Shown: positions 1 to 64,000 of the stretch, one piece after another | Numbering within the stretch: position 1 is the stretch's first letter | How the letters are laid out: the number at the start of each line of letters is the position of its first letter | NCBI GenBank assembly: GCA_037379345.1 | Contig: CM074512.1 | Span: forward strand, 32,488,001 to 32,552,000 | Origin: Perna viridis | Taxonomy: Eukaryota | Length of the DNA: 64,000 nucleotides | Reading direction: 5' to 3' | The notes under the pieces: generated by a model | Databases searched by the model: none | What the model saw: only the letters and a program-made list of their open reading frames with translations | What the model was told of the DNA's origin: nothing | Program-made: the position numbers and the translations under genes

Positions 1-3000
1 AGTTGTCAACAACAGTCACTCGAACGCCCTCGAAAAAAGTTTTGGGCATTTTTCGTCTAAGTGCAAACAGCTGTCCTGAGTACAAAGTGAGTACTGTAAT
101 TCTTTCTCGGTCGTATCCTTGCAATATTAGGTATCTACACAGGCCAACGACGTACTCTGCTTCATGTTCATTTGAGTGACTTTTTAAGTCCTCATCATCA
201 GATTCGAGATTTTTATGATCAATAAAAAACACATTATTGGCAACACCTTTGACATTTTCATAGTGTTTGACAACATCATCATCTCTTAGTTCGGGATATA
301 TTCGCCTCATCATTCTTGATATATCAGGTCTCATTCTGTGCTGAAACTGCAGACAATCGTATTCAAGCTTGTTGCATATCATTCTCTCAAAAAGAGATAA
401 TTCCAAATTAAACTTTGTGGCTAGCTTGTATACCGTGGGATTCGGTTTTAATTGTTGGTGATCCCCTATCAAAATAAGATGCTCGCATCGCCTGCTTAGT
501 GTAGTAACGATGTGAGCTTCCAAAACCTCTGCCGCTTCTTCGACAACAATGATGCGGGGTCCAATTTCTTGGAGAACTGACTGGTATCTTGCGGCACATG
601 TCGTTGTCAAACCAATTACAGTCGAATGACGCATAATTTCTCGGTCTTCTTGCATCAAAACCTCATTGTATTGTCTACACGCAACTTCAAATTGGTCTTC
701 TTTCCCACGTATCTTATCCTGAAGATTTTCGCAATATGCGTTTACCCAGTAACGATACAAACGCCACTTGTTCTTTTGTGACAATGTCCACATATCAAAG
801 TTTCTAGAAACTTCTGGTCCCGTCATTCGGTCATGAGACAAAAGCTCCCTCCTTATTGTTTTCTTCATTCTTTTCTTTTGATCTTTAGTCATTTGCCACT
901 GGCCCGCAGTGGTCGGTTTCTTGTCCTCTGCATCTAAGTTTGATACATCAAGGGCGACTAAAAGCCGTTGGGCGCCTAAATCGACCTGTTGTAACTGCTC
1001 TTGAAGGTCAGCTACGAGTGGGTCATCATCTTCCTCTATATCCAGGTCTTCAATGTCCAACTGTCTCATATTCATTTCTGCATCGAGTTCGTCTATCACA
1101 TTAATGAACTCGTCCATCAGTTCATCTTGTTCCTCTTCATTGTTGTTACCTTGGTTTTGTACGTTGTCGTGTCGAGCATTTACATTCTCCTGGTTTTCGT
1201 TTTGACCGACTGGTTCATCTTGCTCACCAACAAGCAGCATCTCACCATATCCAAGCCATTCCAATAGCGCCGAATGATGTTTCTTCTTATTCCACTCAAA
1301 TCCATAATTCATCATTTCTCTAACTCGGTATTCAAAACCAGATATCAATCGTGAGTAAAATTTTCCCATAACTACTTCTAAGCTGTCTTCGTGCAGAATT
1401 TCTCGTTTTGCCATTTCAATTCGTCCAGATATTTTGTTAATCTCATCTTGAAATGCTTTCATTTCATGTTTTGTGCGCATTCGTGCAAGATGTACTTCTC
1501 GTGGAACCTCCCGTCTCCTCCTCATTGCCATTCTCATGTTATTGATGTTTAATTGCTTCATTACCTCACTCGAGGAACGACTTCCCAACCGAAGTATGTC
1601 TCCTTTGAAAAATCTTAAAATTCCTTCTAGAAATTGATCAAGTGCGTGATTTGTATAGCAGACGACAAGTAAAGGTCGGTTGTCTTCAGCACCGAGGGCT
1701 GGGTCAGTATTCCACAAAGATCTATTATGGAGAAGTGCCTTAACGACCTTCAAACCAATGTACGTTTTTCCAGTCCCAGGTGGGCCTTGTATGATAGCAA
1801 ACTCCCTGGAAAGAGCGTTCTGAACAGCTCTATATTGCGACATATCTAAATGAAAAAGATCGGCTACTGGCCAGGTCTTTAAGTCGTCGACTTTAACTCG
1901 TCGAGCCCCAATTGACTTCGGGCTAAAGTTGTACGTCGTATCTCTTGCATCTTCTTCTCGGTTTCCAGGTATATTTTTGCGTCCTCGTAAGATTATCTCC
2001 TCATCTACAAGAGGCCTAAGGTCAAATCTTGCACTGGGGTTACGTCGTAAATATGCTGGTAGTGACATTTCTGGAATACACCTAACTATGTAATTCTCGA
2101 ACGGTAAGTCCCCCTCATTGACATTTTGTAACCCTTGTAAAACATGCCGGTATGCTTCGAAATACGCAGTCGTTTCGGCCATTACAAAAACGGTATCCTT
2201 TGGTATATTTGCAATAGTTCTATTGCTAGCTTCAAATTTTAAATCAATAAGACCTTTACGAATAGTCTTTATGTCTCTTTCAACAACAGTAGCAAATAAT
2301 AGGGTTTGGAAATTGTCTGACGACAGACAGACTAGGGATCCATATATTAGCCGTCTACTAGATTCCCAACGTATCCGTTTCATGCCTTTACAATCAAAAC
2401 TTATTCTCCGACACAACCCACTACTATTACAAACTGGACTGATTATCTGGACATCGTAATATATACGCAGTTCTTGAAGTCGTTTCGATGCTCGACCTGA
2501 CGCATGCATTGTTTCTATATATTCTTTTATACCTTCTCTCAGAGGTCCAATAAAATCCTCCCTAAGAAGTCGAAACTGTACGTCTAGGTAGTGTTCAAGG
2601 TTTTCGTATCCACCGGTTTTCTTGTTGCGTCTCAAGAAAGGCTTAGATTCAATCTGAACATCCGTTGTGTCTGGGAATATGGTTAATTCTCTAAAGTTGT
2701 CGGGAGGATCATCTTCATTGTCAACCTCTTGTCTTGTGTCTGTTTTTTTCTTAACCTGTCTCTTTAATGACTCTTCTTGAGCTTCTTTGTATTCCTGGTA
2801 CATATCCCACAGCTCGTCATCTATAACTTCACTAGACATCTCCCTTAAAGATGTCAAAGTTTGACCGATTATAGCATTGAGACCCATTATTGATATTATT
2901 GACTGTGGCATTTTTAGTCTGAAATCTTTGACGATTGCCATCAAGTCACGAAATGGTTGTTTGTAACTTATTTGTTTTTGAGGAGAGGTTTCATTCATTA

Positions 3001-3891
3001 CACTCATGATGTAAATAGATAAAGACATTTTGAAAAATATTGAGTCTTCTAGAATGACGAAAATTTGAATTATTGTTTCTTTAAGAGAATCGCACTCAGT
3101 TGCCTTAGCAATGCATCTCAAAAATAATGCCGTGAGATTCGCATCATGCTGTTTTTCATTTAATGCCTCTTTCAGTGCGTGAATGTACCTTCCTAAGGTT
3201 AAGGCAACTTCGTATGGCTTTTTATCCTTCAGTTCTTGGAGCCTTCGATAACCTAAAAGGAGTTTCCATGGAACATCTCTCTTGTTATCGTCTCTGCGTC
3301 GACCAGACCCCGGTTCCCCTCTTCCACCACGAAATGGACCACGTGGCTGACCAAGTCTCCTGAACAAAGGTAATTAACTTAGATCCAAATTTTATCCTAT
3401 TATGCATATGTAAATGTATACATAGAGTAAATATTATCAAGTCATGTATTTCATGCGATTTTCAAATTATGAAAAAAGTGTATGTTTTGTGTTTATTTTG
3501 TATTTTATTTGTAAAACTTTGATGCCACCAGTTCATCTCCTGCGTTTGTTTTGTGTTTTATGGTTCATTAAAAACATATTGTTAAGTGGAAATGATACTT
3601 AGATATAGCAATATATTAAATAAATATAATAATATAAATAATGACATAACGATACTGTATGAACTGTTTTTGAGTTGTTTCATCAATTTCCACCATTAAA
3701 GAACCAAATACTGCTTTAAGTCAGATAAGGGTGAGTACAGGTACTGTGCCCTTTATAAAATGATGCATAAAAGCAGTCTAAATTACTAACAGAACAAAAC
3801 ATGAAGAACTGTTATTTAGATATACAAGTACTACTTCTAATACTTGTAGATACCTACAGATAAATAATAATTACCTTGGTCTTTCGGCCAT
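1..3891 (-). CDS. ZNFX1: NFX1-type zinc finger-containing protein 1-like SF1 (UPF1-like) RNA helicase, 5' part; continues beyond window start
   Basis: Coding exons 3891-3875 (ATG GCC GAA AGA CCA AG|gtaa) and 3359-<1 (ttcag|G), phases compatible. Hand translation gives PPDNFRELTIFP..KPFLRRNK..HYLDVQFRLLREDFIGPLREGI (ZNFX1 signature), IIQGPPGTGKTYIG (Walker A, ~1755-1795), VVCYTNHALDQFLE, IIVVEEAAEVLEAH (Walker B), LILIGDHQQLKP, SLFERM, QHRMRP and VTVVDN at the edge. The motifs checked share one frame. It is missing from the ORF track, consistent with no in-frame stop inside the window. Confidence 0.95.
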
Positions 3892-4208
3892 TCCTCTTTT
3901 CTGTTCAATATGATTCCTTACTGTATTCCTGAAAAAAAAACATCATATTTTGCTTAACATTGTTGTATTAAAATATAATACTCAAAATACTGAGCTAGTT
4001 ATTTGAACATATGATATCTTAGACTTTAGGATTACTGGACGAACAAACCTGACATAAACAACATTACACATGTCAAAATAATAAACTTCCCATTCAAAAA
4101 ATGATTGTTCAAAATGAAGGGTTGTGAAATGAGTTGGCTTTGTTCGTAAGAAAATTTTAGGTATTTTAGCCCCTTGTATTATATTATTCCACTATTAGTT
4201 CTTGTGAG

Positions 4209-4220
4209 ACTTTCGCTTTG
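4209..4220. promoter_or_regulatory. ISRE/IRF-E-like motif upstream of ZNFX1 coding start
   Basis: ACTTTCGCTTTG resembles TTTCNNTTT(C). It is short and imperfect, and the TSS is not defined. Confidence 0.3.
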
Positions 4221-5099
4221 AACAAGAATTGATCAACTCATAATTCAACTGAAAGCCGCACCATCTCAGACTTTCATTAAGAAAATTAGCAATAGAATCT
4301 CTTCAAAAACAAGAAAACTAGGAGGGTAGACTTTACGCACTGCCAGGTTAAATGTTGTTTTTTTCTACGCCGAGTTGCTCGTGTTATTCGGTATAACAGT
4401 ATAGAGGACAAAACTATTGTCTTCCATTATTGTGATGATGCTAAACTCCATTTTTGTAATGATGCTAAACTATATCGTTTCTGCACATTACAAATTTTCT
4501 GCTTTTATGCAACATTAAATTCTGGCGCGTTTCTAACCATGCCTTGAGTAGCAAAATAACCATATCTGGACTAACTATTCTTTGCGGTTACTTAGTCTAG
4601 ATTGAAGACTTGATACGAATTTTAAGGGAAGTTATAATTACACTTCAAATTAAGAATAAACGGCCATTCTCATTCGAGCTACACACGTCGCACGGGTGTT
4701 ATTGGAAAGCGCATGAGAATTTTCATCGAGGTCAATTTGTATAGTAGTTTTGTTATTATACGGTGGAGAGAAAATGATGAAGATTTAATTTGTCTTGGTT
4801 CTACTTGTTCAATTTGATTAAACGAAAGATCAATTAATATAATAAATAAAATATTTCGCAGGGCACAGCTTGATACGAACGTATAGGTTAAACAATGAAC
4901 GGTTTGGGCAAGTATGGACACACTAATCAAACTTGACACAGCTTTGAATATTAATTGGGATTTGACATTTGACACAGAATAAAAAATTTGACCAGTACCA
5001 ATGTGATAACTTTTTCGACCTTATTCCTAGATGGTTCCAGGCAAAACTAATCCCAAACGTCCTGTGTAGATATGGCACCTTGTTGTACGATTTCAATGC

Positions 5100-5800
5100 A
5101 AACAATTCCCTTTCACTCTTGAAAGTTTTTGTCCAGATATCAGAAAAAATCTGCTGGAGTTGTTCCTTTGTCGGCCCTAATTCTTACCTGGCTGAAGTCA
5201 CAACCCCACTAATCAATCCCAGTCTTTCTTTTGTAGTATGACGCCTTGTATTAAACTTTACATGAGAATCATTCACTTTAACTCTCGTTATTCTACAGAC
5301 ACAAGGAAGGTGCTTGGTTCAGGCCCCTTTTAGTCTCTTATTTCTACAAAGATCAAGTCTATATCCCCAAAATCAATCTAAGTCTCCCTTTGGTAGTGTG
5401 GCACCATGTAATACAATTTCAAAGAGATACATTCACTAAACGTCAAGTTAATGTCTGGATATCACGAAAATACATGTAGTTCAAGTCATTGATCCAAGTC
5501 TGAACATTGCGGTATAGAATACTGTGGAACAATTACATCAAATACATTCCTATGCTTTATTGGAGTTATATAGTAATTCGCTATGAAAAGCTTGTTTTAG
5601 GCTCTTTTTGTTGCCCCTAATTCTTAAACGGTTGTTGCCAAAACCCCCAAAATCAATACCTACCTTCCTTATGGTTTGAAACTTATGAAGTTTTATAAAT
5701 ATCAACCAATCAATATTCAAATTATCACAAGGTCTACGAAAGACAGAGACGACATTACCATACCAATACAATACTGCATTTTTTTTTGGTCGTATAAAAA
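5100..5800 (-). repeat. Degenerate interspersed satellite-bearing (Helentron/HINE-like) repeat
   Basis: Recurrent diverged subunits (ggccctaattctta..aatcaatccc / gcccctaattcttaaacggttg..aatcaatacc). Boundaries approximate. Confidence 0.35.
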
Positions 5801-6711
5801 GGCATAGTTACGTGCTCGCATTTGTCGTTGGCTTTAAACCTTGAATTACTTGTTGGGAAGATATTTATTTACAGCACAAAATCACCTAATATAAATGGCT
5901 GAAAATAAATGTCAGACTGTTTTTGGCAAACAAGAAGACAGATCCATTTAATCGGGGGATACAATTTTATGAACTGACTATTTTCTAGTGCATTTTCTAA
6001 AGTGACATACAATAACTTAGACTTGTCCTCCACTATCGATATACAGTCATTTACCAGAGTTTTGCTGGTTGCATATTTTAAGTGGGATCCAGCCCTCTTG
6101 TGTAATTACATGCTCGTCTGCTGCTGTATGTGTTTCATATAACATTTTCAGGTAAATAGCATCAATCACAACCATCCCTTGATCACGATACAAAATGTAT
6201 GCAGCCCGTGCTTTTAATGGACACTTCTCGACTGTCGATTATGCAAGAAAGTGGGAGAGGTTAATTATGGCGAAGCCTGATAAAATAATCCACATGGATA
6301 TGTCTGTTTTTGCAACAGTTATTAAAAGTAACTGTAACATGTAAATAAGGGTTTAAAAATGTGTTTTCATTAAATGGAAAGAGCCGTAATTAATCTAAAG
6401 AAGTCATTGTAAAAAGTCACAGAACAGTTATCGTTATTTATCAAGCAGTCTTTATAAATATATCGGACAGCGATACATTTGTACATCCTTTAAAAAAAAG
6501 ATAAAACTGGCTTTTTCAAGAGGCATATTAATGTATTTATGGTTTGGTTGTTTCTTAAAACTATGATTTTTATATACCAAAACGACAATCAGTTCTGGTG
6601 ATCAAAATATTAAGCCTGCGTTAAAAAAAAACATGATGGACATGTTTTGTTTCTTTACCCGTAGCCTAGGTATCCTTCTATTAAATGTTGAAAAGAATTA
6701 TTTTGATTGTA

Positions 6712-6950
6712 CAGGCGCGTAGCTGCCGTTAGGCAAAAAAGCTTTTGCCTGCACTTAATTTTGCCAATTTTTTTTTATTTTAAAGATAAAATACATCCAG
6801 GAGAGGCATAAATGATGCTCTAAAACGCTATCTCCGTGGAGCTTCGGAGGGGGGCTTCGCCTCCTGGACCTGCTGGAGGGCCTTAAGCGGCCCCTAGACT
6901 CTCTGTCGTAATTTTGCCTACACTCCAATTTGGCCTCAGCTAGGCGCCTG
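6712..6950. mobile_element. MITE (non-autonomous DNA transposon)
   Basis: TIRs CAGGCGCGTAGCTG / CAGCTAGGCGCCTG (1 mismatch), flanked by direct repeat TTGTA on both sides. Confidence 0.75.
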
Positions 6951-7124
6951 TTGTAAATGCTGACGTATTTTAAAAGGAATGGATGAATGGCGTCATCGGT
7001 CGCCAATTTTGTTTATATTTTAATATTTCTGTGCAAAGGTGAAATTCATTTAATTATCTGCACCATGAGAACCGATTTATTCAACGTGTCATAGTTTTCC
7101 TTTCCTCTTTTGTCTACGCCGGAC

Positions 7125-7350
7125 TTGACTTTTTAAAAGCAATTTAGCGGATGTTTCTAGAAAAGCAGAGGACACTTAACCTACCGGTGCACCTGGTCTT
7201 TGCTCCGAGTTGTTCATTTACTTTGTTGCGTTGTACGTATTGATTTGGTTATTTCATGTTCCTTGTTGTGTGTGTCTGTTTCCCTGCTAAGTCTTTGTCC
7301 CAGGATTACATTCTTTCGATTTCTGCTAGTATCTTGGTTTCATTGGTTAC
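7125..7350 (+). repeat. Dispersed short repeat family, copy 1 (possibly a retroelement 3' remnant)
   Basis: Core AGAGGAC(A/G)CTTA(A/C)CCTACCGGTGCACCTGGTC followed by a T-rich tract. Related copies at ~18370, ~20600, ~28305 (-) and ~50900 (-). Confidence 0.7.
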
Positions 7351-8149
7351 TCAATATTTCTGGTTTTAGTGGGGAATGTCTCCTAAATAGCAGACCATTA
7401 ATCAGTTCTGTTTATTTCATTGTACATAGGTTGAAAATCAATTTTAAAATATATGAATCTAATTTTGAACGCATACACGGTTTTTTCGGGTGCACAATAA
7501 ATCACAACCAAAAAAATAATATACCAATTAAAATGTTAGTGAATACCTCTTGACCTGACCTTGATGACGAATGATCCACACGTGCATGTCATTATTCTTT
7601 GTTACAAATATGTGATGTAAAAGATTGCACCGGAAAAGGTAAAAACCTTGTTAAATGTTAAATGAATTGATACTTATATTAATAATTACTGTGTGTCTGC
7701 TTATTTTATAACTATGTTTAGAAATGTTTAGAAATGCCTCCTCTCGGGAGGAGTGCGATTCTTACTACAAGGCAGCATATGAGAATGTGTAGTTAGGATT
7801 GTCTTAAAGAGAAGACATGGACATCATCAATACAAAAGGTTGGTCTGATTTGGGTTCTTACACCAGTACTTGTACAAGTATGCTCCCCTTTTCTCTTTTT
7901 ACAAAATATTATTGTTTATCCTTTATACATCGTTTATTTATTCATACATAAATTGGTTTTCAATAAACAGCGAAAATGTGCTTGTTTACTATCACTGACA
8001 AAAATGGGGGTTTATACCGACGTTTCAATGTCCAAAAAGAGAGGGAGAATTAAGGTTACGTTGAAATGTAAAAGGAAATTCGGGCTTTGGTACAGAGTCC
8101 TGGTTTCGTCCTAGTAAGTATATGAATAGGTAGGGTTCAAAATCTGCAG

Positions 8150-9580
8150 CGGAAAGAGTATATACCTATGTGAATTACCAGTCAGCTGAAAATGTCATAG
8201 GATATGCCGTAAAAGCCTCATGCATAAACAAGCGAAACTTACCGGTAAATGGGGAAATCATAGAGCATTTCAAAAGCACCGTAAAGAGAATTTAGAAGAT
8301 TGGGAGAGTGGGACTACACGAACAAGATCATTGAGAAAGGATTAGAGCAAAACAATACAAAATCTTTCTGGAAATATATCAAATACAAAAAAGAAGAAAG
8401 TATTAGTGCATCACCTCTCAAATCATCTTGTAAACTACACAATGATAACTTGCATCTAAGAAATTGTGTTACAATTCAGCTTCGTGTTTACAAAAACAGA
8501 TAACAGTAGCATGCCATCAGTCACTAAAACAAGCATATGCCTATTATATTAACGGTTTCTGGACACCAGTACGTATACTCTACCGCCCGACTGGGTGAAT
8601 GCAAACGTCTTACCAATACTCAAGATGGGAGACCGTCACTTAGCCGAAAACTATAGCCCGGTATCACGGACTTCAGCCCTCCAAATCCTGTGATACTGAA
8701 CTGGCAGTAATAATTGACGACTTTTCTAGAAATTTTGATCAAAAACTATCAAAAATCAAAAATTAAACTGATTTTATAATATTGGATTTTTCAAAGGCAT
8801 TCGATGCAGTGCCGCACGACAAACTCTTTTCATAAACTATAAAACTACGGAATCAGAGGACCACTCCACTTATGGATAGAGTCGTTCTTATATACACACC
8901 AATTGAAAGGAGTGGTGGAGGAAGAGACATCATCCGAAGCCACGGTGTTCTGCAGGGTACAGTGTAGGGACCTATTCTATTTCTGTGCCACATTAATGAT
9001 CTTCTTAAAGCTGTTACATCTCAAGTATCCCTTTCTGCTGTCGACGACTGCCTTCTATACCTACGTAGACGATCACTGTCCGACCAACTCAAACTTCAGA
9101 AATACCTTCAAGACCTAGAAATATGGGCCCATAAGTGGGGAGTGAAATTCAACGCCAAAAAAAGTGCTCTGTTCTTAACATAAAACACAGACTTCAGTAC
9201 ATGTAGGCATTTGATAACACCATCGGTATCCCATACTTAGGCTTGATGATATCAGAAGATCTAAAATGGAGCACCCATATTAACAACATCTGCAGCAAAT
9301 CTAGCTCGACTTCGGGATTCCTACGCCGTAAACTCCGTCATCGTAAATGCAGGAAAATGCTTAACTCTCCTTAGTTCGCTCTACATTAGAGAATGATTAA
9401 ATAATTTGGGTCCCCTTCCTCAAAAGTGTTATTGACAAGATAGAGCCTCTACAAAAACGAGTCGCACGGTTCATCTGTTGTCACTACAATAAAGTCAGTA
9501 TAACATAGTTCCGTCACTACTATGCTCAGGTATCCGTCACTACTATGCTCAGGTACCTGTACTTGCCAATCCTGGCCTAC
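8150..9580 (+). pseudogene. Decayed non-LTR retrotransposon (CR1/L2-group LINE) reverse transcriptase
   Basis: Frameshifted fragments KSFWKYIK, DWVNANVLPI..ENYSPVS, ILDFSKAFDAVPHDKL, YGIRG..WIESFL, DDCLLY, WAHKWGVKFNAKK, YLGLMISEDLKWSTHI, SLVRSTLE. Internal deletions present. Confidence 0.85.
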
Positions 9581-10784
9581 AACAGCAAAGTAAAGGTGCT
9601 ACGCTTGACATTGAGCAAGTCAGCCAAAACAAACGTCGATTACGTACGTACATCTCGTTTTAGTGACTTTTCCAGAAAGTGATAATAGCATAGCATGTCA
9701 TCAAATAAACCATAATAAGTGTTCTTAAAAACTTTTACATTGTAACGAACTTCATTATATTATTTTCATTTTTTGCATTTACTAATTTATTATTTTGCCC
9801 ATAGTTTGAAATAGATGATGTAGTTCACAAATATCTTTGCATTTTTTTTAAGGTAAGTAATACCCGCTCAATGATTTTCCCGCCAAACAGGTGCGTATAA
9901 GCACGGGTGATTTATAGTATACAGGTAAAGCGGTTAGGCAGAGCACATTTAGATTTTGAAGTGACTGGACGTGTTGAAGAAAACAACGTAAATATTGTCA
10001 AATGCTATCGTCCTAGTTTTTGACACAGATCTACCTAAATACCGTATGTTAATGTCAGTTTTGTACGGTGAACAACGACCCATATTTCCGTAATTTAGCG
10101 GATGGTGTAATATTTAGTCAGCGATAGTTGGTGTTAATTTAGCTGGGATGTTGCATTAATATATTCTACAGTTCCATTTGTTACACAGTGAAATTTGCTG
10201 AATTTAGTTTTCCGTCGGTGTATATGGTGAAATGTTGAAATATTGTGTGGACGTTCAGCACAAGAATTGTGTTAATTATTTCTGAAATTTATATTGGCCG
10301 AAAAGTGTGTATTGGTCAATTTGAATGATAAATTGGGTTGATTTATATGAGAAATGAAAATTATAGTGTGCCATGAGAATCAGAAATGAATATATATTGA
10401 AATGGTGAAATTTAGTTTGAATTTATATTGGAAGTCTACAGAAATCGTTGCGTCCTAGATTTTGACCATCGATTATGGTGTACCGTAGAAGCTATGGTGA
10501 GAGATGATGATTGAATAATCTATTAGATTTTACTACACCAATTTTTAGTTTGTTTACTGTGTGTGAACTGTGACTTTTGTTTGCTTACATACTTTCATTT
10601 GCATGCCCATTTACTTATGTTCATTTGCATGTTGTATATATATATATATATGTTTAGTTTTGTTTGATTTGTTCAGTTTATTTAGTTTTAGTAAAATATT
10701 ATTTTTTGCTTTTGTCTCTATGAATGCTGGCCAACTGACAATCCGACTATCTTACGTCTTTACATACATGTAACACATGCATGT

Positions 10785-10900
10785 TCAGCCATTTATAGAA
10801 ACTCTTTTTCCCCGAAAACTGTACAAGAGTGGAACAAGCTGGACGAAGGACCAGCCATCAGAAGCATTCCGGGCAGGTTTGCGCAAATAAAACACCGAGC
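10785..10900 (+). pseudogene. Displaced 3' end of the same LINE ORF2
   Basis: NSFSPKTVQEWNKL matches the C-terminal SFFPRT..WNxL motif of CR1/L2-group ORF2, followed by AATAAA. About 1.2 kb of unrelated sequence separates it from the RT part. Confidence 0.6.
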
Positions 10901-11594
10901 GCTCTTCCCCGTCTTTAAAACAGGGACGGATCCAGACACTTTGAAAAGGAGGAATGTCAGCTAGGGTTCCTCAGAAAAATGGGCATGGTAGAACATTATT
11001 GACCATTTTGTTGGTCAAATTTACGCATGCAAATGACATACTTTCTAATAAAAAGGAGGGGTGCCAACCCCGCACTCCCTTTTGATCTGCGATATCCGCA
11101 ACCAACACAACATCCTACTTTACATAAAAACGAAAGTTGCCGGGCTGCATATACATGATATTTGTATGATTGTGGAAGCACGCCATTAGCAAAGCCAGGG
11201 CTTTTGTCAAATTTAAAGGACTTACCTGTTTTACTAACACAATTCCAAGGGATATACCTGTATTTCAACTGAACATTTCTGTTTGCATCTATGCAACTAT
11301 ATTACGTCATAAATGATAATTTTTCGGAAAACACCTACTAAGTCTACTTTCTGTTTCAATTTATCTAGAAATTTTCACAGATAAATATAGCGACATGACA
11401 TATTGGATGCCAGAAAATGTTTTTGCTTTCGTTATAATATATATTAGTTTTGAAGAAAAGTGAAGATGCGTGTGGAATATTACTGAATAAAAAGTAAAAT
11501 GTTTCATTCATACGTTCAAAATCGACATATAAATCCTACCTTGGTTCTAAGTTTAACAATCCATCGTAGCTTCCGCTGCGCAACGAACGTAATT

Positions 11595-11610
11595 GAAAGT
11601 GAAACTGAAA
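11595..11610 (+). promoter_or_regulatory. Triple-GAAA ISRE/IRF-binding element
   Basis: GAAAGTGAAACTGAAA = GAAANNGAAANNGAAA, 45 nt upstream of the predicted EPSTI1 ATG. Confidence 0.7.
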
Positions 11611-11654
11611 GAAGATTTTTTAGGAAATCCAAAATAAAAACAAATCTTTTCATT

Positions 11655-25440: not shown

Positions 25441-25585
25441 GGCTAGCTGACCAAGTGGTCTAGGGCGCTGGACTTTGTGCAGGCGGTGTTGCCATAGATG
25501 TCACAGCGGTACGAGTTCGAGTCCAGCGTAGGGAACGACCAAAAATTTGCATCGCAAATTTGACAGTTCTTACATCATTGGGAAT
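25441..25585 (+). mobile_element. tRNA-derived SINE
   Basis: A-box-like TGACCAAGTGG-TCTAGGGCGCTGG and B-box GAGTTCGAGTCC, followed by a non-tRNA body. No complete cloverleaf. Confidence 0.65.
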
Positions 25586-26469
25586 TTTTCAGACCTTACT
25601 ATATAGCTAATCTATAAAAAAAATAAATATGAATTAAAAATTGACTCCGTTGCACATGATGTCAAAGTCTCAATCTGCCTAAAAACGATTCAAAGTCTGT
25701 TTTTTATTAAAAAAAAAAATGATATTTAACACAAATTCTCCATCTATAGTTTCAAGTATTTGATTGGTCGAAATTTGATATGAGGAAGGATTTGAGGAAA
25801 ATCTTAATTTGAGGATCTTTGTGAAACCAGGTCTTGACAATAACAAATTAGGAGTAATATCCAAGGATTGTCACCTTTTAAATTATCATATTATATTATA
25901 CTATAATTAAAGCCAATTTAATTGAAATTATTTAATAAGTATGTCACCTGTTTTAACGTAACTCAACAATAAGTATCATTTATTATTCAAAATATGTAAA
26001 ATATCCAATAAATGTTGTGATGATCTTGACGTTCATATAAAATTTAATGATATGAACACACTTCATGAAACTGTTTCATTGAAATGGTCATTTTAATACT
26101 CTTTATTTTGTCTCTATCTCGTTAGTCACTGAATTGGTTACTCGTAGAAGTAAACAAGACAAAATACGGGAATTATAAAGAAATTTTTAAATACTGTATA
26201 TTCCTTGAAATAGTTTCGATGACAAAAAATATTTTTCACTCCCATCATATATAAGCATGTTTATTGAAAATAACAAAAACAGTATTATTCTTTTAAAACG
26301 ATGTCTGTTCAAAAGTTACATAATAACAAAACTAAACAAATAAAAAAGAATCACGCAATTAACTCCCAAAATAAACAGAATTGAAAAATATGTAATTACT
26401 TCTCACTTAAAATGCATGTATATGTTGGGCGTATTTAAATTCTTGTTACAGAATTTTATTGAAAATGAT

Positions 26470-27608
26470 TTATTCGTTATTATTCTGGTCACCGAGGGCA
26501 TCCTCGCGACCTTTATAACAACGAGCAACAATCTTTTTCAAGACACAGCGGAGGGATTCGTCCAGTTCATCGCGAACTTGAAGATAGACATTAATTTCCT
26601 GTTGTAGGACGGTTGGGTTGGTGTCGATACCTTTTAACTCGTACGAATTCATGAGTTTTGTTTTGCGCTGAACTCTAGAATGGATGAGTGAAATTATTAT
26701 ATTCACGTCCTTAATTTCCTCTTCGGTGAACCCCATTTCTTTAAGTACAGTCCAAAGGCTGTATCTGATATCATCTTTTGTCAGATCTCGCTTTAGGGAC
26801 TTAAGTGTGCTGTATCTAATATCCTTGTTTTCAAGCCTGGTCAGAACTTCGTCAAAAAATACGCACACATGGTTCATCAGTATAGTCGCTCTCTTGTCCC
26901 CTGGTCGAACTAACGTGTGGAGTAGACTGAACATCCGTTTTTCTTCAGTAACCTTTAGCAACAAAATGGAAAGTTAGAGAATTTTACACAGTAAATGTTT
27001 CTTCACAACGCCAGAAGCATTTTCAGTGTCAATTTTTCCTGATCCCTAACAGGTGCATTCTTATGATACTGAGCAATGTTTATTGTAGATAAATCTGAAA
27101 ATTATAGCTTTAGTGTTCTAGATGTTTTAATCCCTTTTGGGTTAGTACAAACTTAAGTGTCTATATATCATATTTGATTGGATTTGTATGTTTTTATGTC
27201 AAATTTGGCAAACCACGGAAATTGTTTGATGCATATATATACGTCACGGGCATTGAAACCGACGTATGCTTGACACTTTGGGGTTTAAAATGTAGTCACA
27301 TGCGATGCTTTATTGCTAATCTCCATTGATTCATAAACATGAGGTAACACAAGGGTATTTCTTTCTTGCTAACATGAATCCCTACTAAGACATACGTTTA
27401 CATGTACCTTTCTGTCATATTGATGAACCCAGGTTTCAATTTCTGCAGTCCTTTTCAGAATCCCATCAAACTGCTTCTCAAGTTCGATCGCCTTAGCTTC
27501 CAGAGCTGTAAGCTTTCGTTCCAATTTAGGTGAAGAAATTTTCTGTGCATTCTGTGTTTCGCTTGAGCTCTCAGACATTTCTCTTACATTCTGTTTTTCA
27601 TATGACAT
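26470..27608 (-). CDS. Uncharacterised 227-aa protein with N-terminal coiled coil, 2 coding exons
   Basis: Exon 27608-27408 (MSYEKQ..YDRK|gtacat, phase 0) joins exon 26952-26470 (ttgctaaag|VTEEKRMF..QNNNE*). Heptad pattern LERKLTALEAKAIELEKQF. AATAAA on the minus strand near 26455. No family recognised. Confidence 0.7.
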
Positions 27609-28014
27609 TTTTTGTGACGTCGGTTTAATGAACGCTAATCTCTTGTAAAAGAAGTCCCGCGGCGTTGGGATGTAAAACTTTGTATATGTAATACACTAAA
27701 TTTACCTTTTAAATTATATACTTATCAGCTGGAAACAGCATGACGTTCCTTCTTCTGACATGCCCGTCGTTTCATAATTGAAGAAATGGCATTTTACATG
27801 CATGTCGAACGCTTCTTTCAAAAGTTTTTATTACATCTCTGAACATGTAGCCTTAAATATCGTGTTTTCTTACTACGAACAAGTTCATATTTCGTTGCTC
27901 TCTTCCAGGTACGCTATTAGCACTATAAGGGGTGTTTCTGAAAAAAAATATAAAGAACGCTCTCTTTATACTTCTAGTACATGTAGATTTGTATCTGCGA
28001 CCCATATTCAGTGT

Positions 28015-29096
28015 TTTTATGCTCCCACAACTAAAAGTTGGGGAGGGGATGTTGTTTTACTCTCGTCCGTACGCGTCCGACCCGCACGTTTTCGCACGAT
28101 AATTCAGAAATGCTTGCAATTTCAAATTGAAACTTGAGAAGGAGTATATATATATCTACAGTGGGAAGCGCCCTTTATTTTTTTTTTCAATTCCAATTTT
28201 ACGTTTTCGAGTTGTCCATATTTGTTCATAAAATGGGTGGTGTTTTCCAGTTATCGCACACTTCATGTAACTAAAAATAAAACGCTTCCAACAATTTTAA
28301 TGAAATAGTAATCAAGGGAACCAAGGTTATAACGGTAATCAAAAGAATGTAATCCAGAGACAAAGACCAGACATGGAAAACAGACATACACAACAAAGAA
28401 CATAAAGTAACTAAAATCATACATACAAAGTAACAAAAGTAAATGAGCAACTCATTATGAATTGAGTATGGGAAAATATATTTATCTGTAATAGGAGGCT
28501 TCCTTTAATTTTTTAGAAAAATTCGTTTTTGTTTTCGAGATATTGAAATTTATTCATATAAAAAGGTGCTGTTTCTAATTTTAACGTAATAACTTAAATA
28601 CACCTTCACCAATCAAATTAGAACCTTTGGAAAAGTGTTTACTATAAGCTCCTTTTATTTATTTACTTATTTTTGAAACATTTAAACATTCCGTTTTCGA
28701 ATTACGGAAATTTAGTCAAAAAAGGGGAGGGTGTGCAGATTTTGCACAAAAACTAAAAACAATGCTTACATATATATATTAAAATGAAACTTAAAGAAAT
28801 TGTTTATATCTTTAGTGGGAAGCTCCCTTTCATGTTTAATTATTCCAATTTTTTCATTCGAAAACATGCATCAACTTGTGTGATACGTCAAACGATTTCG
28901 CGATGGTATTTGATCCAAATTTAGCAGATCCTCGGCTCAGTAAAAAGTTGTTTATTTTTTGTGTTGACATATTTTTCATGTGCAGTGCAGCATTTGTGTG
29001 TACCGGACATAAAAGATGTCTCTTCGCTAGTCCTACATGATTGTTTTTTGCATAACAGTTGTGTAATGTGAAGTGCAGACATCACTTTGTCTAGTT
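28015..29096 (+). mobile_element. Helentron/HINE-like element, interrupted by a minus-strand copy of the dispersed repeat (~28305-28465)
   Basis: 5' tttttatgctcccacaac..gttgggga hairpin plus gtccgt seed, diverged internal units (gtgggaagc(g/t)ccctt), 3' gtCTAGTT. Confidence 0.55.
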
Positions 29097-30122
29097 TATT
29101 TTGAAAGTTATCAGTTTTTGTCTGTCGTTTTATACCCTCTTGTAAGCCAATGCCTTGATTTTCATGTGAATGGCATTCTTTTTGGAAGTGAATTCAATAT
29201 TTGGAGAAGGATGTTCTGAATTGAAGAAAATGAACTATATAAAGCCGCTTTATGTCTTCACAACTATTTTATTTAAAAATATAAAAAAAAAATATTAAAA
29301 GAAAATATTAAGACAAAAAGTAGTTCTTAATAAGTAAACATAAACAACGAAAAAATGTAAACTAATATAAACACAAACATGACACGAGGAGTTACTAGCC
29401 TTCAGTTCGTACATGTACACTGCCTAAGGTTAGTTAGATTAAATGCTGACAGAGTAACGGCGATAACTAAGTAGTTGGTTTGATTTAGGTAATGATAGTG
29501 TATTTTAACAAATCCACCAAATTAAAGATTTTTTTTCCAATTTTGCTATATTGTAACAGTGGACATTGGTCTATGTGCGATTGTAGGTCTTTACTGAAGT
29601 TTTAATTGAATACAAGTTGCTTATTTTGATTTTAAAGTTCTAGACAAATTAATATACGATATATTATTATCATATCAATAGTATTAAAACTAAACTGGTG
29701 AGATGAATATGAGAGCATTAGTCAATGAATTTTTATAAATAAAATTACATACTGAAAAAAGTAGACAAAAAATGGTGAAAACATAATGGAAAAATATGAA
29801 AAAGAAATTCACTTATTTAAATACATATATTATGCAGTCTTCTAAAGCAAATTTAGCACCGTATTTGTTTTAGGTAATGTCAGACTTTGACTTAAATTGT
29901 ACACGTGTACCATTATTTCCGTCAGAAGTGAAGAAAAATAAACAATGATTTAGCACTCGTATCTTGTAAGTTATCGGGTCGTAATTTGTTTGTTGTAAGT
30001 AATTCTTCCAATAAAAATCCAAATCTGACACACTTAATGAATACATTTAACAAAATATACAGAGACTTAAATAGTCAAATTTGCTTGACTGATCAATATT
30101 CTCCGAGAGTACCTAGTAATAT

Positions 30123-31460
30123 TTAAATTGGCTGTTTCTTCAAATCTTCTTGAGAGTCGGAAATTTTCACACCTAAAATGGGAGACCTAATGTGTCGGAT
30201 TATTGTCAAAACTACTTTCACGAGGAACAACAGGCTCCCAACAGTCAACAGAACAAGAGTGATGATTGTATTTCTATTATCAATGTTGTAGTTTTCGCTC
30301 AAACTTCCAATAAGGGCAACAATAATCACAAGATATGGAGTGAGTGTATAACGAGTGAATTTGTCCCAGAAGAAGAAGTCTAATGTAACGAAGACAACAA
30401 TTTGGGCTGCAATAATCGACAATGCTACCGTGCCGCCATTTTGGACTGAAATATCGATAGTTGATCTGTACACCAAAACCATGTTCAGATTCAAATTTGT
30501 GGCAATGGTGCACCAAGTAGCATAAACAGAAATTCCATTCTGTACAAGAATTCTTGTCAGCCAAATATCCCATTTCCGATCCGATTTTTGAAGAGTGTGC
30601 AAATTGTTATTCAATGCTCTGTAAGTCAGGAACAAGCATGCGTAGAGAGTAATATACATCATCAGCAAGACAGCAAAACAGGCTTCGAGATGCTCCCTAT
30701 CAAATAGAAAAATCCAACACAGATTTAACGCCATGTTGACAATAAAATTAACGAAAAATGGAGCGCATAATAATTCCGGGTCGTTGAACGCATAACCAGA
30801 TTCCGTCTTTCTGAAGATATTGGCAATTGTATAGATAAGCCACAGCGTTTCCCACACGTAGATCACGCCCCAAATGCTAAATGTCCACCCGGCTGGTGTT
30901 ATATCCAAGTAATATTTGTCCGAAATATTTCCAGTGCTGCTTTTGAAAATTCCTGATTCTGGAAATAAAAATGTACATATTTTAAGGAATTACTTTTTAC
31001 ACATTAACATGTGAATATGCTTAAAGTTAACGATAATTTTGTCCAATAACCAAGATATTATCATAATAAAACTAGATATGGAAATCAACAAGCCTTTTTA
31101 TATAAATAACTGGGTACAAGGTTTTATTCTTTAAACATTTCAATTACTTGATACATTTTTGTAACTGAAGAACAACACATCTTCATGTCGGCTTCTGTTT
31201 TTGTGCCTGCTCAAGGGGGTGCTTTAGAAGTTTCAGTAAATCATAAAATTGTTCATCTATAGCATGCCTGACTGATTTATTAAACAGCTGTAGAAATTAA
31301 TGGACTTGGAATTAAATCAGATAGTATATTTCAAGAAAGAACTGACTGTAGTAAACCCACCTCTACCAACAGAACTTCCAGACAAAGCATTAAATGATGT
31401 CGCCACTGCATACATGAGGCACGCGCCTATCACGAGCCCGACGTACGTACAACGGTCCAT
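30123..31460 (-). CDS. Multi-pass membrane protein, TspO/tryptophan-rich sensory protein-like, 311 aa, 2 coding exons
   Basis: Exon 31460-31361 (MDRCTYVG..SVGR G|gtgggt) and exon 30958-30123 (tttccag|AA), 936 nt in frame. Motifs ISDKYYLDITPAGWTFSIWGVIY, LNLCWIFLF and NGISVYATWCTIATNLN; about 8 hydrophobic segments. Probable non-coding exon 1 ends at 32141. Confidence 0.85.
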
Positions 31461-32221
31461 TTTCTGTTGAAAAAAGACAATAAGATTACAATAAAAAAAC
31501 AAACATAAATGAACAAAAAAAACCAAAAAAACAACAGAGCAATCACTAGAAAGTTTAGAGGTTTATAACGAGAACACATTTGAATCATCAAATAAGTTTA
31601 ATTTGCCTAAGAAAATTAAATTGGAATTATTTAACTGAAAACTTGTGTTATTTTTCTTTTTATAGATAACAAGATAAATCAAAATCAATCAGGTTTTTTT
31701 TTCGAGGAAAGAAGTTGAATAGACTAATTCGACTTATGAGCCTAAAATGCTAACGGTGACCACGTAAAGGTGATCCACAGAATTATGTTTAACAAGACTG
31801 TTTGGTCAATTGTAAATACTGAATTTGGACTCAAAACTTTATTATAGTGCAGCCTGAGTTTACATTTTGTTACATTAATATATTCTACATTGTCAGCCAG
31901 CCTTCGAAGTTCTTTTAAATTCTAGATTACATTTTTCAATAAAACACAAATGACAGATAAAGCAATTAAATAAATGTTTGTTTTGTGAAAATATTATATT
32001 ATTACTAACAGAAAAACTTTCTGAAAATGAATTAAATTATATTAAAATAAACCTTAATTAGACGATTTCATACAAGTATGTATATAAATATACGGTTATT
32101 CTGACAAAAAGATACATTTTAAAACAATAACAATTCCTACCTTTATTGTGTCGAATTAGCCTCTCGTCAATGAATAAAATATTTTTTATTCTTGTATTTA
32201 TTTGTAACTGTTTCATAACCA

Positions 32222-32254
32222 GCTTATACAACCAACCACGTGAGAAAACACGTG
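32222..32254 (-). promoter_or_regulatory. TATA-like box plus tandem canonical E-boxes
   Basis: CACGTG at 32237-32242 and 32249-32254 (6-nt spacer); TATAAG on the minus strand at ~32228; splice donor (aag|gtagga) at 32140. Confidence 0.55.
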
Positions 32255-33214
32255 TTAGTTATTAGTCTTAAAAGAGCCTTTAAATGACACTGTAACGCAG
32301 ATGCGAGTCGGTAAACACCTATTCATAAGCTGAGATTGTAGATCGTTAATAATTTATAGTTCATTATAATAATAGAAGTTTTTCGCAGACATATAAAACA
32401 AAACGATTTGACAGTTTGGTAATCGATGGCAAGAACCCAAATATTTATTATATGTTTTTATACGAAAATAATTTTATCAATTCGTATGTGGAGCTCCAAC
32501 TTTTTAGCCCGAGGCACTTAATCGGAAATGTACTTAATCGGAACTTATGCAAGCGTCCATAGGCTATACATAATACATTACGGTTCTGGGTTATATCCAA
32601 TACATATTTTGCAGTTTTCTATGCACTGTTTGAAAGTACCAACTTTCTTTTTTTAAACTACATTTAGTTCAGAAATCAAAACTACATATATACATTTAGT
32701 TCAGTAATCACTAATACTGGTACTCCTTTAGACTCATCTTTCCAACTGTTCTATATTCTCCTCCTCTTCATTACACAGAAGAAATTGCGGATCTATTTCG
32801 TTCTTATACAAAAAGTCATTTTTATTTTCTTGCTCAGCAGGATGTATGAACATGTCAGTAATTTCAAATTTAACTGGCAGTCTGGCAATATCAAGTGGCG
32901 AATAACATTGAATTTTGAAAATCGGACGAATCTTGCCGTTAGTAAGATTGTCTAAAAGGGCTGTAGACAGGTTTTCTGAATGGGGGTGCGAACCAATCAC
33001 TGATAAGCAATTGTACTTTGTTATCTGGTATGATTTCTCTTTAATTACAGGCTAAGAAGTACATCAGTTTTTTTTTTTTCAAGAGGGGATGCGATCGCAC
33101 CCCATGGCTACGACCTTGTCTAAGGATAGGTAGTGTAGCCCCGATTATTGCGGTAATATATCCAATGTGACATCACTCCAAGTTTCCAACAGTTTTTTTT
33201 TTTTTTTGGACAAG

Positions 33215-34600
33215 CGAAGTCCAAATTGATTTCTGGAGCGTGTTATATTAATGGAGGATAAATTTCATTGCAACAGACCAGCTGGAGCTTTCATCATTTT
33301 CACTATCAACTGATCATGACATAACATTTATTTTCCATACTTTCATCCGCCTGATGACATTTGTTGTTAAATAGGCCAATGGCTCTGATGATCGTGTGAA
33401 TTTGTGCACCGACTGGAAGTATTCCCGTTAGAGTGTATATGACGGCACCTGCTACATTTGGTGGAAGAGATAAAATTAACTCAACATTTTCTTTTGAAAG
33501 TTTTTAAATTTTATCAAATAGTTTGAGAAATTAATGATTAATAATTTCTTTCCATATAAAGTACAGGTGTAGCGTATATTTTGTACAAATGAACTATGGC
33601 GCCACCATTAAGTCCATTTTGTCCGGGAAAGCCGCTGCCGTATTTACTTGCCTCTTTTATGTTTTGTCCGACTTTATTCATATTGGTTTTCAGAGATTGT
33701 GTTCTTATAATCACTAGGTGTGTATCGATTTGTCTATACAACGGGCATTTTTGTTGAACCTAAAGTGTATTCTTGTATGAGTGGCGATTCATGTCACAAT
33801 AAGAACAATATTTCTATAATGATGCTTTTTTTCTATCATGATAGTTTCAACTTGTATCATAATACTAGTAAGGTGTGTAATGATACTTACTTGAAGTATC
33901 ATTATACTAATTGGAAGTATCATGATACTTGTTTCAAGAATCACGATACTTTGGGGGAATGGGGTTATCTTTATAAGTAAAAGGATGTTTCGCGGAAGTA
34001 TCATGATACTTGTTAATAGTATAATGATAATAGTTGAAAGTATAATAATTTCCAACAAATATCGTGATACTTTAAACTATCATGATACTTCCAATTAATA
34101 TAATGATACTTCAAGTAAGCACTATTATCTCATTACTATACACCTTACTAGTATCAAGATAGAGAAAAGCATCATTACAAAAATATCCTTATTGTGCATG
34201 AATCGCCACTCATATTCTTGTTCTGATGAAAGTACTTTTCGTTTGAAAGGTTTTGGAAGTACGTTTATTACTATCTTTAATTGTTTGCTGCAACTGGTAT
34301 TCTTCCATGTAGAAATAATCGTATAAATATTTGCGTAATAACTTCCTATGCGCTGATTAATGCAATACACGCTATATAATTGGTGCTAATGTTTCCTATT
34401 CTAAATTCTATGCCGGATGCCTCAAATCGGTCGAGTAGCTGGTTGATATATGTATATACATGCAGCTTGTACAAGTCTGTACTATACAATGGCCGCGAAA
34501 CCTTTAACGTATGAGTTGTAGCTAGGATTAAGTCATATAACATACTACATTGTCAATGATGTGGAAGCAATCCCTTTATGGGTAAATCGTTATTAAACAT
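33215..34600 (-). pseudogene. Decayed LINE (RTE-X-like) RT fragments interrupted by a MITE
   Basis: Minus-strand fragments STDLYKL..YINQLLDRFEASGIEFRIGNI, THLVIIR and GSGFPGQNGLN..HLYKIYATPVLY. Boundaries approximate. Confidence 0.6.
33776..34214. mobile_element. MITE with internal array of palindromic AAGTATCATGATACTT units
   Basis: TIR TATGAGTGGCGATTCATG(T)CACAATAAG / CTTATTGTGCATGAATCGCCACTCATA; TTCTTG duplicated at 33770-33775 and 34215-34220. Confidence 0.8.
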
Positions 34601-36089
34601 TTCCTACCCTTTACTGCAGCAAGAAGAGGGGCAAACGAAGACAAGAGGTGTTGTGTATTCATGATATTGACCAAGAACCCAGGTTACGTTGACCATTGAA
34701 ATCATTCACCTTTTTCCGACCTTGCAAAATACTGTGGGATCCCGAGATTTGCAGAGAAGTTGCGATTGCTGCAGCCGTCTGCAGCGTCTAGACTGGGTTT
34801 TGAACAGTTAATTCGAAGCTTGCCATCCTTGATGCGCTATATATACTTATGATAAGTTTTTTAATATACATTTAATCAAAAACATCATCACCTGTCTATT
34901 ATATAGGCAGAATGTAGTTTATTTGAGGCATTTGCTGTACTGGAGAAGAAACAATCATATATTTAAACTATCTTCTATTGATATCCTTAAGGCTATTTCT
35001 AACCTTTAACACGTTTAAACGGACAGAAACCTCTGTATACTATAATTACGCATAACGCCTTATTAAAAACAAGACCACATGTTTTTTCACGTGAGTGTGC
35101 TTACTATAATTTACTAGATATATTTAAATTTACTAGTGGCTTGTTTTCGCCTCCACTCAGCTACAGTTCAAATCGTTCTATTTTGATTAAAAACATCCAT
35201 AGACAAAAAAAGACATCAATGAGATAAAAAAAATGTAAAAGTTATAAATACTGACGTAAAAGCAAGAAATCCATACATAATTAGAACAAGGAAAGGATAC
35301 TTGTTTAAAATTGTAGTTTAATTTTTTTCTTATTCATAAAGTATGAAAATTTGGTGAATTAATAGTATAATCTTCTGCAAATATGATTACATACATTTTA
35401 TACAGGGATTCTCCTGTGTTACACCGGTTTTGAGACACTACATTTTGTTGATCGCACCAAGAAATCCTGACGTTTCAAGGTTTAGGTACATGTATCAGGT
35501 GCAGGCGTAAACCACATCGTAATTAAGGTAGCTTGAGTGAACATACTTCTAAATTATAATGTAAAAAGCAGATCATAGCAATTTAAACCGAGATAATTGA
35601 TCCGTAGGTTATGGTCCATCTTAATTTGTTTACTTTCTAGCATATATTTAAAAGCTATTTTAATCATAAATAGTTAGACCCTTAAATACTAGAAAGTAAA
35701 CACAAAATAAGGTGGGCTACAAAGTTAAAACCACTGGGTTAAAACTTGTAGTATGAACAATGTGATACATTAATATTAAATTAACCTACCGTAAAAACCG
35801 GGTTAATCTAACTTATTGTAGCTATTAAATGTATTTTTCAGTTATAATCGAGAAATAAACGGGGTGTGAACTTGTTTTTTCTTATGACTCTTTATACGGA
35901 GCCCTATAACGTTATTCTAGTGATGCGCCCGTTATGTGTTAACTTGCGCTGAAAGTAGATTTAATGCCCGCAAAGGGTCGACGCGACAATTGTGACCTCG
36001 AATATTCAGCAGTAGGGCTACATTTTCCGTTCGTGTGAGGTTAAATACGTTGTCTTCTGGCTATTCCAAGATGGAAAAAAATTATATAT

Positions 36090-36247
36090 AGAATCTACAC
36101 GATAACGAGTTGATTATAGAATTTCTCACATCGAGTGAAACAAATTTTATCGTTTTAATAGCGTGGCTTGCCGAGCTATTCAAACTATAAAGTTTATTTC
36201 ACGAGATGTGAGAAATTCATAATAAACAAGCTTTGAGTGTAGATTCT
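36090..36247. repeat. Long imperfect palindrome (fold-back end of a non-autonomous DNA element)
   Basis: agaatctacac..gaatttctcacatcgagtgaaa / tttcacgagatgtgagaaattc..gtgtagattct. Confidence 0.7.
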
Positions 36248-36899
36248 GTTTCTCTAATGCCCTAAAAAATGTCAAAAATACCCAAAAATTAAAAGCGCGC
36301 GAAACGCTATGATTCCGATTCGTAGGAAACATGTTGATGTCATGCACACAAAATCAAACATTCCAAACAAAAGAAACCAGACGATTTCAAAGGTTTTTTT
36401 TTACTTCAAATCTTCCCGAGTCCCTTCATAATTCTTATTTAAGGTAAGAAAACACCAACATTATATCTCATTTAACTGAAATATAACTACAATAGCAATC
36501 GAGGCGATTCAAGATTGAGTCCAGGACAATCGATTTTTAACCCTTACTATGCCAATGAGCCTATAAATAGGCTTTTCATACTCCCGTGTTTTGCCAAGAG
36601 CCTACATATAGGCTTAGCAACTGTTGTCTTTACATTCAAGATTCAAGATTTCAAAATTTTAATAAGATAACTCGGACATAATGAATATGTAACATGAGAG
36701 TATTGTCATATATACACATAAAATAATACATTCAATGTAATAAAATAATAATATAGTATTCACAATAACAATAGACAATATAATTATACATGGTTTCAAA
36801 ATAATGCAACTATTCTTTTTATAAAAATACAAAAGTGCTGGAGACGAGGACCAGTCACCGGCATGCAATTTAAGTACAGATGGGTCCATCAAAACTATA

Positions 36900-39800
36900 A
36901 AGTCTTATAAACAAGATGGTTTGTTTTTGAAATGGAATATTTCTATGTCGAAGTTAACTGTCTTATTGACACAGGTTCCACTACATTTATTTTGCACCCC
37001 AGAAAATATTGTGATTCCAAATGACATGAAGCCGGAATTGAAGAGGCATAATTCAAGATTATGCTTACCTGATGGAGGGTACATAAAGACTATGGGTTAT
37101 GTAAATTTACCGATACGTGTAAATAATTTGGTCATAAATCCACAATTTATGACAGCAAACATTGATGTTCCTGCTGTTATAGGATATGACTTTCTGAATA
37201 AACATAAATGTACACTTGATATGGGTAGAGGTGTACTTTCTTTGAGTCAAAACCAGGTGCAATGTACCAAAGAGAGTCAAATTGACTCCATTTTTCAAAA
37301 TTGTTTTAGGGGGAAAAGTTACAGTTCGGCCGAACTCGGAGATTTTCACGCAAGGCAAAGTTGTGGCCTATGTTAATGCAATAGTTGAGTCGGTCCACAC
37401 CAAAAACGTAGAGAGAGTCCTGATTGCTAAGGCTTTGGTTGATCCTTCCTGTGGCCAAATTCCATTGAGGTTAGCGAATATTACTGGGGCCACGTGTGAG
37501 CTCGCTGAGTCTGATTTACATCCTCATGAAGCAACAGATCGCACATTAATGAAAGTTATTGAAAGTACAGACGATGATTTTCCTGCACATCTAAAATCCT
37601 TAAGACAAACGAGCAGTAAATTACTGTCTGATTAACAGATGACGGGATATGCCAAACCATTTAAGCAAGCCCCAAGACTTATACTTATAATTAAAAGAGA
37701 GGCGGTCGACAAGGAGATCCAAAGGCTACTAGACTGTAACATCATAGAACCGTCGAAAAGTCCTTGGGCATCCAATATTGTTCCTGTAACAAAAAAAAGA
37801 TGGTTCAATACGCATATGCTTTGATATGATAGCCCTGAATAACTTTACCATAAAAGATTCATATCCACTTCCACGTATAGACGATTCACTTGATGCTTTG
37901 AGAGGGTCCAAATGATTTAGTGTACTTGACCTTTCGAGTGGATATTTCCAGACACAGACGGACGAACATGATAAAGAAAAGACTGCCTTTACCAGTACAA
38001 AGGGTCTGTTTCAGTTCAAAGTTATGGCAATGGAATTGTGCAGCGGAGTTTCCACATTCCAAAGGTTAATGGAGTATGTCCTGGTCGAACTCAATTGGCA
38101 AACATGCATAATATATATTGATGACATTGTCATTTTTTCAGACTCATTTGAATCCCATTGTTCAAGACTCAGTAAGGTTCTAGAGAGGATTTCAATGGGA
38201 GGCTTGAAAGTTTCACCAAAGAAATATTTTTTATTTCAAGAACAAGTGTCTTTTCTAGGGCACATAGTATCATCGCTTGGAATTTCTGCTGATCCACTGA
38301 AAATAGAATGTATAAAGTCGTGGCCCAGTCCTACCACAGTTAAAGAAGTAAGATCCTTTCTGGAAACATGCTCCTATTACAGGAGGTTTATCCAAACTTT
38401 TGCAGTAATAGCCAAGCCAATGCATAGATTAACAGAGAAAACTACCCTTTCGATTGGACCACTGAATGGGAGTCTGCATTTACAGTCCTCAAAGAAGCGT
38501 TGGGAACATCTCCAATCCTGGGGTACCCAGATATGTCAAAACCCTTTTTGCTCGACACGGATGCGAGTGGATATGGGGTGGGAAGTGTCCTGTCCCAATT
38601 TTCTGGTGACAAAGTTGTAATAGCTTGTTACAGCAAAACCCTTAGTAAAGCGTAACGCCAATATTGCTTACTAGAAGGGAGCTGTTGACAATCATTTTAA
38701 GCATTAAACAGTTCCACCGTTATCTATATGGTGCAAAATTCCTAGTACGTAGTGACCATAGTGCACTCTCATGGATTTTACGGTTCAAAAAAAACCCGGA
38801 AGGTCAAATGGCCAGATGGTTAGAGTTTGTGAATATATACAATATGCTGGTACAACATCGACCAGGAAAGATACATGGGAATTGTGATGACCTCTCAGGC
38901 CGCCCTGTGTTGACTGTAACCACTGTGATAAGCAAGATCAGAAAGAGATTGACGAGGAAGATGCACCTGACTTCTGTCGAAGAACGAAGAAGACAAAGGA
39001 ATCCATTGAAGACGAAGAAGGGCCATAACTTTGGTTAAGCGGTAAAACAGATGAGCAACTGGCCAAAGCTAAAAAAAAACGAGACCCAGTTCTTTCACTA
39101 TTCCATGAAGTGAAGACGAAGCTGATTGGGAAACCTAGTTGGTCTGATATCTCAATTGAGAATACAAATTTTAAAAAGTACCAGTCCCAGTGGGATCGGT
39201 TAGTGCTAAGAAATGATGTGCTGTACCGAAATTGGATTCATTCTACTACGGAAGGGACGATTCTACAATTATTGATTCCGTATCCATGGAAACAAGATGT
39301 ACTTGAAGTGATGACGAACAATGTGGACATCTAGGTATACATAAGACGACTGCAAGAGTCCAAAACCAGTTCTACTGGGTTGGAAACAAGCGGGACGTCA
39401 TTGCCCACATTCAAAACTGCATAATATGTGGTTCACGAACACAGCCTCCGAGACGAGCTAAAAGTAAGATGAAACAATATCATGTTGGGGCCCGCTAAAG
39501 AGAATTGGTCTGGATTTGATTGGGCCTAAGATGCGGTCCCATAAAGGTAATAGATACACGTTGATTATCTCGGACTATTTTACCAAATGGGCTGAAGTCT
39601 ATCAATTACCAGACACGGAAGCGCAAACAGTTGCTGACAGTTTTGCCACAAATTTTATTTGTCGTTTCTGTGTCTCTCGACAGGTTCATGCTGATCAGGG
39701 TAGACAATTTGAGTCCAAACTTTTCAATTCTGAATTAATAAGACGAGGACGACTTATAGGCCACAAAGCAATGGTCTTGTAGAACGGCTTAATAGGTCCT

Positions 39801-40405
39801 AGAGGACATAGTAAGTAAATATGTAAATAAAAACCAAAAGGATTGGGATTAGCACCTACCATGGGCATTAATGGCCTATCGCTCATTTGAGAATGAGACG
39901 ACTAAATTATCCCCCTGCATGTTAATGCTTGGCAGGGAAATTGAAATCCCTTGATTCAGTGCATGGTCCTCATCCCCAGAAAGACGATTGTCCCACTAAA
40001 ACAGAAGCGGTCTCTTCTTATGCCAAGAAAACTCAAGAGCTGTTATGGAACGTACAACAGAAAGCACGCAAAAATCTGGCCAATGCCAGTGATAAGCAAA
40101 TGCGATCCTATGACGTAAAGGCTCAACAGAATTCGTACAAGACCGGAGATCCTGTTTGGTTGTACTCATATACTAGAACCAAACAGATAAGCCCGAAGCT
40201 CAAATGTCCATGGGAGTGTCCTTTCATTGTAACTGAAGTCATTTCAGATGTGATATATAAGATTAAAAAATGTCCTAATTCCAGAATCCAAATTGTACAT
40301 CATGACAGACTGAAACCATTCTATGGGAGAGTAGACAATTGGTACAAAACTCAGTCTTTGACAGTTCAAAGCTCACAGAGCATAGTTGGCCCGTCATCAC
40401 AGTAA
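36900..40405 (+). pseudogene. pol: Gypsy pol pseudogene (PR-RT-RH-IN)
   Basis: CLIDTGS (protease), SPWASNIVPV, DSYPLPRIDD, YIDD (RT), LDTDAS and TRRELL..RSDHSAL (RNase H), ISDYFTKW..HADQGRQFES (integrase), IVHHDRLKPF. Many frameshifts and stops. Confidence 0.92.
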
Positions 40406-40627
40406 CCTGAAAAATAAAAATAAAATATCAGTTGATAATTTGTTTGTTTAACTGATGAAGTAAAAAGTACGTAATGTTAAATACAGAATCTAAAACTGAA
40501 CGTGTTAAGCAAGCTCAGAAGTCTCTGGTCAGGTGTTTCTATGTTGACAAAACACTATATAACATTAAAATTTAAACACAAACGCATACTTATGTCTAAA
40601 AATGTTGGTTAAACTTTGTACTTACAG

Positions 40628-41573
40628 ATGCTTGAAAACAACTATGACTGAAAAAAGTGTGGAGCTCCGTATAGAAGTTTTAGAACTCTTATGCGCCACC
40701 TAAAGACAATGCACCATAATAAAAGAATCATGTGTAACAGATGGGATTTTTCTGTTGTACTTTCAGATCAGTGGCCAATGATTCAACATCAGAAAAAAAT
40801 GGGCTAAGGGAAGATGACTTAGATGTCAAAGAGGTTGAAATCCTGGCGTCACCTCCCAAGCAGATCCCGCACACACAGAGTTGGGAAAATCCTGAACAAG
40901 AAAACTGCAACAAACAGGAAAAAGAAGATGAGAGAGAAAAGTCCTGGAAAGATGAAAAAGGTCGGTCCAACAAGTGATCAGCTAGGGGACACAGTAAAAA
41001 AGGATGACGAACAAACATCATGAAAATTAAACAAAGAAGTAGGAAGTGCAAAACCTAGCAGAGGTCATCAACACAAAAGTAAAGATTCAGATAAAATTAG
41101 ACCAATGGGACCAAAAGTTAAAATATACTACACCAAAGAAGTCACCCAAGAAGCTGACACCAATCTAGCCATCACAGTACCAGACCTTCCCTGAGGCCCA
41201 GGAAATTCAGAGAGTTCGTAAGAGGGCCATAGATCAGAAAACCTATAGTGGCTCTGTAATTCCCTATGGGTATGGATGCGTAAAGAAGGAAGAACGTGTA
41301 ATATTCCCGGTGCTTATGAGTAAAATAACAGAACGTTCGAATGAACCTATGAACATGTCCGTAGTCCAAACAATTATTATAGATAGCGACAGTGACTCAA
41401 ATATAAGAACCGATGATGTAGTAGAGGTGAAAAATGTTGATATTGCCAACGAAAGACATGTTCAAGTACAAGGTCAAGAGAACATCATTGAGGAACTGGA
41501 AGAAGAATGCAAAGTAATTGTAAAGATTGAATATGAGGATGTAGATTATTCTGATTGCAGTTATATGAACTAA
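40628..41573 (+). pseudogene. Decayed 3' accessory ORF of the old Gypsy: C2H2 zinc finger followed by charged low-complexity region
   Basis: ttacag|ATG then MLENNYD*KKCGAPYRSFRTLMRHLKTMH = (C)x2Cx12Hx4H with the first Cys codon read as TGA (40649-40651). Downstream E/K/D-rich fragments at 40741-41023 and 41310-41573. Confidence 0.6.
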
Positions 41574-41815
41574 CAATATACACTGTTTCTTAAAAGACAT
41601 TTGTAAATACTGAACAATCATGTAACATGGTGGGAGGGTAGATATTTATTATGTAATAGAACAAAGTATTTCTTGTCCGGGACGGACAATATTTTCAAAG
41701 CAGGGGGCGGATTAAAAAAAACGTAAAGTTGTCATCACTCATGTTTATGAAATGTGTTGAATTATTTATATATGCCATTTGTAGGGCAGCCTGGGCAAGT
41801 TTATATTGTGTATAC

Positions 41816-42684
41816 TGTCGCAGGTCAAAATACAAGGGCCGGGACATCGGCAAAATATTTGTATTATGGCTGCATAAAAAGTCGTCCTGGTAATTTAACT
41901 TTATTCGTCTGAAAATAAACATATACATGTTTGCCAAATACAGCGTAACCTGAAAATAATGCACAAGATCTACACATTCCATAAATGTGTATTTACGGAG
42001 TATCGATGCACAAAAACTATCATTTGCCGATATTGAATGATAAACTAACATGAAATGAATGAACTATACGAATTTTAACTTTGCATAAATTTGTGAAAAT
42101 GAATTACGGAAATTGAAATGAAATATTATTAAACTAAAGAATAATGATTATTGTCAAATTGAAACTATATGAATTCCAAATAGCTAAAACGTTTATCCAA
42201 TTTACTTACTATCAATCTTATTAAACTTTATCTCATTGAATAATAAAGTTTCCAAATAAAATATTTTAGAAATGAAATAAATTTCTTAATCAATAAATAT
42301 TCGTACCTGAACGGCGACTTGCGTCCTCCGTCGACTATTGTGGAGTGAGCAAATTTTCAATTGTTATTGATTTTATAATATTTTGTTAGTAAGACATGCA
42401 GTGCCCGTGGCGCGGGAATGTCGATACTGTATAAAGTCAAAATATAGTTCATGTCGTATTGATTAAATGTACGTCATGATGATTACAAATACATGTACGT
42501 CATGATGAATATGAATGAATGACGAATGATATGATGAGTGATTGATAACATATAAACAAAACATCCCCCTTCTAGATTATAAACAACTAATAATCTATCA
42601 AATTCAAGTACGGATCATATATGCATACGATCTACATAATAACTATATCAAATACATCCCCCCTTTACAATCTATACGGTGACA
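41816..42684 (-). repeat. 3' LTR (869 bp)
   Basis: Direct repeat of 49888-50756, no differences seen by eye. Termini TGTC..GACA; AATAAA on the minus strand at 41900-41905. Confidence 0.97.
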
Positions 42685-42696
42685 TACACCCCCTCC
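42685..42696 (-). promoter_or_regulatory. Polypurine tract
   Basis: GGAGGGGGTGTA immediately 5' of the 3' LTR on the minus strand. Confidence 0.85.
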
Positions 42697-42958
42697 ATAA
42701 GAAAAATGGGATTCGTCCCCGAAACCAATGACAAAACAATAAACCTATAATACATTCGAAAATGCATAGTCAAATATTCAAAATGAAATTTGGCCATTCC
42801 CAAGTCAAACATGTGGCAAGCGCCTCTATGCGATTACAAATGTCCAAAATTCATATGAAAACAAGTATTTATTTATACACATGTAAAATATTGCAAACAA
42901 TACAATTTATCAAAATATCAGACAGATTTACATCATGTTTGTGAACCCATTTTGTTTC

Positions 42959-43633
42959 TCAATTATTCAACTTGGACTCATTACATCCAAATACAGAATT
43001 CAAACGTCGAATCCATACATCACGTAATTCGATTCCCGGATGTACACCATCAATCAATTTCGAATAAACGTATCGAATTCTGCCTTTATTATATTTATGA
43101 ACTGGTGTGTGCAAAAACGGTGTGACAAATCCGTTGCCGGTGTTATATTCTGTAATATAACTATTTATTTTGTTTAAGATTTCGTTCAGCATCTCTTGCA
43201 TATTATTATAATGCGTATCCAATAGAAGATAAGAAGTTTTTCCTTGTTGAAGTCTTATATTGTTCCATACCACGAAACTCATAGTAGTAATAGTTGCCAT
43301 TACTATTTTGCAATCTATGGAACTTAACTTCTCTTCTATCATACGGATATTAGTTTTAAAAATCTGCATATGATTGATCTTTTCTCCTTTTGAATCTCTG
43401 ATCTCTAAGCAAGATTCTTGATAACGGTTTGCTCTGCGAACGGAGCATATGTCCGGTATACCCGCTATAAAATAAACGATTTTGTTACCATCTATATCTT
43501 TTAAATCATCGTACGCTTTGTCACATAATTGTCTCAAGTTTGCACCCGGTTTTACGTATAAATGTTGGCAAAACAATTTGCCTTCCAGTGTTCTTCCTCT
43601 ACTGGAGGTGTATGTATAGGTCCGCGGGTTCAT
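42959..43633 (-). CDS. ORF3 of Gypsy element: SGNH/GDSL hydrolase (esterase)-like protein, 224 aa
   Basis: Block I TSSRG (Ser11), block II PGA (Gly30), block III VYFIAGIPD (58-61), block V LIDGVHP (Asp195/His198), in canonical SGNH order and spacing. Intact ORF between the pol stop and the PPT, preceded by splice acceptor tttcttttag|attgaaATG. Confidence 0.8.
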   Translation of the reverse strand: MNPRTYTYTSSRGRTLEGKLFCQHLYVKPGANLRQLCDKAYDDLKDIDGNKIVYFIAGIPDICSVRRANRYQESCLEIRDSKGEKINHMQIFKTNIRMIEEKLSSIDCKIVMATITTMSFVVWNNIRLQQGKTSYLLLDTHYNNMQEMLNEILNKINSYITEYNTGNGFVTPFLHTPVHKYNKGRIRYVYSKLIDGVHPGIELRDVWIRRLNSVFGCNESKLNN

Positions 43634-43732
43634 TTCAATCTAAAAGAAATGAATATATATTCTATATGGAAATTTCCGTTAATATAAACAAAATCGCAAA
43701 ATGAAATATATATAATTAATGAATTAATAAAA

Positions 43733-46700
43733 CTATGTAATATAATCTCTAAATCTGATAGGTGGTCTGACTTGTCTAGTAGACCTACGAACTGGGATTT
43801 CTGGTGTAACATCCGGTTCACTAACATTTGGTTCAACGACGGACTCGCTACTTTCTCGTACATCGGAAATCGAATTCTCTAATGTCGCACTCGATCGGGT
43901 ATCAGTTAAACTCAACAGTTTATTATAACTGCTCGAACTTGAATCGGACGAATAATTGTCACGCCTAACGATTACTTGTGGATCAAACGGAACTGCCAAT
44001 GGATTCAAAGGACTAACCTGTTTCTGTGATCCGTCATGTCTTACAAAAACGAGTTCATCCTCGGAATTAGACTCCGGTTCATACTCCACATCGTCAATAC
44101 CAACTGAATAATCATTCTCATTCGATTCTGTAACGTCGACACAAACTTCCGTCTCCTTTCTTTCTGGGCGGTTCCGACTCGTTTCCCCAGAATCCAGAAA
44201 TTGGACAGATGTAATCGGTAATAACATATTTCTATGTACCGTTTTTCGGATTCGTCCGTGTTCTTGTCGGATCACATAAACTGGAATTTCAGAATCGGGT
44301 CGAGACATTACGATGTAAGGTTCTTTACCCCATTTATTTGCCAATTTATGTTTTCCTTTGAATGCTACATTCTTCAATAATACTCGATCACCCGGTTCAA
44401 GTGTTGATTGACGTACCTTGAGATCGTATCGAGATTTATGACGTCTATTAACCCTTTCTGCTGTTTTCGCTGCCGTTTTATATGCGAACTGCAATCTTTT
44501 CTTCAAACCATAGACATACGAATTTCGATCGGCTGTCGAAGAAGAGTTGACGTCACTACCTAAAAATGCATCAATAGCAAGACGTGGATGCCAACCAAAC
44601 ATTAGAAAATGCGGACTATAACCAGTACTTTCATGCTTAGTAGCATTATAAGCATGTACTAGCGGTGCTACATAACTCTTCCAATTCGCCTTTTTATCAT
44701 CTTCGAGAGTGCCTAGCATATTTAACAGAGTTTGATTAAATCGTTCGCATTGGCCATTACCTTGTGGGTGGTAAGGGGTGGTGCGCGATTTCTTAACGTC
44801 TGCCAAATTGCATAGCTCTCTGATAACTTTCGACTCAAAGTTTCGACCTTGGTCGCTATGTATACGAGATGGAAACGAATAATGTTGAATGAAATGTTCC
44901 CATAAACTTTTGGCTGTAGTTTTAGCTGACTGATTCCTTGTTGGAATTGCCTGAGCATACCTTGTGAAATGATCAGTTATGACTAATATATTTTCATAAC
45001 CCCCTTTGGATCGTTCCAGTGTTAGATAATCTATACATAGAATCTCCAAAGGCTGAGACGAAGATATATTAATCAATTCTGCGGATTTCGTTGATCTGGT
45101 TTTTCTTAGAATGCATTTTGCACATGACGACACCTTACGTTCAACGTCTTTATCTACACCTGGCCAATAATACCTGGATTTTACCAACGACAAAGTCCTA
45201 TCTCGGCCCTGATGACCAACATCGTCGTGAAGACCTACAAGAGCGATCTCACGGTAGATATCGGGCAACACTAGCTGAGAAACTGACTCGTTGTTGATAA
45301 AACTCTTTCTATATAAAACCTCCTGTTGCATATATAATTTATCCCATTCTCTTATATATTTCTTGACGTCATCGCTTTCCTTCGAGATCTGCCGTTTCGT
45401 CGGTTTATGTCCAGTACTAATTAATTCGATAATTCTACTGATTGCAATGTCACATTTCTGTTCTTTGGACCAGTCAATATCGGATAAATTTGACTGATAA
45501 TCCATATTGTCGACAATTTCTGCATCTTGTGATAACAGTAAACTTTCTACTATTGGTTGTTCTGACTGAGCAATAGTTGCTGAACTACATACTGCCTTAA
45601 TGACGTCACAGTCTATGTGGTTTAGATTAGTATGATTTCTGGACAAAATATCGGCATCAATATTCGATTTACCGGTTCGATAGCTCAGATTGAAATCATA
45701 GTTTGACAATGCGGCCACCCACCTATGTCCTGTAGCATCAAGCTTAGCTTTATCTAAGACGTAGGTTAATGGGTTATTGTCAGTTCTGACCTCAAACTTA
45801 CTACCTGACAGATAATCATGAAATTTGTCGGTTACTGCCCATTTAAGTGCCAAAAATTCCCTCTTGTGGGCCGGATATAACCGTTCTGGACCACGTAAAC
45901 TACGACTAGCGTATGCAATGACCCTCTCTTTACCTTCTCTTCTCTGATACAATATAGCACCAAGACCAGTTCCAGATGCGTCTATATTAAGAATAAAAGG
46001 CAACGAGAAGTCTGCAAAAGCAAGAACAGGTGGATTTATAAGCTTGCTAATGATTGCATCCATCGCATTTTGCTCATTGGTACCCCACTGCCAGGGAGTT
46101 GGCTTTGCTCTCTTCTTAGGCTTAGCCTTTTTTTTGTTAGTGTGGTGACCAATTAACAAATCATTTAATGGCTTTGCAATCTTAGCATAGTCCTTGATAA
46201 ACTTTCTGTAGTATGATGTAAAACCAAGAAATTTTCTAAGATCTTTGACACCACTTACTTTAGGCCAGTTTTTTACGGCGGATACTTTATCGGGATCGGT
46301 CTTAATACCGTCGGCAGATACAATAACCCCAAGGTACTTAATCTCACTCTTGAAAAACTCACATTTATCGCCGCGAAGTTTTAAACCATTCTCTTCAAGA
46401 CGCTTAAACACAGATTCCAAACGTTCGAAATGTTGTTCGATCGTACTCGAGAACACGACTATATCATCTAGAAAAACTAGACATTGTCTTAAATGAGCCT
46501 CGCCCATGCATCGTTCCATTAACCTTTGAAACGTCGCACCGGAATTTGTCAATCCAAAAGGGAGACGATTCCACTCGTAAAATCCCAAAGGGCCTAAATT
46601 GAAAGCGGTCATAAATTTATCAGATTCCTTGATTCCACAATTCCAATACGCCGAACGGAGATCTAGGCGGGAAAAGAACTTAGAACCCGACAGACAATCA

Positions 46701-47956
46701 ATCGTCTCGTCTATCCGCGGTAGAGCGTACGCGTCTTTCACGGTACGTTTGTTTAATTTTCTAAAATCGATACAAAAACGAAGACTACCGTCTTTCTTTC
46801 GTACAAGTACAACGTTACTCGAGAACGGACTATTCGATTCGCGAATACAACCCGCTTCTAGCATTTCCCGAACATGTTCGCGAACTTCATCAAACAACGC
46901 CGGTGGTATACGTCTATACGGCTCTTTAAATGGTTTATCGTCGGTCAATTTAATTTCGTGTTCTAACAGTTTTGTATACCCTATATCAGAAGAACCTTTG
47001 GAAAATACTGACTTCCATTTTCCAAGCAAACCTCGCAATCTATCCTTTACCTCATAATCTAAACTATCAGATATTTTAATACCAAGTTCCTCTAAAGGCA
47101 TATCTTTCGTAACATTTTTCTCATTCGAATCTAAGTCTATGTGACGCATGACCTTGACCTCGTTCAGACTACATATAGTTGTTTTAGGTTTAATGGCAAC
47201 TGTTCTCGCTGTCATATTAAATATTCTGACTGGAACTCTACAAGTTTTACCCTTCAGATTAACAACTCTGGGGCAAACTGCTAAAGAATCAGAGTTATCG
47301 CCCTCTAAATTCTCTGTTACAACAGTTGTATCACATGAAACCTTGGATTTAGCTAATCCATTAATCGTCATGACTGACATGGGTTTTAGCCTTAAGGGCT
47401 TTCTGTTTGTAGATTTAACTTTACCTACAATTGATTCGGTCAGAGTACTAAATGCTAAATTCCATTCTTTCGGAATACCTTGAGTATTATCCTCAGACAT
47501 ACACATATGGAAAAGCTTGATTATATTTGTCCCTACTACAATGGGAACATTCTGATTGTATTCAGTCGGAGAAACAACTAATAGAGGTACATAAACCTCA
47601 TCTTGTGACATAAAACTGACCTTAACTTTGGCCTCGATATAACCTTGGTATGGCAAAACAGCGCCACCTGCTACATTGACAGTTAGACATAATTCACTCA
47701 GATCCCGTAATTCAGGTACTGGTTTCAATTTATTCAACATTGAGCTTGAAATTGTTGAAATCATTGAACCACTATCGATCAATGCCCTACATTTAACATT
47801 ATTGACAATGATATTTGCCTCATTAGCTTTTCCAACCATTCTATCTAACAGACTTTGTTGATCTTTATCATAACTTTCTTTAGGACTAAAGGTTTCTGAA
47901 ACCTTTTGTGTAAAGTCACGTGTTCGTCCTTCAACCGAGACCTTTATCCGTTTAAA
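43733..47956 (-). CDS. pol: Gypsy Pol polyprotein (protease, RT, RNase H, integrase), probably expressed by -1 frameshift from gag
   Basis: 1368-aa ORF from Met at 47839; the frame stays open upstream to the slippery site at 47956. LIDSGS, LRFCIDFRKLN, LPFGL, FLDD, NIDAS, RTDNNPL, HDDVGH..CAKC, ITDHFTRY, HSDQGRNFE, GNGQCERFN, KLANKWGKEPY. Confidence 0.97.
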   Translation of the reverse strand, partial: FKRIKVSVEGRTRDFTQKVSETFSPKESYDKDQQSLLDRMVGKANEANIIVNNVKCRALIDSGSMISTISSSMLNKLKPVPELRDLSELCLTVNVAGGAVLPYQGYIEAKVKVSFMSQDEVYVPLLVVSPTEYNQNVPIVVGTNIIKLFHMCMSEDNTQGIPKEWNLAFSTLTESIVGKVKSTNRKPLRLKPMSVMTINGLAKSKVSCDTTVVTENLEGDNSDSLAVCPRVVNLKGKTCRVPVRIFNMTARTVAIKPKTTICSLNEVKVMRHIDLDSNEKNVTKDMPLEELGIKISDSLDYEVKDRLRGLLGKWKSVFSKGSSDIGYTKLLEHEIKLTDDKPFKEPYRRIPPALFDEVREHVREMLEAGCIRESNSPFSSNVVLVRKKDGSLRFCIDFRKLNKRTVKDAYALPRIDETIDCLSGSKFFSRLDLRSAYWNCGIKESDKFMTAFNLGPLGFYEWNRLPFGLTNSGATFQRLMERCMGEAHLRQCLVFLDDIVVFSSTIEQHFERLESVFKRLEENGLKLRGDKCEFFKSEIKYLGVIVSADGIKTDPDKVSAVKNWPKVSGVKDLRKFLGFTSYYRKFIKDYAKIAKPLNDLLIGHHTNKKKAKPKKRAKPTPWQWGTNEQNAMDAIISKLINPPVLAFADFSLPFILNIDASGTGLGAILYQRREGKERVIAYASRSLRGPERLYPAHKREFLALKWAVTDKFHDYLSGSKFEVRTDNNPLTYVLDKAKLDATGHRWVAALSNYDFNLSYRTGKSNIDADILSRNHTNLNHIDCDVIKAVCSSATIAQSEQPIVESLLLSQDAEIVDNMDYQSNLSDIDWSKEQKCDIAISRIIELISTGHKPTKRQISKESDDVKKYIREWDKLYMQQEVLYRKSFINNESVSQLVLPDIYREIALVGLHDDVGHQGRDRTLSLVKSRYYWPGVDKDVERKVSSCAKCILRKTRSTKSAELINISSSQPLEILCIDYLTLERSKGGYENILVITDHFTRYAQAIPTRNQSAKTTAKSLWEHFIQHYSFPSRIHSDQGRNFESKVIRELCNLADVKKSRTTPYHPQGNGQCERFNQTLLNMLGTLEDDKKANWKSYVAPLVHAYNATKHESTGYSPHFLMFGWHPRLAIDAFLGSDVNSSSTADRNSYVYGLKKRLQFAYKTAAKTAERVNRRHKSRYDLKVRQSTLEPGDRVLLKNVAFKGKHKLANKWGKEPYIVMSRPDSEIPVYVIRQEHGRIRKTVHRNMLLPITSVQFLDSGETSRNRPERKETEVCVDVTESNENDYSVGIDDVEYEPESNSEDELVFVRHDGSQKQVSPLNPLAVPFDPQVIVRRDNYSSDSSSSSYNKLLSLTDTRSSATLENSISDVRESSESVVEPNVSEPDVTPEIPVRRSTRQVRPPIRFRDYIT

Positions 47957-49104
47957 TTATCGGATTTATTCTGACCTTGGTTGTTGTAACTATTATTATA
48001 GTTTCCTCTACCTCCGAAACTACCTCTCTGACCTCTATTCGTACCTCTACTATTATAACCTCTATAACTTCTATAACCTTGTCCTGACCCTTTTCCATTT
48101 TGATTTTGTTTTTCATTTCTATTCGACTCTTTCAACTTTTTAAGTTCATCTTCAATAGATTCTATTTTCTTGTTCAGAGATTTCAACGATTTCGATACTT
48201 CATCTAGTTTATCTGATTGAGTAATCGAAGCTTGTTGTTGTATCTTTTTCTCAGTACTTTTAGACCTTTGATAATTAGATAAGTCAAGTTCTATTGATCT
48301 TATTTCTTTTCTTAACTGATCAAAATCCATTACAGTATCATACTTATATCTACTAGCATTTTTCAATGATGGATCTCTCAAACCAGACCAAAATTTTGAC
48401 CGAAGCATCTCATTCTTAGCTGCAGGATTTATTTGACCCTTTTCAACAGCCAATTGTATCAAACCCTCTAATTGCATACCATATTCAGCAACTGATTGAT
48501 TTGGTTGTTGATTTTCACTATAAAATCTCTGCAGTAATGCTTCACTACTAAACACATTCCCATAGACCCCTTCAAGTTTATCTATAATCTGGGACGGTGT
48601 AGCGTCATCGGACAATGAAAGTAGCAAACTTCTTGCTTTCCCCTTCAAAGACCCACGTATACTCTGTCGCAAAATAATATCGCTATAATTCCCTTCTCTA
48701 ATAATACATCTGACTTCGTATTTCCATACGTCAAAATTCACTTCGCTTTTCTCTTCCCCAGAAAATATTGGTATTCTAGGTTTAGCTTGAGACACACCAG
48801 GATTATCATGTGCCATTGTGGCATGAAAATCATGAATAGGGGGTGGGGTATGTGTAGGCGTTTGCCTGCTCCTTACTGCTGGGGTACTAGTTACAAATGC
48901 AGAAGGAATATGTTTCATTCTATCGAACTCTTCAGATGTAACAACTTTGTAATCTGAATGTCGATTAATAATATCGATCATAAGAGCTATTTTCTCTTCA
49001 CTAATACTTTCAATACTACTCTTTTGCTCTTCCTTGTGTGTCTCTTTGCCACCCGATGCCATAATAACTAATAGAGTTACTAAACTCAAATATAAATTCA
49101 ACAT
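47944..49104 (-). CDS. gag: Gypsy Gag (PNMA/Ma-like capsid), RG/N-rich tail, no CCHC knuckle
   Basis: PRIPIFSGEEKSEVNFDVWKYEV, IRGSLKGKA, FYSENQQPNQSVAEYGMQLE, LRSKFWSGL. The real start may be Met at 49062 (MASGG). Confidence 0.93.
   Translation of the reverse strand: MLNLYLSLVTLLVIMASGGKETHKEEQKSSIESISEEKIALMIDIINRHSDYKVVTSEEFDRMKHIPSAFVTSTPAVRSRQTPTHTPPPIHDFHATMAHDNPGVSQAKPRIPIFSGEEKSEVNFDVWKYEVRCIIREGNYSDIILRQSIRGSLKGKARSLLLSLSDDATPSQIIDKLEGVYGNVFSSEALLQRFYSENQQPNQSVAEYGMQLEGLIQLAVEKGQINPAAKNEMLRSKFWSGLRDPSLKNASRYKYDTVMDFDQLRKEIRSIELDLSNYQRSKSTEKKIQQQASITQSDKLDEVSKSLKSLNKKIESIEDELKKLKESNRNEKQNQNGKGSGQGYRSYRGYNSRGTNRGQRGSFGGRGNYNNSYNNQGQNKSDNLNG
47950..47956 (-). promoter_or_regulatory. 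-1 programmed ribosomal frameshift slippery heptamer U UUA AAC
   Basis: gag frame GAT AAT TTA AAC GGA TAA. The -1 frame has TAA immediately before the heptamer, then reads TTT AAA CGG ATA... open into pol. Confidence 0.85.
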
Positions 49105-49726
49105 GCAAAATGATCAATGAAAATGAAATGAACAATGATGATACTTACCAATAATCAGTCAATGTCAGTCGAAACTGTCGCGGCAGACATGCTTGAGAGT
49201 GATTACATCTACAGTGCTCAGTGTGCGGATTAATTCATAAATCTGATAAATATAATTAAAATATCAATATTCATAAAACATCAATACATAAACACATGTA
49301 CACAATATAAATGAATAAAATTGTAAATATTTATGTTTCGGCAAAATGTCCTCAGTTGACCTGTCGCTGGCGTCTATACATCATATCATGTAACGCAAAT
49401 TGCTTATCGGCAAATTAAAAGGAACTGCACATCGTTCGACTCCTATTACGGTATCGGACTGACTCCAGTTGCATACTGTTTGTAATTTCTTTCAATGTTA
49501 CGAAATTATGTTTTGTTGAAATAAAGTCTGCGCAAATACATAAATGGTTTGTAATTATGTTGACTTTCCCACAATTAATCTAATTTTAATACTTTAACCA
49601 TGTCTTCTCATAATTATACGGACGGCTAATTTGCTGGAATTCTTGTATGGATCCCAACCATTTTACCAATACCGTTTGTCGTGGTTCCGGAACATATGTG
49701 GTTAAAGTTGAAATTTGGTAATTTTA

Positions 49727-49856
49727 AGTTGTACCAATAAAGTTGTACCATTAAAGTAGTACCATTAATAAAGTTGTACCATTAAAGTAGTACCATTAAT
49801 AAAGTTGTACCATTATAAAGTAGTACCATTAATAAAGTTGTACCATTATTACCATG
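49727..49856. repeat. Tandem array of 14-17-bp units in the Gypsy 5' leader
   Basis: About 8 copies of aaagt(t/a)gtaccatt(aat) directly downstream of the PBS on the element strand. Confidence 0.9.
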
Positions 49857-49867
49857 GACTATAGCTT

Positions 49868-49885
49868 ATCTCGGTGGAACCTCCA
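49868..49885 (-). promoter_or_regulatory. Primer binding site complementary to tRNA-Gln 3' end
   Basis: Plus strand ATCTCGGTGGAACCTCCA equals the 3' 18 nt of metazoan tRNA-Gln (..AATCTCGGTGGAACCT+CCA), 2 nt from the 5' LTR. Confidence 0.9.
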
Positions 49886-49887
49886 TT

Positions 49888-50756
49888 TGTCGCAGGTCAA
49901 AATACAAGGGCCGGGACATCGGCAAAATATTTGTATTATGGCTGCATAAAAAGTCGTCCTGGTAATTTAACTTTATTCGTCTGAAAATAAACATATACAT
50001 GTTTGCCAAATACAGCGTAACCTGAAAATAATGCACAAGATCTACACATTCCATAAATGTGTATTTACGGAGTATCGATGCACAAAAACTATCATTTGCC
50101 GATATTGAATGATAAACTAACATGAAATGAATGAACTATACGAATTTTAACTTTGCATAAATTTGTGAAAATGAATTACGGAAATTGAAATGAAATATTA
50201 TTAAACTAAAGAATAATGATTATTGTCAAATTGAAACTATATGAATTCCAAATAGCTAAAACGTTTATCCAATTTACTTACTATCAATCTTATTAAACTT
50301 TATCTCATTGAATAATAAAGTTTCCAAATAAAATATTTTAGAAATGAAATAAATTTCTTAATCAATAAATATTCGTACCTGAACGGCGACTTGCGTCCTC
50401 CGTCGACTATTGTGGAGTGAGCAAATTTTCAATTGTTATTGATTTTATAATATTTTGTTAGTAAGACATGCAGTGCCCGTGGCGCGGGAATGTCGATACT
50501 GTATAAAGTCAAAATATAGTTCATGTCGTATTGATTAAATGTACGTCATGATGATTACAAATACATGTACGTCATGATGAATATGAATGAATGACGAATG
50601 ATATGATGAGTGATTGATAACATATAAACAAAACATCCCCCTTCTAGATTATAAACAACTAATAATCTATCAAATTCAAGTACGGATCATATATGCATAC
50701 GATCTACATAATAACTATATCAAATACATCCCCCCTTTACAATCTATACGGTGACA
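49888..50756 (-). repeat. 5' LTR (869 bp)
   Basis: Identical by eye to 41816-42684; adjacent to the PBS. Confidence 0.97.
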
Positions 50757-50899
50757 ATACAAAAATGGTGGTGATCCATTGAGATGTGTTTTTCATGGAA
50801 AGTCAAAATGGTCTAATATAGGGTAAAATTTGATTCTGTTTACTGTGTATAATGGTAACTAGTTAGCACGTATCATCAATATTGTATTGTTAATTATGT

Positions 50900-51112
50900 A
50901 AGAGTAGTCAAGGGAACCGAGGTTATATAGCGGTAATCAAAAGAATGTAAGCCAGGGACAAAGACCAAACATGGAAAACAGACATACACAATAAAGAACA
51001 TAAAGTAACTAAAATCATACATACAAAGTGACAAAAGCAAATGAGCAACTCGGACTCCACTAAAAACTGGAAGCATGGACCAGGTGCACCGGTAGGGTAA
51101 GCGTCCTCTGTT
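50900..51112 (-). repeat. Dispersed short repeat family, best-preserved copy
   Basis: Reverse complement cagaggacgcttaccctaccggtgcacctggtccatgcttcc...cggttcccttgactac; matches 28305-28465 and 7125-7350. Confidence 0.75.
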
Positions 51113-52643
51113 CTTATATATTTTTTTAATAATTCATTATTTAGGAAACATTGTTTTACTGAAAACCTTGTTTTTCATACAAACAAAATATGGATAGTCA
51201 CCACATTTCTTACTGCTTTGAATTGTTTAACTGATCCGGCGGTTGGAAAACTGTACCAAACTGTGTATCTCAATGAGAAGAATGCTAGCATCACTTGTTT
51301 CGAGATGAATATCTATTTATATGTCAGAAATCTTAGTCAGAAACACAAATTTTGACGTTGGCCATGTTTTTTTACGTTACCGTAAACGAGTCTTTACGTC
51401 ATGATGTCATAATGTTACACAAGCTGTCAAGTGGTATACAAGGAGAAAAATCGATAGAACTGATCAGTCGTTATACGACATCCGAGGTGTATCACTTCTT
51501 CCTAATACACGTTATACGTGAGACTACTTGCCTAATTGAAGTTCGCATACCAGCCGACGTTTCTTATAACGACCAACACATTGTCTTTATGGCGCTGCTT
51601 CTAAACAACTAGAAGTCATATTTCAAAAGGTCATTATCAATAAAGAATTGTAGTTTTTTCCAGTATAAGAGACGCTTTACCAAAGTTTTTTTTATAAATA
51701 TAAGAGTCTACAAAAGTTTATAACTTTGTCGAATTTCACGCTCACTTAGAGAAAGTTCCAGCCAAAATACGCACACCAGATACCAATACATTCGTAGTAT
51801 GGATATTTTCGATGGATTAAATAATCCAATGATCACATAAAAAAACCATACCGGGTTAAATAACCACGAAATAACTCTGATGTCAGCTGAATAAAAAAGA
51901 TAAGAACTGGGTTTCATATATCAAATGCATTAATTGACTTTATTTTTGCTATATATTCTTCTTAGTCGACACGAAGCGCTGACTAGAGCTATTCCTACAT
52001 GTATACTGCTTGCAAATGTTATGAAGTTTATGTTAAACTATTCAAATGAATACAATTAAATAGTAATCTATTTTAACACGTTCGCATAAATTATGCCAGT
52101 GTGTTAAACCACCTCTGCATTACTGGGCCATTACTTGCATCTTTCGTTACAGAGGTACCTGTCTGTCGGTCAGTAGTCAGTCACTTCAGCCGTAGCGGTC
52201 AAGGTCGTTTCACATTTGTTGGTGGAGTCATTCAGTCACTTCTACCGTAACGACCGAGGTGGCTACTGTATCTCAACAAAAGCTGTGTAATATCGAATTT
52301 TTAAATTCACTATTCTGATTACGAAACACACACACCAAAATGTATGGTAGCAGTGCGCCAGTTTGTGTAATATTCAAGTTCGATATCGGTTTACATAGAA
52401 TACTTGGATGAATGAATACAAAACTCTCGGACATAGTGCTTAATTGAACTACAAACTACTCATTGGCCATTCCTAGTTTTCTTTTTAATTTTCAGGTCGA
52501 AAATCAATTTATCGACCTCCACGTCGAAACTGTCTGTTAAATCATTCAAAATTAATCCGCAATCATTGAAATAAATCATATCCTTAAATGTTCCTCTCAA
52601 CCAGCTATATTTCTTGATGAGCTTTATAGTTCAAGTGCTACAA

Positions 52644-52924
52644 GTTATTCCATGAACGTCTATGTGTCATGTAAAAGCGCTTAGTTTCTGGGCACCTAAG
52701 TATAGTTCCACGCGTTATTCCATAGACGTCTATGCGTCATGTAAAAGCGCTTAGTTTCTGGGCACCTAAGTATAGTTCCACGCGTTATTCCATAGACGTC
52801 TATGCGTCATGTAAAAGCGCTTAGTTTCTGGGCACCTAAGTATAGTTCCACGCGTTATTCCATAGCCGTCTATGCGTCATGTAAAAGCGCTTAGTTTCTG
52901 GGCATCTAGCTATTATAGCTCCAC
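52644..52924. repeat. 70-bp minisatellite, 4 copies
   Basis: Unit gttattccatagacgtctatgcgtcatgtaaaagcgcttagtttctgggcacctaagtatagttccacgc starts at 52644, 52714, 52784 and 52854. Confidence 0.95.
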
Positions 52925-53504
52925 AAACACGTACATTTACATAAACGATAATGTCTTATAATATAATTTCACTAATCATGTCTGCTGCAGGAAACATTAG
53001 CCATGCACTTTTAAGCCCTGGACCACCTACATCTCTATTATAATAGCCAAGTAGATTGATTATTGCAAAAAGCAATAATACATGACCTCAATTCAAGAGA
53101 AATGCATTATCGAAATTCCTATGCCATCGTCTAGGCAAAGTTTCATTTAATTTGTCATCTACGGGCTCCAGATGTCACGAGGCGATAACCGTAATAAAAC
53201 TACACGATACCGTAGGTGATACGTCAGGATGGTTTCGGGGGTTTTGCTACCCTTTTGTAAAAGAAATGGCCAAACGACGAGGAAAGTAATAGCCTGAAAC
53301 CCCTTTCTTCATACAAGTTTCTTGATCGAAACCACTGCCCCTTTTATCCGCCAGGGCCTGCTTGGAATATCTGGTATTCCAATTGGTACTCGGCATTCCT
53401 CTTTATATTTCAAGTCTATGATTGATAACTATTCATAATCTCGCAGGTTTTTTTTTATTTTATAGCTAAACATCAAATGGTTTATTATGTGTCTAAACAT
53501 AGAT

Positions 53505-54914
53505 CCCAGACAGCATTCATACGTTGGGCCAACGTTGGTTCAACGGAATCATTTTTGTTGGGCCTACGTAGGGTACCCAATGTTGGCCCAACGTTGTAAG
53601 TGCAAAGAGAGCCAACGTTGCATGGCCCAACGCTGGCCCAACGTAATGTCAACACTGACCCAACGAATACGCAATGTTGGCCCAACATAAGCCCAACCTT
53701 AACCCAACCATATGGCCAGACGATTGTATTCCTTAAGATATTAGAACATAATTTTATTATGTATTTCCTGGTCATGCCGCAGAGTTCTGATGCTGTGCAC
53801 TCCTACAGAGTAAGGGCTTTCATTTCCCCTCATTTTATCATATAAATTCTTTACAGTAAGAATATACCAATGACAATCTGATTGTAGTTTACAAGATTAA
53901 AACAAGAAAATATATAAAATTAGCAGATACTATGAGCATTGATATACTAATTATTGAAAATTTGCATTTTATTTTTTGCATTGAATAGACATATGATAAC
54001 ATCTGTCAATGTTTTGTGTTTAGGATGAATTTACATTGAAAATATGTATACATTTGTTTAAAATGAGAGACAACTTTTGTTTTAAAAAGGTGTATTGTGG
54101 TCTCAGTTACAAAGCTGCATAAGGGGGAGATAATCATGTACATTGTTGTTATCATAAATTAGATTTGTTTATTCATAATAATTATTCTGTGTTATTAAGT
54201 TCTAATTATTAAATGCGAATACTTTTTGCATGAATATTAAACATGCAGTTAACAGAACTCAAGAAAAGAGCCAACAATACTTTTTGAAAGAAGTAAAATA
54301 ATATTAATATATATACTTTGGATTTTTAACGTTGGCCCAACGTTGGCCCAACCTAGTATCGCAGTTTAGATGCAATACAGTGTTTGCTTTCATACATCCT
54401 GATTTGCTTTCTAGTTTTACTTTCTTGAGACCGACATACATTTTTACATCAAGAATAATATTAAGTCTTTTTTAACACGTTTGTTACCTAAGTCGTTTCG
54501 ACCTTGGTTCAGTATTGGCTTAATGTTGGCTCTGGGTTGGACAAATGTAGAATAATGCAAATAATGTAATCATGGTTTTGATTTAAAGATCAAAATTTAA
54601 CAGTACTCTCACGCAGAATTCGCTTCTAAAACAAGTTTTTAAAGAGAAACATAAAATGAAATGGTTGTTCAAACATAGTCCGGCCAACGTTGGACCAAAG
54701 TTGGGCCAACGTGGAACCTTTTTATGATATGAAAGTATTTAAAATTTCAAAATGTCGTGTTTAATCATTTTGGTTGTCAAGTAAAAACCATTTTGCTTAA
54801 AATAAATCAAGAAGAAACATTTCCATTGGGTCAACGTTGTCTTGCCAACGCCAACTAAAAGCCAACGATCCAACCATCAGCCAACGTTGGCCCAATGGAG
54901 GCATGCTGTCTGTG
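53505..54914. mobile_element. Non-autonomous EnSpm/CMC-like DNA transposon
   Basis: TIR CCCAGACAGCAT / ATGCTGTCTGTG (1 mismatch), AT duplicated at both ends, many subterminal palindromic CCAACGTTGG repeats. Confidence 0.8.
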
Positions 54915-55462
54915 ATAGGCAACTTGAATATATCGACACTGAACGACTGGCTTAATCTGGTAAATGCATAAAAATAAACAGGTACAGTAGTGATAAGAGG
55001 TTAGAGGTAAACTATTTTAATGGGATCGTTGTTAACTACAAACCAAATTAATCAGAAGATTTAGTTCGTAGTAAAAATTGTTTAATTGGTTTGTTAATTG
55101 GCGTAAATAACATAGAATTAAATTTGATATATTAGAAATCCCTACGAAGTGGACTTAACTATCTGCATTTGAACCTTAATGGGGGTGACAATGCGACTAT
55201 TTTCCTGCGGTAGTGTAAGATAATTGCAGATGCGATCAGGTTTTACAAATCTAAAAGCTCTAGATCTGGTGACTGGTATATCAATTCTGATAAAAATCAC
55301 TGTAATCCGAAAAGTAATCTCTTTGTTGTCCCGAATACGGATATAGTTTTACACACGCCATAGAGTTTCCGCCACGTAAACACCCACAACAAACTTCGAT
55401 AATAATATTGATTTTCATAAAATTATTGCATCACAGGGCTGTGACAACTTTTCTAATAGAAA

Positions 55463-58400
55463 ATGGCTGGAAGGTTGAGTTCTGCCATGGCATCTGGACC
55501 GGCAGTTGCATGCATGAAAACACTAATGATGGTTTTCAACTTTATTTTCTGGGTAATATATTTTTCGTCATAAATACTTTCATATGTTTTCTTTTTGTTT
55601 ACATTATAATTTGCAGCTATACTGTACATGCATACACGTTAACACTCCAACGTTAGGAGGAACACTCCCACAAAGCATATAAAAAATTTTGAATTTCCCC
55701 ACATTAAAATTTATGTAAATTAAAGATTGGTAGAAATTTTTTGTCAAAATGAAAAATACTTAATAATTGAATTTTTACGCTCAAAAAACTCTGCTTTCTT
55801 TTTCAGTGAAACTCCTATATGGGACAGTTTCAATGGGGAGAATCTCCCACTTGAACTGTTCCAAAGGTTAACAGGTATGGTATATGTCCCATTTTTGAAA
55901 TACTTGTCATTTTTAAAGAATGTGCAACTGTTAAAATATGTATTAGTCCCAATAACATAAAATATTTCATATTTGTATTCCAATATTTAAGTGTGCAGAA
56001 AAAAGTCTTATTCCATAACCATATTGTCTTTAGTCCTGCAACGGATTGATGAATTGATTGATTGTTGGGGTTTAACTCCCCGAGCTGCAATATTTGTGCT
56101 ATATTCAGGTGATGAACATGAAATGGATGATAAAATGAACATGAAAAAATGATGATGATGAAATGAAAAGGGTCAACAAATTTTGATTGCCACTGTGGCA
56201 CAGTGCAAAGGTTCCTACTTCTATTGAATACCACAGTAGGGTTCTTTAACGTGCGAGGAACATAGCATCTTTCCCAACACAGTGCACCACTATGGTTTGC
56301 AGTCCTCCTGCAACATATAATACTGTAGTTGTGTGATATTTCATATTTGGACATATAAAATATCCAATTATAAAATGTTGCCTAATTGCTTTTGTCTTTA
56401 GTCCCTGCAATATCTTTGATGGAATCAGAAAAAAATACAAAGAAGTTACAGTGTATGTTCAAACCTAGCGGTTGATTAGAAGCAGTTCATAATCAAACCT
56501 ATGACTCATGTCAATATACATGTAAGCCAATGCTCTACTACATTTTGTACATCAACTAAAGCAATACAAACAATATAATTATATAACAATACACAGGATG
56601 ATCTCAACAAAAACAGAGGTTACCCCTACCTAAATACATGGATGCATAGAAAGATATTCTGAAAAAATTAAGTACCAAAGTGAAAAAAGGAAACAGAAAA
56701 GTGGAGCAGTGATGCAAATGAGCATACAAATAGAAAAGTTCACTACCAGAAAAAAATAAGCCCATGTTTAATGTATATTCTAATTTCAATGGAAGAACCA
56801 TTGGACCTTTGCACATTCAATTGTATTTAAACCTGTTTAATTGGTACAAAATTAAGAACACATGTACATGTATAACCAGGTAAACAAAATTTAACTGGCT
56901 GCTCTGATTCTATTGTACTTACATGTATGTACACACTCAAGGTATTTCAAATTACATCTTTTTGTACAAGCTGTAAAAGTTCAGTGTGAATTGCATTGTT
57001 ATGTGAAGTGAGCTCCACAGACCTCACAATAAATGGAGTCATCCAAAGATTGAACACATTAGATATATCAATCAAAGAATCTACTCTGTTTGTGATGTTT
57101 ATTGATTCAATCTTTGGTTGGTTCTGTTCATCATGAGGTATGATATCTCCAGTTGCCTCATGCAATAATGCAACAGTCATACCAAATTTTAACAGGTTGT
57201 AATTGGCATGAATCCAATAATCACATGCACAAATGATTGCATATTCAAAGATATGGAACGAAAACAAGTGATACAGCATACATTGCACAATTTGCACTAT
57301 ATTGCCTGTCTTGGCATATTGTTGATCCAATCTCTCAATATCAACTGAAAATGTTGGTAAATACACATGTATGTGGCAATAGATGTACATATGTTGTATT
57401 ATAGATTTGTATTCATGTTTATTCATTGCCAACCAATGGAAATAAAATTATGATTATTATGTTAATGGAATATTTGCACTGAGATAGCATTTACAAGGTA
57501 AGATTACTCTAAATGGTAGATATATTTTATTGTATACTTAGTTTTTTTGGTTAATAAAAATCAAATCTACATAGCTAGTATCTCATATAATCCAGCTATT
57601 GTTTTAGTACTGGTCTCATGCTACATGTAGTTTCTTTCACTGGTTAAGAAAATAAGAAAATAATTGAATTATTCACTTTCTCCTTTCAGGTTACTGGTAT
57701 TGCCATTTTGGCAATTGGTATATGGACTAAAGTTGATCTTTATAAGTATATGGAGTTGTCATCCATCTATTACAAGGAGTCCCCCTACATACTGATAGGA
57801 GTGGGTGTAGTTATCGTCATTGTTGGATCCCTTGGATGCTGCTGTACTGTCAAAGGCAACTCTGTGTTACTTTACATGGTAAGTATTGCATACAGCATCT
57901 AGTCTACCTAGTCCAACTCATCTATTAAGGCAATGACAATTTTTTATTGTTGGTTTCTCCTGAAATGTGGGATATTATAGGGTTGTGCCATATGCATAGT
58001 GGACAAACATATGTCATATAAGGTTAGTATAGCTGGTAAAAAAATACATGTGGAACAGAACTTAACCACTACATGTACATGCTTTTCCTTACATACATAT
58101 ATGAACATATTTTATGGCAAAAATCCAAAATACTTGTCAGTTATACATGTTCATGTAATTTATTTGAAAAATGTCTTCTACTTGGTTTACATTTTATCAT
58201 ACTGTAGTTTGCAAAGTTAAATGTTAAGATCAGAATTTTAAACACTTCAGTTTTTGTTTTAAATACTGTTCAATCAAAAATCTCTTTTTATTAATAGATA
58301 TTCAGGTATTTTTTTTTACTATTTCAGTATGCAGGATTTCTAGTTATTGTATTTGTCATCATGCTTGCCACTGGTGCTGCTGGATTTGTCTACAAGGGAA

Positions 58401-61400
58401 AGGTATGCCCTTAAAAAAGACCAATTTATTAGGGGATGACCATTTAATTAAGATGGAGCTTAAAAGAATTGTAAAGTAGATATTTTTGCACCAACATTTT
58501 TGAAATTGAATAATTTGACCTTTCAAGTGGGAGAAAAACATGTTTTTGATCCTTTCTAATCACTCTGATCTTAATGTTATGCTTTTACGTAAAAGAAAAC
58601 AATTTGACTACATGTATGTAAAATACAAATATCTGAGCCGTTGACATTGTCAAAATAAATTTTTTTAGCCAAATGAATCTACCAGGCTTCACTCAATATC
58701 AAATAGCTGTCCTTTTATTTTGCAGTATATCGATAAATGTGCACATATGATTGAGTTGATTTTGACCCTGTTGATAGTTAAGCACTGGCCTTATGCTGCA
58801 ATAAATAAGAAATACTAGTTACATGATTTATACATGTACATGCACTGGTACATGTGCATTTTGTATATGTAAATAGATGTGCAAACTAGCTTACTTCATT
58901 CATTTGATATTTTCAAATACCAGTTCAAAGAATAATCTTAACCCCTTAAAACAGTTTGTAGGGTGCAGTGTACAGACATAAAGGGTTAAAGTCTTTAAGA
59001 AATGTGAAAATTAAGGCAAGTTCTTGTGTGAATTGGTAACCTTAAGGCCATCAAGTCAACAAAAAAAAATTTATATGGAATTAAGAGTATTATTTACCAT
59101 GGTATTTCCCTTTTCTCTTTGTTGATTATTATGTTTGGAAGTTGTTGTCTTTCGCCAGCATAAACCTACATGAATCAAAGTTTTGAAGGAACATGTAAGA
59201 GGAAGACCAGGCAGTGGTTGGCACATGCCAAATTTTGTTTTCAAAACATTTTCATCACAAACCCATGTTTTCTAAGAAATGAATGTTGGTTTGTAATTAC
59301 TGAATTGGTAAGAACAACATAAATTGCCAACTTTTTAAATAAGTTTTAATCTACAGAATGTCATGTAAGTTGATACTCAGCTGTTATTTGTCTTTTATAG
59401 CTGGAGGCAGGATTTAAGGAAGGTCTAGAACATGCTTTGAATCAATATGGAAATGATTCTGATATCACCATGGGGATGGATGATCTCCAGAGAAAGGTAG
59501 GCTGATGAATTCTGGGGAATCTTTAAGGCTAAGCTAAATAATATCTGTTTCTTTTTTACCCAAAACTTTTTGTTGGGAAAAAAATGTGTAATATCAAAAC
59601 CAGATTTTCAGTAAATATTATGCTATTTATAATAATAATAATAACAATAATAATAGTACTAAACACTTGAATAATATGGTTTGAGAAAACAGTGTGTTGC
59701 CTATTCAACCTTACTTTTAAAAAATTCAATTTTTAATTAAAAGAAAACACACACACATAGTTTACTTTAACCTAAGAATATTATGATGCCATACATGATT
59801 AAAAGTTTCAAGATTACAACATAGTAAATGTAATCATGACAGAAAGAAACAGTAATAACGATAATAATATAACAAGTACTATAAAGGCAGAAATTTGTGT
59901 TTATTTTGTGGGTAGAACAGACCAACAAAAATCAGTCCCCATGAAAATTTATCTCCAAAAGTTTATTTTAATCTTAAATAAAAATATTTTGATTCAAATG
60001 CACTTATACTTATACTTAAACAAATGTATGTAAATAAAATCAATAATCCTAATCATTCCCTTAAAAAACACAGCTGTAATTTACTTCACTTATGTGTGTG
60101 TGGTAGAGGTGTGTAGTACACAATAATTGGAGTGCCAGGCAGTCCTCAAGCCCTTTGTCATTTAATAAACATATATTAAAAGATCATTTACACATGTGAA
60201 AACAGTTATCTCCAATTCTTTGATCCACTTGATGAGCTATTTCATTAAGTCAAAACGTAAATAAATGAGCTTGGCTTATTCAAAATATCTTTTTCATTAA
60301 CTGTGAACAGTCAATTACTGGTCCAAATTAATATTGGGAAAACAAGAGAAACTACCTGTTATTTTGTACAAACTTTGTTTAAGAAAAAATTTTTGATGGA
60401 CAAAATATGATTTGGATTAATTTTATTAAAATCCATATTTGATAACTGTGGATTGTCATACATTTGGGATACACACTGTCACAAAATTTTGTCAGTAATA
60501 CGTGGCTTTATAACACTGTCAAACAAAAACTGACTGATCAATTTAATCAGTCATGGAATTCCCAAGTTCAGAACTCACCGAAGGCACTAAATTATCAAAT
60601 TTTTAAAGAAAAGTTTGAGTTCAAACACTATTTGAAAGTTTTAGATCATAAAAAGGCGATCAGACTTTGTAGATTTAGAACTACAAATCATAACTTGCCG
60701 ATTGAATATGGCAGATAGGGAAATATCAATCGAAATGACAGAAAATGCTTTTTATGTAACTCTCATGACATTGGTGATGAGTTTCATTACCTCTTTGAAT
60801 AATTTGAAATTTAGATTTAGATCATGTCCAAATATTCTTGTTATGAGAGATATAATGCAAACTAAGAACGTCTTGGATCTTAGTAAATTATATAAATTAA
60901 TTAATGCTATAATTAAAAAGTTGAATTCTCCAGGGTAATAAATATGTTTAATAATGAAACATTTTGATGTACATTAGTAATGATTTCATACACTGTGTCG
61001 TAACCTTTTGTACTGATATTCCTAATTATGTTGTATTACATATCATATATTTTGCCATTAGTGCTACATTGTAATGTTAACTGTCTCTGTACCACTGTAA
61101 AGAGGTTTATTGAGAAATAAAGATATATAGCCAAAAAAAAAAAACGGTGTCCTGCAGACGTCATTGTTTTAGTGACACCCTTGATTTGCAAGTAGTGGAA
61201 ACGTGAATATTTGAGCTGAATGGTTTCAATATTGTATAATAATAATTAATAAATTGCTGTCAAAAACATGGTATCAGCAAAAAGTACTTTATTCAAAAGT
61301 TTCTCCCATCTGCCTTGCCAAGTGGGAGTGGAAACTGTGCAGTTTTTACGGAAGAATAGAGACTCTACAGCAAACCAGAAAGCTTGAATCAGAAGTGCGA

Positions 61401-64000
61401 TCTCATTAAAAAAATAATCAATGAAAATTTGTCCCAATAAAATCAGTTTCAAACACAAAACAATGAAATATTATGCCCACGAAAATAAATGATTATATGA
61501 GTTTCACTTGTTTTTTTTTTTTTTTTTATTTTGATTTAAGATAGAAGTAGAAATATAGAAAAATAAACAAGAGGTAAGCCCAAGTATTGATGAAGAACAA
61601 GTCTCTCAAAGGAACCTACTAAGTATATATTATGCTGAGAAAAATAAAGAGCACGAAACCAGTTAGAAGTCAGGGGAGGGGGATGTTTTGATGGAGTTAT
61701 ATCAATACATACGTTCACTTGATTTTTTAAGGTAAACAATTAATGTAATGGGTTATACAGAGTTAGGTGTTTGTATAGTTAGAATGTCGATGATGAATAC
61801 TGATCTATGGATATTTCTTAATTGTATACAGTTGGAATGTTGTGGAATGAACAGCTACACAGACTGGTTCACTACTGGATGGACTGGTACCCCTAACAGC
61901 GTCCCCACTTCCTGTTGCAAGGATGAAAAGTCAACATGTAAACATACAAACCTACCTAATGCCCCTGATGCCAATAAAACCATGGAAATCAACACTAAGG
62001 TTAGTTTATATATGCCCTTATTTTGGTAGATGTTATATGGTATACTGATGTCAGCTTTCTGTTTGTCCATATCTCCACAAGCATACAATACCACACACTT
62101 TTTGAGGGTTTCAAAAATTTTTTTTTGAGTATGTTTGTCGCTATGGAAAAAGTTTCACATGATTCTTTTCAAATTTGAAGGACTGTATAAATCATAAAAA
62201 ATCTGATGGGTGTATCATGTTGTAAAGGACAGCTATGGAAGATTTTTTTTGTGAATTAAGTTGTACTTTTTGATGATCCATGATGTTTTTATGAAGTTTT
62301 TATATTACAGATGTGGGTGTCCTGTTGTTTTCACCTTGTCTTTCTCTCCATCTTCAACAATAAATAAAATGTCAAAAACTATTCACAGCACTTAATAGAA
62401 TTTGTACATGTTTTAATGACCATTTGAATCTATTTACATATTACATGTACATGTTAGTCCAAATAGATGAATATTTTTACACGTATATAGTATGACTGTC
62501 TAGTTCATTTTTATAGAGAGAACTAATACTGAGGTGTAATATAAATAATTACACCTTGATTATGTACTTCATGTGTGATGTATGTGATGTATAAGTATTA
62601 AAAATGTTCCATGTGTCAGTAAATGTATATTATAAAACCAAAGTTAAAGGATTTGGTAATTTATACTCTGTGAAACATATATATTTTGTTTTTAGAAACA
62701 AATGCCACTTCTAGTGGACCATAGGTTCCTAAAGCTATTCACCAGTCTAGTAGTCAGACTTGTCTGACCATAATTATTAATTATATCATATAATATTATA
62801 CCAAAGTTTGCACTATCTGAAAATTCAAAACCCTAAAAAACACTGTATCTTCTTTCCCTGCGTTGCATAAGTTTTTGGAGTTTGATTTGGTTCCTTATTT
62901 TAATGCCTTTGGTTTTTTTCTGATATACAATGTATTTATAGATGAATACCTTGCTATGTATAAGTTTTAATGCTGCTATTTACATGATTGATATTATGTT
63001 TGTAGGGATGTTATCATACAGTTTTAGACTTCATGCAAGGAAACATGGGATTGATAGGTGGAGTGGCACTCGGTTTTGCATTTCTACAGGTAGGAGTCAT
63101 GTTTAATCTGACTTATTTTTTTAAAATTCTTATTCAACCTAAAAACATTACTGAGGCTGATAGGAGTTGTCTTTCTTTTTTTTTTTCAAGATTTGAGTGT
63201 ATTTCGAACCATCCTTTTTCATAAACACTTGCTACAATCTCATTATTTCAATAAAAGTATGATTGTAGAAACTATATCAATATGGTTTTGGAGTACCTGA
63301 TTTGATTCTTCTTTGAAATACAATGGAAAAGTCTCGAAATTAAACATTTTATATGTATTTCTTTAAGCCAAACATAGATTTAGTTTGTTATTTGCTTTTG
63401 TTATTTGATCATGGCAGAGTTACTCCAAAGACCTTAAAAATGTAGTTACTGCTTCTCAGTCAGGCACCTTGCAGGTAGAGTGAGGATTGGGTAGCTCAGA
63501 GTCAGAATAATGTGTCTGAATGGAATATCATTCCTACCTGTAGGCTAGTGCTTCTGTTGCCTAGATCAATAAATGTAGAATAATAGTAACTTTTGATTTT
63601 TTTACTGACAATATCAAAATCAAAAACAGTTATAATTATTTTATCATAATCTAATATTTGCATATATTGATCATCTGTTGTAGCTTGATGTCATTTTCAT
63701 TCAAAACTCTAAAGAAGGTCTTATGATGTCACAAAAACACCCAAAATTTTGATGGATGACCATGTTATTTGATATCTTGTCATGTACAAGAGATAGAAAA
63801 ACATATGTCTACAAGAGCAAAGGATAAAAGTACAGAATAAATGAAAGTGCAGCTTGCTATGTGGGATAATTGATCATGCATACTCATCCTAAAATGTGTG
63901 TAATATCTAACTAAAACTACAATGTATCAATCAATCAATAATACTTGTTTCTATCTTTTCAGTTGTTTGGTGCTCTGTTTGCTTGCTGTCTTGCAAAGAA
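55463..64000 (+). CDS. TSPAN7: Tetraspanin, TSPAN6/7 subfamily; continues beyond window end
   Basis: Exons 55463-55552, 57690-57878, 58328-58402, 59401-59496, 61832-61999, 63006-63089, 63963->64000; all phase 0, GT-AG. Motifs CMKTLMMVFNFIFW, PYILIG, LGCC, LECCG..SYTDW..VPTSCC, GCY, NMGLIGGVALGFAFLQ, ACCLA. Confidence 0.93.
56055..56320 (-). mobile_element. Degenerate SINE-like repeat in tetraspanin intron 1
   Basis: (gatt)n tail followed by ggggtttaac..gctatattcag and gggttctttaacgtgc segments, which I associate with mollusc SINEs in reverse orientation. Pattern recognition only. Confidence 0.35.
60370..61125 (+). pseudogene. 5'-truncated LINE 3' end (RTE-X-like ORF2 C-terminus) in tetraspanin intron 4
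   Basis: WINFIKSIFDNCGLSYIW..LCRFRTTNHNLPIEYGR*..RKCFLC..IGDEFHYLF (zinc-knuckle-like C-terminus), then AATAAA at ~61115. Confidence 0.75.
63420..63570 (+). mobile_element. Degenerate SINE core (Meta-SINE-like)
   Basis: ccaaagaccttaaaaatg..tgcttctc..gctcagagtcagaataatgtgtctgaatgg resembles a common bivalve SINE core; heavily diverged. Confidence 0.4.

Follow-up and report, generated by a model that had tools for sequence, protein, structure and literature searches.

Within the window, the 64,000-nucleotide stretch of DNA analysed here, lies a structurally intact LTR element of 8,941 bp (41816-50756) on the minus strand, whose features are as follows.

41812-41815: target site duplication (TSD) copy adjoining the 3′ LTR; ATAC, the same four bases as at 50757-50760
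41816-42684, minus strand: 3′ LTR, 869 bp, TG..CA, 100% identical to 49888-50756
42689-42696, minus strand: polypurine tract GGAGGGGG, 4 nt from the 3′ LTR, identified from the sequence
42959-43633, minus strand: ORF3, predicted 224-aa stand-alone SGNH-fold esterase-like protein (S11, G30, G58/D61, D195, H198)
43640-43655, minus strand: putative splice-acceptor-like signal, a pyrimidine tract plus AG, ending 6 nt upstream of the ORF3 ATG
43733-47839, minus strand: pol, 1,368 aa, with protease, RT, RNase H and integrase (Pfam)
47944-49104, minus strand: gag, 386 aa (Pfam), with a second in-frame ATG at 49062
49143-49149, minus strand: putative splice-donor-like G|GTAAGT in the leader, 44 nt upstream of the first gag ATG
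49736-49848, minus strand: 31-nt tandem repeat, 3.6 copies, in the 5′ leader (Tandem Repeats Finder)
49868-49885, minus strand: candidate primer-binding site, starting with TGG, 2 nt past the 5′ LTR (from the sequence)
49888-50756, minus strand: 5′ LTR, 869 bp, identical to the 3′ LTR
50757-50760: TSD copy adjoining the 5′ LTR; ATAC

The element has the structure of a Ty3/Gypsy retrotransposon, with direct LTRs bounded by TG and CA, a 4-bp TSD, gag, and a pol in which Pfam places protease (residues 9-90), RT (346-507), RNase H (585-714) and integrase (866-1075) in the order typical of Gypsy elements. Domain scores were strong for pol (RVT_1 4.4e-35, RT_RNaseH 8e-30, Integrase_H2C2 2.4e-15, rve 1e-14) and extended to gag (PNMA 4.6e-12, Retrotrans_gag 0.0017). 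The pol frame is -1 relative to gag and is open from 47956, overlapping the end of gag by 13 nt. Neither the window nor the large related loci yielded a tRNA gene to compare with the candidate primer-binding site, and an Rfam search of the region from 36 to 54 kb gave no match. The same element is present in five independent assemblies at 99.7-99.8% identity and without indels, and ORF3 is kept in all five with one conservative amino-acid difference. The element is therefore young, or recently inserted, as seen from its identical LTRs and its near-identical copies in five assemblies.

ORF3 is an ATG-to-stop reading frame flanked by the pol stop (43733) on one side and the polypurine tract (42696-42689) on the other. 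An earlier reading of this DNA from its letters (the sequence-only reading) had described an intact Gypsy element with just such a stop-free 224-aa frame on the gag-pol strand, and the identical LTRs, the TSD, the intact gag and pol genes and the coordinates of the ORF bear this out. The open frame is more than a product of chance, since the 1,049 bp from LTR to pol contain a stop-free run of up to 226 codons, whereas 500 shuffles gave 70 on average and 167 at most. The encoded protein of 26 kDa is basic (pI 9.2) and carries all four of the SGNH motifs that had been proposed for it, in order and at the expected residues: T9-S10-S11-R12-G13, P29-G30-A31, A57-G58-I59-P60-D61 and D195-G196-V197-H198-P199. 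Its Kyte-Doolittle maximum in 19-residue windows is 1.32, with no window at 1.6, and its N-terminus is hydrophilic; ORF3 thus lacks a membrane helix and a signal peptide, as the sequence-only reading had also concluded, and is therefore expected to be cytosolic. The absence of both segments, along with a predicted SGNH fold, led us to reject an identity as Env, in agreement with the earlier view that this is not an envelope protein.

When searched by itself, ORF3 gave no Pfam match at E≤1 and nothing meaningful among PDB sequences, where only chance coiled-coil matches appeared. Its relatives and its predicted structure place it in the SGNH (GDSL) hydrolase fold. The ORF3 family, comprising 432 representative clusters, is linked to GDSL lipases; a family profile matched only GDSL lipases in the PDB, with blocks III and V aligned, and 12 of 80 relatives have a Pfam Lipase_GDSL match (E≤0.01). 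For example, P0014, a Gypsy-linked relative 44% identical to ORF3, scores 29.0 bits against a Pfam GDSL cut-off of 23.6. The AlphaFold model of ORF3 has a pLDDT of 98.0 and a pTM of 0.92, and Foldseek returned 70 PDB matches at E≤1e-3, of which, among those listed, the top ones are nearly all GDSL/SGNH proteins. The best is 4iyj (E 1.3e-7, TM 0.59-0.64), and others include 4ppy, 3p94, 4hf7, the sialate O-acetylesterase 6njc, PatB (7tjb) and the PAF-AH 3dt6. The proposal of a stand-alone esterase-fold accessory gene, for which an AlphaFold model and a Foldseek search had been suggested as a check, is thus upheld by a confidently predicted structure similar to solved SGNH hydrolases and by the Pfam GDSL matches of its relatives.

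Conservation was counted over 80 relatives with a mean identity of 25% (n=75 for the S11 and R12 columns). The putative triad that the sequence-only reading had described as looking intact is nearly invariant, with S11 in 75 of 75, D195 in 79 of 80 and H198 in all 80. In the model, S11 sits at the junction of strand 1 (residues 2-9) and helix 1 (11-16), while D195 and H198 occupy a loop preceding the last helix; in the profile alignment the D-x-x-H of block V coincides with the DGVHP of PDB GDSL proteins. The block II glycine, G30, which the model places past strand 22-27, is kept in 76/80 relatives, and block III retains G58 (79/80) and D61 (72/80). The nucleophile motif of the family is (S/T/D)-S-R-G rather than G-D-S, and R12, directly after the nucleophile, is present in every relative (75/75). 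The block III position that aligns with the Asn of GDSL lipases is Pro in 51 relatives, Cys in 21, Thr in 4 and Asn in only 2, so the replacement noticed earlier in ORF3 extends to 78 of the 80. By SGNH standards, ORF3 accordingly shows the fold, the block I Ser, the block II Gly and block V, and lacks the block III Asn. These alignments point to a conserved Ser11-Asp195-His198 triad beside an altered oxyanion hole, in which Asn has given way to Pro or Cys and the residue after the nucleophile is always Arg. The best fold matches of ORF3 (E 1e-7 to 3e-4, TM ~0.6) are bacterial GDSL-like acylhydrolases and PAF-acetylhydrolase-type enzymes (4iyj, 4ppy, 3p94, 4hf7, 3dt6), which are only 10-14% identical to it, and the ORF3 family has its own S-R-G motif and conserved insertions, namely a hairpin spanning 63-76 (Y71/E73) and a long helix over 139-166 that holds Y142, Q146, N157 and N164.

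Since the block III Asn is absent from 78/80 family members, catalysis could be altered or reduced, and one may ask whether ORF3 is an enzyme at all. It could instead have kept the SGNH fold without enzymatic activity and serve to bind or scaffold RNA, membrane or Gag, in the manner of the OSK domain of Oskar, an SGNH protein that Schneider et al. (2013, PMC3905857) describe as non-catalytic. The missing Asn, the basic character of the protein and a weak Pfam OSK match in one of the 80 relatives (E 0.008) speak for this reading. Nevertheless, a triad and block II Gly that stay near-invariant at ~25% identity form the pattern expected for catalysis, and OSK-type domains have lost triad residues, unlike the ORF3 relatives, which keep theirs. 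We thus regard a purely structural role as unlikely and favor a catalytic one.

We then considered where the relatives of ORF3 sit. Their named source organisms are all Mytilus species, and ORF3 belongs to an SGNH clade whose members, where the context was examined, mostly adjoin retroelements. A gag-pol-ORF3 or pol-ORF3 order occurs at L001, L003, L002 and L015-L019, such that the gene lies repeatedly 3′ of integrase, as the sequence-only reading had suggested should be checked, and in some gene models an integrase or chromodomain tail is even fused to the SGNH ORF. These Gypsy elements include an env-less lineage, here called lineage A, made up of the window element and diverged relatives, for example L001 (pol 73% and ORF3 54% identical to those of the window element) and L003 (59% and 39%). 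The second Gypsy lineage, lineage B, has a pol only ~30% identical. At L009 and L010 the gene order is gag, pol with a chromodomain, an env-like ORF and the SGNH ORF. The env-like ORF of this Mytilus trossulus lineage is hydrophobic at its N-terminus, contains a strong membrane segment and 8 sequons, and matches a 'fusion protein' among PDB sequences (E 4.7e-7). More distant ORF3 homologues form the 3′-most ORF of a LINE lineage (L011, L012, L013, L020/L021). Two members differ in setting: P0022 (at L006) has no RT within 10 kb, and a 2,135-aa homologue (L007) contains five tandem copies of the SGNH domain, so some members of the family may be host genes. An 11-sequence ORF3 profile found no locus in viral contigs and one short locus in metagenomes.

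These contexts bear on the earlier placement of ORF3 in the env position, which holds as to location but not as a replacement of env, given that the lineage B gene lies downstream of an env-like gene and is thus an extra accessory gene. The adjacency might suggest that ORF3 is a partner of Env, a receptor-destroying or glycan-deacetylating enzyme comparable to haemagglutinin-esterases, and that the window element has lost its env; indeed, the SGNH ORF directly follows the env-like ORF in the M. trossulus lineage, and sialate O-acetylesterases are among the fold matches of ORF3. Such a role appears improbable, as a protein with neither signal peptide nor membrane anchor is expected in the cytosol, the env-less lineage A keeps ORF3 intact down to 59% pol identity, and the same SGNH family is found in LINEs, which lack env. 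No eukaryotic viral haemagglutinin-esterase was among the fold matches listed or the profile matches, and a specific kinship with these enzymes was rejected.

Sequence signals suggest how an intracellular accessory protein could be expressed from the 3′ end of the element. An acceptor-like signal such as that of ORF3 also lies 0-6 nt from the SGNH ATG in the other Gypsy-linked loci; under a strict rule, it lies within 6 nt in four of five Gypsy-linked loci, as compared to 0.8% of ATGs in the window. The heptamer GGTAAGT occurs once on the sense strand of the element, in the leader, and the related L003 has GGTGAGT 22 nt upstream of gag. Similarly, the RefSeq model P0014 has a GAG|GTAAAT donor spliced to an acceptor of the form pyrimidine tract-TAG|ATG at the SGNH ORF, and RefSeq isoforms of the M. 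trossulus relative use a single donor for the env-like ORF and the SGNH ORF alike. These signals and the automated gene model of a relative in Mytilus trossulus suggest that the ORF3 mRNA is a spliced subgenomic transcript: the leader donor would probably be joined to the acceptor 6 nt upstream of the ORF3 ATG, yielding a subgenomic mRNA from which ORF3 is translated. Retroviral env and accessory genes are translated from spliced subgenomic mRNAs. The layout predicted here from sequence signals, with a donor close to where gag begins and an acceptor directly upstream of the 3′ ORF, is like that of retroviruses and env-bearing Gypsy elements.

The gene is also under selection. Comparisons among ORF3 genes gave pS of 0.70-0.89, which is saturated, and pN of 0.30-0.41, and pN far below a saturated pS reveals purifying selection. 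The sequence-only reading had called for dN/dS among family members; constraint is evident from pN versus pS, while the ratio itself is not estimable at saturated synonymous sites, and the near-identical copies of the element, with one ORF3 substitution between them, have no power for such a test. ORF3 is therefore a real accessory gene of a Ty3/Gypsy element. That it is a passenger instead, a host SGNH gene captured once and without a role for the element, is very improbable and largely refuted: although L006, away from any RT, and the large multi-domain L007 mean that cellular relatives may exist, ORF3 is intact and in the same position in elements whose pols are 73%, 59% and ~30% identical, its catalytic columns and the acceptor-like signal at its ATG are conserved, pN is low, and all five other assemblies keep it, so that a one-off capture confined to this copy, which the sequence-only reading had named as a way in which it might fail, is rejected in view of this conservation across divergent elements.

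The histories of ORF3 and pol point to exchange between elements. In neighbor-joining trees the Gypsy-linked ORF3s form one clade (57/60 bootstraps) within which lineages A and B do not resolve from one another (27/60). Between these two lineages dN is 0.51-0.58 for ORF3 and 0.78-0.86 for pol; within lineage A, ORF3 is evolving faster than pol. One ORF3 subclade common to two distant Gypsy lineages, together with relatives in LINEs, points to movement of the gene between retroelements as a module. In its fullest form, this reading holds that bivalves harbor a mobile SGNH cassette, with an invariant Ser-Arg-Gly and no block III Asn, that would have moved between a LINE and at least two distant Gypsy lineages, its Gypsy copies being spliced in a retrovirus-like manner and, in one lineage, lying beside an env-like gene. 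We put this forward tentatively, at a little under even chances. If true, it would imply a recurrent and selected enzymatic function in retrotransposition, and the LINE copies would represent an unprecedented 3′ ORF.

The architecture itself has precedents. The sequence-only reading had raised the possibility that it was undescribed, which did not hold, because GDSL-esterase ORF3s are known from the Vesta families of LTR retrotransposons in bdelloid rotifers (Rodriguez, Kenefick and Arkhipova 2017, Viruses 9:78, PMC5408684). By their published description, Vesta elements are likewise retrovirus-like LTR elements with a stand-alone GDSL/SGNH ORF3 located 3′ of pol; in both systems ORF3 has no membrane or coiled-coil segments, related ORFs are common to another class of retroelement, and an auxiliary role related to membranes has been proposed. 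They differ in host phylum, a mussel-like bivalve here as opposed to a rotifer, and in the active site, all invariant SGNH residues being intact in rotifers (PMC5408684) whereas the block III Asn is replaced in 78/80 relatives of the mussel family. The partner class is also different, with LINEs here and Penelope-like Athena elements in rotifers; moreover, an env-like gene coexists with the SGNH gene in one lineage here, and splice signals are present. We found no report in the literature of a GDSL/SGNH ORF3 in a molluscan LTR retrotransposon. The mussel element is therefore a new, somewhat unusual example of an architecture already known from rotifers, and not a new kind of element.

A second precedent comes from non-LTR retrotransposons, where an ORF1p esterase was reportedly recognized in CR1, L2 and RTEX elements by Kapitonov and Jurka in 2003. 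The esterase of ZfL2-1 (PDB 4c1b) is an ORF1p domain that precedes RT and is linked to a coiled coil, with the canonical oxyanion hole of Asn195/Gly165, and a membrane or lipid role has been proposed for it (Schneider et al. 2013, PMC3905857). Like ORF3, it is a retroelement-encoded SGNH fold with a conserved Ser-Asp-His and no secretion signal; unlike it, ORF3 stands alone at the 3′ end and has no block III Asn. Since 4c1b was absent from the family-profile matches at E≤10 and from the best 50 of the 70 fold matches, a specific kinship between ORF3 and the ZfL2-1 ORF1p was rejected.

Overall, we consider it probable that ORF3 is a genuine SGNH accessory gene with a conserved triad, module-like in its distribution and spliced in its expression, whose product is an acyl-ester hydrolase that aids the element. 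ORF3 would most likely hydrolyse the acyl esters of a lipid, or of another acylated substrate, inside the cell, and by analogy to the CR1/L2 ORF1p esterase this activity would aid the assembly or trafficking of particles or RNPs at membranes. Esterase genes are known from the ORF1 proteins of LINEs, from Penelope-like elements and from rotifer LTR elements, and now also from mussel Gypsy elements and LINE 3′ ORFs, and their recurrence argues that acyl-ester hydrolysis serves a general step of replication. The data also suggest that molluscan retroelements of different classes may exchange accessory genes as modules, an idea already put forward for rotifers. The ORF3 family offers a compact, confidently modeled, stand-alone protein with an atypical active site, and its natural comparisons, between copies of the gene with and without env and between Gypsy elements and LINEs, make the esterase question approachable by structural, expression and distribution studies.

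The third gene of the window's Gypsy LTR retrotransposon, ORF3, is a real, selected accessory gene. Most likely its product is a working esterase whose oxyanion hole is atypical, and its message a spliced mRNA. The element (41816-50756) has two 869-bp LTRs, at 41816-42684 and 49888-50756, which are 100% identical, start with TG and end with CA; a 4-bp duplication, ATAC, borders the element on both sides. Between them gag, pol and ORF3 all lie on the minus strand. The -1 frame encodes pol, and the stretch open for it overlaps the gag end by 13 nt.

Features of the window element
47944-49104, minus strand: gag (Pfam PNMA, 4.6e-12)
43733-47839, minus strand: pol, with protease and Pfam matches to RT (4.4e-35), RNase H (8e-30), integrase zinc domain (2.4e-15) and integrase core (1e-14)
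42959-43633, minus strand: ORF3, 224 codons from ATG to stop
42696-42689, minus strand: polypurine tract, adjoining the 3' LTR
2 nt after the 5' LTR, minus strand: candidate primer-binding site starting TGG, read from the sequence

All genes of this copy are unbroken, and the same element is present in five independent public assemblies (lineage A loci L015-L019) at 99.7-99.8% nucleotide identity without indels, with one conservative residue change in ORF3, outside the motifs. Given the intact genes, identical LTRs and near-identical copies, the insertion is young and the family probably multi-copy. The 5' leader also carries a 31-nt tandem repeat of 3.6 copies (49736-49848, minus strand), just past the candidate primer-binding site.

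Chance in AT-rich DNA does not explain ORF3: the 1,049 bp that separate the 3' LTR from pol contain a stop-free stretch of up to 226 codons, whereas in 500 shuffles the longest stretch averaged 70 and never exceeded 167. The four SGNH motifs quoted in the sequence-only reading are present at the residues claimed: S11 in T-S-S-R-G, G30 in P-G-A, G58-I-P60-D61 and D195-G-V-H198-P. The protein, of pI 9.2, indeed lacks a membrane helix or signal peptide, as had been claimed, with a maximum 19-residue Kyte-Doolittle mean of 1.32 (below membrane-spanning strength) and a hydrophilic N-terminus.

Searched alone, the window protein gave no Pfam match at E<=1, and its sequence hit no chain in the PDB. 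At E<=1e-3 an exhaustive HMMER search recovered 432 representative clusters, 151 of which also passed E<=1e-10. Stand-alone proteins of 210-300 aa predominate among them, and 80 near-full-length relatives were aligned (alignment A2, mean identity 25%). Twelve of the 80 matched Pfam Lipase_GDSL (E<=0.01), and single members matched each of Lipase_GDSL_2, AlgX-SGNH and OSK. For example, P0014, a Gypsy-linked protein 44% identical to ORF3, scored 29.0 bits against the curated GDSL cut-off of 23.6. The A2 profile retrieved from the PDB GDSL-like lipases (3p94, E 0.005) and designs on such scaffolds (3e-5), aligning the family's G-I-P-D opposite the lipase G-x-N-D and D-G-V-H-P opposite the lipase block V. 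An AlphaFold2 model built with A2 as input had a mean pLDDT of 98.0 and a pTM of 0.92, and Foldseek returned 70 PDB matches at E<=1e-3; almost all of those listed were SGNH/GDSL enzymes, including the Bacteroides acylhydrolases 4iyj and 4ppy (E about 1e-7, TM about 0.6), sialate O-acetylesterases, PatB and brain PAF-acetylhydrolase. Against predicted viral structures the model matched phage esterases only. In the model S11 follows strand 1 as the first residue of helix 1, G30 follows strand 2, G58-D61 follow strand 3, and D195/H198 lie in the loop preceding the C-terminal helix, a predicted placement that is canonical for the SGNH fold. Together with the conserved motif columns, these Pfam, profile and structural matches bear out the earlier SGNH-type reading of ORF3.

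Conservation of ORF3 motif positions among relatives
S11: kept in 75 of 75
R12: kept in 75 of 75
G30: kept in 76 of 80
G58: kept in 79 of 80
Position 60 (block-III Asn position): Pro 51, Cys 21, Thr 4, Asn 2, of 80
D61: kept in 72 of 80
D195: kept in 79 of 80
G196: kept in 80 of 80
H198: kept in 80 of 80

The family thus retains the nucleophile, acid, base and block-II Gly, and systematically carries another residue in place of the classical oxyanion Asn. Other invariant positions are specific to the family (Y71, E73, N124, Y142, Q146, N157, N164 and T171-P172) and fall, in the model, in a hairpin and a long helix inserted into the minimal fold. Comparison of diverged elements shows saturation at synonymous sites (pS 0.70-0.89) and a pN of 0.30-0.41, which indicates long-term purifying selection.

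ORF3 homologues lie 3' of Gypsy pol in diverged elements and not in this copy alone, as the proposed linkage predicted. Within the window element's lineage (A), L001 is 73% identical in pol and 54% in ORF3, L003 has an intact gag-pol-ORF3 at 59% and 39%, and L002 is a decayed M. edulis copy with pol in several reading-frame pieces and a truncated ORF3 homologue bearing one interruption. In L003-type relatives the pol C-terminal tail (L004:1-957 and L005:1-732) matches Pfam PAM2, a PABP-interacting motif, with a score near the curated cut-off (E 4e-4 to 6e-4); Pfam gave no such match in the window's pol. A second lineage (B), from Mytilus trossulus (L009:8138-19943 and L010), has LTRs and four ORFs in the order gag, pol with a chromodomain, a 794-aa ORF and an SGNH ORF; identity to the window's genes is 44% for the SGNH ORF and only about 30% for pol. 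The 794-aa ORF appears env-like from its sequence, with a hydrophobic N-terminus, a strong membrane segment close to the C-terminus, 8 sequons, 16 Cys and a PDB sequence match to a 'fusion protein' (E 4.7e-7). The 'env position' assigned to ORF3 therefore holds as a location 3' of pol, but the gene is ruled out as an env substitute because in lineage B it sits 3' of an env-like ORF; it is the 3'-most accessory gene, whether env is present or absent. In two gene models from Mytilus coruscus the SGNH ORF is fused to the tail of an integrase or chromodomain.

Distant members (29-37% identical) lie 3' of a LINE APE-RT ORF in four independent places (L011, L012, L013 and L020/L021); at L020:320-6559 the order is ORF1, APE-RT ORF2, SGNH ORF. 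Homology between two LINE copies extends to a (TCTAA)n tail about 1.1 kb past the SGNH ORF, which places that ORF inside the LINE. No RT was found within 10 kb of the homologue P0022 (L006, Mytilus edulis), whose neighbourhood (L006:1-20738) contains a duplicated ~6.9-kb unit with ORFs for TNP-like transposase domains, together with a long array of a 37-bp satellite. A single 2,135-aa ORF on a 1.39-Mb metagenome-assembly contig (L007:10001-16408) has five tandem SGNH-like domains with a weak Lipase_GDSL_2 match and may be a cellular relative.

In NJ trees of the family (85 tips, 60 bootstrap replicates) the Gypsy-linked genes form one clade of 13 tips, free of LINE-linked genes in 57 of 60 replicates, and the five LINE-linked members all belong to another group, which spans 60 tips. 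The genes of lineages A and B are unseparated (27/60). Within lineage A ORF3 outpaces pol (dN 0.39-0.57 versus 0.18-0.34), but between A and B it is the less diverged of the two (0.51-0.58 versus 0.78-0.86), a pattern, from few taxa and simple methods, that would be expected of gene exchange between the Gypsy lineages after their split. The greater diversity on the LINE side weakly suggests a LINE-to-Gypsy direction of transfer.

As to expression, the M. trossulus RefSeq model P0014 joins the first 44-45 gag codons to the SGNH ORF, using the donor GAG/GTAAAT (exon/intron) and, as acceptor, a long pyrimidine tract ending in TAG directly before the ATG; in another isoform this first exon is spliced from the same donor to the env-like ORF. 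In the window a pyrimidine tract and AG end 6 nt before the ORF3 ATG. By eye, acceptor-like signals lie 0-6 nt from the ATG at all five Gypsy-linked loci, and a strict acceptor rule selects four of these versus 0.8% of window ATGs. The sole GGTAAGT on the element's sense strand is in the leader, 44 nt before gag, and L003 has GGTGAGT 22 nt before gag. From these signals and the relative's gene model, ORF3 mRNA would be spliced from the leader donor to the acceptor at its ATG.

The possibility that this architecture was undescribed falls away: GDSL esterase/lipase ORF3s are published from Vesta LTR retrotransposons of bdelloid rotifers (Rodriguez, Kenefick and Arkhipova 2017; PMC5408684), so the combination of an LTR retrotransposon and a GDSL ORF3 is already known. 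Vesta ORF3s are without membrane or coiled-coil segments and keep intact S-G-N-H residues, whereas the family described here has replaced the block-III Asn; related ORFs occur in Penelope-like Athena elements, and an auxiliary, possibly membrane-related role was suggested for the rotifer ORF3s (PMC5408684). By analogy, ORF3 may have a lipid- or membrane-related role in the element's cycle. In the LINEs previously described as encoding an esterase (CR1, L2, RTEX), it is a domain of ORF1p and its active site is canonical (PDB 4c1b; PMC3905857), in contrast to the third ORF 3' of RT found here; 4c1b was neither recovered by the A2 profile against the PDB nor among the top Foldseek matches. Full-text searches of open-access papers and bioRxiv preprints found no report of mollusc LTR elements with such an ORF, or of an esterase ORF 3' of a LINE RT.

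Elsewhere in the window, the decayed pol of another Gypsy-like family (36921-40405, plus strand), split into several short ORFs, lies 1.4 kb from the intact element; its RT is 44% identical to that element's, it has an Integrase_p58_C match, and no SGNH homologue lies beside it. A 261-aa ORF (30123-30908, minus strand) with a sub-threshold TspO/MBR match (22.3 bits versus a cut-off of 24) may be a host exon or chance. Finally, 52644-52908, about 1.9 kb outside the element, holds 3.8 tandem copies of a 70-bp repeat, with 97% matches.

Follow-up and report, generated by a model that had tools for sequence, protein, structure and literature searches.

In Drosophila gypsy and other errantiviruses, gag is followed by a frameshifted pol and by a third open reading frame (ORF), which is expressed from a spliced subgenomic mRNA without gag and pol (passages of PMC4276936). 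Non-envelope third genes of LTR retrotransposons have been described in rotifers, with splicing assumed and function left open. According to the main sections of Rodriguez, Kenefick, and Arkhipova 2017 (PMC5408684), the Vesta LTR elements of bdelloid rotifers carry a GDSL ORF3 after pol, with intact catalytic residues and no transmembrane (TM) domain. ORF3s are stated there to be typically expressed from spliced messages; from the introduction to the discussion of that paper, reads are mapped per ORF and no splice junction is shown. Among non-LTR elements, the ZfL2-1 ORF1p esterase is an SGNH hydrolase with a Ser-Asp-His triad, for which membrane targeting has been proposed (passages of Schneider et al. 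2013, PMC3905857). A clade of chromodomain-bearing errantiviruses with an F-type env has been reported from Cnidaria, Mollusca, and Annelida (Chary and Hayashi, passages of PMC13524379). The main text of that paper contains no instance of SGNH, GDSL, esterase, or hydrolase, and seven of its supplementary files none of SGNH, GDSL, lipase, or esterase, that would point to a fourth SGNH ORF behind env. The main texts of PMC12440569, PMC10294476, and PMC6238403 hold no passages on SGNH/GDSL/esterase or on ORF3/splicing, and our search, outside subscription papers and Repbase, yielded no description of a bivalve LTR element with a spliced SGNH ORF3.

Here we analyzed a 64,000-nucleotide stretch of the Perna viridis genome (the window; GCA_037379345.1, contig CM074512.1, positions 32,488,001 to 32,552,000). 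It contains an LTR element whose third ORF, in what we consider the best explanation overall (probability of about 0.88), receives its own message through a splice from 49148 to 43640 and encodes a predicted SGNH hydrolase.

The element and its splice motifs

The window holds an intact Ty3/Gypsy LTR element on the minus strand (Table 1). Its LTRs have TG...CA ends, and a 4-nt target-site duplication, GTAT, lies on both sides, as such a duplication does at six of eight other copies. The assembly contains at least nine near-identical copies, a lower bound based on candidates only, and the element is a recently copied member of a young multi-copy family. Pfam placed the pol domains after gag in the order PR-RT-RH-IN, which is the Metaviridae layout, and in the window element it detected no Baculo_F match indicative of env, no dUTPase, and no zinc-knuckle gag. 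The heptamer in the gag/pol overlap is likely a -1 frameshift site. The PBS-like 18-mer, which may correspond to tRNA-Gln, is also present in sister family L029/L030; two pattern searches for a matching tRNA gene gave no match. Rfam returned no matches over 41700-50900 at E values up to 1, and neither did a bacterial promoter scan, whose model is irrelevant for a eukaryote.

Table 1. Features of the element, in window positions
Feature	Position	Strand	Remarks
5' LTR	49888..50756	-	869 nt, identical to 3' LTR
GT-AG intron within LTR	49981..50378	-	398 nt; joints in X3 and X5, sides of 25 letters each (weak)
PBS-like 18-mer	49868..49885	-	Immediately after LTR, TGG start
GT-AG leader intron	49243..49852	-	610 nt; joint in X1 only, side of 29 letters
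Leader exon	49149..49242	-	94 nt, non-coding
Main splice donor GTAAGT	49143..49148	-	86 nt before gag ATG
TCAT-rich tract	49085..49144	-	6 YCAY in 60 nt, just inside 5.5-kb intron
Intron enclosing gag and pol	43640..49148	-	5509 nt, GT-AG; junction contigs
Weak YAG, proposed gag acceptor	49068..49074	-	Use not seen, not conserved
gag	47944..49062	-	372 aa, PNMA/Retrotrans_gag-like
Heptamer T TTA AAC	47950..47956	-	gag/pol overlap
pol	43733..47956	-	1407-aa open frame: protease, RT, RNase H, integrase
ORF3 splice acceptor	43640..43655	-	93 nt after pol stop
ORF3	42959..43633	-	224 aa, predicted SGNH/GDSL hydrolase fold
Purine-rich tract (polypurine-tract-like)	42685..42698	-	Before 3' LTR
3' LTR	41816..42684	-	Sole AATAAA within it starts at 41905

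A preliminary description of this DNA had named three splice motifs, and all three lie where it had put them: a donor (TTG/GTAAGT) with the first G of the intron at 49148, upstream of gag; an acceptor (TTCATTTCTTTTAG) with its end at 43640, followed 6 nt later by the ORF3 ATG (43633); and a weak CTATTAG with its end at 49068, followed 5 nt later by the gag ATG (49062). By a simple pyrimidine count, the ORF3 acceptor ranks first among the 261 YAG sites of the element sense strand, on which GTRAGT occurs six times, once in the leader.

The predicted ORF3 hydrolase

We modeled the ORF3 protein from an alignment of 106 rows (pLDDT 97.8), which was used in place of a single-sequence model with a pLDDT of 35.9. 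The top fold matches were all GDSL/SGNH proteins (Z 16.4, rmsd 2.7 over 173 residues), and Foldseek gave a match at an E value of 1.3e-7. At the sequence level, the window ORF3 protein alone had no meaningful match in Pfam, Lipase_GDSL included, and a PDB search with the ORF3 profile reached a best E value of 0.075; Lipase_GDSL was detected in 10 of 26 ORF3 relatives at E values up to 1 (best 7.1e-8). When SGNH blocks were assigned from motif and position in the model, as opposed to residue-level superposition, the block I Ser, block II Gly, and block V Asp-x-x-His were all present, and the corresponding residues are conserved across the 106 rows (Ser11 in 99, Gly30 in 101, Asp195 in 105, and His198 in 104). 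The oxyanion Asn of block III (G-x-N-D) is absent: ORF3 has G-I-P-D, with Pro60, and the rows carry Pro (67), Cys (26), Thr (7), or Asn (5) at this position. Since this Asn is mostly Pro, activity may be altered. Neither a signal peptide nor a membrane anchor was found in ORF3, whose N-terminus is hydrophilic and whose top 19-residue hydropathy is 1.32. The model thus predicts an SGNH/GDSL hydrolase with an intact Ser11/Asp195/His198 triad and not an envelope protein, so that the env parallel drawn in the preliminary description holds for the mode of expression, a spliced subgenomic RNA, and fails for the protein.

The spliced message would accordingly encode a cytosolic SGNH acyl-hydrolase. 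By analogy with the ZfL2-1 ORF1p esterase, this basic protein might dock on acidic phospholipids and aid the assembly of particles on membranes or their passage through them, which we regard as quite possible, if short of even odds. Somewhat more doubtful, though to be taken seriously, is that the splice is real and ORF3 either is a noncatalytic or RNA-binding SGNH fold resembling the OSK domain of Oskar or removes acyl groups from host factors involved in immunity or silencing, and does not act on membranes. The OSK domain is among the fold matches (Z 14.1), many of which are carbohydrate O-acetylesterases; the protein is basic (pI 9.2), a conserved Arg12 adjoins Ser11, and the replacement of the block III Asn fits this account as well. 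However, the Ser-Asp-His triad is kept in 93-99% of the 106 rows, a sequence pattern that argues for catalysis, and fold matches that differ by a few Z units are uninformative on substrate.

Junctions in public runs and the choice at the main donor

Twenty-four public runs were listed and eight examined. Contigs from six of the eight, representing six studies, join 49149 to 43639, the exact bases predicted for a 5.5-kb intron that removes gag and pol. The joint shows CT..AC ends, with the same bases across the six studies and one letter of ambiguity. Its sides measure 255, 166, and 255 letters in X5, X12, and X17, and 28-29 letters in X1, X3, and X7, which is under our 31-letter bridging rule; the junction was not seen in X18, a run that its blank flank makes RNA-like. 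The kind of each run (RNA or DNA) was guessed, none being recorded as RNA. Several kilobases of flank are blank in X5, X12, X17, and X18, in a comparison that covers RNA-like runs only, and X17 also splices a neighboring host gene at GT-AG. The runs are known as contigs, from which strand, levels, transcription start, and poly(A) site are not readable. The junction was missing from the DNA-like run X15 (depth of about 480, doubled over the LTR) at a 1% threshold. None of the nine candidate genomic copies, again a lower bound, has the joined form; all nine match across the acceptor and retain gag-pol. The segment from 49148 to 43640 thus has the marks of a U2-type intron, namely GT-AG ends, a U1-matching donor, a pyrimidine tract, and a joined form absent from DNA, with the RNA nature of the runs inferred, and it is presumably removed by the host spliceosome. 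These observations support an ORF3 subgenomic RNA of its own, formed through a 5509-nt GT-AG intron. The splice would drop gag-pol and bring the start of ORF3 to 6 nt past the junction; RNA unspliced at 49148 would likely serve as genome and gag-pol mRNA, with splicing partial, as for env.

The preliminary description had one donor choosing between two acceptors, so that removal of an 81-nt intron (49148-49068) would yield gag-pol mRNA and removal of the 5.5-kb intron would yield ORF3 mRNA. We find this improbable. In sister L035, as in the window element, a YAG precedes the gag ATG by 5 nt, and contigs can lose a small skip, but a joint of 49149 to 49067 occurs in none of the eight runs (contigs drop rare variants), and contigs of X1, X3, X17, and X18 are unspliced across 49068, which is weak evidence for the same reason. 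Moreover, all genomic copies retain the 81 nt, the 49068 site ranks only 45th of 261 by the pyrimidine count used above, and its conservation fails in two of four sister families (L049 and L031), which wholly lack a YAG between donor and gag ATG, a stretch of 57 nt in L049. The actual choice at 49148 is more likely between splicing and no splicing, and the gag-pol RNA is probably unspliced there.

Less probable again is that the splice chiefly lowers full-length genomic RNA, as self-restraint or host-favored control, with the ORF3 product incidental. The long contig passes through the splice in X5, X12, and X17, which is compatible with a large spliced share, contig depth being unable to rank the forms; yet ORF3 is open in eight of the nine copies, relatives at 22-58% identity keep the triad, and the acceptor follows the ORF3 start across families. 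That the joined form is a transcribed or contaminating deleted DNA copy, or a template-switch artifact, is very improbable, for although run types were guessed and sister family L030 yields a gag-pol-less derivative, the GT-AG ends are exact and identical among studies, X15 and the genomic copies lack the joint, and L030 keeps the acceptor and so reflects a different kind of deletion.

The preliminary description had overlooked the leader exon with its upstream intron, as well as the intron within the LTR. An acceptor-like site lies 88-119 nt before the donor in all four sister families examined. Of the 26 upstream ATGs that lie after the LTR and ahead of the main donor, 21 fall in the 610-nt leader intron, whose optional removal may serve to clear them. 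The sequence of the 398-nt intron is identical at 41909-42306, so which LTR is spliced is not distinguishable. We considered and rejected a longer ORF3 whose N-terminus would be encoded in the leader exon: none of the 26 leader ATGs is open to the donor, and an in-frame stop three codons before the junction precludes it. At the place of the TCAT-rich tract, all four sister families have 5-8 YCAY; the counts are not significantly higher than in dinucleotide-shuffled versions of these 60 nt (P = 0.12-0.73). We treat the tract as a candidate splicing-factor site, a lead only; that it tunes the splice balance through a Nova/Pasilla- or TIA-type factor is possible, though less likely than not.

Recurrence in sister loci and comparison with known elements

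Of 24 diverged loci, 22 have a YAG 0-9 nt ahead of the ORF3 start and 21 have at least 10 pyrimidines in 15 at this acceptor, compared to a background of 10%. The AG is absent at this position in L031 and L036, and an ATG right after the acceptor is absent in L032, L039, and L056. Of the 10 sister loci that carry gag, 7 have a GTRAGT 57-123 nt ahead of it (the background rate over 130 nt is 4.9%); in the env-lineage loci L041-L043, none was found within 130 nt of gag. Because donor and acceptor both recur in sister families, ORF3 is integral to the element, as had been proposed.

The same SGNH gene, together with its acceptor, is also found behind the F-type env of a distant, chromodomain-bearing lineage in the same genome (L033/L034, with gag, chromodomain pol, and Baculo_F env), which suggests a shared accessory module. 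In a tree test for transfer of ORF3 into or out of the env-less lineage, monophyly of the env-less ORF3s was neither shown nor rejected (78/83). The sole argument for exchange of ORF3 between lineages is the branch lengths of a 15-row tree of loci from the Perna viridis genome, from which 7 of 21 loci with short or missing RT/ORF3 stretches were omitted. We speculate that acceptor and hydrolase could form a portable cassette that serves aquatic Gypsy elements as an accessory gene and has moved between distant lineages, as the sole third gene in env-less elements and the fourth behind F-type env in chromodomain errantiviruses. Control over its own spliced RNA would lie with a leader exon and a YCAY tract, both conserved, in the manner of complex retroviruses, and its product would remodel membranes or acyl groups and help particles move between cells. 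Taken as a whole, we judge this rather unlikely.

That ORF3 is spliced is the expected solution and no surprise to specialists. In this young multi-copy family, the junction is resolved to the base in several studies, and the splice layout is conserved across at least five families. The small, soluble enzyme predicted for ORF3 can be assayed, making the role of esterases in retroelements testable in an LTR system.

Passages of the sources cited above allow the following comparison. Like the Vesta ORF3s, that of the window element is a GDSL/SGNH gene after pol with predicted intact catalytic residues and no TM domain (PMC5408684). Vesta elements differ in having a dUTPase and a zinc-knuckle gag, and their GDSL amplicons are 1.3 kb compared to the 675-nt ORF3 here; the two are likened by description, not kinship. 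ZfL2-1 ORF1p is likewise a retroelement-borne SGNH hydrolase with a Ser-Asp-His triad (PMC3905857), but its domain sits in a LINE ORF1p with a coiled coil and retains the oxyanion Asn, whereas the predicted hydrolase here is encoded by a separate ORF, carried on a spliced RNA, and has Pro instead. L033/L034 resemble the clade of PMC13524379 by layout, not by tree. As in Drosophila gypsy and the errantiviruses, the third ORF of the window element is carried on a spliced subgenomic RNA; unlike their baculovirus-F-like envelope glycoprotein, its product is a predicted 224-aa anchorless SGNH hydrolase, in an element without env (PMC4276936). GDSL ORF3s of LTR elements in rotifers were already known, as were spliced env mRNAs, and to these the present analysis adds direct junction evidence.

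Splicing of the ORF3 transcript

The preliminary description proposed that a single leader donor chooses between an acceptor before gag and one before ORF3, and its motif positions all proved exact: the donor lies at 49148, the strong acceptor at 43640, 6 bases before the ORF3 ATG (43633), and a weak YAG at 49068, 5 bases before the gag ATG (49062). The sense strand of the element has 261 YAG sites; by pyrimidine count, 43640 ranks first among them and 49068 ranks 45th. GTRAGT occurs six times on that strand, once in the leader.

To look for junctions, we compared 8 of 24 listed public sequencing runs (X numbers), all as contigs and none on record as RNA. The ORF3 junction predicted from 49149 to 43639 was borne out at the exact bases in contigs of six of the eight runs, from six studies; the joint leaves out 5509 nt whose ends read CT..AC, corresponding to GT-AG in the minus-strand sense. 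We infer that the joint-positive runs are RNA from the host-gene introns of X17, in which two GT-AG introns of a neighboring TspO-like gene are spliced out as well, and from the blank flank: X5, X12, X17, and X18 are empty over several kilobases, a stretch over which no DNA run was compared. The joint is absent from the contigs of X15, a DNA-like run whose depth of ~480 rises more than twofold over the LTR, as expected of DNA. It is also absent from X18, which has a single unspliced contig, though the run looks like RNA. A DNA search of the assembly across the acceptor gave nine places, each aligned along its entire 361 nt, so there is no prejoined genomic copy among the candidates scored. Since spliced contigs of X5 and X17 extend upstream to 49765-49781, a singly spliced ORF3 RNA with a long leader exists.

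Features of the element and its neighborhood
Feature	Position	Strand	Remarks
5' LTR	50756-49888	-	869 nt, identical to 3' LTR, TG...CA ends
3' LTR	42684-41816	-	869 nt, identical to 5' LTR, TG...CA ends
gag		-	372 aa, PNMA-like
pol		-	1407-aa frame; PR, RT, RNase H, integrase
ORF3	downstream of pol	-	224 aa, open frame
ORF3 joint	43639/49149	-	side lengths: X1, X3, X7, 28-29 letters; X5, 255; X12, 166; X17, 255
Leader intron	49852->49243	-	610 nt; X1 only, side 29
Leader exon	upstream edge set by 610-nt intron	-	94 nt
Intron inside LTR		-	398 nt; X3 and X5, side 25
Host TspO/MBR-like gene	30123-32141	-	GT-AG introns 32140-31464 and 31360-30959, seen in X17

The element is flanked by a GTAT target duplication and carries a PBS-like 18-mer and a purine tract, and its pol/gag overlap is located at a T TTA AAC heptamer, likely a -1 frameshift site. 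An ORF3 search of the assembly gave 95 matches, including nine copies at 99-100% identity. The eight copies other than that of the window align to it over the whole element at 99.3-99.8%, with all four internal splice sites identical to the letter; all three frames are open in five of the nine, and the family is young. Named protein relatives come from Mytilus only, which makes a bivalve host likely. Elsewhere in the window, a second, decayed Gypsy pol on the plus strand (36825-40405; RT, RNase H, and integrase pieces in several frames) is mostly uncovered by X5, X12, X17, and X18. Inverted repeats at 33878-34161 and 36119-36218 (arms of 53 and 49 nt) are likely small nonautonomous DNA elements, the latter within a repeat covered by all four of these runs.

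The leader and the proposed gag acceptor

The second proposed product, an 81-nt gag-leader intron (49149 to 49067), was found in none of the eight runs, and contigs of X1, X3, X17, and X18 cross 49068 unspliced. Such absence is weak by itself, as contigs lose rare forms; its acceptor also fails to recur, two of the four sister families (diverged relatives of the window element) having no YAG between the donor and the gag ATG. A choice between splicing and not splicing is a simpler model than one between two acceptors and parallels gypsy env, as treated in the part of PMC4276936 consulted.

The 610-nt intron, the 94-nt leader exon, and the LTR intron had not figured in the preliminary description. 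Between LTR and donor, the leader holds 26 ATGs, none with a frame that stays open as far as the donor; 21 of them are taken out by the 610-nt splice, a loss that would ease translation. All four sister families have an acceptor-like site 88-119 nt upstream of the donor. In X1 and X12, the LTR is joined at 49961/41889 to foreign sequence, which may derive from a host transcript spliced to an inserted copy of the element, and for this reason the 610-nt splice may be part of a host-initiated chimeric RNA. The LTR junction at 49961 (= 41889) adjoins an acceptor-like CAG at 49959. Directly after the first donor, 14-17-nt tandem repeats with one ATG per unit (49726-49848) are lost with the 610-nt splice and form a candidate packaging or translation-blocking region.

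Splice sites and the SGNH ORF at other loci

To assess conservation, we examined 24 of 86 diverged ORF3 matches (L numbers), chosen as best hits or for their long frames. The ORF3 acceptor recurs: 22 of the 24 have a YAG 0-9 nt before the ORF3 start, and 21 have at least 10 pyrimidines in 15, compared to 10% for a random 25-nt window. The AG is missing in L031 and L036 and present in their family members L037 and L055; the following ATG is missing in L032, L039, and L056. By our grouping the loci form nine families, and in every family the acceptor is found in one copy or more. The donor is likewise conserved, with GTRAGT 57-123 nt upstream of the gag start codon in 7 of 10 gag-bearing sister loci (background, 4.9%); of the others, L031 reads GTAGGT, L057 lacks the motif in this interval, and the L051 leader is replaced. 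In the 60 nt that follow the donor, the window and all four sister families have 5-8 YCAY motifs (top 0.4-1.6% of windows per locus), a count that does not exceed that of dinucleotide-shuffled versions of this stretch (p 0.12-0.73). According to the portion of PMC3165201 consulted, clusters of YCAY are bound by Nova/Pasilla, which, as TIA does, promote splicing when they act downstream of an exon; the tract is, as a lead only, a candidate site for these factors. The sole other YCAY-dense tract of the element is in the LTR (50646-50540 and 42574-42470).

The L032-L034 elements are only 36-37% identical to the window element in RT and 45% in ORF3, compared to 56-71% and 34-37% for the L047 family. 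They carry gag, a pol with a chromodomain, and, preceded by an acceptor of its own, the same SGNH ORF; their LTRs of ~1.3 kb (L034 with L043, L033 with L042, L032 with L041) are 99.6-100% alike, and they are young. L033 and L034 have a four-gene, errantivirus-like layout of gag, chromodomain pol, Baculo_F-type env (E 1e-16 to 1e-20), and SGNH ORF with TAG|ATG. The env is interrupted in both copies examined, and L032 has no long env frame. The branch of this lineage measures 1.27 in the RT tree versus 0.37 in the ORF3 tree, despite ORF3 changing ~4 times faster than RT between the window and L029; these branch lengths argue that the SGNH cassette was likely exchanged between lineages. In a rooted test, a single origin of the env-less ORF3s was neither shown nor rejected (78/83). 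In L030 (7670-8463), an L029-family derivative that has lost gag-pol, both LTR and PBS are ~110 nt upstream of the acceptor and its ORF3; because the acceptor is retained, L030 is a deletion rather than a copied spliced RNA. More distant SGNH ORFs with an acceptor (L054 and L056; 28-32%) have Asn at the catalytic His position, and neither gag nor pol was matched in the 9.9 kb examined.

The ORF3 product and known systems

Atlas pointed ORF3 to GDSL lipases, and 10 of 26 aligned relatives match Lipase_GDSL; 1111 representatives match the ORF3 profile at E <=0.001. P0015, a 2135-aa database protein, matches it in six stretches. The structure predicted from 106 alignment rows (pLDDT 97.8) retrieved GDSL/SGNH hydrolases throughout the structure lists (Foldseek E 1.3e-7; best match, Z 16.4, rmsd 2.7 over 173) and phage esterases in a viral library. 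Ser11 (99 of 106 rows), Gly30 (101), Asp195 (105), and His198 (104) are kept, as is Arg12 (99), and the block III Asn is replaced by Pro in 67. The protein has a pI of 9.2 and no hydrophobic anchor or signal. Given these folds, residues, and lack of anchor or signal, the product is likely an active, cytosolic, slightly noncanonical SGNH hydrolase and likely not an envelope protein. The ZfL2-1 esterase binds acidic phospholipids (PMC3905857, in part), and by this analogy our best guess is that the ORF3 product would act on membranes.

Spliced third ORFs are textbook for errantiviruses. Our literature search turned up no report of a bivalve element with a spliced SGNH ORF3, nor of any SGNH ORF that follows env. 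Chromodomain errantiviruses have been described for molluscs, and the main-text passages and seven supplements consulted mention no SGNH ORF for them (PMC13524379). Bdelloid rotifers are known to have LTR elements with GDSL ORF3s, whose splicing is called typical, with no demonstration in the portion covered (PMC5408684). The ORF3 splice is real and mapped, a variation on known spliced third ORFs and GDSL ORF3s.
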